From Adineta vaga (taxonomy: Eukaryota; Animalia; Rotifera), in assembly GCA_021613535.1 (NCBI GenBank), contig CP075494.1, positions 6,138,001 through 6,202,000 on the forward strand: a stretch of DNA of 64,000 bases. The letters are read 5' to 3'. Numbering within the stretch: position 1 is the stretch's first letter; every line of letters begins with the position of its first letter. Of this stretch, positions 1 through 64,000 are shown piece after piece. The notes below the pieces were generated by a model, which was given only the letters and a program-made list of their open reading frames with translations, had not been told where the DNA came from and searched no databases. Made by a program: the position numbers and the translations under genes.

Positions 1-1402
1 CGTATAAAACTAATCGAACAGATGGTAATATGATTACAAATAAACGTGTACGTTAAATTTATGAAATAAAAGATAAAATTCACGTTTTCAAATGTTTAGT
101 TACGTCAAAATAATAAAAAGAACAAATTTTCGATTGTTAAACATGAGAAATGGGATTATGATGATGACAGTTATATTATGAATGATTTTCAGACAATTGA
201 AACCATTTCAAAACCACAGAGAGAACAATTACAATCACCTTCATATACTCCTGCACAAAAACGACGATGTTCAACAATTGATAATGATCTTTCATCATCA
301 GATGATATCGAAATTCTAAATATCGATGATTTAGATTTTGTTACACCATTTCAAAAGGATCAATCAATTTCATCTCTACAACTAATTACACCAAAATCAA
401 CTACTCGATCTCGACGTCCATCAGTAGCATCATCTATAAATACACCTATTATTCTTTCACCGCCGATTTCGTATGAAACAAATACAAGAATTATTCGATG
501 TATAGCTAACATAGCCAATCCAATAGATGAAGACAAAAAATTACGAATACCAATGTAAGAGAGAGAACAAAACAATCTGTCGATTGAAAATTTTAAGTTG
601 TTCTTTTAGTTCATCAACCGAAACGATCACTACTCTTCGTTATCAAGTGTTAAAACGTTTGTATGACAATTATAATATTTATGCTTGTTTTGTGATACTC
701 TATGATAAACAAGATTGGGAATTAGGAATGTCGGAAAGTGATACAATTCAACTAGCTATTCCAGTTGATGAATCAGATGTAAGTTGTAAATAAAAGATTA
801 TTTTTTTATTATTAAACTAAGAGATTTTAATTCGTAATAGATTCGAGCAATTTATATTGAAAAAGATCCAATAATGATATACGAACAGATTTGTAAAGAA
901 CAATGTTTAGTTGTTTATTCAAATATTCGATTAGTATTAAAGAAGTTTTTCGAAAAACTTGAATTATCTCTTCAACGATTAAGTTTAAAAGTCGATCAAA
1001 CAATTAATATATTAAAAGTTTTCGAAAATTTTATGTTTATCTACTCAATTAATCTTTCAGGTAATTGTTCTATTTTGATTTCATATTTTTTTATTTGATT
1101 TTGTCTTCTATATTAAAGAAAATCATCTAACAGATGAAATATTTGATCAATTAGAAAAATTAACATTAAATCAAACAAAAACATTAAATTTATCAAAAAA
1201 TAAATTTACATCCAATGGTATTCGAACATTATTCGAACGAAAAATCATGGTAAAACTAGTAGAGATTCGAATTATTGATCGAGTTTTCTTTTCTATTTAG
1301 AATAATTTAGTTGTACTCGATTTAACGGGTAATATCGATATTGATTGTATCACAATATTATTTCTTCGAACTCATTTTCCGAATATGACTGTTTATCATT
1401 AA
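1..1402 (+). CDS. Tonsoku-like protein, 3' part (ubiquitin-like domain followed by LRRs); 5' end lies outside the window
   Basis: Spliced translation LRIPI/SSTETITTLRYQVLKRLYDNY...IYEQICKEQC...LELSLQRLSL...SINLSENHLTDE...TLNLSKNKFTSNGI...VLDLTGN ends at TAA 1400-1402. The domain order and spacing resemble the TONSL C-terminus. Confidence 0.55.
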
Positions 1403-1716
1403 GTAGAATGAATGTTTTTCAAAGATATGTGAAAGAGAGATTTAACATTGATTTTCAATGTTTTTATTTCATTAAATAGATTTTTTTTCCTACTCAAATT
1501 CATCATAATAGTTACTGCAAGACATTGAATTCGATTGGGCGGAAATGAAGAATGTACGAACAATGAGATACATTACATTTTGCCAGAAGTCATATTATAC
1601 AAAAAGAAAACCCATTAAATGTTCGAAAAGAGTAATAGCCATAGCCTTCTTTCATTTCTTAATATTATTAACAATAGAATAGAAGCAATTCTTTTTATTC
1701 CATAAAATTTCAAATC

Positions 1717-2292
1717 ATGACTGAGACAAATGTTAATACAGTTTCAACAGAAACATCTGCTGATGTTCCAACACTGGAAAAACATAATTCAAAAGCACAT
1801 GTTTTCATCCGACGTGGTTCGATCTATCCTGGTATTGGAAGTAGTTTCAATGCTAATATGTTCGCTGCTCGAATGCATCGTCTATCCACACGTAGTTCTA
1901 TTCCTCGTTCGGGCTATGATCGTCGTAATATTCGATATGAAAATTCGTATCAAATGGAACCCGATCAAAGTCATAAAGTTGATATGGATCAATTACGTCG
2001 TGTGGCAACAGATACACTTTCAACAGCTGTTCTTGGTTATCGATATGATGTTCATCGTGCTCGACGATTTTCTTCAAATTTAGCCGAACGAATACGTAAT
2101 GAAATTAAACAATTACCCTACATACGATATAAAATTATTGTTCAAGTCGTTATTGGACAAAGAAAAAGTCAAGGTCTACTTGTTGCTAGTCGATGTTTAT
2201 GGGATGTGAAATTAGATCGTCATTTAACCATTACTAAACAAATAGGAAATGCGTATATAACTGTAACAATTTTTCTTGTCTATAATGAATAA
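1717..2292 (+). CDS. Tctex1-domain-containing dynein light chain (TCTEX1D-like), intronless
   Basis: Motifs YENSYQMEP and RYKIIVQVVIGQRKSQGLLVASRCLWD...D are typical of the Tctex-1 family. Confidence 0.9.
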   Translation: MTETNVNTVSTETSADVPTLEKHNSKAHVFIRRGSIYPGIGSSFNANMFAARMHRLSTRSSIPRSGYDRRNIRYENSYQMEPDQSHKVDMDQLRRVATDTLSTAVLGYRYDVHRARRFSSNLAERIRNEIKQLPYIRYKIIVQVVIGQRKSQGLLVASRCLWDVKLDRHLTITKQIGNAYITVTIFLVYNE

Positions 2293-2672
2293 TTGAAAAA
2301 GTTTGTTTCGCAAAACGAAAATGAAGAATCAAATTTCCACCTACATCAATTGATTGTAGAAATAAACCCGAAGATTTGCTATTTTGAATGAGAAATTAAT
2401 TTCAATATCATGAATAGTAGTACATCGACGCCTTCAGTATCATTTCTTTCCTTCCGTTTTGATTCACAAAAAAAACATTTTTATATCACGATTAAATCAC
2501 TGTCATAAATTGATTTTTTAATCCCTATTCGATATTCATGTATTAAATGTTTATTTGGCATTGATTTAATACAAGGCTATGCAATAATTTCATATAAATA
2601 GATACACAATCGAATATCAGGCACTATTCTGATTATTGATTTCAACAAGTAGCAAGTGTCATTTGCAAAATA

Positions 2673-4537
2673 ATGATGATGATCATTCAATGGAGTTTTC
2701 TTGTACTAATATTCGTACAAATTCATGCATCGAAATTGGGTTCGATTCGTCAAGCTACGCCGGAGACTTGCGCGAATCCAGACAGTAAGAAAACATTATC
2801 TGTAATCATGGACGAATTTTCGTTTTTCAGTTACTTTTTGTGATTTTATTCGATGTGTGAATGGAACTTGTGTAGAAGATAAAGCAAGTTCTGAATGTTT
2901 TAAATGTCAATGTGAAGCCGGTTTTACAGGCAAACTATGTGAAACAGCATTTGTTCTACGTAATATTTTCTTTATCAATGTTTTTTCTCTGTAATTCTTC
3001 TTTTGTTAATATCTTTTTCTAGCAAGTGAATGCAATCCTGGCTGTCAGAATGGGGGTCAATGTGAACAAACATCTGAAAATACTTTTGTTTGTGTTTGTC
3101 CACCAGAATTCACAGGTAGTCAATGTCAAACATCTCTAGCAGGTATAAAATTTCATAAAAATAAAAAGTATTTGATACTGATTTTCGATTTAGCAACACA
3201 TCCATGTGTAACAATGCCAACAGCTGTTTGTCAAAATGGTGGCACTTGTACAAAAAATGGTGATGAATATCTTTGCAATTGTGTAGTAGGATGGGGTGGA
3301 AAAAATTGTCAAACACAAGAAAGTATGTTGTAGTTAAAAAAAAAGATAAGGAAAATAATGATTTATGTTCAGCTGTTACACAATGTGAAGCAAACACCTG
3401 TGGAGAACATGGTACTTGTATTCAAGCTGTTACACCAAATGGACCGGCTGTATTTTGTATTTGTGAAAATCAATGGACAGGCAAATTTTGTGATGTAAAC
3501 ATCGATGGTAAAATGAATTCTTTTAGATCATATCTGTAAACATCTTAGTTTCAATGTTTTGAAGACAAATGTCCTACTGGATTTTGTGCATCTGGTGGTA
3601 CTTGTGTAGTCATTCAAAACATGCCAACGTGTCGATGTCCACCAACATATACAGGTATACGATGTGAAACGCTTCTTGGAACAAATATAACGACTACACT
3701 TACGACACCAACAATCACTACAGTAACAGGAACAACAACGACAACAACTCGTGGAACTTTGACACAAGGTAAAGCAAATTTTTCGATAGAATATTTTAAT
3801 TGTTTTGCTTTTTTGATAGTTCCTGGCAGTTGCTCTACTAAACCATGTTTAAATGGTGGTTCATGTTTTAATACAGGGGATAGTTTTGTATGCTTATGTA
3901 ATCAACTATGGACAGGTCCAACATGTGCTATTTCAAACCCAGCAACAATAACAACTACCCCATCCAGTAGGATAATTTCATTGTTCCATATTGTCACTGA
4001 CTTCTTCTCTCATAGGTATTGATGCATGTGCCTCAAATCCATGTAGCAATGGAGGTTCATGTTTTAAACAAATAAATGTTGGTTTTGTTTGTTTTTGTAC
4101 GTCCGCTTTTACTGGTCCGACATGTACTATACCAAGAACAACAACTCCTGCAACGACAGTAACAAACTCTAGTAAGAACTCTATAGAATTATTTTTTTAA
4201 ATTATTATATCCTTTTTTAGCTTCAATAAAATGTGTAAATCAACCGTGTCAAAATGGAGGTACATGTTACAATACTGGTGACTCATATTTTTGCTTTTGT
4301 GGATCAAAGAATGGTTTTACTGGTAAAAATTGTGAAACATCTATTTCTGGTTTATCATCAAGTATGAGAAATTATTATTTCCTTTTCCAATAAATTAAAT
4401 TATAATTATCTATTTTGTTAAAAGATTGTCCATTAAATTGTTCACCAGGTCATTGTGTATCTACTGGTGGCAATCAAAATGCCTATGCTTGTATGTGTAA
4501 TGGTATTTTAAATCCAACAAGTTGTTCAACAAAATAA
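2673..4537 (+). CDS. Secreted multi-EGF-repeat protein (~9 EGF-like modules) with Thr-rich mucin-like linkers; 10 exons
   Basis: Signal peptide MMMIIQWSFLVLIFVQIHA. Repeated CxNGGxC...CxC...(F/W)TGxxC units, about one per exon, separated by phase-1 introns. TAA at 4535-4537. No transmembrane segment seen. Confidence 0.85.
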
Positions 4538-4894
4538 TACCATCAGTAAAAGAAGACAAGATATACATCAGTTTTATGTCTTGATAATAATCTTTTAAAA
4601 TAAATACTTTATCTATAAACTTTGTTTGATCATATGTGAAGAGAAACAGTAAGAAGTTAAGATTTTATCAAATGTATATCGATACTATGTCTTAGTCTAT
4701 AATCATGTATATTTGATTCATTGTTTTGTGTACTATTCATGATAGTATGATACATCATTGTCAGATAAATTGAAGTATTCGTTTGATTTTGACAAGGAAG
4801 AGAATATCGGTAAAAAACCGAGATTAAATGATGCATAAGTAACAAACAATGAGATTGTCTTTGAAATTAGCTGTCAATTATGAAAATATTTATG

Positions 4895-4918
4895 ATATAT
4901 ATATATATATATATATAT
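4895..4918. repeat. (AT)n microsatellite
   Basis: Directly visible in the sequence. Confidence 0.9.
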
Positions 4919-5714
4919 CACAGGTGTAACTTGGATATTTTATTTCGTCATGATATATTGAAAAAGAATAAATCATTGACATCAGACTGATATTTATTTC
5001 TAAACGAAGCGAAATTTTTTTTTAATGAGAAATCATTGGATGATCAAGGTCTTGTTTTTCATAATAAAGATAAAATCATTCGACACTTCTTTTTCTATAC
5101 AAATGATCAGCAAACAATTTTATTGGGCAAAGAAAACGAAAAGAGAACTCATTCAACTTGTATTCTTATCATATCATCAACATTAACTGTTATGATGCTA
5201 TTATTATTTCCATTAAGAAGTATAATTATGTTGTCTATAAGTATTTCAAACAACTTTGTTCATATGAATACGTTTACATTCATCGATCTGATGGAATTTT
5301 CAATTATTTCTTTTTTCGATTAAAAGAAATGACGAAAAAAAAACTTCCATTACATAATTAATAAATGTATCAATTAAAACTATTACTGCGCAAAAAATAG
5401 TGTAATTACACATCGGTTATTATTTTCTCCTTCAGTTGATTTGCACATATTTTTAGGCTATATATTCATGTATATATCGATCCAACTTCATCGGGTATAT
5501 TTATAAATGTTTTCAATTTTTTCCACCTTTTTTTCATAATATCATAACTATTTCCTTATTTCCCTCTCTCTGTCTCTTTTTCTACATAGAAAACAAAAAT
5601 CACATACATATCATTCACATCTAATCAGTCATGCGTAGAGGAAAAAGAATAATATTTTACTGTAATATACAATCGTCAAATATATCTTGGAAAGTTTAAT
5701 GTAAACAAGGAAAT

Positions 5715-7324
5715 ATGTCTCTTCGTGAAGAAATTATTTCTCAATGTATTTGGAGTGATACATACAGTTCATTAAAACATATTCTGAAACGAACAGCAAA
5801 TCAACTACCATTGTTAGTATCATTTACGGATACAGATGATACGGATGAAACAACGAATGATGAACATATCAATCAAACAGTATTATTTTTTGATCGAACA
5901 ATTTCAAATAAAATATTATTTACACCCTTAAAACCATTAGACGATCAGAATAATCAATTCGAAATTCATCCACGTCATTGTATATTTGCAACTACTGATT
6001 TATTTAAAGGTAAAAAGAATATTATTTACCAAGAAAAACATTGATGTATAATATATTCATTTAGGTTTATTTGAATTTGTTCTCAATGGTCAACGTTGTA
6101 GTAAAATCTTTCCAAATCTTCAACAATTAGTCGATTTTGCTGCTCGTCGAAAATGTTCAACTTTATTCATGTCTCGAGATCGTGCACAATGTTATTATCT
6201 CGAACCAAATTCAACAACTTGGTCAAGTAAAAAATATACTCAAGGAGCATTTTTTCAAGCTCAACGTATTCATCATCCTACTGAAACTAACTCACATGAA
6301 TCTCAACGAAATCATAATAATGATTATTTGGAATGTTTAGATGAAGATGGTTATACTGTATTTTTGAAACTAAATCATCCCGGTCGATATTCACTTATTG
6401 CCACGTCTGTTGAACAACAAGAAAATCAACCGGAATTATTTCTTCATTCAACTCAAACGACAAACATTGGACAAATAATTAAAAATTTAACATTTGAAAA
6501 TAATGAGAATAAGAATAATAATTGTATTCGACTTGTTCGTGCTTGTGTTCCACATAATTTTCATTGTCAACATTTACAATTTGTTCGTCAACATACACAT
6601 GATGTCTTAGTTGGATTAACAGAAGAAAATCTTGTTATTGAATGGAATCTTGAAAGTCATGCGCCCTGTCGATATGCAACAAATTTAAATGAAATTCTCA
6701 ATAAATTATCGGGAACATGGGATGAACAAGCTTTAGAAAGTTATATTGGTCAAGCACGAACAAATTATCGAGAAAATTTTCAACATGATTTGCAATTAGT
6801 TTCGACAAGAGATTGGACAGCATTTTTTCAATATTGGAAATGGACCGGCGATTTTCATCAAACGGAAAAAGAAGAAAAAAGTATACCATATCAAAGTCGA
6901 CATCGATTTCATTTAGTTGCATCATTACAAGTTTGATTATTGAACTTTCTCTTCTATGTTGATCTTATTATTTGAATTATTTTAGGATCTTGCTGCTGAT
7001 CCCGAATTACTTATTGCAGAATTACACAAGAAAACACATCAACAACGTCGTGCTAGTAATCAATCTCAACTCGAAAATCAGCCAAAACCAATATCAAAAC
7101 CTCTCACACATAAACAACGAAATTTTCTACTAGAAATGCCGAAACTTCTTGCAAAATCACATCGCCTGAAGAAAGAACGAATGTCACTGCCAAATCGTAA
7201 GCCAACGAAATTATTGGTAACAAATAGTGATACACCATTTGATAATAGTCTTTATGAATCCAATCAACATCATCATTTAACACAATCGAATGTACCAAAA
7301 CATAATTCTCGTCGTACACAATGA
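5715..7324 (+). CDS. CABIT-domain-like protein (THEMIS/GAREM/Serrano-type), 3 exons
   Basis: Exons ~5715-6008, 6065-6930 and 6986-7324 join in frame. Motifs WSDTYSSLKHIL...LPLLV, FKGLFEFV...FPNLQQLV and YLECLDEDGYTVFLKLNHPGRYSLI resemble the CABIT consensus. Confidence 0.55.
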
Positions 7325-7524
7325 AAAGAAAAGAAATTATATTTATGTTGATTTTTTAATGTATAATAAAGAAATGTGTCAATGACATAAATGTGTTTTT
7401 TTTGCACTCTCTCACTCTCGCACATACACATACTCTCTCTCGCTTTTTCTCTTTCGCACAAACTCATTTATTAATCAGCACGCGTGTACTATATATAAGA
7501 GAGAACAAATCCTATTCATATCGA

Positions 7525-8975
<1,451 letters not shown>

Positions 8976-9529
8976 TGGAAATATGTATTCGATTGTTTAA
9001 TAAAAAAACATTTTAAGAATCAAAAAAGAAATCTGAAATAAAGAAGAACGTTTTGTGACATATCGTGAGAGATGATAATTAACATTTGTGTTTCGTCTCT
9101 CTTCTCTCATCACGATGGAAACAAACTCATCGAGTAGAAGGAAGATGAGATCATCTCACGCGAGTTAAACGGCCTGATAAAAATACACGTATAGATACAC
9201 ATTGAGTATAACGGAGAAATGAGAGGAAACGTCAGAAAAATTGCAGCTGAGAAAAAAAAGATGGTATATACACAATAATCTAATCCTTTATTGACATGTA
9301 TAGTAAGTGTCAGAACTTGATAATCCTCTTTTATGGTGGACACGAGGAGACTGATCAGTATATTGAGTGAGACCATTTCTAATTAACTATTTTAAAGTCT
9401 CAAAAGTTTCTATAACAGCGTTTGTTTCTCGTGTTTTAGTTTCGGTCTCTAAAAACAGTCCTCATCGATTACGTAGTTACAGCGAAATATAACGTGAAAG
9501 AACTTATATTAGTTATTCGCAATAGCTGT

Positions 9530-11765
9530 TCAGAGAAAAAAGTCGCATCTTTTAGGTTTTACATGTGGTTTACCACTGTTTGAGGATGGATCAAATTGAA
9601 GAAAAGAGCATTTCAACGAATCATCAAGCTCCATAACTGCTGCCTCGTTACCACAATGGTAACAATAGTTTGGTGCTGAAAAGATCGTCACAAGATTTTT
9701 CTCGTGACACCAGTTAAAACCTTCCATAACCAATTGATGAGCACGAGAGATAAAGCGAATACCGTTTGTATGATTGAATGTTTCGGAAATATCTTGACCA
9801 AACGAGAAACTAGAACGCAATATTGAAATCTGCCAACCATCTCGATCATCTGGATCTGACCTAAAATTTTAAAAGAATATTTAATGTAAAGTTTTCTATC
9901 TGACTAAGATTAACTGTGACACATGAATATGGGGCGAATATTTTCTAAACGACATTATCTTAAAATTGATACCAATGCCATTTCCACTGGAGACCTCATA
10001 GTTAGATTATTCATGTAACAATAATTTCTTATTCTCTTTTACAAATTTTTATCGTATAATATTTTGATCGTTCTTATGATTTGTTCAATTCCGACAGTTA
10101 TCCTTTCAAAAAGCATTCCTTTTCGTAGAAAATCCAGATACTTATAAGAACGCCTTCGAATTTGTTTTCCTACAGATATAATTTAGCCGCTAGACGTATC
10201 GTAATACATGCTACAATTCTTTGACGGCGAAACTATCATCGGCACTTACAGAAAAAAAGAGTACAACTGGTACGTTGTAATGTGAAGAAGGAGAAATGTA
10301 TATCAATCGCGTCGCTCATCACGCATCTCTCAACAAATTAAAAGGAAGTCGAATATTACAGGGAATTATATTTCATCTTAGGTGATTCAAATAGATGAAT
10401 ATTTCTTATTTACCATAATAGATCACACATGGGTCCTTCATGTGGTACTTCTTGAATTCGATCCAATGCTCGAATATGATCCAATGTATCGATCGATGGA
10501 CTAAGTCCACCATGTAGACAAAAGATTTGATTATCGACGATTGCCGTCAATGGTAGATAATCGAATAAGTCAGTAAAGTATTTCCAAACATTGGCATCGC
10601 CATATTTTCTCAAGCATTCATCATAGAATCCATAGACTTGTGTGATCTGTCGAGATTCATGATTACCACGAAGAATAGTGATACGATCTTTGTAGCGAAC
10701 TTTGAGTGCCACTAGTAATGTAACTGTTTCAACTGAATGATACCCACGATTAACATAATCTCCCATGAAAAGAAAGTTTGTATCAGGTACATCGCCAGCG
10801 TTTTTAAAAAGTTCCAGTAAATCATAGAATTGGCCCTAACAACATATATTGAATAATATTTTTCAGAGATTTGCAATCTTCTCTAATCGTAGTTTTTGAA
10901 AGTATATGGTATTAGGAATACAAATATATGAAAAGATCGATCTTATTAGGGCCTGATTTTCTTGTCTCGGGCAATGAATACGATTTCGCATAGAAGTACT
11001 AGAATTGATACTTCGCTGAAAATAAAATTATAACCCATGAGAATACGAAAAGTAACATGATGGACATGAGATTCTAAGACACGACATCTATCCATTTAGT
11101 TCCTTATCTACAAAAAAAGGTGTATATTCAGATGAGCACGCATCCTTTTATGACAGATATCTATTTTACGAAAAATATTTTCGGTAGGACAATCAAACAA
11201 ATACCAGCTCACAAAAGTTCAACATTATATACTAAGTTAAACAAATGGACTACATCAATCTACAACTACATTGGTCGCTAAAAAATGCCATTTTTGCTGA
11301 AACTACAAAATCTCTCTGAATTCGTATTGTATTCCTACTTAATCAATTCTAATACAATTCTACCTCTGATTCCTATGAATAAATCTTCTAGCTATATAAA
11401 GTTTATAAATTGCTTCAATAAGATCTCTTCTCATTAATCTCTCCAAGCATTTTGAAACACTATAAAGACTACTTGACCTTTCAAATATGAAACTCTTCAT
11501 CATTCTTCCTTCTATAATCTTCGACAATCAAACAATCGAAAATGAAACTACTCACATGAACATCACCACAAACAGTCACCGGACATTTGACTTCTTGTAC
11601 ATTTGATTCCTTTGAGAGAATATCTTTCGCTTGTTCGCATAAATATTTAATATGATTTTCTTGTAAGGGTTTACATTCCTTCAGTTGTTCGATCCACGTG
11701 TCAAGTTCTTTGGATGAATATTGTCCAGATTTGTTTTCTTCGCCGATTCTTGATTGTACAGTCAT
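9530..11765 (-). CDS. PP2A catalytic subunit-like, divergent tandem copy 2 (exons 11765-11556, ~10835-10414, ~9860-9530); candidate pseudophosphatase
   Basis: The frame is open across three exons. It has GDVHGQ, GDYVNRG (D88N), RGNHE, ISILRSS in place of ISPRGAG, and the C-terminus KRCDFFL. Confidence 0.85.
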
Positions 11766-12484
11766 TGGAAATATGTATTCGATTGTTTAATAAAAAAACA
11801 TTTTAAGAATCAAAAAAGAAATCTGAAATAAAGAAGAACGTTTTGTGACATATCGTGAGAGATGATAATTAACATTTGTGTTTCGTCTCTCTTCTCTCAT
11901 CACGATGGAAACAAACTCATCGAGTGAAAGAAAGAAGAAATTACCTCACAAGAAGCATACTACTGCAAGTTTTCTGTTCAAAAGATATTTTCATAGTCTG
12001 AGGATTTCATATAAAAAAAAACGTCTGAAGGAAAAAAAACTCCACAAAGAAAAACGTTTCCAGGTTTATTTATATGGATATGTACGAAAAAGAAAAAATA
12101 AGAAGTGATTCACTGAAAGTGTCATTCAACTAGTACTCGTAAAACTACACACATATCAAAAAAGAATACTATGTATAGTAACGAACGTAAGTTAAATAAA
12201 AGGAAATAAATTGATCATCATTAGTTTTATCTTCGTTTCATAGGTAGAAATTAAGAAGAGAAAAAAAATATCATAATAAAGACACACACTCACATACACG
12301 TATAGAGCAATTGAATCTCACAAGGAATAAATAGCATTCGAAATGCGCATTTCTTAATTGGACAAAAAGGATAATAGATAGAGAGGAAAATTTTACCTAA
12401 GAAAAAGACAACATGGCATGTATACAATAATCTAAGACGAGAGACGAAATGTTGTATTTTTGATTTGTTATACTCAGAAGTTAA

Positions 12485-13601
<1,117 letters not shown>

Positions 13602-14042
13602 TCTTTTGTTTATTCAAGTCTATCTGAAAAATTCATGAAGAAATAATTCAATAGTATTTTCATCGGCTGATGATAGAAGTAAACAAAGGTGTAAACGAAT
13701 GAACGAGAAATATTTTTTTCTTTCAATATGACAATGTCTCACCATTGGATACTGATAAAAGTCTTCAATTAATTAGAGAATAATTAGAACAACGAAGAAA
13801 AACATTCTCTTACTTTCTATATATGTTTTTATGATTATTAATATAATTTTCTAATTAATAATAGATGTCGCTAATATCGATATCAGATTTCATTTGCAAT
13901 CGATTTAAGATAATCAAGAAAAATAATCAAATGTTTGAGATTCACCAATATGATTATTTTCTAAACAAAATACAACGAAGGCTGTCATCGAAACATACGC
14001 AACGTTATTAAGAAATGGCGACTAGAATTTGAATCCCTTGTG

Positions 14043-14057
14043 GTTACAATAAGCAAC
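14043..14057. promoter_or_regulatory. Candidate RFX X-box upstream of the SPATA6-like gene
   Basis: GTTACA-ATA-AGCAAC approximates GTNRCC-N0-3-RGYAAC and lies ~60 bp before the ATG at 14119. Confidence 0.4.
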
Positions 14058-14118
14058 TTATATTTATTTTCGTTGTCGGCTGCATTATTTCAATCACCTT
14101 CGCACAAGTAAAGTAGAA

Positions 14119-15907
14119 ATGGCAACACCAACGAGAGATTATAGATATTCGGTTGAATTTAATATTCATGCTGTCGATGCGCCCGGTACTCGTTTAATTA
14201 AACAAGGTGATATTTATGTGAATATATGTCTTTTGGGTATGCATAAACATGGCCGGTTAATGCCACCTTTCTTACCGATGCATATCGATCAAAAACTTTA
14301 TTTTGATAAAGTAAATTAAATGGAATAGAAATTTTTTTGAAGAGAAAACATCGAATATTTTCTTTAGGTTTTCAAATTTTGTTATGAACCGGATGATGTT
14401 ATTCAACGACTTGAACGTAAGATTAGTTGTTTTTTAGTCATGAGAAATTAGTAAATATTCTATTTATTGACTAAAATCTAGGTGAACATGTTCTAATTGA
14501 ATTAATTCAAAAGGATTTTCCGACACCAATTCTTTTGGCTAGTTACGAAGCAAGTGCCAAAGATTTTCTCTATCCATATTCATGGGATCGTCTCGAATAT
14601 ACGGGATTACGTCGTTATGTACTTCTTAATCGTACAATTGAATTTCCAGGTATTTCACCAAGTTTTGAATTTAGTACTAGTCCATCAATTGATGATGTAA
14701 CTGGTGTACCATCATCACCAACAAATTATCGTGGACAAACAAAAACTGTAAGAAATCATTTTTTTTCTTTCTTTGAAAGAAAAAGTATTCGATGTCTTTT
14801 GTAGATCAGACGATCAAAATCACCATCATTAAGACCATCATCGTCATTTTCGAATTAGTAAGTTATTTTATTTGAATAATGAGACTTTTTGAAAGGATTA
14901 CATAGTTCTCGATTTGATAATTCGGCTAATATGTCTCGGTCCATTACATCACATACGATATCATCAGCAATCAAAAATGATTATGGATTACCTGAAACAA
15001 AAGAAAAATTACGTGAATTAGCTGTCCATCGTGATATTAATCATGTTATGCCTCAAGATAAAACGAAAGGACGACCACCATTTGTTGTTCGTCATGTAAA
15101 GAAATTTTGTTTTTTCTTTATGGTTTTCTTAGAAAATAGTTGAATGATTTGTTTAGGTTAAGAATGATTTAATTGGTCGTAAACCAGATTCTCATACTGT
15201 ACTTACCGATAGTTTAGTTATTAATGATTATACAGTAGCTCGACCTGATACATCCATGTCATTACAATTATATGATAGTGGACTGAATCGTTCTCAATCT
15301 CTATCACCTGTTCTCGGTCGCAGTATGGCTACGATAGAAAGGCAATCTCGCTCTCCATCACCATCACCAACTCGTCGTTCGCCATCACCATCTCGTCGTT
15401 CACCATCGCCATCTCGTCGTTCACCATCACCTAGACGATATCAACCCATTGATTACGATGTCTATACAGATAATGCGGGTAAGTCATTTTTTTGCAAATG
15501 AAAATCAAATTCTTTCAAATTAATAGATTATTAGAAAAAAAATGAATCAAATCATATTCATTCGGTAAAATGCTATTAGATACCTATTGTAGTTCCCTAT
15601 TTCCCTAGTTCTTGTGATTTATTTTGATGTAGATATAATTTTTGCTAAACTATTCCTTAAATGTTTAGATTTGTACTCAAGTAGTCCACGTCGATCTATG
15701 AGTCCAACACTGCATCGTAATTCATTTCGTTATCGTTATCGTTATTCACCAGCGACTGATCTTAGTGATAAAGTTATTCATACTCTTCGTCGTAATCTTG
15801 ATCACTATGTAAGCAATTGCTTTCATTCAAATAGATGAAGAAGAATTTTCTTTTAGAGTTCTGAACCATGGCATCGTTATTATGCATCATATGATTATTT
15901 AGATTGA
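14119..15907 (+). CDS. Spermatogenesis-associated protein 6-like (SPATA6/SPATA6L family), multi-exon
   Basis: N-terminus VEFNIHAVDAPG...DIYVNICLLG...MPPFLPMHIDQKLYFDKVF...LIELIQ matches the SPATA6 domain. Also has RPPFVVRHV and an RS/SP-rich tail. TGA at 15905-15907. Confidence 0.8.
15349..15436 (+). repeat. Coding 21-nt tandem repeat (RRSPSPS)n
   Basis: About 3-4 units resembling tctcgtcgttcaccatcacca. Confidence 0.75.
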
Positions 15908-16568
15908 TCTTTAATGGACGATATACTCTAAAAAAAATATTATTTGATCATTTAGAACTGAATATATTTAGATTAGTTTACACGACTTTCAAATTCCATT
16001 CCTTCTTCCTCTTTCTCTCTCTCTTTCTCTTCTCTATGTTTTCCAATAACATTTTCTCCCTTCACCCAATTTTGCTTCGCATAAACACACAAAGAAAAAC
16101 AAAAAGAATCCATAGATTTTTATGCTTTCAAACAGTGAATTATATGTGTCTTGTAATGTGATGATTACTTTGAAGAAGAAAACGAGGTAAAAGAAATGAG
16201 TACATAATGTTTTTCTTAAGCTGGTTTTCTTCTCTATTCATAGCAAACATACTTATTCTTGAAATGTTTTGCTTTTGTTTCATCTGTATATGAATACACA
16301 AACTGACTATTTTTTTATTGATCTTATATAAACAAAATTCAACAATCGGTTGAAATTTAGTTGAATACTGTGATAATCTCTCTGTGTGAATTTTATCTTT
16401 TATTTGAAAGTATTTTTTAAATTGATTTGAATAAATTTTGTCTACTCATGGAATCGTTTGTTTTTTTCGTCGTAAGAAATGACAAATTTATAAAAATAAT
16501 GCTATCATCACTTGACATTGCATAGTTGCTTATGAAATTTTTATTAGTATGAAAAATCTTTCAACAAG

Positions 16569-17887
16569 CTAAATTTTTGGCACACGTTTTAAATTGAAAC
16601 CTAACCAAAGTGCAAATGATAGTAGAGCAAGTGAACCTGTTTGATGTGCAGCTGCCATAGGAATAGGTACATGATATAAAAGTGTACCAATACCTAATGA
16701 TGCTTGTAAAATAACCATGGCAGCAAGTAAATTTCGAGCTATTGCTGCACGACGACCGAATTTAATTGAAAGTGAAGCTAAGGAAAAAGCTAAAACAGAT
16801 GCAGTTGTTGTTAAACCAAGTACACGATGATTGAATTGAACAGCAACAGGATTTTCAAATAAATTTCGATACCATGGTGATAGCGCAGAATATTCTGGTG
16901 GTATCCAATGATCACCCATTTTGGGAAATGTGGGATAAACAAGGCCAGCATCTAAACCGGCAACAAATGCACCAGCAACAACAGTTACAAATATTAATGA
17001 TAATAAACTATGAACACCCATTCCCCAAGCACGTGGAACGCGCGTTGCTGAGTAAACATCTGGTTTACTTAGAAATCTTCAAAGAAAAAAAGACATATTT
17101 CAATGAATTCATTTGACCAAATAAGAATTCTTACTTAAATGAATTCCATAGAAGACCTGAATAGAGAATAAATGCTGTACCAAGATGTGCAGCTAATCTA
17201 TATGGTGAAACACTTGCACGTCCATCAATTAATGTATCTTTATGTAAACCGGATTTTACCATATACCAACCTAGAGCACCTTGTGCGGCAATTAATCCAC
17301 CAAAAACAAGTACACGTATTTTCATTGCTTTATCAAATAAACCACGATACCAAAAGATACATGCAGGAAAAGCAAATATTAATCCTGTAGCACGACCCCA
17401 CATCCGATGTGCAAATTCCATATAATAGATTTTTTTAAATTCAGCCAATGACATTTCACGATTCATTTGTTCGTATTCAGGAAAACGTTTATAACGTTCA
17501 AATTCAGCTTGCCATGCTTCATCCGTACGTGGTGGATTCATATCATTGAGCCAATGCCAATTGGTCATTGATAAACCACTTTGAGTTAAACGTGTTAAAC
17601 CACCAAGGACAACAGCACCTGCCGTCATCCCCGCTGACCAAGCAAGCCATAGACCTATACGTTGTTTTGCACCAGCTGAAAGTGGTTCTAGAAAGAAAGA
17701 AAGAAAATTATGACTATGATTCGATTTCAAATAAGAAGAAATGAATCAGTTTACGTAATGGTATTCTAACAGATGTTGTTGGCACTGTTGCTGATGATCG
17801 TTTGAATGCCAGTTGAACATTTTTTAAAAGTCCAAATGATCGGTTACGATGATTCGTTGCGAGATTAAATAATAATCTAGATGACAT
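16569..17887 (-). CDS. COX15: Heme A synthase COX15, mitochondrial
   Basis: Motifs LGGLTRLTQSGLSM, EFAHRMWGR, LGWYMVKSGL, YRLAAHLG, GAFVAGLDAG and QFNHR. An Arg/Ser-rich presequence starts at ATG 17887. Confidence 0.95.
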
Positions 17888-18569
17888 AACTTTCTAAATT
17901 TTGATAAAAATATAATTTGATAAAAAAGTAAAATTCTAGATAAATAAGAATTATTCATGATGCGTTTTTCACTTAAAATTCCATAGAAATACTGATCAAT
18001 TTCCTCATTCTACTAGAAATTGTTTGAAGTCCAAATGATTATGACATCGGTGGTAATTATTGGATTCACGCATGATTACGACATCTATTCTAGCTCTTTC
18101 ATTTCTTCGTATACATTGATATAAAGATACATATATATATATACCTATAACATATTACGTCAAGATATTTAAATTGACTTGACAAACTTAAATCAAATGT
18201 TTAGTTCGCGTCATCACTGAATTATTTGTTCTACTCATCGATATTAACAGATGATAATTTGAATGATGATGTACGAATAATAAAATAAGCCCTTTTTAAT
18301 CAAATACGAACTCCAGAACCATTCAATGATATTGATGCACAATTAAAATCAACATAAAAACCTAATTATTTCAGTTTCATCAATAGATCCAACCAGATCA
18401 GAAATGTAGCTATATCCTCTACATCAAGTATTGAGTAGATAGACTAATTAATACAAATACACTTTTGTTTTATTGAATTCTTGAGAAACAAAACAAAAAG
18501 TTATTTTTTAACGTTACATCACGTATTTATAAGATTTACGTATAATTAACAATTTTTCTTTCAGTCTAG

Positions 18570-20787
18570 TTACCATTCCGCAACTGCAATGCTCTTTAAG
18601 TCAGGATACGTAACCACAGATGCAGATCGAATGACTTCTAGTTTTCTTCTATTTCGCTTTGAAGCACATTCAAATAATTTAAAATCTGCTAGATCAAGTG
18701 AATTCCAACGAGTATCAATGCTGCAGATTGCCTATGTGAACAAAAAAACAGAATCTATTTGAATACATATGCCAAGAAGAAATTTTTGACCTTTTCTCTT
18801 TGTATCGCATTAAGTAAGTATCGAGCACCTTTAGAACAGATTCTATTCCAGGCAAGATCGAGTAGAACCAACGTCTACGAGAATAATATATATAAATACG
18901 ATTGCAATTGCAGTTAAACGAAAAAACTTGAAGTCTTACAGAATTGCGTGTTAAACCTTCGCTTAAATATCGTGCACCTTTAACTTCAATTGTATTCCAA
19001 CTGAGATCTAAATAAATCAGTCCCTACATCAAATCAAAATCATTGACAGTTGATGTTATAATGTATTTTGAAGAACTATCATACGGTATTTTGTTCAAGT
19101 ACGAATCCCAAAATCTTTGCTCCTTTGTCGCCGATATCATTTTCTGACAGATTACATTTTCTCAGAGTCTATTATAAATAGTATTCAAAGAATTATGAAA
19201 TGAAAAAACAAAAGCATTCGTACTTTGTTCAGTACAAGACCTTTCGTGAGATGAAGTATTCCTTCGTCTCCCAGTTTATTCTCTGCAAGATTCAATGTAG
19301 TAAGTGTCTAAATGGGAAATTATTTGAATAGTTTAAAGAGATTAAAATGATAGTTTTCAAACCTGACTTGTTTCTATCACTGAACTTAACGGAGATACTC
19401 CACCACTTCCAATAATATTTCCTGAGAGATTCAATTCAATAAGTGTCTACGATTAAGAACAAAAATCTATTAGAATCAAACGAAAATAATACTCTGATTA
19501 CCTGATTAAACTTCAATCCTATGCATAAATCTTCTAATTCTGCAGATCCAATGTTATTGTAAGAAAGATCAAGTGTTTTCAGTGCCTAAAATAGAGACAG
19601 TAAACATCATATATAAAACAGTTAAGAGTAGAATTCATTTTCCTTACTTTATTCGATTCTAATCCCATGGCTATGTAAGATATTCCTGTAGAATCTATAT
19701 TGTTGTGAGAGAGATTCAATACATTTAATCTCTATTACAATAATTAAATGTTTGAGGTAAAAACAAAAATTCAAAATGATCGTTTTCTTACCGTATTATG
19801 CAAAAGCATCTCTCCTAAATATATTCCACCTTCTTCTCCAACTTCACTCTTACTAAGATTCAGAGACTCCAGTGTCTAAATAAAATTTTCAATCAAAATC
19901 CATGTATTCTACTTTTTTTTACACCTTATTATGCTCTAAAACATTGGCTAAATACGATATCCCATCTGATCCAATTTGAGTATTAGCCAAATTGAGTGTC
20001 GTCAATGTCTATATATATATATATATTCAAAAAGTAAACGTCCTATAACATAGATTTGAACAATATAATTATTACCGAATTGTAAGCAAATATCGAATTG
20101 AGACATTGAATTCCTGACAAACCAATTTCATTATACGATAGATCCAATGAACTGATTTTCTATATGAAACAAATAATCATTTTTTTTCAAAATCTAATCG
20201 GCAAGAACTATTTACCTTTTTATGATTTGAAAAAAATTCACTAAAATAGTTCATGTCCGATTGAGTTAAATTTAACGAGTGGAAATCTAGTCCTTCTCCA
20301 TCTTTATGTCTTCTAAGAGCTTCTTTCATGTCAACATTAATTTCAAAAGATGATATGGATTCTGAACTTGAGTTATTCGCTTCTAAACAACGATAATTAC
20401 AGAAAGATGTAACATTAAAATATCATTCAATGGCTTTATAAATAGATATGATTGAAAATGTCATTGAAACTTACTGAAAATATCAGAATTGTTCTGCATA
20501 TTTTGACTTGTAAAAATAGTTAATAAAGCAGCTGCATTTTGCAAAAACAGAGTCATTTCTTTTGGAAATGGATAAGATAAAGAATTAGTTGAATAACGAC
20601 TATTTGTCAATTGTTTAACTGGTTCAGGTTTTGCGAAATGTTTTAAACATAGATCATTCATTCGTGCTGGTTCTTTACATTTATACACAGAACAGAATTC
20701 GATCGATTCTTTCGATTTGTCTTTATCTTTGAGTGGAATATTACTTGATTGCAATCGTTTATATTTGATTTTCGATAATGAAGACAT
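18570..20787 (-). CDS. Zinc-finger (C-x4-C-x9-C-x2-H) + ribonuclease-inhibitor/NLRC3-type LRR protein, paralog A (13 coding exons, ten of 84 nt)
   Basis: Mostly missed by the ORF track. Exons such as 20160-20077 (KISSLDLSYNEIG...) and 19307-19224 (TLTTLNLAENKLGDEG...) each encode one 28-aa LRR between GT-AG introns. TAA at 18572-18570. Confidence 0.85.
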
Positions 20788-21502
20788 GTTCAATCTGAAA
20801 AATAAACAAAACAAAAGGATCATCTGATTTCTTATGATATATCTAGTAAATCCATGTTGTGATCAACTCTGAACTATCACCAAAACTACATTGAAGATTT
20901 TCATTGATATAAATAACAAAGAAATTCCATATGTTAAGATTAAATGTTAAACAAAACACGCTCGCTGTTGGTATCATCGACTAACTTTTGATTATAAGTA
21001 CATTTACTATTTATCGTTAATAACCTTCATGTTTATGTATGGGCAAGTATTGTCCTATCGATGTATGAATGTATATTCTTTTGCTTGGTTAAAATATATT
21101 GCGATGTAACAATAAACGTGATGAAAGAGGAATGTAAACTATACCTTTTTCGTTGTGTGTGTACAGTATGTCTCGTGAGAACACATTTATATTCAAACTG
21201 AGAAATTGTCGGAAGAAAGGATTTGATTAGTGTAGTTTACACGAGATATCAATACGTCTTGATAGGTAGAACTAGTATAGTACTATAGAATACTATGAAG
21301 ATAAGTCTCGAATGAAACAGATGTATAGGAGTAAGAAAACTGGTCACTAATATTGATAGCATTGTGTTTTAAAGATAATGATGTTGGAATAATTGTTCGT
21401 GAGATAGAATTTCAATCGTCAGACAAAGAGAATGTTACTTCCAGTTAATTTATTTCTAGTATGCAAATTTAAAATATAACACATATTTCTTTAACTAAGT
21501 TA

Positions 21503-23632
21503 CTAGTCCATAAATCGATCATCGTCGTAATTCAAATGAATACACGGAGCAGAAGATAGTCCTATTTCATAGATTAAATGTATCTTAAATTTGAGTCGTT
21601 GAAATTTAAGCCACTCTGAGAGTGCAATCTGATCTATTCCATTCCAACGAACATCCACTTTCTGCAATGCCTATATGAGAAAAGAAAAAGCATTTCTTGT
21701 AACATACTGAAAATAATCGTTTTCCCACCTTATTCTTTTCCATTCCATGAATCAAATGTATAGCTCCTACATTTCCAATTTTATTCCAAGATAGATCAAG
21801 TAGTATTAATGTCTAGCAAAATAATACATATGAGAATAGAATAATTATCAAATTAAAAAATACATTCTCTTTACCGAATTTAATTCCAATGCGTCACATA
21901 AGTATTGTGTTCCAGTGGCTTCAATATTATTCCAACTCAGATCCAAATGGATGAGTGTCTAGATACATCGAACGAGAAATGATTATTCGTTCAGTCTCAG
22001 ACATCGAAATACTTTATTTGTTTTCAGTGCAGTTGCAAGACTCTGTGTTCCTTCGTCTCCGAGTTTATTCTCAGCAAGATTGAGAATAGTAAGTGTCTAG
22101 ATGTAAAACGGAATTCAAATGCGAATCAAACTGATAGAGCACCTTACAAACCTTATTCAATTGCAACATCGATATGAGATGTTGCGCTCCATCAGATCCT
22201 ATCCTATTTCCCGAGAGATTGAGATGAGTGAGTGTCTATGATTGAGAATATAACTCTATGTAGATTTTCATCGAAAAAAATACTCGTGTTACTTGATTGT
22301 ATATGAGAGCTATGGAAAGCCTTTTTATTCCTGACGGTCCAATATTATTGAAAGACAGATCAAGTGTTTTTAATGCCTGAGATGAAAAGATAAACATAGA
22401 ATTCGAAGTAGTAATGACTATACTTTTATTACCGTATTCTTTTGTATACCTATTGCTAGTCGAGATGTTCCGTAATCAGCGAGATTATTGTGAGCGAGAT
22501 TAATGACAGTTAGTGTCTATAGATAAGAAACAAATATTCATTATATTCAATAATATCAAAAAGATATTTTCATTGTACCTTGTTGTGTTGTAGTGTTTGA
22601 CCTAGATATTGTCCTGTATATAGAGAGAGTTTATTTCTTGTCATATTAAGTTGTTTAAGTGTCTATGGAAAACGTTCAATAGTGATTATTATGATTCAAT
22701 CAAAGAAATACTATCTCTACCATATTTGTTTTTAAAGAATAGATTAAATCAAATAATGCCTCATTTCCAAGATCATTCGACGAGATGTTAAGTATAGTAA
22801 GTGTCTGTATCAGATGAAAATTGAAAAGTTGATGTTATTCAATGTTCATTGAAGACCGAGAACATGATAACAAATATTTTTTTGAATGTGCAATAAACTA
22901 CAAAGATACAATCGACGGCGAGTCATCTAACTACTAATAATCAAAATTATTTAGAAAAAAATCACATAACGAATAATAGAGATTAATACATATTATGGCG
23001 CATCTAGCTGACTGCATATATTATAAACTATTCAGTAAACAGTTATCTTACTCTTGTATTGTTTGCTAAACAACAGGACAGAGTTTCTAGATCTTTTTCA
23101 TTCAAATCTTTTGAATGTAGATCTAATTCTTCTTCTTCTTCTTCTTCTTCTTCTTCATGGTATTTAGTAGTTTCTTTCATGCTCCAATTCCGTTGATTCG
23201 ATAATACTGATGTTGCATTATAAAAATTTATGTCTAAACAGTAAAGTAATCATAACAAAAGCTGTCCGATATGGTTAAGAATTATTGAAAATCATAGTTA
23301 CCATACTCTTCCAGAATGCTCTGCACATTTTGACCCATCAAATAAGAAAACAGAAAAGCAGTACTTTCAAAAAAGCTGCCTATGTCTTGTGACAGAGGAT
23401 ATGGTGATGAATTGTTTGAAATCTTGTTACTTTTTATTGATGAATATGATTGTCTATGTTTTGTATAATGTTCATAACATAAACCATTTTTCCACATTGA
23501 ATCTCTACATTTAGAAACAGAACATGATGCCAATGGTTTCTTTCGATAACCAGAAGTTTTTCTAGTATCTAGTGGTGCACTATGTGCCTGTAATCGTTTA
23601 TATTTTCTTCTCGATGAGAATGATGAAGACAT
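21503..23632 (-). CDS. Zinc-finger + LRR protein, paralog B (11 coding exons, eight of 84 nt)
   Basis: Exon 1 contains CSVSKCRDSMWKNGLCYEH and exon 2 contains poly-Glu. The 84-nt LRR exons run from 22805 to 21729. TAG at 21505-21503. Confidence 0.85.
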
Positions 23633-24325
23633 CTTCAATCTGAAACTAAAAAATCAAAGTAATCATCTTATTTTCTATGTTTTACAAAACTCAAAATTTA
23701 ATTCTTGTCGATCGCCTGAGTGAATACTGAACGTATCGATTGATATACCAATTGTCTCATGTTTGCATCAACTACTAACTTTCGATTATAAGTGCATATG
23801 TTATTTATTATCAATAACCTTCAGACTTGTGTATGGATATGTACTAGTCTGTCGATATTTGAATGCATATTCTTTTGTTCGGTTAACGCATATTGCGATG
23901 TAACGATAAACATGATTAGAAAAGAATGTAAACAATACCTTTTTTCTTCCCGTATAAAAATATTTGCGTTCTATTCTATAAATGATGAGTCAACTGTAGT
24001 TTTAGCAAGAGAAGATTGAATTTCCTCTTGTGATCGTAAAACATTTACATAACCAAAATAAATTCTAGGAGGCTTTTTTTTATAACACTACTATTTCTAA
24101 CATACAACAGAGCTCACATAGTAATAAACGATATTTAAAACAGAATATTTTCAATTGTTGGTATAGTTTATTGAAAAGAAAATCTTTACCACTAAATATA
24201 TAATACACACACGCATACACTGTTAAACAAAATTATACACTGAATGTAAATAAGTTCTAATCTCACTCAATCCTTCTTCTCTTGGCCAAAAAAACATCAC
24301 CGGATATGAACTTTAAAGTCACTTG

Positions 24326-27140
24326 TCATACAGCAGCACATTTTGAATAATGATTTGCATAGATCGATGGTGATTCATCATAGAGACTATCCGAAACAAC
24401 TAAAATATTCAATAAACAATTCACTAAATCAGTCAATTCAAATTCTATTACTTAAATTTTTTCTTGCTTCCATTCGACAATTGTATGCTTGATTATTTTC
24501 TTTATTTTTCAAATAATCTTTGATAAATAAATTCCAAATAATACATAGAATAATCATGAATAAAAATAAAACAACCGATACCATAATAATAATCGAACCG
24601 AGATAGAAATTTCGTCGTAATTTATTCGATGGACATTCATTTTGTGCAAATATATCGCATACATATACAATGATATTCTGTTTCGATTCTAATGCTTTCG
24701 GATAACCATAATCACGTGCATAGATTTCCAAACGTATTGGTAAACGAATATTAAATAGATTATATAATACAACTGAACCATTATGATAGATATGAAAATA
24801 ATTATAATGATCTTTATTTGTAAAATAATAGTTTACAAGACCATTATCATTATGATCAAGATCTGTTGCATGAATATGTGTAATAAATATGTGATTATAT
24901 TGATGATAATATTGATGTGTAGAAATGTAGATATATTGTTCGTAAGAATCATCGAAAATTGGATAGTGATCATTTCGATCGAGAATATTCACATGAATTT
25001 CTGTTTGAATTGTTGAATTCAATAATTTTATATAAAATTTATAGAATGATTGTATTTCTCGATCTAATCCATGAATTACTTTGATAATACCGGAATGAGA
25101 ATTAAGACGAAATGGAAATATTGATGAAGAATTTTCTTTAAATAAAGAATATGAAATTGATGTTGGTGATAAATCACAATTATTAACATGAATTTGACCT
25201 TGAAAGTAGAAAAGAGAAGGAACATGACAATATAAATTAAATTTGTTCAAATAACTTTACCAAGTTGATAAGGTATTCTTTGATGTTCTGTTGTATTAAA
25301 TACATAAATTGTTTGAGTAAACATAATTGAACAATTCATTTTCGTCGACAAGAGAATTTGAATATTTGCTTGATCAAATAATGAATGATTCGATTGATCA
25401 ATTGCAAAGACAGTTACATTTAGATTCATACCAGTCGATGGTTGTTTAACTAGAAATAAACTTCCATTATTTGGATCAATTCGAACGATATTTTCATGAG
25501 TATATTCTAAAAGTTTATATTGAATACGACGATGATTAGGTAGAGAATCGGCATCATTTGCTTGTACTTGACCAATAAATGATGAATTAGATAATTGAAA
25601 TTGATAACTTGAATAAGTAAATTTCGGTGCACAATCATTTTCATCAGTAACATAAACCATTAAACGTCGTTGACTACTCAAAGATGGATTACCATAATCT
25701 CCTATGAAAAAAAAAATACTTTTTCAAGTTTTCATAGTTTAGAAACTTACGTGCTTCAAGAATAATTATAAATTCTCTATCACCATGTTCTCTATTCAAT
25801 TGTCTTGCAGTTTTTATAACATACGTTGTTGAACTTAATGTATTATTTTCCATGCCAGAATCTAATTCAATTGGACAGGCAATTGTTAATGGTAAACAAG
25901 AAACGATTTTTAATGATAAATGATAATTAATCATAGCAGAATCAAGATCACGTATTAAAATATTTCCAATAACTTGTCCTAAACGAATATTTTCACTGAT
26001 ATTAATCGAAAAATGATCTTCGTTTTCTTCTAATTTATATACATTTAAAATATTCATTTGTATCATTGGTTTATTATCATTTATATCTGATATATCGATT
26101 ATAACTGGTACAATGCTTGAAGTTATTCCATCAAGATTCGCTGCTTTAACACGAAAACGATACGTTGATATCGTTTCGTAATCCAAAGAATGTTTCATTC
26201 GAATTAAACCACTATGATTATTAATTTCAAATGGAAACATATCTTTTGGTATATCAGTATTTAGAATCGTATAAAGAATTGTTTGATCATAACAATCATC
26301 ATCAATTGCACTTATCTGAAGAATTGATGAAGATGTATTTCTATTGAAAAGATTTTCCGGTATATTCGCATGATAAAGCTGTTGAGTAAAACGTGGTTGG
26401 TATTCATTTAAGTCTCCAACAGTGATATTTACATGTCTAAAAGAACGTTTTATAAGATAGAATTTGCTCGTTACTAGAACTTACAAAATATTCGATCTGT
26501 AACCACTTTTATCAATTGCAATGATATATAATTGATAATTATTTTTCATTTCACAATCTAATATTCGAAGTAATTTCAATCGAAGTTCATCTTGAGATTG
26601 TTCTAATTGAAAGATTCGTTGAATTTCTTCGATATTATGATTAAGAAATTCATAATGATCAATATTATATTGAATTGAATCATAATCATATGCAATCGGT
26701 AATTGTACACGATGATTTCTTGGGAGATTCTCTCGAATTATTAGTGAAATATAATCTTGAGAAAAGAATGGTTTCCAATCATTTTCATCTAAGATAATTA
26801 ATTTAAAGATAAGTAAGAATGATGTTTGAGTAAAGATTTGTAATTGTAATGAGCATTCATCATTGACATTTCTATTTTCACAAATTTGTTCGCGATCAAA
26901 TTCTATGGAACGAAATTTTAATGTTGGAGAATGAATTTCAAAATATTTCGATGGATTTGATAAAGAAAATTGTAAATATTGATATAATGATGTTCGATTT
27001 GAAAGTAAATTTGTTAAATTCCATTGTAAATTTTCATGTGGCGTATTTTCCATAACACTTAACGTTACATTGCATATCTCTTCGCAATCGTAAGCGAAAA
27101 TAATTGGAAGAAGAAGTACATGAAGATATATGCGAATCAT
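24326..27140 (-). CDS. Protocadherin-like single-pass membrane protein
   Basis: Signal peptide MIRIYLHVLLLPIIFA. Cadherin motifs FDREQIC, ILDENDWKPFF, LDYET, DINDNKP, DENDCAPKF, LDRE and DRNDHYPIF. TM segment LGSIIIMVSVVLFLFMIILCIIW and a short tail ending KCAAV. Confidence 0.88.
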
Positions 27141-28530
27141 ATTTGAAGTATTTAAATGCATCTAAATAGATAGAAATATCTTTTTTTTTTCAAGCAAAAA
27201 CAATTCTCACATCTACTTGTCAAGAATGTTGTCTGTTGATAATGAATAAGAACACTCAATTAGGATTATCTTTAGCTGCTCGTTTGATCTCCCTTGTTCT
27301 GTCTACACTTCGATACTTTTTCCGAACGATGTTAGACATCAAGTATAGTTACGAAAGAAGATTTTGACATTGATGTATAAGAGAAAGATTTTTTTCTCTT
27401 TTTTATGAAATAATCCACATGGGAATGTTCCTTTTCTGTTTCTTTAAGTTAATAAAGAAAAGAAAGATGGATGTATCTAATGCAGTTATACGCATGTTCA
27501 TTTCAGTCAGATATCAAATATTATCAAAGAGAAAAGTAACAAAAAAACGTTAATGTTGATCATAAACTAACAGACGGAACTGATCATTATCATCAGTAGA
27601 GTTGTTCAGAAGAAAATATGTGAAATGGCAGAATGAAAAATGATGTGTAATTATTATTATTATTACTATTTGTATCTCACCTTTTCAAGGACCAAAGAAC
27701 ATTTGCACACATGGATGCAAACAATAATAGGATAGTAGTATGCATTCTGTTGACATGAACATAAGAAAAGAGAAAATGATACACATGTGAGAACAATTCG
27801 CTAAATAATGATGTAATCAGTTCCAAAGGAAATGATTAGGACATGTAACCTTGTTCTATCATCATCTTTTATTTTATCAAAAGATGTAGCAGTTGACAGT
27901 GAATCGTTTGTCATTAATGAATGTATGGACAAGTAGAAGATTAAGACAATCTATCTATTTCATCATCAAGCAATTGCTGTCAAAGGAAAAGACACACAAT
28001 GTTGCTTTACTTCTTCTACCCGATCAACAATCACATGCGTATTCATTAGAGATTAGAGTAGTTTAACTGTATTCATATCGTTTATTGAATTATGTCAGAA
28101 AACATCCGGCCTTGTTCCTTTTTTCTTTCTCTCTCTCTATCTCTCTCCTACAGTCTTATCAAGACAGACATTTAACGCCACAAACTAATGATATTATTCA
28201 CAAAAAGAAAAGCTTGAACAGACGAGATTTACACGAGCGAATGACTTTATTGATGTTAGTTACTTGAATATGATGGATTTAACACGAACTTTTGTCATTA
28301 ATTCATTCGCTTAATTGAGTCAAAGAGAAAGAAAGCACAATGCATGTTCTCTTTTTGATCTAATTGATCTCAAAATACACACAGACGAGATTGAGAAAAG
28401 TAAATAAGTTTTAATCAGAAATACACACAAAACTGACAATAACAACAAAGACAACAACGACAACAACACGAAAAAGAACCGCTAATTTGTTTATCTGACT
28501 CGAAATATGCTCGTCATTGAAATTATTTCG

Positions 28531-29395
28531 CTATTTATGATGATCATTCGAACAAGCTAAAAAGAGAAAGTTAATGATTATTTAAAAAATTTCTTACTAC
28601 AATGAAGAAAAAGAAATTTATACCATAAAATGGTGAAATTATTGCTAAGAGTTCTCGATTTTGCATAACAGTTTGAATAAAATCATGTTTATAAATAACT
28701 CCATCTCCGTTACCAGTAAATTGTTTAAGAAATTGTTGAATAATCGCAAAACATTCATGATCCGATCCAGTTTCATCACCGCCTAACATTCGTGTAATTG
28801 ACTAAATACAAACAAAAGAAAGAAAGTTTCATTTCCTTGTCTTTGAAATTGTCTCATATTACATTTGCCATTTCTTTGATTTCTTCACCGGATATTTGAT
28901 TATCACCATTTTGATCATAAATACGAAATGTATAATCAATTTTTGATTGTAAATCACCCTTTGTTGTTAAAATAAAACCTCGTACAAATTCATCAATATC
29001 TATGAAATAGAATCAATTCAATCAATTATGAGTAAAAGAAAATCAAAATTTCTTTACCAACAGTTCCACTATGATCTTCATCAAAAACGTTTGCTAATGA
29101 ATCAACTACTTCACTAATACGTTCACAATCAAGATCACTCATATCTTTATAAATCGATATCATTTGTTCTTTGGATAGTTTCCCTTTTGTTGAACGATCC
29201 TATGAACAAAGAAAACAAAGACAATTTGATTTTAATGTCATATCAATATAATCACTTACTAAAATTGCTCTGTACCACAATTCTAAATCAGATTCAGACA
29301 TTCCTACAGAAAAAGAGCCTTTAGATATTCTCATCAAGTACAAATCCCAATATTTTACCAGTTCGTTGCATAAGTAAATCTTTAGTTTCATCCAT
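28531..29395 (-). CDS. Neuronal calcium sensor/recoverin-family EF-hand protein (no N-myristoyl Gly)
   Basis: Spliced translation MDETKDLLMQRTGMSESDLELWY...FDEDHSGTVDIDEF...KGDLQSKIDYTFRIYDQNGDNQISGEEI. Confidence 0.8.
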
Positions 29396-29781
29396 CAAAG
29401 TTTCACATGAACCAGTTTTATTTCCCATTGAACAATGTAAATGATGTGTATTCGTAGACACACAATAGAATTCTTCTGGAAAAAAGACGATAAAATAAAT
29501 GAAACTTATCCTCAGTAGAATGCCAGTCGTAATAATGAGAAAATATTCTATTTTTCAGACTTTTTTTGTGCAGAGAAAACGTAGAATAGCAATAAAAATA
29601 AGCACATGCGGTCTGAGTATGTGAAGAAGGAGGAAAATTTTGTCTGTTCTGATACAAAACCGAGAACGAGAGAATATAAATATGAAAGGTGTTTTATTCT
29701 CATAAAAGACTATTTAAAAAAAAAAAACAACAGAAATAATGAAAAATATTTCATATCCGATTGATTCTTTTTCTTTGCTAT

Positions 29782-31354
29782 TCAATAACATCGTAATGTT
29801 TGATCACAAATATTTCGTTCTTGAAACAATTGAAAAGTATTCGTTAGAATATAACTAATGATTGCACCAATTAACGAACCTAATTGAGTACCAACACCAA
29901 ACCATACAAGACCACGATGACCAAGAGTTCGTCGGAAATAATTACCCATCGAGATACGAATATATGAGCCAGTTAAATGAATTAAAACCCAAACAAAAAA
30001 CTAAAGAAAGATTAAGAAATTGACTTATGGTCATGTTTTTGCTTTACTTACAATAATTATATGACCAAATGTTTGATTAACTAGCGGAGGACACGGTGAC
30101 AGTTTTGCCTGTAGTAAAAAACATCCTCTCTATTGTCTAGTTCTTCATTTTATTATCACTTACAGTCAAAAAAATATAACTGAAAAGACCGAGAATTGTA
30201 ATATAAATTGAATAGATAGTTTTCGATGATAATTCTGGAATAGATGTTCCAATTAATGCAATAACTGGATAAGCGAATTGACCTTATAAAAAGAAGAGAT
30301 ATGCAAGAATGAAATTTGCCATTTATGACTTTCTTTTTCTCTCACTGATAATGATTGTATAATGAAATGTTGTAGCACTATAAGCATTTAATGAAAATGT
30401 TGTTAAACCAGGACATATTCCATAAAGGATGGCACTTGCTTGAAAAAGTATAAATAGATAAATTCCTGATTTGGATAGAATAGCTTTCTTTGGATGATTT
30501 GGTTTCTTTCTCTTTTTTAGTCTTAATTCAATTCGATTGATTGTATCAATGGTATTTTCAATGATATGAATATCATTAATATCATCCATGAGAATAAATA
30601 CACGTGATTTTGATTGTTTGGAATTGATTTGTGGAGATTCGACTTTTGAACGACCGGTTTCCATTATACAAAGGATCGAAAATGAAACTAAAGCTAAAAA
30701 TGGTAATGAACTCAATAGAAGAAAGTAAGTCCGAACAGAAAAACGAGGTTGGTGTTGAATTTCAATATATGTTCCATTATCAATGAATTGGCAATCGGAT
30801 TTACCAATACCTTGTCCAACACCAAACAATGCAGGAAGAAGACCCGTTAATGCTTCACCAGTAAAATATGCATTCAAATACATTGATTCATATCGATATA
30901 AAAATGGAATAAATGTTGTTGATGACATACAATCAGCAATAGCTGTAAAAAAACATAAGAACATCAAATAAACACTTTGTTCTTTGTCGAACAGATAAGC
31001 TGTTCTATCCCACAGGTAGGCAAATGCAATCGCAAATGTAATACTTGTACATAGAAGAAGAAAGTTGACCGGAATTTCAAATGGAGCAGTATTTAATTTG
31101 AAAATTAACGAAGCAAATACAACAGTAATCGGAAAGATATTTGCTGAACTAATAAGTAATGTTAATTTTGCTGGTAATTGCCATGATTCCGGTAGGACAG
31201 GAACAAGAATTGGTAATTCAATCCAAACACCCGCTAAATTTGTCCATGTACCTAATCCAAAAAGTGCAACAAGAACATAAACAATCGCTTTCAGATGAAA
31301 ATGAACTTTTGATGTTGAAAGTATATCAACATGAGGAGGTGAATTGGCAAGCAT
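29782..31354 (-). CDS. Riboflavin transporter, SLC52 family
   Basis: FGLGTWTNLAGVWIELPILVPVLPESWQLP, YFTGEALTGLLP, PRFSV, LSPCPPL and WFGVGTQLGSLIGA motifs. Confidence 0.9.
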
Positions 31355-31959
31355 TGAGAAATATATATATATGTATTCGTATACAAAAATGAGACAAATA
31401 AGAAGAATCGATCTTTGATTTACTATAGATTGATAAGAAAAACTTGTCTCGAATTACTAAATGACTATCATTCTTTGATAAAATACGTCTCTATAACATG
31501 ATGTGAATTGAGAATGAAAAAATCTGCCGATATAAAACTAGTGAAGTAAACTTCGAACTCCTCCAATGTTTTTTTCGAAACTCTAGAAGTCTTTTTTCCA
31601 ATTTCGGTATTTCACAGCTTTCTATATCACGAAATTCTTTACTTTCTTCTTTTCATTGGAAAAACATTTCTAAACTTTATTTTTCATATCATTATTAAAT
31701 ATTCTACGAATTGACAAAGGAAAAATACACACAATAAAAGAATGAAAATTTATACATGAAAAATGCGAGTTAATATTTAAGTTGCTAAAAAGAACCATTG
31801 GAATAAATATAGCAGAAAAAGGAGAATTCCCTAGAAGAAAACAAAAAGCTAAATATAAACTACAGTTCTACAAGTTCATTTAAAACACTCGAGGGTGTGG
31901 TTTTATTTGGTATAATTCAAACACACGAATATATATGTATATATGAGAAAGTAAGAGAA

Positions 31960-34900
31960 TTAATCGGCAACAGGGATGAGTTTATCATCGCCAGTACGAA
32001 CAACAAAATCTAGATCCTTTTCATGCATATTTTTTAAACTGTTCAATATTGTATGAAATGGAGACGTAGCAAGAAATGAATTCGTTTTTTCATTATCTAA
32101 GAATTGTTCCTGATCAGAATTTATCCTATCTGTCGTATCAATTGTACTAAATGGTGGGAAAACAAGAAGAGGTGAATGTGTAAGAGATTGATTTGAATTA
32201 GAACCATTAAATGAGGTTTGTGCGAATGGATTTTGACAAGTGGACTGCATTTGAGATGTACGATCACTGTCACTTGTTGGATTACTAACAATTTCATTCG
32301 TATTTCCTTGATTTTCATTGGAAGATTGAGAAATAGGAATACCATTATCTTGATTTTGGAGTTCTTCTAGAAAATCAATCCGATTCATAAAAATAAAAGA
32401 TATAATTTATTCAAAACGAACGTGTTTCGAGTTTTGCTGCTAGATTGATATCAGTTGAATTCACTTTTACTTGATGAAGCTTTTCGGAAAGTGAAGATAA
32501 ACTTGGTTGAATGATTTGTTCATAATCATGTTTGAATAAATATCCATATTGATTGGAAGATATGGGCGGCGGCGGTGGTGATGGTGATGATAATTTAGTA
32601 TCAATATGATTAAAACTACTTGCTACTTCTCTGTCATCATCATCACTTAAAAAGTTCATTGAACTGCCTTTGAATGTGGATTGACGACATGATTTAAGAA
32701 AATCTCGAGCAAATGTGCCAGGAGATGATGGACGATCGGAAGAATCTTTCACTGATGACACAGGTTCAACAGGTTCAATTAAATGAGTTTCAAGTAAACT
32801 ACGTAATGCATTTAATTGATCCGAAACTCGAAGAGCAAAATCTTTCGATGGTGAATCTAAATATGAACGAAACGTTCCTAATTGCATGGCCTATTCATAA
32901 TGTTGGTATACTTACTAAGTGAAGTTGATAATATCCATTGATTGTCAATATTTGTTGATGGAACAGGTGAGATTGATTTTGTTAATAATTGTTCTAGTTG
33001 AGGTCGAAGTGGCACACTTGATGCTAATGCTGGTGAAGATAATGATGCTTGTAAAGTTGTCGAAGATGTTAATGGTTCAGTACTCTTTGTTGTCGTTAGT
33101 GATGGATAAATTTTACTATGAAGTAGATAAGCATCTGTTTGTTCTTGCTCATTTTTTGTTAATTGAAAATCATCGATTGTTTGGCAAGCTTCACTACGAG
33201 TGGAATGGGATGTCGTTTTTAACGGATATGATTTATGAGAATGAATACCAAGATGTAGTTTGGCATCATTTTCTTCAGAATCCGAACTGTGACGAAGACG
33301 AAGAGGTACTGTTCGTTGATGACGAGTGGATAGATATCGAAGTGTAGGATCAAATGATGAAGGATTCCGTGATTTTTTATTATCATTAGAAGATTTCTTT
33401 GGTTGAGTAGTTGTTGCTGTTTTGGTTGGACGAGAATTTTGATACGTCTTGTTTGAGGATGAAAATAAATTTTTCGCTTTATTTGAATGAGACACATGAG
33501 ACATCGTATTTTGAGAAGTAAGTTTTGATTTTCGTGGAGTTGCAACTGATGATGATCGTTGATTACCACTTGTTAAACGATTCGAAACAATAGATAATAA
33601 TTCATCACGATTTGTAAAGAATCCTGTTTGATCTCGATAAGTTGCTTGACGATCCGAATAAATCAATGGTTCATCATTATTTATATCATAGTATTTATTC
33701 AAATTTAAACAACTTTCAATTAATTCATTATGTGTATTCGATTTTCGATGATGTCGATCATTAGATACTTTCATAGACACACCTAAAGTACTTCGGGCTG
33801 AGATAGGTGGTTCATTAGATGCATCGGAAAGACGATGATTTCGTGAAATTGAAATTGCTTTCCAATTTCGGTCATTTCCATCATCATACATGAGACGTGA
33901 ACTATCGTATAATCGTGTTTTCTTGCTTGATGACGGCTTTTTAATATCAGATTGTGGCATTGGAAAATAACTTGATGGGCAATGATCATCATCATCATCA
34001 TCATCACCATCAGGTTTAGTTTTCTTTTCATGTAATCGATATGAATAACGAGTAGTATTCCGATATGAATTATTCGTCTTCAAATTACGTTTCGATGCTG
34101 TAAGAGATTTTATTAAATGATTAGTACTACCACCACCACCACCTGTAATTGGAATATCATCATCGGCTATTTGCCAATCAATATCTAATGGTTTTGTTTT
34201 ACGGATATCGATATCTATTTAACAAGAAATAAATTTCAAATATGATGTATAAATCTCATGACAAAGAACAAACCTGTTTGGTTTGTGGAATGATACATAT
34301 GTGAATCTACCGATGAGATAAGTCGATGAACTGGTGTTGATGCTGTGGCAGGATTAAATGTTCGTTGAGGTTTTTCAGGAATAGTTTCATGTTCTTTCAT
34401 TGTTTCATTCGTCGAGGGCATTTGTACATTTCCTGTTACCATTGAACGATGTCGATGTCGAATACTAATATCACGAATTCGTGAAGCATATTGAAGAGTA
34501 TTTAGTGAACATTGACAACAATCATTTGGTGGTGAAACATTTGCCATAAGACATGTACGTGTTTTTGAACCGACAAGAGAATCACGTAATATATGGGTTA
34601 ATTTACTTTGTCGAAATGGTGCATGAGAATGTGTCATATCCATAGAACGAATACATTCTTTTAATGCTAATAAAGAACAATTAATTTGTGCACCTTCACG
34701 TCGCGTTTGACGAAGATTATTCTGAGCATCTGTTGCACGTTCACTTCCAGCAAGATCAATAAATATCAATCTAAAATTAAAGAAAAAAAGAAGAAAACAA
34801 TAGATGATTGATTATTCTTTCATCAAATCAATTTATCGTACCTAAAATCTTCCGACGCATCATAATTATGTTGTAATGTAATTTGAAAAACGGCATGTGA

Positions 34901-36408
34901 TCGTGAAGAATTTGAATTAAATGCACTCTTTCCATGGTGCCGTTTTGTAAGACCTTCATCAATAATACAACGTAAATTTTCTAAATTTTTCAATAAAAGT
35001 TCTGTAATGCCAATAATATTCACATGATGTTCACCATCTTCACGTACAAATAATCTAAAACATTCAATTTTATCTTGTAATTATTTGCAAATCTTAGAAC
35101 ATATCAAATACAAACCTTTTTCCAGCATTAACTAAATCATAAACTTGATTATTGTATATTTCATAAAATGAACAGATAAGTCTGTTATCAATATTAACTT
35201 CTTGTAAAAGTAATTGTGTGCAATAAATCAATAAACCATCTGTATTTTTACTACCAAAGATCGTATGACTTTTACCTGAGAACGAAAAGAAAAAGAACAG
35301 AACATGTTGCTTTTTTTCATACGTAAAAGAGACAAGATTACAAACCAGATCCTGTCTGTCCAAAACAAATATATGTTAAATTATGTCGATGATCTGTAGA
35401 TATAAATGGTAATACAGTTGATTCAAAGACTTGTCTATTTGAAATATCAGATCCAAAAACATGATCATATTGAAATTCCGTCTAAGAAGAAAGGCAAAGT
35501 TAAAATTGGTAATGTTAATTCATCATCAAATACCTTTTTTAGTAAAGGTGTACAATCGAGATTAGCTTTATTTTCTGTAATAATAATACGTTTATTATCG
35601 GGAATAGCAATAACATCTTCAAAAGTTGTTTCACTTGATAATAATGGACGTTTTCGTGCATAAACATAGATTTCGGCTGGTTTTGCATATGAGATTGTAT
35701 CTGTTGTGCGATAAGAACTACTTCGTGAACGTTTACTTGTCGGTATACCATAATTGTATGATTTGACCTAGATAAATAATGATATTATTAGTTTCCGATT
35801 GTTTTAATGGAATAGAATAATTATGAATATCCATTTCACTGTAATTCGCTATATAAGAGGAACGATGAAAGAAAAACTCGAGTTCTTACTTTAACATGTT
35901 CAACCACAGGTCGATTTAGAAATGTTTTTGTTTCAACGTTTTTCTGTTGATTATTTTTCAATGGTATAAAAATATGTTCTCGACTAACAATAGTTGATGA
36001 TTTTTGTGGAATAAATTCTGTGAAATGATGATTATTCATTGATTGAACTGTAGAACGTCTTAGAACATCATTTGAACTTTTCGATCGTTTCGATGCATTT
36101 TTGATTGTTGTTGCTGCTGCTTCATCACACCAACTAGCACGAACAGAACTTGCAGGTTTCACATTTGTCTGTTGTTTATTTGTATGAAAATAATGTGGAC
36201 AAATTTTTCCATCACGTGTTGCTTCTTTAAGAACATCGAGTAAAGAAATGAGATGAAGTAATTCTTGTTCTGTAAAATTTAATTTTTCAAAATGTTCAGC
36301 ATGAAAATATGCTAATGCACCTGCCGATTCATAACCAAGCGAACGAAATAATTCCACATGTTTGTCAAGGCCAACGGCTTTTAAAGCCTTGAGAAGACAT
36401 TTTGTCAT
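31960..36408 (-). CDS. KIF24: Kinesin-13 family, KIF24-like (N-terminal SAM-like domain, central motor, long low-complexity tail)
   Basis: VYARKRPLL, GQTGSGKS (split by an intron), SFYEIY, NSSRSHAVFQI, FIDLAGSER, SLLALKECIR and PFRQSKLT. The N-terminal LLKALKAVGLDKHVELF segment is SAM-like. Confidence 0.82.
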
Positions 36409-37062
36409 TTTAATTTTCTTTAATGAAAAATATTTTCACTGGATTAGATGTAAATTTGATTGAATTATAAAAATAAAATTGCTAAATAATCAAATTGGTT
36501 GTTCATCAATGAATAACGACGGAAAGAATATGAATCGAAATCAAACGTATTGAAATTCTTTCAAACCAAATTATTCGACTAATTCGATAGGTTTGTTACC
36601 ATCAATGTTGTTGACAAAAGGTTTGTTACTAAGTGATGGAAGAATAGTTGTCAATTCGATAATATCGTCAAAATTTATCCACAAAAAAAAATTAGAAAAG
36701 AACTTTTTTTTTATGAACCTAAAAGAAAATCAAAATTATATAAACTTTTGTTCATCGAGCGACATCTGTATGAGTTTTATTCTTCCTTCTGACGATGTTC
36801 ACATTCTGCTTCGAACATAAATTTTAAACTTGCAGATCAATAATTTCTTTTTATTGTCAATAAATTAAATACTACATAAATATATTCGCTCAATCATCGG
36901 GACAATTCATTGAAAATAGATACATTCATAGAACTCACATCATCTGTCGTAGAAAAACAAGAATCACGAACAAAACATCACACATTCATTGTTTATGTAT
37001 ACATATGGACAATTGAAGAATGAAGAAAAGATTTTTTTTTCTGTTTCGTTGTTTAAAAATAT

Positions 37063-39256
37063 TTAACAGAGTAGATCAGTTTCACTTCTATCATCGGATA
37101 TTTGATAAATTCGATGTGTTATTTGATAAGGTAGTGTTGATACGGATAATTTTTGATTTCGCATTGTTGGAGAGATCTTTTTTGAACCACGAAATGCTTT
37201 GAAATATGCATTATGTACTAATTTTTTGGTAACAGCATGTGTTATTTCACGATAATCTGAATAATCAGGTTCATTTAATTGAGTTTCCCATTCATTATAT
37301 TCAGGTCCTCGATCTTTTTCATTTAACAAACATAACTGCCGCTTTTCTAAAGCTAATTGATTTGCTGCTTGTGCTTTTTGTCGCGCTTGATATTGTCGTT
37401 CATTATCTTCCATTTGTCGTTGATAAAAATATGTAAAATTCGAAACAATAATCGGTACAGGTAATGCAATAGTTAATACACCCGTTATTGCACAAGCCGC
37501 ACCAATAACTTTGCCTAAAGTTGTACGTGGTACATAATCACCGTATCCTACAGTTGTCATTGTTATTATAGAAAACCAAAATGAATCAGGAATGGATTGA
37601 AATTGATTGTTCGTTTGTGTCGTAGGATAATTTGAATCCGAAGTTGAAAGACAATTCGTTACTGGAGGACATGATGAAAATGTTGTCGACGATGGTGAAT
37701 TTACTGATTTGGATAGAGAAATACTTGAAAAATCAGCTTCAACAAAATACATAAATGAAGAAAAGACAATAACAATAATGAAAAGAAAGAACATTAATAA
37801 TAATAATTCTTTCCATGAAGCCAAAAATGTCAAGGCAAGTACTTGTAGACCCTAGAATAAGAAATAAAACGAGACTAATCACCTATAATATCTAATAGAA
37901 AACATCAACATAAGAACAACAACTGCGTTATTAATTAACTATTTTTTTTTTGTTATTTTTTCTTCTGATGAATCTTCTGTGATATATTCTTTCCGAATCA
38001 ATCACTCGATTTCATGCATTGTCTTCTATTGAGTAAAATTTTCATACCTTAAAATGTCGTGATAATTTAAATATTCGAAAAACACGGACAAGTCGAACGA
38101 TTCTCAAGACGGTTAATGTTGACGAAAATCCAGATACATTGCTATCTTTTTTTTGATAAATTATACCAATTAATTGTATAAAATAAGGGATGATTGAAAC
38201 GACATCGATTATATTGGGACCATTTTTAATAAAATCAAATTTCGAAGGTGCTACTAGAAATCGACAGATGAATTCAAATGAAAACCATGTGACACAGATT
38301 GTTTCCAGTACGAAAAATATCCAATAAAATTTTGTTTCATTACTTGGTGATAATGAATTGTATTGTTGAGAATTATTTACATTAGTTTCAAATGATAATA
38401 ATGATTCATTACGTATGGACGGGAGAGTTTCGATGATAAATGATGCAATTGATATAATAATCATAACAATAGATATAATAGCGACAACGCGTGCGATATT
38501 GGAAGATTCCGGACATTCAAATATTTCCCAAACTTTACGTTGAAGATCATTAATCGGTCGTTGAACAGGAATTTCTTCGACATAACCTTCCTGTTTCCGA
38601 TAACGTTTAAGTATTTCATCACCTATATAAGAATAAAACTCATTAAATTATATTTATCTTTGTTTGACAAAAAAAAAACAACACATCATACCAAGATCAA
38701 AAAATTTGATTTCTTCTAGAAAGATTTCTGCGGAAATATTTTCAGGTCGTGTTAAACGTCCTCCACTTTGATAAAAATATAGAACAGCTTCAAATGATGA
38801 ACGATGTCGTTCGAAAAAATATTCATTATTCATATAATCGAAAAATTGTGCACGACGTTGTTTGTCACCGAGTAATGTATGTGGATAACGTTGTAAAGTT
38901 GATGCACGTGTTTCAAAACGTAAACCACTGACATTAATCACAATTTTATCCAATGGTTCATTTCGTGATAATCGTTTTTGTTCATTGGAAGTTTCACTTC
39001 GTTGATTTGTTACTTTTTTATGTTTCGACTGTTGATGTTTAGAAGTTGTATTCGGACTTGATAAATGTGATTGCATTGAATGAAATTCATCAGCTGCTGA
39101 AGAAGAATAACAACCACTATCACGAGCCGATGAAGATTGATAATCGTCAAAAGGATTACTTATAAAATGTCCAACTGTTGACGAAGATGAAGGTACAACA
39201 TCAGTAGAAATTGTCGGTTTATAAATTCCATCGTTTCCAATTCTATTCGTATCCAT
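37063..39256 (-). CDS. Voltage-gated potassium channel, Shaker/Kv1 family (3 exons)
   Basis: T1 domain [10 protein letters not shown]...TLLGD...EYFFERHR, S4 [18 protein letters not shown], pore TMTTVGYGD and S6 IALPVP. Confidence 0.93.
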
Positions 39257-41378
39257 TGAATTTCATCATAGAATGATTCTAATCGATATTTATGAACTAA
39301 AATTAAAGTGAACTGATTAAATATGTACTGAAATATCTCTTCATTGTTCTAGATTTTTCCTTTTCTTTATTAGCAAGACAATGTTTTTCTTTCATTAATT
39401 CAATATAATATGTTTGCTCAAGTATATAGAATTTCTTTTCATCATAGAAATTTTGGTTTCCAATGATCGTTCATGTATTAATTAGACAAAATCATATTCA
39501 ATCTTATTACAATTCTATTCATTTCGTCTTAATATAATCGTGTCATTGTACCGAAATGAAATTAACGTCGGTAATCAAGACAATTAGACACATACCTTAA
39601 TAAGTAAAAAGAAGTAGATCGAAATCTATTCCTTTGTAATAGCGTGATAACAATCAAAGCATGCAAACTCAATATCAATGAAAAGAAACGACGACTCACG
39701 CAAGAAAGTTAATAAGATATCTCATGCAAAATCAACTAATAATGTTCTTGCATGTTTCAGTCTGTAAAAAAAAATGCGACTAACTAATTAAAGACGAACT
39801 TATAGAGCGTTATGAAAAGCTTCGTTTAACCTCTTCTTTCTCTCTCACTCAATTTTTATGTTCGTCATATAAAAAAAGAAACTATCAAATTATCTCTATT
39901 TATTAATTACTAACTAAGAATAAACATTTAATGATAATTTCAAAGATTTTCTGTTTTCTATTCGTCTGTAAAGATTTCATCTATCAACTTAGTTCTATCT
40001 GTTTATCTGTTCATCCTCAAGTAATTAGGTTTACATTCCATACCATTTATCCTTCAAGCAAATTTGTTTATTGTTCTATTGAATCTATCTCATAAATTAA
40101 TTCCCAGATGATTTAATCTTCTATAATACATATATCAAATCCATTGTCATATCATACGTTAATCCGACAGAATTTTATCGGTATACGACTCATCATTGTC
40201 GTTATGAAAATACCAAATCACTTCATTTCTCTAACTAATTAGGAAACTCTCTATATTATTGTCGGCATGGGAATGACAAAAACAGAAAAGAAATGAAATG
40301 TCAACATTTTTTCTGCATATCTCTAGAAAAAGACATGATGTATACTTGAACTACTACTTATTAGAAGCTAATTTCCGGCAAGTTAGAATTCTACAGTTAA
40401 TTGATCTCAATTCAAAAAATGAAGTTGTTTGCTTGAATGATTTTTCTAATAGGATGCGTATAAGTTCATTATTGAAGAATATCGAAATATAGAAGATGTG
40501 CACATACCCAGAGAACAAAACAAACAATAATCGTTTTGATTTATCACGGATTCATGTTTAGAATAGATGAAGAATATTTGAAGATGATGGGATGGACAAA
40601 ACTCAAAAATACGACGAATCAAAATGCCATGCGGCTTAGTAAAGAAAGAAAAAGCTTGTTATCATTCGCTTCAGTGCAAAACAGAAAGACAGAGAGAAGA
40701 AGAGAGAAAGAGAAGAATTGGAAATACAAATATTTATTATTCCATGCAGATATTTACTTTTCTATCTTTTTTTCTACGGCTAACGATGTCTGCAAATCTA
40801 TTGTCTGTTCGTCGTCGAGAAACGTCTTGCAGAATACATCGCGCTTGCTTTTTTCTTTATGGATATGTATATATATATATCGTCTGATTACCTCTCTTCG
40901 AACGATGAAATGCAAAAATGGCACTGTGTGTTCTTTGATAGTAGTATTATTAAGTTAGAAGAACGGGGCGGGAAACAAGAAGAGTTGGAAAAGCATGTAA
41001 AATAAAAACAAGAAGAGGGAGGAGAAAAAAAAACGAGAAAATAGTCTGATGCATGTGATACTTATAAACGGTTGCCAGTTTTATACGACAAATTCAAGGT
41101 GTTAATCTCGTTTACATAATGATAACAACATGTCTCTTATGATTAACATTCGTGCCACTTTATCGATAAAAATATCATAATCTCCATCTGTTAGGTAGTT
41201 ACTTAGTATGTGTAGATATTGAAACATCTGAATAAGAAAAAGTTCAGATTCGACTTTTCTCGAACTATGTTCTTAGCATTTATTGAACAATATCGGATAT
41301 TGATGAGTTCCGTTTGTATTAAACGGCTAGAAGTACATTCCATCAATTATCTTTCTTTTTATGATGTATAAAAGACGA

Positions 41379-41411
<33 letters not shown>
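41379..41411. repeat. (TAT)n microsatellite
   Basis: Directly visible in the sequence. Confidence 0.9.
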
Positions 41412-41412
<1 letters not shown>

Positions 41413-42878
41413 TTTGTGATGATAGTCATCATTGAATAGAAAACAAAACATTCTGATTGATACGTTCTTCAAGAAAAGCGTATATTAAATTAAGTTAATT
41501 AATGTCAAATGAAATCCAAAAAGAACTAATCAAGTTTTTCAGACATTGTCTAGTCAATATAGCTGACAAAACATATGAGATAAACATTGATTGTTGTCAA
41601 TATCTAAAGGTCTGCAGAACGTCAAATAGACTCTCTAGTCTATCTCTTCCAGATAATCAAATATCGATCAATTTTTAGACTTGGAGTAAGAAATTGTTTT
41701 TCTTTGTAGTGAATATGATAATAAAAATATGTTTATTTTGAAAGAGAAAACTGTCAACAATATTATCGCTATACTTGACGAAAAGGTTATATCATTTCTT
41801 TTATGTCACGATCCATGAGAGTTTATATCAATCGATTCCTTACAAATGAGGACAAACAAACCAACATCAATGACTATGTTTCATCGCTAATTCTATGTTT
41901 GATCTTAAATGAATTGTGTTACTATTGAAGAACGCAGCTACTTGAGTAAATTAGGTTTTTAAAGATCATTACCGGCTTTTTTTTCTCGTCAACGCTGACG
42001 TCGATTTATTTGTAGTTGATCGGTATAGATCAAACTTCTTATACTCCTCTGTTTTCCCTCTTGTTTATCACATCTGAAAAGAAGCGATGAAGTAAGAAAG
42101 GAATGGTTGCAATTAGTCTATGGAATTCTTTTATCAATCTATCCAAATAATACAAAGACAAAGACAGCTTGGTTTACCAATGTTATAGATCCATTTGTCA
42201 ACGAAAGAATTCTTTTTCTATCTTCCGAATTAATCGAAATATCCAAGCGTAAGGAAATAGATTTGAATATCGAACATCATGTGATGTTAGTGAATGATTG
42301 AAAGGTAGTCAATGTTACTTATCAGGAAATGAAAGTAGATAAAACATGTTCTTAAAATGAACTCAATTAACTTTCATCAAGTAGGACAATCAATCATCGA
42401 GATAAATCCCTTCTTATCTGTATTTATTATGATAGAACGGTTAAATGACAATCAATAGAAACTCGTCAGTCTTTATTGTACATGAAACTTTCATTTTATA
42501 CATCATATGTCAATGTGACAAGTGATTGAATTTCAAGTTGATAGTACTCATAAACAGAAATTGACAGAAAAATAATGAGAAAATGTCAAAATCAGCTGAT
42601 TATCTACTTCACAGCTATAAATAGAAACGTTTGAAAAGACCTTAAAAGAACATATCACCATTCAAACAGAAGATCTAGTATAAACGAACTTTTATACTTG
42701 AATAACTATACGGCTTTTCGAAGCAAACTAACGAAACTGTCATGCGATTGAATTCACAAACAATATTGATGCATCTACTTGATTCTAAATTCAATAAATA
42801 TATACACAAAGAAATTATCAATACACCGGAAGTACAAAAAAAAAGTAAGAGCAAAGAACGATTTATTGTAATTTTTGA

Positions 42879-44449
42879 TTAGTCACAATCATCATCTCTG
42901 ATTAGTTTTCGAACACATTTTTGTTCATTATTTTTTCTTTCTATTCCATAACCAATATTACATACACATCTTCCAAATGATGTACAATGAGAATTGGCAT
43001 CCATACTAATACATTGTCGATGTAATATACAACGAAAAGGAAATGTATCCTTTGAATCTATAATAGATTCTTGTGTCGTCGATGATGGAGACCATGGCCA
43101 CCAAAGAAATACAGTCGTAGTCGTAGTTGCAATTGTAATCGTTGTCATTGTTGTCGTTATTGTTGTAGATGTTCGAGTCTTTCGTTGGGTTACTTTTTCA
43201 TTTAAAGTGTCTAACAAACGAATAAATTAGATGATTATCATTTCATAAAATTCTTACCTGAATCACTTAAGCAATTCCAATCATCAATAGGAAAATAATC
43301 ATTCGGACAAGTACAAATATTATTTAAACATATTGCTTCTGATGTTTGACAGTTTCGATTTGTAAGACATTTTCCACCTAATAAACTCTTATAATTATTC
43401 GAGATTGTAGTTGTTTCTTGATTAGTATCTATTCGTAAATAGAAGAAAATAGTATTTTTAAAAACAAATATCAATCATTTACCTTCTACGCAAGTGTAAA
43501 GATCAAATGATATGTAACCTTCAACGCATGAACATTGTCCATTATAGCAATGTGAATGAGAAACGGACTGTCGACAATAATAATCATTTGTACATGTTGT
43601 ACCTAATTGACCTAAAGATCTGACCACTTCATCTTCTGATGGATCAAGAACGGGTACTGTTGTTGTCAAGAAAGAAGATCTTATTGTTGAACTTTCAATG
43701 ATTGGTACACCTTAATATGCGATTATAATAAAAAAATATATCGAAAAAGAAAGTCTTTTACCTCCACCACGAAGATTATAACATAAATATTTTCCGAGAG
43801 GAACATAACCCTCTAAACAAACACATGAACCACGAAGACATTCTAACTGAACAGTTGAATGTTGACACTCTTTATTTGTTACACAAATCGAACCATAACC
43901 TGGTGGTTCTTCACTATCAATTGGTTTGATTCTTCGTATATTTGATGGTAATTGTTCTAAAAATCAAAAATATCCTTTCAAAAATAAACTGAGATAAACA
44001 TGATCAATTTACCAAAATCTCGAATACAACGATAAGCATCGATTGGTACATGACCTGTCGAACATTGACATTGATTTAATGAACATATTTTAGCTCCATC
44101 AACTGGTGTTCGACGACATTCATCATTCGATATGCAATCTTCACCTAACATTCGAATTCCTAAATTCATTAAAATTTTCATAATAAAAAAAAAGAAACAG
44201 AATATATATTTCAATCCGTTCTCTTTTACCAAAATCAATTTGTCGACGATACCGTTTTTCATCTATACATTCAAATAATCCATTCGTTTTGTGTCCTTTC
44301 CGACATATACATTTATTATTGTAACATCTCGAATTTCTTATAACATTAATACAATCCATATTCGTTTGACATGTATAATCAAATACATTCATATGATATA
44401 TTGTTTTTGTCATAACGCAATTGATTATTAATAATAAAACGAACCACAT
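42879..44449 (-). CDS. Secreted Cys-rich EB-module repeat protein (about 6 modules)
   Basis: Signal peptide MWFVLLLIINCVMT. Repeats of the form LGxxCxxxxxC...SxCxxxxCxCxxGY with Thr-rich spacers, about one module per exon. Confidence 0.75.
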
Positions 44450-45151
44450 GTTTGTATAAATGTCGATTAATGAATAAATGTAGAGCAAAAGAATACGAAG
44501 AGAAAAAGATTATGTAGTTGTATGACGTAAATTTTATACAATGAAATTGAACGTGATTGAAAACAATAGATTATTTTCATTGTACAATTCTTTTGTTCAA
44601 TGTAAAAGTCACGTATGAAAGTTTCTTCTCAAATTTATTGAGAAAGGAAATGAAACGAACAGTTGACTATGTTTTATTTCGTAACAATTTAGTCAAAAGA
44701 AGATTTTGTTTTTGTTTAGATTAAATTAATCTGATAGAGTGTATAACAATGATGAACTTTTATATATGTTACAAAGACTTTTCTTTTTTGTTTCGGAGAT
44801 ATTTTAAACATACATCAAGTCAATTCTTTACACAAGATTTCATCTCCGTTTATATGAGGTTAAAAAGAGCATATATCGTTTTAGTTTTTATCTGTGTCTA
44901 TTTGCTAAATGCGCAAGAGAATGCAACCGTTGAAGACTTCGAACTGTCGTTGAGTATATTTCTATTTTTTCCACACATTTTTTCTCTTGCTTTAAACTTC
45001 ATTCTGGAAGGAACTAGAAAAAAAAGAAAAGAACGACAGAAGAAAAAGAATCCACCTATCAACCTCTGTGCTGATATATATATATATATATATATGACAG
45101 AAAACGTTGTCATTATCATTAATTTCAAAATTCTTCTTTGCATATTTTAAA

Positions 45152-46140
45152 ATGGGTAAAAGTCATTCGAAATCAACATTTAGTCAATGGGATTTAGATC
45201 GATTCAGTAATGTTACTGGTAAAAGAAATTCGCATCTAAGCAGATATATTCAATTCGTAATAAATTCAATTTAGGTATTCCTCGTTCAGAAGTTGAACGA
45301 CTCTATCAAGAATTTGTAGCTTCAACTGGTAAAAATAATCTTATGGACAAAAAGGAATTTCGTCGATTATATAAACAATTATATATTACTGCTAAAACTG
45401 GTCCAGCTATTCCAGCTGTCATAACCGATCATGATTTAGATAAAATTTCCGATCGAGTTTTCAAAGCATTTGATGTTGAAGGAACAGGTAAAGATTTTCT
45501 TTTTATTCGTTATGTCGATCTTATGTTTTTGTTTTGCTTCTCTTTTAGGCAAATTAACATTTGAAGGTAATTTTATTTTATGTTTTTCTTCAAAATAATC
45601 TGATGTTTTAACTGTATAGAATTTGTTAATGCATATTTATTACTCAATCGAAGTGAATCAAACGCTGCTATATCAAATCGTGATCGATTAAGTTATATTT
45701 TAGATCATAATAATCAAACACCAGGTAAAAAGAACAAGATAAGACATTAATTCTTATGAAAATATTTGGTTTTTCTTCAAGGTTTTATTACACGTGAACA
45801 AGGTGAACAAGTATTTAATCATTTAAATCGTTATTATAAGTAAGATATTTTACTTTTTCTTAAATTGTCGTCAAAAATCAATTCTTATTCTTTTAGTTCA
45901 GAAGATGTAATAAAAACCACAACTACAACATCTGCCATTGCACCTAAACCAGTTACAACTACTTGGGAACAACATTGGAGTAAACTTGATGATGGCAGCG
46001 GCCGGTTTGTTTCTTTTCTACTCTTCACTTCTTTTTCTATTCTTTTTCATTTTTCTTCTAGTGTTCCACAAGAAAAATTCGTTGAATACGTCACAACTTC
46101 CGATGATTATAAGAATCATTTCAATCGTGCTGTTGTCTAA
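45152..46140 (+). CDS. Divergent N-myristoylated NCS/recoverin-like EF-hand protein
   Basis: MGKSHS fits the MGxxxS myristoylation motif. Contains MDKKEFRRLY and RVFKAFDVEGTGKLTFEEF, the latter completed by an 18-nt microexon at 45549-45566. Confidence 0.75.
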
Positions 46141-47830
46141 ATTACAATAGAAAACATGCATTATATCTACTCTCCAACCTTTCTGTTCTCTATTGTTTAG
46201 TAATGTTTCTTTTTATATTTCTTTGTTGTTTATCTTACGCACGCTGTAAAACTAGTATTCTTTTCTGTTTTTCGTTTGCTTTTTGTCTGTAAAATACGTT
46301 TTCAATAAATGTATTCGATGAAATGATCTCGAATGTTTATCGTAGACTACTCACAATTTATTGTGATAAGGAGGAGAATCAAAAGAACATCAACTAAAAA
46401 TAACTCTTAGCCGTGTTTTTTGAGTCATTGATATTCAATCAAATAACGGATATATGACGCTAATGATAGAAATTTTAGCTATATATCTCGACAGGAAAAA
46501 CTTCCAAATGATCTGTGCAATACCTATATGTAGTTATCATTCAATTTTGTCAATAATTTATGGTCAGAGCTTATAGTGCTTGACGTTTTACAGAACACAT
46601 CAATGTCCTATGTTAACTAAATTTATCGTTGTATTTCATTGCAAACCTTGCGCAGCACTTCTTACATCATTTCTGTTTATGGATATCTGACAGTATACGA
46701 TCAATTTATCTCAGAATGATGATATAACTCAATTCGAAATAACGATAGAAGTTTATGTCTCAGAACTCATAGTGAGAAAAATGATGTCGCTAGATGTCTA
46801 ATTGACCATTTCAATAATTGATTTGACCATTCGAATGACCATTGATAAAATGAGACATAGAAGTAAGTGTGTTCATTCTCTTTTTTCCTCTTTGTTTCTT
46901 CGACATCTATCTATTTATTTGTTCTCTTCGATATTGATCAAATGATCAGATAGATCTGTTCTTCGTTATCTTTCTTTATCAAAAAAAAGAACAACGTTGT
47001 ATCATCATAACCTTTAAATTAATCATAATAATACGAGATATATTTATTGATTAGTTCATTTCATCAATTATTCTCAAAATTGAATAAAATCAGTTTTGAA
47101 TAATGATCTATATATTTCTCTGCTATTCTATCTTCTTCATTTATTTCCTTTGGTAAATAGATAGATCAATAGCTCATTTATGTTTGTTAAGGACAGCTGT
47201 TATTCTCTGATTACTCGCAGTATGAAAGCAACGGAAAATAAGATATTTTCATTCTTTAGTCTTTACTTCCTTGATAGAATACAGACATAAAGAGATAATG
47301 AGTATGTATATGAATGTTTGTATGATATAATCCTTTAATATTGAATCTTCGACAACAGAGTTTATCTCAAGCAAGGTCAGAACATAAAAAGAATCGCTGT
47401 TATGAAGAATATACTTTGACCTATACAGGCAGAAAAAAAGACACAGTAGCAGTGACCATTTTTACATACTCCATCATCACTAGAAGCCCTTTTCATATTC
47501 TGATAAGATAGAGATATTCAAGATCGTTAACTTGGCATCTGTCTCTCCCCTCCACCTTTTTTTTCTCCTTTGTCCTTTCTTTCTCTTAACTCTATCATCA
47601 TAATCATACACAATCGTCTCGTTTTTTCTTCTTCTTCTCCTTCTCCTTCTACTTCTTCTTCTTTTTCTCTTCATCGTCTATGATTGACCGATGAACAGCA
47701 CGTTGAACTTCGCATTACTAGACTCAATGATCGCGTCATTGTTTCGTCTCTTCTTGTAGATTGTTATTATTATTATTATTATTATTATACATATACGTGT
47801 TGAACTCGTTTTGTGCATGGCCGATTGTTT

Positions 47831-50800
47831 ATGGCGGCGTCTCGGTTTATTCGTTTTTTTAGTCGTCGTCAACAAAAAACTCCCAATCTCGCATTAACTG
47901 ATGATCGAATTCATCCTCATTCCAATTCAAAATTTCTTTCCAATGGAAAAATTCATTCAACTGAAAAATCTCAACCAATAGCACCAATTAAAAATGGTCT
48001 CGTTTGTACAATTGTTTTTCTTGATGGTGAAGAAGTGAATTTTGAAGTAGAGGTAAGTTAGCCATGCAGATTGATGATTTAATTTTTAAGTATTGAATTT
48101 ATTCATAAAGATTTCGAGAGTAGATGTCTGACCTGTATAGACCTATTGTTATCAACATGCATAGGCATGTGTCAGCTGTTATATTTTATCAACTATTGAT
48201 CTGACCTTATTTATTCAGTCTAAGCATATACTCATATTCATGCCATTACAAGAAGTAATCTGACATGTTCTTTTGTCTAAATAAATGAATCGATTTCGTG
48301 ACAATAATCGAAGGCGTGAACAAAACGTTAGAGAAAAATGAATAGATTCCATGATCTTTATTCAATAAAAAAAAGAACGATAGCATCAATCAAGTATTTG
48401 ACGTTTTTATTTTCTAGCGCAAAGCTCTTGGTAAAAATCTTTATGATAAAATTATTGCGCATCGAAAACTTGTTGAACCTGATTATTTTGGACTTCAATT
48501 TATTGATACACATAATATTAAAGTAAGTTATATCAGAATTTTTATCGCTAAATTTGTGAATTAATTAGCAATGGCTCGATTCGACGAAATCAATTAAAAA
48601 ACAATGTAAAGGTATGAATAAATATTCATTTAAGACAAGAAAATGATGATTATTTCTCTCGTAGTTGGACCACCTTATACATTTCGATTTCGTGTGAAAT
48701 TTTATACATCTGATCCGCAAAATCTTCATGATGAATTAACAAGGTAAGATAAACATACAAGAATTAATACATCTATTTGAATTCGTTCTTTTGTTTATAA
48801 AAAAAACAACAGGTACTTATTTGTACTTCAACTTAAAGATGATATTCGAACAGGAAGATTAGAATGTCCATCTGGTACAGATGTTGAATTAGCAGCATTG
48901 ACTATTCAAGGTAAATATAAATCAATTGAACTGGAATAATAATGATTTCTTAGTAATGTTAATGAAAAAACATTCGATTTTTTTAAACGAATGTTACTAA
49001 ACACATGTACTCCCAGCGTTTCTTTGAACCTTGACAATACATTCTAGTTAGTGTTCCTAGTTACAAAATGTTCTTATCAATAAACAGCAGGTGTTATCTG
49101 CAGATCATCTCCCTATGTGAAACATCTTCAGTTAATAAATAGTATACATATATGTATTACAACTTCATAGAAAACATTCTGATTTGATTTCAATTACGAA
49201 AGATATGACAAACTTGTTTATATTTTAGCTGAGTTAGGTGATTATAACAACAATGAACATTCACTTGCTAATGTATCTGAATTTCGATTTCAACCTGATG
49301 ATATTCAAACACCAGATTTTGAAGAACATGTTTTACAAAAATGGATAACATACAAGTAAAATCTTTACAAACATGATCTTATTTTTCTATCTTTCCAAAT
49401 CTAGGGGTTTAACACCTGCTGATTGTGAAATTCAATATCTAAATAAGGCACGTTGGTTAGAAATGTATGGAGTAGATCTTCATACAGTTATGGGTAAAGA
49501 TGGTTTGGAATATAAACTTGGTTTAACTCCAACTGGTATACTTGTTTTTGAAAATAAAGTTAAAATTGGTCTATTCGTTTGGTAAAACATCTTGTTTTCG
49601 AAAGAAAACAGTCGAGTATTCTATTTCGTATATTTCAGGTCAAAAGTCACTAGAATAGATTTCAATCGAAATAAATTAACAATCGTTGTTGTTGAAGATG
49701 ATGATAATGATCCACGTTTACAACGTGATTTCGTATTTCTATTTCGTTGTTTTGATGAAAAACAATGCAAGCATTTTTGGAAATGTGCATTGGAATATCA
49801 TATCTTTTTTCGAACTACTTCAGCAAATAAACTTAAACAAGGAACAAAATCTAATTTTACACGCATGGGTTCACGATTTCGATTCAGGTAATATCTATTA
49901 TGAAATAGTTTCGAATAAAAGAAAAAATTTTTTTCTTGAACTTTTATTTCAAAGTGGTCGAACTGAATGTCAAACAGCAGCATTAGGAAATTTAACAAAT
50001 CATGGTATGAATTTTGAACGAAAAGCTTCACATCGTTTTTCACGACGTGCATCCTATGCAATAAGAAAGAAGATTCAAGAACAAGAGATTTTACGTGAAC
50101 AAGAAGACGAACGTTTGAAAAAATTAAAATCAGAACAAGAAGCAAAATTATCAGAGTAAGTTTGCTATTCGCATTCATTGTCATTATTCAATCTTATTTT
50201 TATAGTTCTAAAGTACAAATAAATGTATCTAATCATGATTTAACATCCATGTCAAAACGTTCTTCATCTGTATCATCATCGCAAAAGAATTTAAATTTAA
50301 CAGCAACACAACGATTGGATAATCTTATTCTAGGAACTCCTAATGAATTAGTCATTGAAGGTAATATTATTGGAAAGAGTCAATTTGAGTTTGTTAAGTA
50401 ATTCATTACATATTTGTATATCTCTTAGTTAATCATACTGTTTTAAGATGATAATAAATATGACCTCGATTTGTTTATATAGGAGAGAAAGAAAATGATA
50501 TTATTTGAAACACTTGTAGTAATATTAACTTGAAATCTCCGTTTACTCTCGAATCTAGTGCTATTAAAAGGAGATAAACATATTCTAAACAACTGAAACC
50601 TTGTTAGATTTTCTGATCCATATTATTAACATGTCCAAAGAATTTCATCATATGATACATTGATTAGAACAGTCTATTATCATTTTCAGGAAACAACAAT
50701 CTCGATTACCAAACGTTCTATAATTAGAAATCTTCTTACCTAGGATTATCTATCATTCATTAACATCTGTTTACTAACTATTTTATTTATAGAAACGGAA

Positions 50801-52109
50801 TCAAAAGTAATTTCAACAAATCTTTCTGGTCCTCCTCCACCAGTTCCTCCTCGACAAACGAAATCCGAAGATAAAACACCATCACCAAAACTTTCTATCC
50901 ATCAATCCAATAATCCAACATCCTCTTCCACCACTGTTAACAATCCGAAAGGTTCGTCAGACTATCATCAATCATTAATCTTAAACAGGAAAGTTTGTTT
51001 ATAGAATCATCTAATGAGTTTCTTTCGAATATTCATCCATCGGATAATGATAATGACGATGCATTATTAATTCAATTATCACCACAAAAAACACCAACAT
51101 CTCTTACAAATGGGTAATGAAAAATCTTCTGATGATCTTTTTTTGTTTTTCTATATAATTAAACTTCTTCTAGACATCATCAAACAAATTCTTCTCGTAC
51201 TTCGAAAATGAACAGTCTACCTAATCGATATGTTTTAGCAAATAGTCAACCAACATCATCATATGTCGTCAAAGTAAATATTTCTCTTTCGTTTTCTTTC
51301 TCAATAAATTATAAATCGATATTGAAATCTTTTCTTTCAAACAGCAAACATCATCGAATGATTTCAATACGAATAAAACGAGTAGTAGTCAGCAAACTAA
51401 TCATAAATTTCCTCTCTTTGTTTCTCCTATCTCTGATATTTCATCCGTTGATGCAACTCGTGCATCGTACGATAATATTTTAAATTATTGTCTTAATCCT
51501 GCAAATGAATCGAATTCAATTTATGCGAAATTTCATTTTCAACAACATGAATCGAAACCGAAAGTAGAAGATAAACAATTCGAACAACGTTGTGCTAATT
51601 ATGATAACCTTTCTTATCTTGTTATCGATGGGATAACATCGAAAAAATTCTTACATAGAGGAATAGGAAAAATCTCGTCTTGTAAAGATTATTTTGCTGC
51701 TACTACTGGTTTTAATTTTAATGAGAATGGACAGCGTACGTAAGATTGAGCATGGAGTGAATGATGATGCATGATTGAAATCATTGTGTGTTCTTTTTGT
51801 TTTCATGGGAAATTTAATCAACTCTATTTTTCATCTAGGAGACCTTGTTTTACAGCGAGACAATGGCAAATGATCAATGTAAGTCGCGAAAACGAAGAAG
51901 AAAAATTTTATCATTGAATCGAAATATTTTCTCTAGATACTCCAACAAATGCAACACCAGTTATTGTAACTCGAACATTAAGTCAATCAAATGTTCGAAA
52001 TGCTTCATCAACATTAGTCCAAGCAACAAATCCATTACAAATACCTTCACGTAGTCCATTATTGGCACATCATTCTCAATTTTATCATCCGCTTACAACC
52101 GAATTATAA
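47831..52109 (+). CDS. EPB41L5: FERM-FA domain protein Yurt/EPB41L5 (band 4.1-like)
   Basis: [23 protein letters not shown]...[32 protein letters not shown] region [13 protein letters not shown], and C-terminal PDZ ligand LTTEL-TAA. Confidence 0.88.
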
Positions 52110-52997
52110 AAGTGTTCACCTCTATGAGGTTTCATTTTTAATTTTTTTTTGTATATAAAAATTCTGTGGTGCTGTGTTTTTAATCAATATATATATATAT
52201 ATATGCATCGTTTTTCTGTTTGTTTGATTTTCGAAACACGATGAGAAATAAAGGGGGAAAAAAACTTTTGCATTCTCGTCACATATCATTGATGATTCCA
52301 TTAAGAGGTGATACTTTAAACATATGTGACATTTGCCTTTTATTTCAAACCAAGGTACTACTAACTATCTTGTCACTTTCAATGATAAACTTGCTTCTTG
52401 TCGAGTAAGAAAAATACACTCTGTTATTCATTCGCAATCAATAGAAATACAATGTGTTTTTGTGCTTGAATAACATCGATAATATCATCATCATCATCAT
52501 CATCATCAACAACAAGGATACAAACATCTCTTGACACCAGCTGTGCTATCAGCTCAATAGGCGACCTCCTCCTCCTCCTATCTCGCCTACGATGATAGTT
52601 TTTTTTCATTGCGCATAAGAATAAAAGCCATGGACTGTATATACATATTCTTTTTTTTTCTCAAAAGATAATAATCGCGTTCATTTAATAGCAAATATTT
52701 ATCTTCGATGTCGCCATACTGACTGATTATGTTCTTACATTTCGATTAGAATATATTTCCGATCCTCTATTATTTGAGTCTTTCTTATTAGAGTTAGCGT
52801 TGAGGAAATGCATTAATATCTTGAAAATCATCAAATCAAAACCGCATCCAATCAAATTGTGGGAGAAGAAAAAAAAGCCGAAAGGAAAACACTCGCTACA
52901 TAAGTAGCGACGTCATCGTCGTTTACAATCATTATTTTACTAAACTATCAGATCAATTGGCCTTGAAAAAGTAATGTTTATATCGAATTTTTTTTAG

Positions 52998-54380
52998 ATG
53001 ACACAAGCAAATGCTGGTGGATCAGCTAAAGATGCAGCCGATCAAAATTTCGATTATATGTTTAAATTACTTATTATTGGAAATTCGTCTGTAGGAAAAA
53101 CATCATTTGTATGTTGTTGATTTGTTTATTGTTTTTTTTCGAAGTAAAAATGCACGTTTTTTTTTCTTTTGATTTTTCAAGCTTTTCCGATATGCAGATG
53201 ATTCTTTTACATCAGCATTTGTTAGTACTGTTGGAATTGATTTTAAGGTTAAAACTGTATTTCGACATGACAAACGTGTTAAATTACAAATATGGGATAC
53301 AGCTGGGCAAGAACGTTATCGAACAATAACAAGTAAATCACTTTCGAAAATATAATAGTTTTATTATTGAATTGATTGGTTTTCTTTTTCTCGTTAGCTG
53401 CGTATTATCGTGGTGCAATGGGTTTTATTCTAATGTATGACATCACTAATGAAGAATCATTTAATGCAGTACAAGATTGGTAAGTTTCATTGATTGAAGA
53501 TGACCTAGTTTAAGATAAATGAAATGAAACAATTTCCTTTGCGTACATTCATATTCTAAATATTAAAAAAAAAGAAATGAAGCAAACAAAATGCACCAAC
53601 ATTCTTTTCAGGTGTACACAAATAAAAATGTATTCATGGGATAATGCACAAGTTGTTCTTGTTGGAAATAAATGCGATTTAGAACAGGATAGAGCTGTTA
53701 CACAAGAACGAGGCAAACGTCTTGCTGATCAATTGGGTAATTGAATTAAATATTGTATCTTGAATGTACGCTTTCGATATGTGTTTCTTTTTTCGGGTTA
53801 ATTCTTTCTCTTTTGCTTCATATATATATATGTATATGTTGTGTTGTATGTGTTGTATTTTTCAAGGGTTCTACAGATAAAGACACATTCATGGGAAAAA
53901 ACCCCGATTATATTGGTTGGAAATAAATGTGATATGGCAAATGAGAAAGTCATTATGACACTAGAAGGAAAAAAACTTGCCGATGATCTCGGTAAGGTTT
54001 TTTCTTTCGGATAAAATTCACTCGAACATAAACAAAAACGAAATTTGTTTATTGAAAAGATGTTTAATGATAACATCAATTTTCGTTTTAGGTTTGGAAT
54101 TCTTTGAAACATCAGCAAAAGAAAATATCAATGTAAAAGCTGTTTTCGAAAGGTAAAGTGCATCAGCTGAAGTCATTTGTTTTCGAGACAAATTTCATAC
54201 TTTTGTTTTAGATTAGTTGATATTATTTTAGAAAAAATGTCGGATGCACCGGAAGATCCAAGTGGTAATAGTGGTCAAGGAAATGCTGCTTATGGTAATC
54301 AAGCAGGTGCCTATAATAAAGGAACGACAAGACTTGCCGCCAATGAACAGCAATCGAAAGGCAATCAATGTCAATGTTAG
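52998..54380 (+). CDS. RAB3: Ras-related protein Rab3 with two alternative homologous internal exons
   Basis: [54 protein letters not shown] and the C-terminal CQC prenylation motif. Confidence 0.95.
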
Positions 54381-55367
54381 GGAACAAATAAACAATAAAT
54401 CTGCCTTTAAAAAAATGAGATGATCGCAATTTTTTCTTATTCCAGTCAATGTTTTCCTTTCTATTTATTTGTCGTTGTTTGTCTTGTAAGAAAACATACA
54501 CATACATACATACATACTAGAAAACAAATAAGATAAAACATATTCTTTTCTTCAATAGATACCATTCCGATTTAAGTTTATTATATGTATATATATATGT
54601 GATGTACCCGTATATCTTTTCCTTGTTTGTTTTCTCTTGTATTCGTGTATTTTTTAGTCTTTTATTTTTTGTCATGTGACCGCTACACCACCTCTCGTTT
54701 CTTTTGGATTGATTCTTTACCTCAATCGTATTTTTTTCTCTCGCCTTTCTTTCTTCTTATGTGCAGTATTTCTGATGAATCACTTTTTCATTTGTGTCAG
54801 ATGAAAAGCTGGTTTATCATTTATCTGATCTATGCGTTTGACTCTTATCCTATTGTTTTTTATTTAATGTTCTAACCAACGTCTACAACATTCATACATA
54901 CATTTCAACAAAAAAAACTTCACCATCAAATTTAGTTCTTTTTTCTTTTGTCAAATTTTCTCTGTCGACAAGATCATCGAACCATTACATAATATTTGAG
55001 CAAAACAATTGAGTTGATCTAATTCAATTGAATAGGAAGGAGAAAAAAAACAAGTCTTTCTTTTGTTATGAAGAGTTTCGCACAAGAAACAATGTTTATT
55101 GTCGATATAATTTTCCGAAGATGTCAAATGATGTGATACAATAAAGTCCTGTCGTATTAGAAAAGAAAAGCTTCTTATCATAATTGAAATTCTTTACAAA
55201 GACTGTCCTCAAATTTCAATTGAACAGAGTATTGACTAAATCTATTATTCACTTAGAAAAGTTTTCTCAACACGTTGTTCTACGGATAAAACTAATCATT
55301 TTCTATTGCATAAAGCATTCCCTAAGGAGATTTTTCTGTTCGAATATAAAACGTTGTTTTGTAGATC

Positions 55368-56743
55368 ATGGATATTTCAGAATTTGAAAAGAATTCCTTG
55401 TCAAATATTATATTTCGTTCATCATATGAGACGAATGATACAAATCGATCATTCTTTCTTGGAATTGATGAAGCTGGACGTGGTCCTGTACTTGGTAAGT
55501 TGAAGATATGATATGATGATGGTAGATTTTGGTTAAAAATCTATTTTAAAGGTCCAATGGTTTACTCGGCATTCTTTTGTGATGAAGATCATTTATCTGT
55601 TTTGAATGATCTCGGTTGTGCAGGTAAGATTGATAAGATCATTCATGAAAGATTTAGTTTTCTGATTTATTTAGATTCAAAACAATTAACTGAAGAACGA
55701 CGCTCATTAATATTTGCTGAATATGAAAAACATAAAACTTATCTTGGTTTTGTACTTAAAGTACTTTCACCACATATGATTTCTACGTGCATGTTAAGAA
55801 GGTAAGTCTTTATGTTTTCCTTTTAGTAACTTTGTCAATGTTTTTGTTTTCTAGAGATAAATATAATTTAAATGATATGTCTCATGGTAAATCAATGATT
55901 TCTTCGTTTTAAGAAAGTATTTGGCTTGCTTTTTCCTTATAGATGCAGCTTTAGAACTTATTCAATTAGTTCTAGATCAAGGTATCAATGTTAAACAAGT
56001 AGAAAATGAAACAATAAATGATTATAAAATGAAAAATTTTCTTTACTTTCAAGGTTTTTGTTGATACAGTCGGTGATCCAGATAAATATGCGAGTAAAAT
56101 TCGTCTTCGCTTTCCAAAATTAAAAGTTACTGTATCAAAAAAAGCTGATTCACTTTATCCGATTGTTTCAGCATCGAGTATTTGTGCTAAAGTAGTTCGA
56201 GATCAAATTGTTCAATCATGGAAAATCAAAGAATTTGATGAAGAAAAACAAATTATTCAATATGGATCTGGTTATCCTGGTGGTAAGAGAAAGAAGAAAA
56301 AGGATTTTCTCTAAATATATCTCGATTTTCATATGAATGTTTAGATCCTAAAACAAAACAATTTTTAACTGAAGCACTAGATGAAATCTTTGGTTTTCCC
56401 AAATTTGTTCGTTTTAGTTGGTCAACAGCATCAACTATTATCGGAAATAAATGCGTAAAAGTTTCTTGGTAAAGACAAAAAGAAGAGAATTTAAATTTTC
56501 TCATAACATTATCAATATATTTTAAGGGATGATGATGAAGATGAGAATGTAAATACAAAAACAACAGCAAAAAAACGTAAATCGGAAGTAATCGAAAGTT
56601 CAACAACAACAACAACAACAAAAACACTTTTCAGTTATTTTGCTCAAAAAACGGCAAAGAAAACTGAACCGATCGTTCGACGTACATCGGGTAGTCATTT
56701 TTTTCGCGCAGCACATCTTAAGCCAGCTGTTTTTCCTAACTAA
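55368..56743 (+). CDS. RNASEH2A: Ribonuclease H2 subunit A
   Basis: LGIDEAGRGPVLGPMVY, DSKQL, VFVDTVG, KKADSLYPIVSASSICAKV, GSGYPGDP and FGFPKFVRFSW motifs. TAA at 56741-56743. Confidence 0.95.
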
Positions 56744-57431
56744 TTAATTGTGTATTAGAAACCAATAGAAAAAAAATCTTTCTTATTCGAATAGATAATG
56801 TCAGTTATTAATAAATGTGATGATATATTCAGAAGTACATCTTTCGACACATATTTTTCTTCCAGTGAATTCGTCAGAATCGAGGTCGACACGCATCTTA
56901 TCGATTGAAAACTTATTAACCATTATTTTTATCATGTAAAATCAATCAAAAATACATCATAACGAGTCGATCTAAAGAAGATATCTTTGACGGGCAAGAT
57001 AATGTAAAACCTTTTGTTCTATCCATTATAAACGAAAGACAGACTATTAATCATCTCGAGAATATGTTAATAAATCTTCGAAGTAACTTCCTAATAAGAA
57101 ACGAAGGCAACAGATTTTCGACTGTACTTAAAACTTCATCTTGAAAATCGATCACATTTTTTTTCTTTCTTGCTCTTTTAATCGATCGAGCAATTTGTTT
57201 CAACTTAGAAACACTCATTTTGACAGCGAACATCGAAAACAGCTGCCTACATATGTTACAATAATTGACTGATTATCTAGTTCTAACGACAAGCTTTTCT
57301 TCTTGTAGATTTAATTAGATAAATAATGACATTCATGACAAATAAAGTTTACAATATATGAGTGTAATTGCTCAACTGGAAAATAATCGATCGAATTTTC
57401 TCTCATGATCTACAGGTCGACATTAAAATAT

Positions 57432-58310
57432 TTAATTTAAAAAGAAAATTTGATGTGTAAGAATAATACTAACAATAAGAAAACAATAAGATATAGTTCG
57501 ATGATTTGATGATGATTTTGTCTGTATATGAATTTCATCATCACTTGTCATATTATACCAATCTGTATAATTTCGAAGATATTTTTTAATTAATTCCATT
57601 GTCATATTTCTATTACAAAGGTTTTTGTTACATTTATATTCTATATATTCTCGTTCTTCTGTAATAGCTCTCGGGAAATAATAAGTCATATCACTGAATA
57701 AAGTTGGCGTATTATCATTCGTACACGATTGTTTGATGTTAATATTTTGTGCATAACATAAACCATGTTTACATAAAATTGTTGAACGATTACCAAGTTT
57801 TGTACTGTCTTTACAACGATAACGTGTTAGATTACTTTTTGGTATTCGTGTTCGATATAATTTCGTATGGATTTTCTTTATTATGTGTTTACCTTCGGCA
57901 ATTAAACGTTCGATCGTATTCAAATAATATAAACGTGCACAATCATCTCTTGTTCGACATTCATATTGTCGATTGGTTATATTTGGTTGACCAGATTCTC
58001 TATTAAAACCTAACCATATTGATTGAGTAAGAAATTCTGATTGATTATAATCATGAAATCGAGATGTATCGTTTGTTGCTTTTAAATCAACATAAACATT
58101 TTCAGCGTCATAATCAACACGATAATTAATAGTACAAATAAGAGCTGGATGATAGATATTCGCATTTTCACTACAACGTACCGGTATTCTTCTTGGTTCA
58201 TGAAATGAAACTGTTAGTCGAGGACATTCAGATGTACAAAAAATATAATTACATGAGAGATATTTAATCCATAAAAATGAAAATAAAATAAGATGAATAT
58301 AAAATGACAT
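57432..58310 (-). CDS. Intronless Cys-rich secreted or GPI-anchored protein (~292 aa), function unknown
   Basis: ATG 58310 begins a signal peptide (MSFYIHLILFSFLWIKYLSC). Cys clusters end in CRTRDDC and CNKNLCN. A hydrophobic C-terminus follows a run of small residues (KSSSN). Confidence 0.75.
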   Translation of the reverse strand: MSFYIHLILFSFLWIKYLSCNYIFCTSECPRLTVSFHEPRRIPVRCSENANIYHPALICTINYRVDYDAENVYVDLKATNDTSRFHDYNQSEFLTQSIWLGFNRESGQPNITNRQYECRTRDDCARLYYLNTIERLIAEGKHIIKKIHTKLYRTRIPKSNLTRYRCKDSTKLGNRSTILCKHGLCYAQNINIKQSCTNDNTPTLFSDMTYYFPRAITEEREYIEYKCNKNLCNRNMTMELIKKYLRNYTDWYNMTSDDEIHIQTKSSSNHRTISYCFLIVSIILTHQIFFLN

Positions 58311-58481
58311 AACGAATGTTATCGATCGGTAATGTAAGAATATAAGTGTGTAATTTATCCTCTCACTTGATAGAGATTTGTCTATGCTAGATCGACAACA
58401 GAAATAGCGAAACAAGAAAAAAAAGGAAAAATAATATAGAACTACCCTGCTTAGCAGAGTCTTATATGCTCTCTTCTGTTC

Positions 58482-58505
58482 CTCTCTCTCTCTCTCTCTC
58501 TCTCT
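58482..58505. repeat. (CT)n microsatellite upstream of the Cys-rich surface protein gene
   Basis: Directly visible in the sequence. Confidence 0.85.
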
Positions 58506-60293
58506 GTTTGTGTTTCGCTCGTTTGCTTGCTCTTTCTCAGACGACCTTTTAGGTGTAGTTAGACATTCCCAAGAAAACATCTAGCTACTGCAGAAATAAT
58601 GCAAACAAAATCATTCATCGGAATAAATATGTATAGGAAAAAGACGACAAAGTTTTGTTGATGACATCTGATAAGAGTGAACAATTCGTGTCTAAATAAC
58701 TTTGTATGGTCTTAATGGATCTAATTGATGAGACATATAACAACTGACATGTGTCAGCTTTTGTTTATAATAATGTAGTTATTTCAGTAGAAATTGTCAT
58801 TAAAGAAAATAAATATTGCCTTTCGAACAAATCTTAACGCAATAGAATTATTATTTTAACATTGATTTGAAATAAGAAAATAGACTTCTGGCACTGATTG
58901 TATATCAATAGTTTATAGCTTAAAGAAAAAAATTCAACCTTATTTTGATGAATAAATTCACTGTCGGTGACAATCTCATGAGAATAAAGACAACCATCTT
59001 TCGCCATGTTTTGACATTAGTACACAATAGGAAACTGCTAATGCATCAATTAACCGGATTCTCTCTAAGAATACAAGTCAATCCTGTTATTTCCTATATA
59101 AACTCTTTTATGACAATGTCAACACAGGAGGTTTCAGTTAAACGAAAGATTAACGAGACCTTTGAATTACTATTCGTTCATTTAATAAAAACATTTCCAG
59201 TTGATATCGAAGCAAAACTTTGTTATCATTATTACTTCGATATGTGCTCGATTAACTTGCATATATATATATATAGGATCTAATTCGAAATAAATGGTTG
59301 CTATTAATTATTCTACCAGATAAATATAGAATACAAATACGCTGTATTTCATCAAATAATATCATAATCTCATAAATCTATTCATTTTTTTTTTAATATG
59401 TTATTAAATTAGCAGTCGATACTTATATGTGGCAAGTTTTGTCGATAATAATTTCTATATCAATCTACTCTTTTGCAAAATCAATAAAAGTACAAGATAT
59501 TCTGTTTACAATGAGCGATATTTGTTTACTTCTTCGATATATCGATGGTGTATGGAGATCTACATGGTCATCAAGATTCTTTATCGATACATGACGAATG
59601 ATAAAAGAACAGTATGCAAAGACAATGATAATGAAGAATAGAACAAATCATTGAATTAATAATGTGTATTATTTCAAAGAAAATATCAATCATAAAATAA
59701 ATTACAAACGATAGTTAAAACAGACCTTACTTAAACGATATAATTTATAGATCAATCAAAAGAACTGTATGAAAAACAAAAAAAAACGAATAACCTTTTG
59801 TTGAGGGTCAACATTAATACTATTTATATTTAGAATAGACACACTTTGATTGACGTTTACCATTAACATTCTCTTTTCATGTCTTGTTTATTTTATCTTT
59901 TACTTCAAGACGAATACTCCTATTCAAATCTACACAAAGCACGATTTAGTTCGTTCTAGTATGAAATGAATTTGAAAGCGATATACATTTCCGGATAGTT
60001 GACGGAAGTAATTATTCAATTAAATTTGCAATCGTTTTTACAGGATGATAAATATTGAACAGAGAGTGACGAATTTTGCTTTTTTTTTTGAAAAAAGACA
60101 AATGATTGAAAATAATCTACTTACAAATCATCTTATGTAATCTGTCCATGTAGTTCTGATAGAAACAGTCAAATTATTTCTCTATCAACAAACTAATCAT
60201 TTGCTTAGGAAAGAAAAAGAACAATTTTTCTTTTCTTATATTCTTGCACTTGTAATCATCACATTCATATTTTCACATTTCTAACAAAAAAAC

Positions 60294-61919
60294 ATGTCGT
60301 CAATAACACTTGCTATTGTTATTATTTTTTTATGTCTGGTTTATTATTACCTTAAATCGACTTACTTTACGTTACGTGGTTCAATACCTGGTATTCCACC
60401 TCATTTCTTATTTGGCAATTTTTTTCATTTAGCATGGATTACACGAAAATATGGATCAATGCCGGATTCTGTCATACATTTAAAAGAACGATTCGGTGAT
60501 GTCTATCAACTATGGATTGGTGCAATGCGAATGATTATGATTAATCGTTTAGAAGATGCTCAACATATATTTTCTCATCGACATATCTATGATCAAGGTG
60601 ATCTGTTTACGGAAAATTTTAAGATTATTAATCCACATGGAATTATTTGTTTGAAAGGTAGATTTTTTGTTCTATCAATATATTTTCAATTCTCTAGTTG
60701 TAGGTGCCGAATTTAAACGACATGCAACTTTTACTGCACCCTTATTTCGTCGCGCAAAAATTCTCGTTCATTTAAATACTATTACAGATTGTACAGATAA
60801 ATTACTAGATCGTTGGCGTACTCATTATACTGATCCTACTGAAGTTCATTTGGATATGATTGAACAATCACAACAATTACTTCTTGCCGTATTTGGATTT
60901 ATTGCTTTTGATTATGATTTACATACATTAGATGATGATGCAAATATGAAACATAATGAACTGACCGAAGCATTCTATTCATTATTGAATACGATGCAAA
61001 TACTTTTTCGATTACCGATATTTCTAGCTCGAATGTTTTGGTTTTTCAATTTTAAAGCACAACGAGCACGAAAAGTTATTGATCAATATTTAGAAAAAAT
61101 GATTGAACATGAATTAAATGCATCTGAGGAAATGCGTGCTGAACGAAAAAGAACAACATTAATTGCATCGTTAGTAACTTCTTTACAAGAAGATGAACAA
61201 CTCGAAGCAATAAAACCTGAAGAAGAAAAAAAAGGTAAATTCATTTTGATATCATACAAAAGATCATCTAAACAGTTGACTATGTAGGATTATCACGTAA
61301 TGAAGTTATGAGTGAAATGTTAGCATTTCTTTCTGCTGGCTTTGGAACGACATCAACGTCCCTGATTTGGTTTATCTATTATATGAGTAAAAAACCAGAT
61401 GTTCAAAAGAAAATAAAAGATGAACTTGCTGAATATGATGGACAACGTGTTTCACTTGAACAACTCGATTCCTTGGTTTATTTGGATTGTGTTCTTCGAG
61501 AACTATTACGTTTAGTTGGACCAGTTTTAGGTACAGTTCGAACATTAACAACTGATGATCAATTACCAGGCAGTGGTGTTCAATTGAAACAAGGTGATTC
61601 AGTTATGATTTCATTTTATACATTAGCAAGAGATAAACGTTATTGGTCTGATTTATATGATCTAAATGAATTTCATCCTGAACGATATTTAAATGATCCT
61701 GAACATAAGAATAATCTTGCTGCATTGATGGCATTTGGTGGTGGTCATCGACAATGTATGGGACAAGATTTAGCTCGATTTGAATTGAAAGTTATTTGTG
61801 CACGATTGATGCAATTTGTAAGTTTTGGTGATGGTGGACCAAAATTAAATGCTGGAGGATATGATGTTACAGACACTAATAAACCGAAAAACATCGGTGT
61901 AACTGTACGATTTGATTGA
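60294..61919 (+). CDS. Cytochrome P450 (microsomal type), 3 exons
   Basis: N-terminal anchor and PGIPP hinge, I-helix AGFGTT, ExxR (ELLR), FHPERY and the heme motif FGGGHRQCMG. Confidence 0.95.
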
Positions 61920-62576
61920 ACATATCTTTTTAAGATTGCTCATGGATATATTGATGTAGAATTTGATGCATATTCATGGAAATAACCTGACTTCTGTCGA
62001 AATTAGAACAAAAAATAGAGAAAGTAACCAGATTGATTGATGGAAATGTATATAAACATGAAATTTTTTCTAATAAATGAGTAACCAAATTTTCTTAGCA
62101 TGACAGAGCATAGCAATTCTTTACGTCATGATCATCTCGCAAAATATTGCAAATTTCATCAAAATGATCGACTCTTCCTCTTTCATGACATATCGACCAC
62201 TAAGTCCTTCAAAATGAAAAATTTCGTCCAACAGATGATTTATCATTTATTTCATCATTATGATTGTATATTCTCAATAAAAGACATCAATCATATCGAT
62301 AGATAATAATTCTTAATTTTATTCATGAAAAAATAAATTCGAAAAAGTTTTTTTTTCTTCATATTTCTTTTTCTTTTCTTCTCAAACAAAATATTTGATT
62401 TGTGGAGAGGCACATGTATGTGTCTCATGGCAGCTAACAGCTATATAAGAACGATCGAAATCATCAGCTGCGAGACAGGACACAGTGAAATCAAAAGAAA
62501 AAAGAACAACATATGTACTGTCAATATAATTTAAAATTTAAGAAAATTTTTTGTCAGATAAAGACTTCTTGTCATC

Positions 62577-63974
62577 ATGTTTACAACAACTAATGTGAAT
62601 TCACCAGTAGTATCGACTACTGCTATTGTTCGTCCTAGTTTTCAAATCATGAATACACCAAATAATCATCATACACTTGTTTCATCTTCTCCGACAAATC
62701 CTTCATGGCGTTTAACAACTCCTACACCGACTGTTGTTTCAATTATTAATGAATATTCACCGACAATTTATCTTGCATCTCAACCATCATCATCATCATC
62801 ATCATCATCGTCGTCAGCAGCAGCGACAACAACGCCTAATCTTATTCGTCAGCCTTTACAAACAGTACGTCAGGTATCACCATCATTTACATTAATTAAT
62901 AATAGTAATACAATATTAACTGGTCATGTTCCATCGATCTCACCATCAGTTAATACTTCAAATTTTCAATCAAGCGTTTGTGTTGAAACATCTAATCTTG
63001 GACGACTAGCGACGTCAATTATTGCAGAAACATCGGAAGAAAAGGTGGAATAAGAGAAAAAAAGCCAAAGAGATTATTTCAAAATAGAGAATATTTCTTT
63101 TTAGACTTCTTCAATAACTAATGATGTCGATATAACGAATAATTCTCAAGAACCTGAAATTGAATTATATGTAAATAATATTGTTTGCTCATTTGCACTT
63201 GGTTGTCAATTAAATCTACGGAAAATTGCAATGGAAGCTGCAAATGTTATTTATAAACGTGGTCATGCTGTACGTTTGAAATTCTTTTCATATTTTTTAT
63301 TCATTCGAAAGTTTTTTCTTCATACTTTAGATGGTTTTAATGAAGATTCGAAATCCATATTGTTCAGCTAATGTCTGGTCATCAGGCAAAGTGACAGTAA
63401 CAGGAACAACGACGTATGTTAAATGAATCATATTCTATATGTCTATGTCCTTTGGTATATATTCTAGTGAGGATGATGCTCAACGTGGAGCACGACGGGT
63501 TGCTCGATGTTTACAACGGCTTGGATTCAAAACAAAACTTCGAAACTATCGAATTGTTAACTGTCTTGCAACATGTTCAATGCCATGGCAAATTGATATT
63601 GGTAAATTAAGTCGAATGTATCCCGAATGTGTCAGGTAAATCAATAAAATACAATGGTAAAAATCAAAATTTATTTCTTATTTGAAAAATTCTAGTTATG
63701 AACCCGAAATTCATCCGGGAGCTACAGTCAGATTGGACAATAAAGCCGTTCTCAAAGTTTTTACCACTGGTAGTGTAACATTGACAGGTAAGAATAGTTT
63801 TTCCATGGAAAATTCATTCGCATATTCTTTTATTTAATATCCAAAGTGTATATATTTTTGTCTTTCTTTTTTATAGCACCGTCCGTTGATCGTATCAATA
63901 CAGCAGTAAATGAATTCTATCCTCAATTATTCGAATGTCGAAAACCGAGGTCTAATAATGAACAACGGCGTTAA
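62577..63974 (+). CDS. TBPL1: TBP-related factor 2 (TRF2/TLF/TBPL1) with a long Ser/Thr-rich N-terminus
   Basis: VNNIVCSF...LNLRKIA, VWSSGKVTVTGT, ARRVARCLQRLGF, IVNCLATCSMPW, SYEPEIHPG and KVFTTGSVTLTAP. TAA at 63972-63974. Confidence 0.9.
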
Positions 63975-64000
63975 ATCTTCTTCTTCTTCTTCTTCTTCTT

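Follow-up and report, generated by a model that had tools for sequence, protein, structure and literature searches.

Invertebrates are, to our knowledge, usually treated as having one Rab3 protein, a view that follows from the fly and worm models, which have one. The Rab3 gene on the + strand of a 64-kb stretch of Adineta vaga DNA (the window, by which we mean the whole stretch) carries two homologous alternative 125-nt exons, A and B, and raises the question of whether it makes one protein or two, how a choice between the exons would be made and what that choice would change. The original prediction, drawn from this DNA, was that one gene makes a canonical Rab3 and a variant through mutually exclusive exons. 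RNA joins, conservation across 14 loci and purifying selection on B bear this out, and we consider it likely that one Rab3 gene with a tandemly duplicated internal exon places exactly one copy in each productive mRNA to yield Rab3-A or Rab3-B, the best explanation of the whole with the mechanism proposed below included. Two spliced versions of a core vesicle-release GTPase are present here, and what distinguishes them includes a loop linked to the choice of effector. An intronic stem around exon A and the occurrence of the arrangement outside A. vaga go beyond what had been predicted.

Structure of the Rab3 gene

The gene begins with a probable 5′ untranslated exon at 52790–52959 of the window (+ strand, as are all features below), recovered in an RNA contig of run X3 and by blastn to the Rotaria, Adineta steineri and two other A. 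vaga loci (contigs C2 and C4); the contigs list no join from it to e1. Coding exon e1 (52998–53108) carries the start codon and G1 motif and is joined in frame to e2 (53108>53182) in all four RNA runs; e2 (53182–53332), bounded by RNA joins, encodes switch I, G3 and switch II; and e3 (53398–53479) ends in the phase 2 donor that joins to both A and B. Exon A (53612–53736) encodes canonical Rab3 residues 117–157 and exon B (53867–53991) a variant of the same residues. Both are joined to the common phase 1 acceptor of e5 (54092–54152), which is followed by the last exon e6 (54212–54930), assigned from RNA contigs and the reading frame, with its stop at 54378–54380 and a 3′ UTR running to a poly(A) end near 54930. 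The protein ends in CQC, a CXC prenylation motif. It belongs to the Rab3 subfamily: searched with the A-form protein of the C2 copy, solved Rab3 chains score E 1e-95 to 1e-105 and Rab8A 1e-62, exon A of the window is 95% identical in protein to that of this copy, and the G motifs and C-terminal CXC are present. The genome comprises 100.8 Mb in six contigs. Queries for homology searches were single exons, database proteins or a naturally occurring open frame from locus L007; one human protein record (P0019) among the matches was excluded from all analyses.

Exons A and B are adjacent, enter in phase 2, leave in phase 1 and align without gaps at 77 of 125 nucleotides and 18 of 41 amino acids. 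Recomputation reproduced the coordinates, 125-nt lengths, AG/GT borders, phases, stop-free frames and translations first given for the pair. Frame arithmetic likewise confirmed that including both exons or neither shifts the frame: either exon alone gives a protein of 232 aa, A plus B stops after residue 160, and omission of both leads to a stop after residue 119.

Two observations concern the surroundings of the gene. A non-coding block with a CCAAT-like core at 52806–52858, upstream of Rab3, is conserved in the C2 and C4 copies, Rotaria and A. steineri. From 55368 onward on the + strand lies an intron-containing gene that we take to encode a ribonuclease H2 subunit A-like protein; it starts about 440 nt past the Rab3 poly(A) end, and the same linkage is present at loci L042 and L050.

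Splicing of exons A and B in RNA

We aligned RNA contigs from four runs in three studies to the gene; the runs, presumed to be RNA, skip every intron at GT..AG. The e3>B and A>e5 joins are present in all four runs, the B>e5 join is complete in three runs and represented by a matching loose end in the remaining one, and the e3>A join is complete in one run and represented by such an end in two others. Each exon is thus spliced to both common flanking exons, and the four junctions originally proposed as a check (53479>53612, 53479>53867, 53736>54092 and 53991>54092) are all found. Contig depth, which is not an expression measure, is of the same order for A and B in the four runs (A/B 44.9/43.3, 71.8/66.5, 69.9/37.4 and 10/17.4), from which we conclude only that B occurs at more than a trace level. 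The four runs show neither an A>B nor an e3>e5 join at a threshold of 1 in 100, and double inclusion and skipping are therefore absent from mature mRNA to the sensitivity of contigs; since contigs drop rare variants, strict exclusion and decay of frame-shifted forms are not separable in these data. The A–B intron is retained in contigs of two runs at a depth of about 15 and the B–e5 intron in one run, and these contigs are probably part-spliced RNA.

A and B could instead be independent cassettes, with decay alone removing the products that contain both exons or neither, and with the intronic motifs described below acting as protein sites or persisting as relics whose complementarity is incidental. 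The exon length, not divisible by 3, suits this account, as does the early stop of an A>B join, which in 14 of 15 loci falls four codons into B with two introns still to follow, and the rare unstable forms that it calls for would be invisible in contigs. Yet the motifs in the two introns stay complementary across Adineta and Rotaria, with one pair changing jointly, and the A–B intron is seen unspliced at a depth of about 15 while its excision is not. We therefore regard decay acting alone as decidedly unlikely and retain the reading in which exon choice is itself regulated.

Conservation and selection in bdelloids

We compared 14 distinct two-exon bdelloid loci (some counts use 15). Both exons are present in the second A. 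vaga copy (C2), Rotaria socialis, R. magnacalcarata, A. steineri, Didymodactylos carnosus and metagenome loci, and in all 14 loci neither A nor B contains a stop, a frameshift or a change of length. Exon A evolves at an omega of 0.03 (p 4e-38 against an omega of 1), with 33 of 41 residues invariant across the 14 loci. Exon B evolves at an omega of 0.30 (0.16 and 0.48 for the first and second halves, respectively; likelihood-ratio test against an omega of 1, p about 8e-11) and is clearly under purifying selection, the outcome of the comparison with related genomes and dN/dS estimate that had been suggested for B. Its weak AAG acceptor and faster evolution might recall a pseudo-exon or an assembly artefact, an idea to which we give practically no credence: RNA from three studies shows B joined to its neighbours on either side, full-length B-form proteins are found in Rotaria automatic annotations and in independent unannotated contigs, and the RNA joins together with the intact frames in 14 loci refute it.

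The A. vaga genome holds two further copies. The second ancient copy lies on the minus strand of contig C2 at about 13.928 Mb (L007:1263–1624; annotated I4U23_010088), carries both exons, and encodes a protein identical to that of the window at 95% of residues in exon A and 68% in exon B. A third, divergent Rab3-like gene lies on the minus strand of contig C4 at about 9.599 Mb (L003:1159–2139; also L022) and has an intact frame of about 235 codons, with a single exon at this position that groups with B. This gene is without exon A and both arms of the stem described below, its upstream intron is 49 nt, the AAG acceptor is retained, and the gene resembles a single splice form that became fixed after gene duplication.

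In the C2 copy the A–B intron continues the reading frame without a stop, and the NCBI annotation includes, as well as the A form, a 240-aa product that retains this intron (UJR28866.1). In-frame reading from A through the intron into B was rejected as a conserved feature, the frame being open in just 3 of 15 loci and partly by ascertainment.

A conserved predicted stem around exon A

Exon A is enclosed by a perfect 11-nt inverted repeat with its 5′ arm at 53541–53551 in the e3–A intron and its 3′ arm at 53761–53771 in the A–B intron, beginning 25 nt past the donor of A. Across the 64-kb window the 11-mer is found at these two arms only, and the arms pair in both minimum-energy and centroid folds; the folding z-score of the whole region is 0.22 and uninformative, the stem alone being notable. 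The stem core recurs in 12 of 14 loci inside introns that are otherwise poorly alignable, and the best helix between the e3–A and A–B introns beats dinucleotide shuffles in 13 of 15 loci (p ≤ 0.035). Pairing holds in 130 of 132 stem cells (11 positions in each of 12 loci), compared with 18–49% when one arm is slid. One position is U–A in three loci and C–G in nine, which is probably a single double change, and in one locus two Watson–Crick pairs have become G–U. Most pairs are invariant and hence uninformative, so that this double change and isolated flank changes make the covariation modest: the complementarity is conserved and includes compensatory change, weak as covariation evidence.

Two loci depart from this pattern. 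Locus L034 has no stem motif and instead a different 14-bp helix between the e3–A and A–B introns (p 0.035), and Didymodactylos has both exons but no significant helix between these introns (p 0.74). Against dinucleotide shuffles in 15 loci, the other two intron pairs yielded no conserved helix, those between the A–B and B–e5 introns being non-significant in 13 of 15 loci, and a second or competing stem around B was sought in the same loci and none is conserved. Duplication remnants in the introns were likewise looked for, and none rises above shuffles. The e3–A intron (53480–53611) is A-rich and the A–B intron (53737–53866) U/G-rich across loci (mean AT skew +0.24 and −0.46, respectively), a composition that leads folding programs to extend the 11-bp stem into a long imperfect duplex; this extension may be compositional.

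Conserved intronic pairing that loops out one alternative exon is known from the docking site and selectors of Dscam1 and from 14-3-3zeta, Mhc, MRP1, srp and ATE1 exons 7a/7b (PMC6071210). Rab3 differs from the Dscam1 type in having no competing selectors, its 11-mer occurring at two arms only, and from the bidirectional srp type in having a pair around A and none around B; with one stem found only, it is neither a docking-selector nor a bidirectional system as these are defined.

A UG-rich tract, a weak acceptor and a model of exon choice

Ahead of exon B, a UG-rich tract (53837–53856) precedes the AAG acceptor (53864–53866). This acceptor is AAG in 14 of 14 loci compared with 1 of 34 constitutive acceptors of the same Rab3 genes, in line with the weaker acceptor behind a UG-rich tract that had been pointed out at the start. 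The tract agrees at 11 of 12 letters with the UNC-75/CELF element of C. elegans unc-32 intron 7a, making it a putative binding site, and in the 13 loci other than Didymodactylos the agreement is 9–11 of 12 letters and ends 4–24 nt ahead of the B acceptor. In unc-32 the UNC-75 (CELF3-6) element lies between two exclusive exons, 7a and 7b, and selects the upstream one in neurons (PMC3585155). Rotifer Rab3 is alike in placing a UG element, here a candidate site, in the intron between exclusive exons. It differs in that the choice in unc-32 further depends on RBFOX acting at a downstream intronic UGCAUG, and no UGCAUG site occurs in the flanking introns of Rab3 in the window. The sole other exact copy of the UG 11-mer in the window is at 22581–22591.

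We favour, with some reserve, a model in which the stem and a repressor together set the choice of exon. Formation of the stem would loop out A and bring the e3 donor to B; a UG-binding protein of the CELF3-6/UNC-75 kind on the tract before the weak B acceptor would block B, so that A joins e5, most plausibly in neurons; and stray transcripts that contain both exons or neither, with their early stops, would pass to nonsense-mediated decay. The clearing of errors by decay is suggested by the stop that the A>B join meets shortly into B, ahead of further introns. By analogy with unc-32, and given that A is the canonical and nearly invariant version, neurons may use A and other cells B. The C4 paralog speaks for the model, a B-only gene having lost A together with both arms; against it stand the lack of a second stem among 15 loci that would explain skipping of B, the absence of a significant helix in Didymodactylos and the different helix of L034.

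Other routes to exclusion were weighed. A distant branch point near the donor of A, of the tropomyosin/OGDH type, could sterically block the A>B join, leaving the stem to tune the ratio or to protect or define A. Ahead of its acceptor, the strongly U/G-rich A–B intron of the window contains no AG for 128 nt, and the AG-free stretch measures 36–128 nt across the 14 loci, as such a branch point would lead one to expect. The AG-free stretch is, however, just 36–45 nt in three loci, low A content alone lowers AG counts, and the A–B intron extends to 484 nt in Didymodactylos, and we judge this arrangement unlikely beside the stem-and-repressor model. Steric exclusion by a short intron was rejected, the A–B intron (98–134 nt, or 484 in Didymodactylos) being longer than most constitutive Rab3 introns (45–76 nt), and so was U2/U12 incompatibility, all three introns being GT–AG with variable, ordinary donors. 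The exon pair remains compact, and its single conserved stem and single UG element within less than 700 nt make it a test case for exclusive splicing by structure plus repressor.

Consequences for the Rab3 protein

The alternative exon covers residues 117–157, comprising the end of α3, the α3–β5 loop (CDR2), β5 with the G4 motif, and α4. The α3–β5 loop is the second RabCDR, represented in the fly by residues W-D-N 124–126 (PMC4552854), which agrees with its original assignment to the RabCDR. Exon B retains W125 and the G4 motif and changes Y123H, D126E, N127K, A128T, Q129P and much of α4, so that 23 of 41 residues differ between Rab3-A and Rab3-B with the nucleotide-binding motifs unchanged. 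The W-E-K-x-P of exon B is invariant in the 13 non-Didymodactylos loci. The altered effector surface foreseen for the variant therefore holds for the sequence of Adineta/Rotaria-type B and fails for Didymodactylos, the deepest bdelloid branch, whose B has the canonical loop.

Rabphilin contacts the RabCDRs through its SGAWFF motif (PMC9308819), and the genome contains a rabphilin-like gene with SGAWFF (L087:1822–1885, contig C1 at about 2.196 Mb), one of seven FYVE_2 (Rab-binding domain) matches, so that a partner that could discriminate the two forms exists. Judging from these sequences, we lean slightly towards a difference between B and A in binding CDR-dependent effectors such as rabphilin, with the switch regions, encoded in common exons, binding alike. 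In the fly, Rab3 with W-D-N of CDR2 changed to alanines still rescues active-zone organisation (PMC4552854); this rescue and the canonical loop of Didymodactylos B count against a large effect of the loop change. An AlphaFold prediction of a B form, made with a 30-row alignment, reached a pLDDT of 35 and was discarded.

The same facts invite the reading that the splicing switch is real and B nearly redundant, drifting under relaxed constraint with a loop change irrelevant to partners. Its omega is ten times that of A and reaches 0.48 in the second half, the canonical loop is retained in B of Didymodactylos and monogononts, the fly CDR2 is dispensable for one tested function, Brachionus calyciflorus is without A, and Seison is without B. 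Against such redundancy stand the persistence of B in the two ancient gene copies and throughout the two-exon bdelloid loci, the invariant W-E-K-x-P in the 13 loci, B contigs about as deep as those of A, and a separate B-only paralog whose frame is intact. We find near-redundancy doubtful. Either way, the exon pair offers a natural experiment on the role of CDR2, which directed mutation in flies left open.

Age of the exon pair in rotifers

Didymodactylos is sister to the other sequenced bdelloids (PMC7943196), and its possession of both exons with a canonical loop in B shows that the loop change postdates the duplication. Two unannotated proteins, apparently from one species, group with Brachionus on the common exons (support 90/91); they show 13 differences, 12 of them in the alternative exon, where one is A-like and the other B-like. 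Brachionus calyciflorus has a single B-like exon. The Rab3 gene of Seison nebaliae (L041:1501–2226) is intronless and of A type, as expected if a copy of an A-form mRNA had replaced the gene. A tree of the 41 residues groups rotifer A (91/95), rotifer B (91/80) and a mollusc–brachiopod–nemertean variant (87/88), and restriction of the duplication to bdelloids is rejected by a narrow margin (AU p 0.029, 41 columns). On the two-form Brachionus-like proteins, the tree groups and this rejection, the pair probably predates the bdelloid–monogonont split, arising in early rotifer evolution with separate losses afterwards.

Variants of the same segment in other Spiralia

Isoform pairs in RefSeq from Lingula (XP_013381632.1/XP_013381633.1) and Tubulanus (XP_074644075.1/XP_074644076.1) differ within the same 41 residues only, gene models of Batillaria and Nucella place a variant copy in tandem with a canonical one, two kinds of variant occur in Haliotis, and further non-rotifer variants of the segment were also found. 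The RefSeq isoforms are products of automatic annotation, and exon structure in these animals was deduced from the proteins. Database isoforms of snails, abalone, a brachiopod and a ribbon worm thus exchange this segment, and classic animals of synaptic physiology belong to these groups. The variants of Lingula, Tubulanus and Haliotis isoform X2 also have Y123 changed to H. Since basal B has Y, the change to H in the mollusc, brachiopod and nemertean variants and in derived bdelloid B looks convergent. The variant precedes the canonical copy in the gastropod models, whereas in bdelloids the H-variant lies downstream.

No tested arrangement with one or two origins across Spiralia is rejected (AU p 0.19–0.36). 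We raise only tentatively the idea of a single Rab3 exon duplication in an early spiralian as the source of both the rotifer pair and the variants of molluscs, brachiopods and nemerteans, maintained for over 500 million years as a means of switching the effector-specificity loop by splicing. If so, spiralians would diversify Rab3 by exon choice where vertebrates do so by gene duplication (Rab3A–D), and in bdelloids an RNA stem and a CELF-type protein would set the neuronal or non-neuronal form.

Haliotis rufescens X2 (P0155) and Lineus longissimus X3 (P0150) present a third kind of segment, in which, as in rotifer exon A, Y123 follows a methionine. There may be three alternative exons in molluscs and nemerteans; the grouping of this third kind with rotifer A is unsupported (46/82).

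Relation to known Rab exon swaps

RAB6A and RAB37 already provide examples of duplicated alternative exons, and insects and mammals provide examples of exclusive splicing guided by RNA. Between the two Rab6 forms, about three residues close to switch I are changed. Human RAB6A (Rab6A/Rab6A′) is, like rotifer Rab3, a Rab GTPase with a tandemly duplicated, alternatively used internal exon; rotifer Rab3 belongs to another Rab subfamily, and there 23 of 41 residues differ in a segment spanning α3–β5–α4. RAB6A, already cited as a precedent in the original prediction, is listed among conserved repeat-swapping events (10.1101/2023.04.29.538821). In a survey of human exon substitutions, RAB37 is described as an old exon swap by tandem duplication with a Drosophila orthologue, its differing residues forming a surface patch proposed to change partners (PMC8373072); it is a Rab exon swap like that of rotifer Rab3, in a different gene, and the main text of the survey makes no mention of RAB3A–D. 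Searches of the literature in general and for bdelloids, Aplysia, molluscs and lophotrochozoans, with subscription journals mostly outside their scope, gave no description of such Rab3 exons, matching the earlier impression that none had been published, although isoforms from automatic annotation do exist.

A separate kind of variation was seen at the other end of the protein. The last 700 bases of the Brachionus calyciflorus Rab3 locus (L040) hold two alternative last coding exons that begin at the same residue and each encode their own CXC, and monogonont-like transcripts carry both kinds of Rab3 tail.
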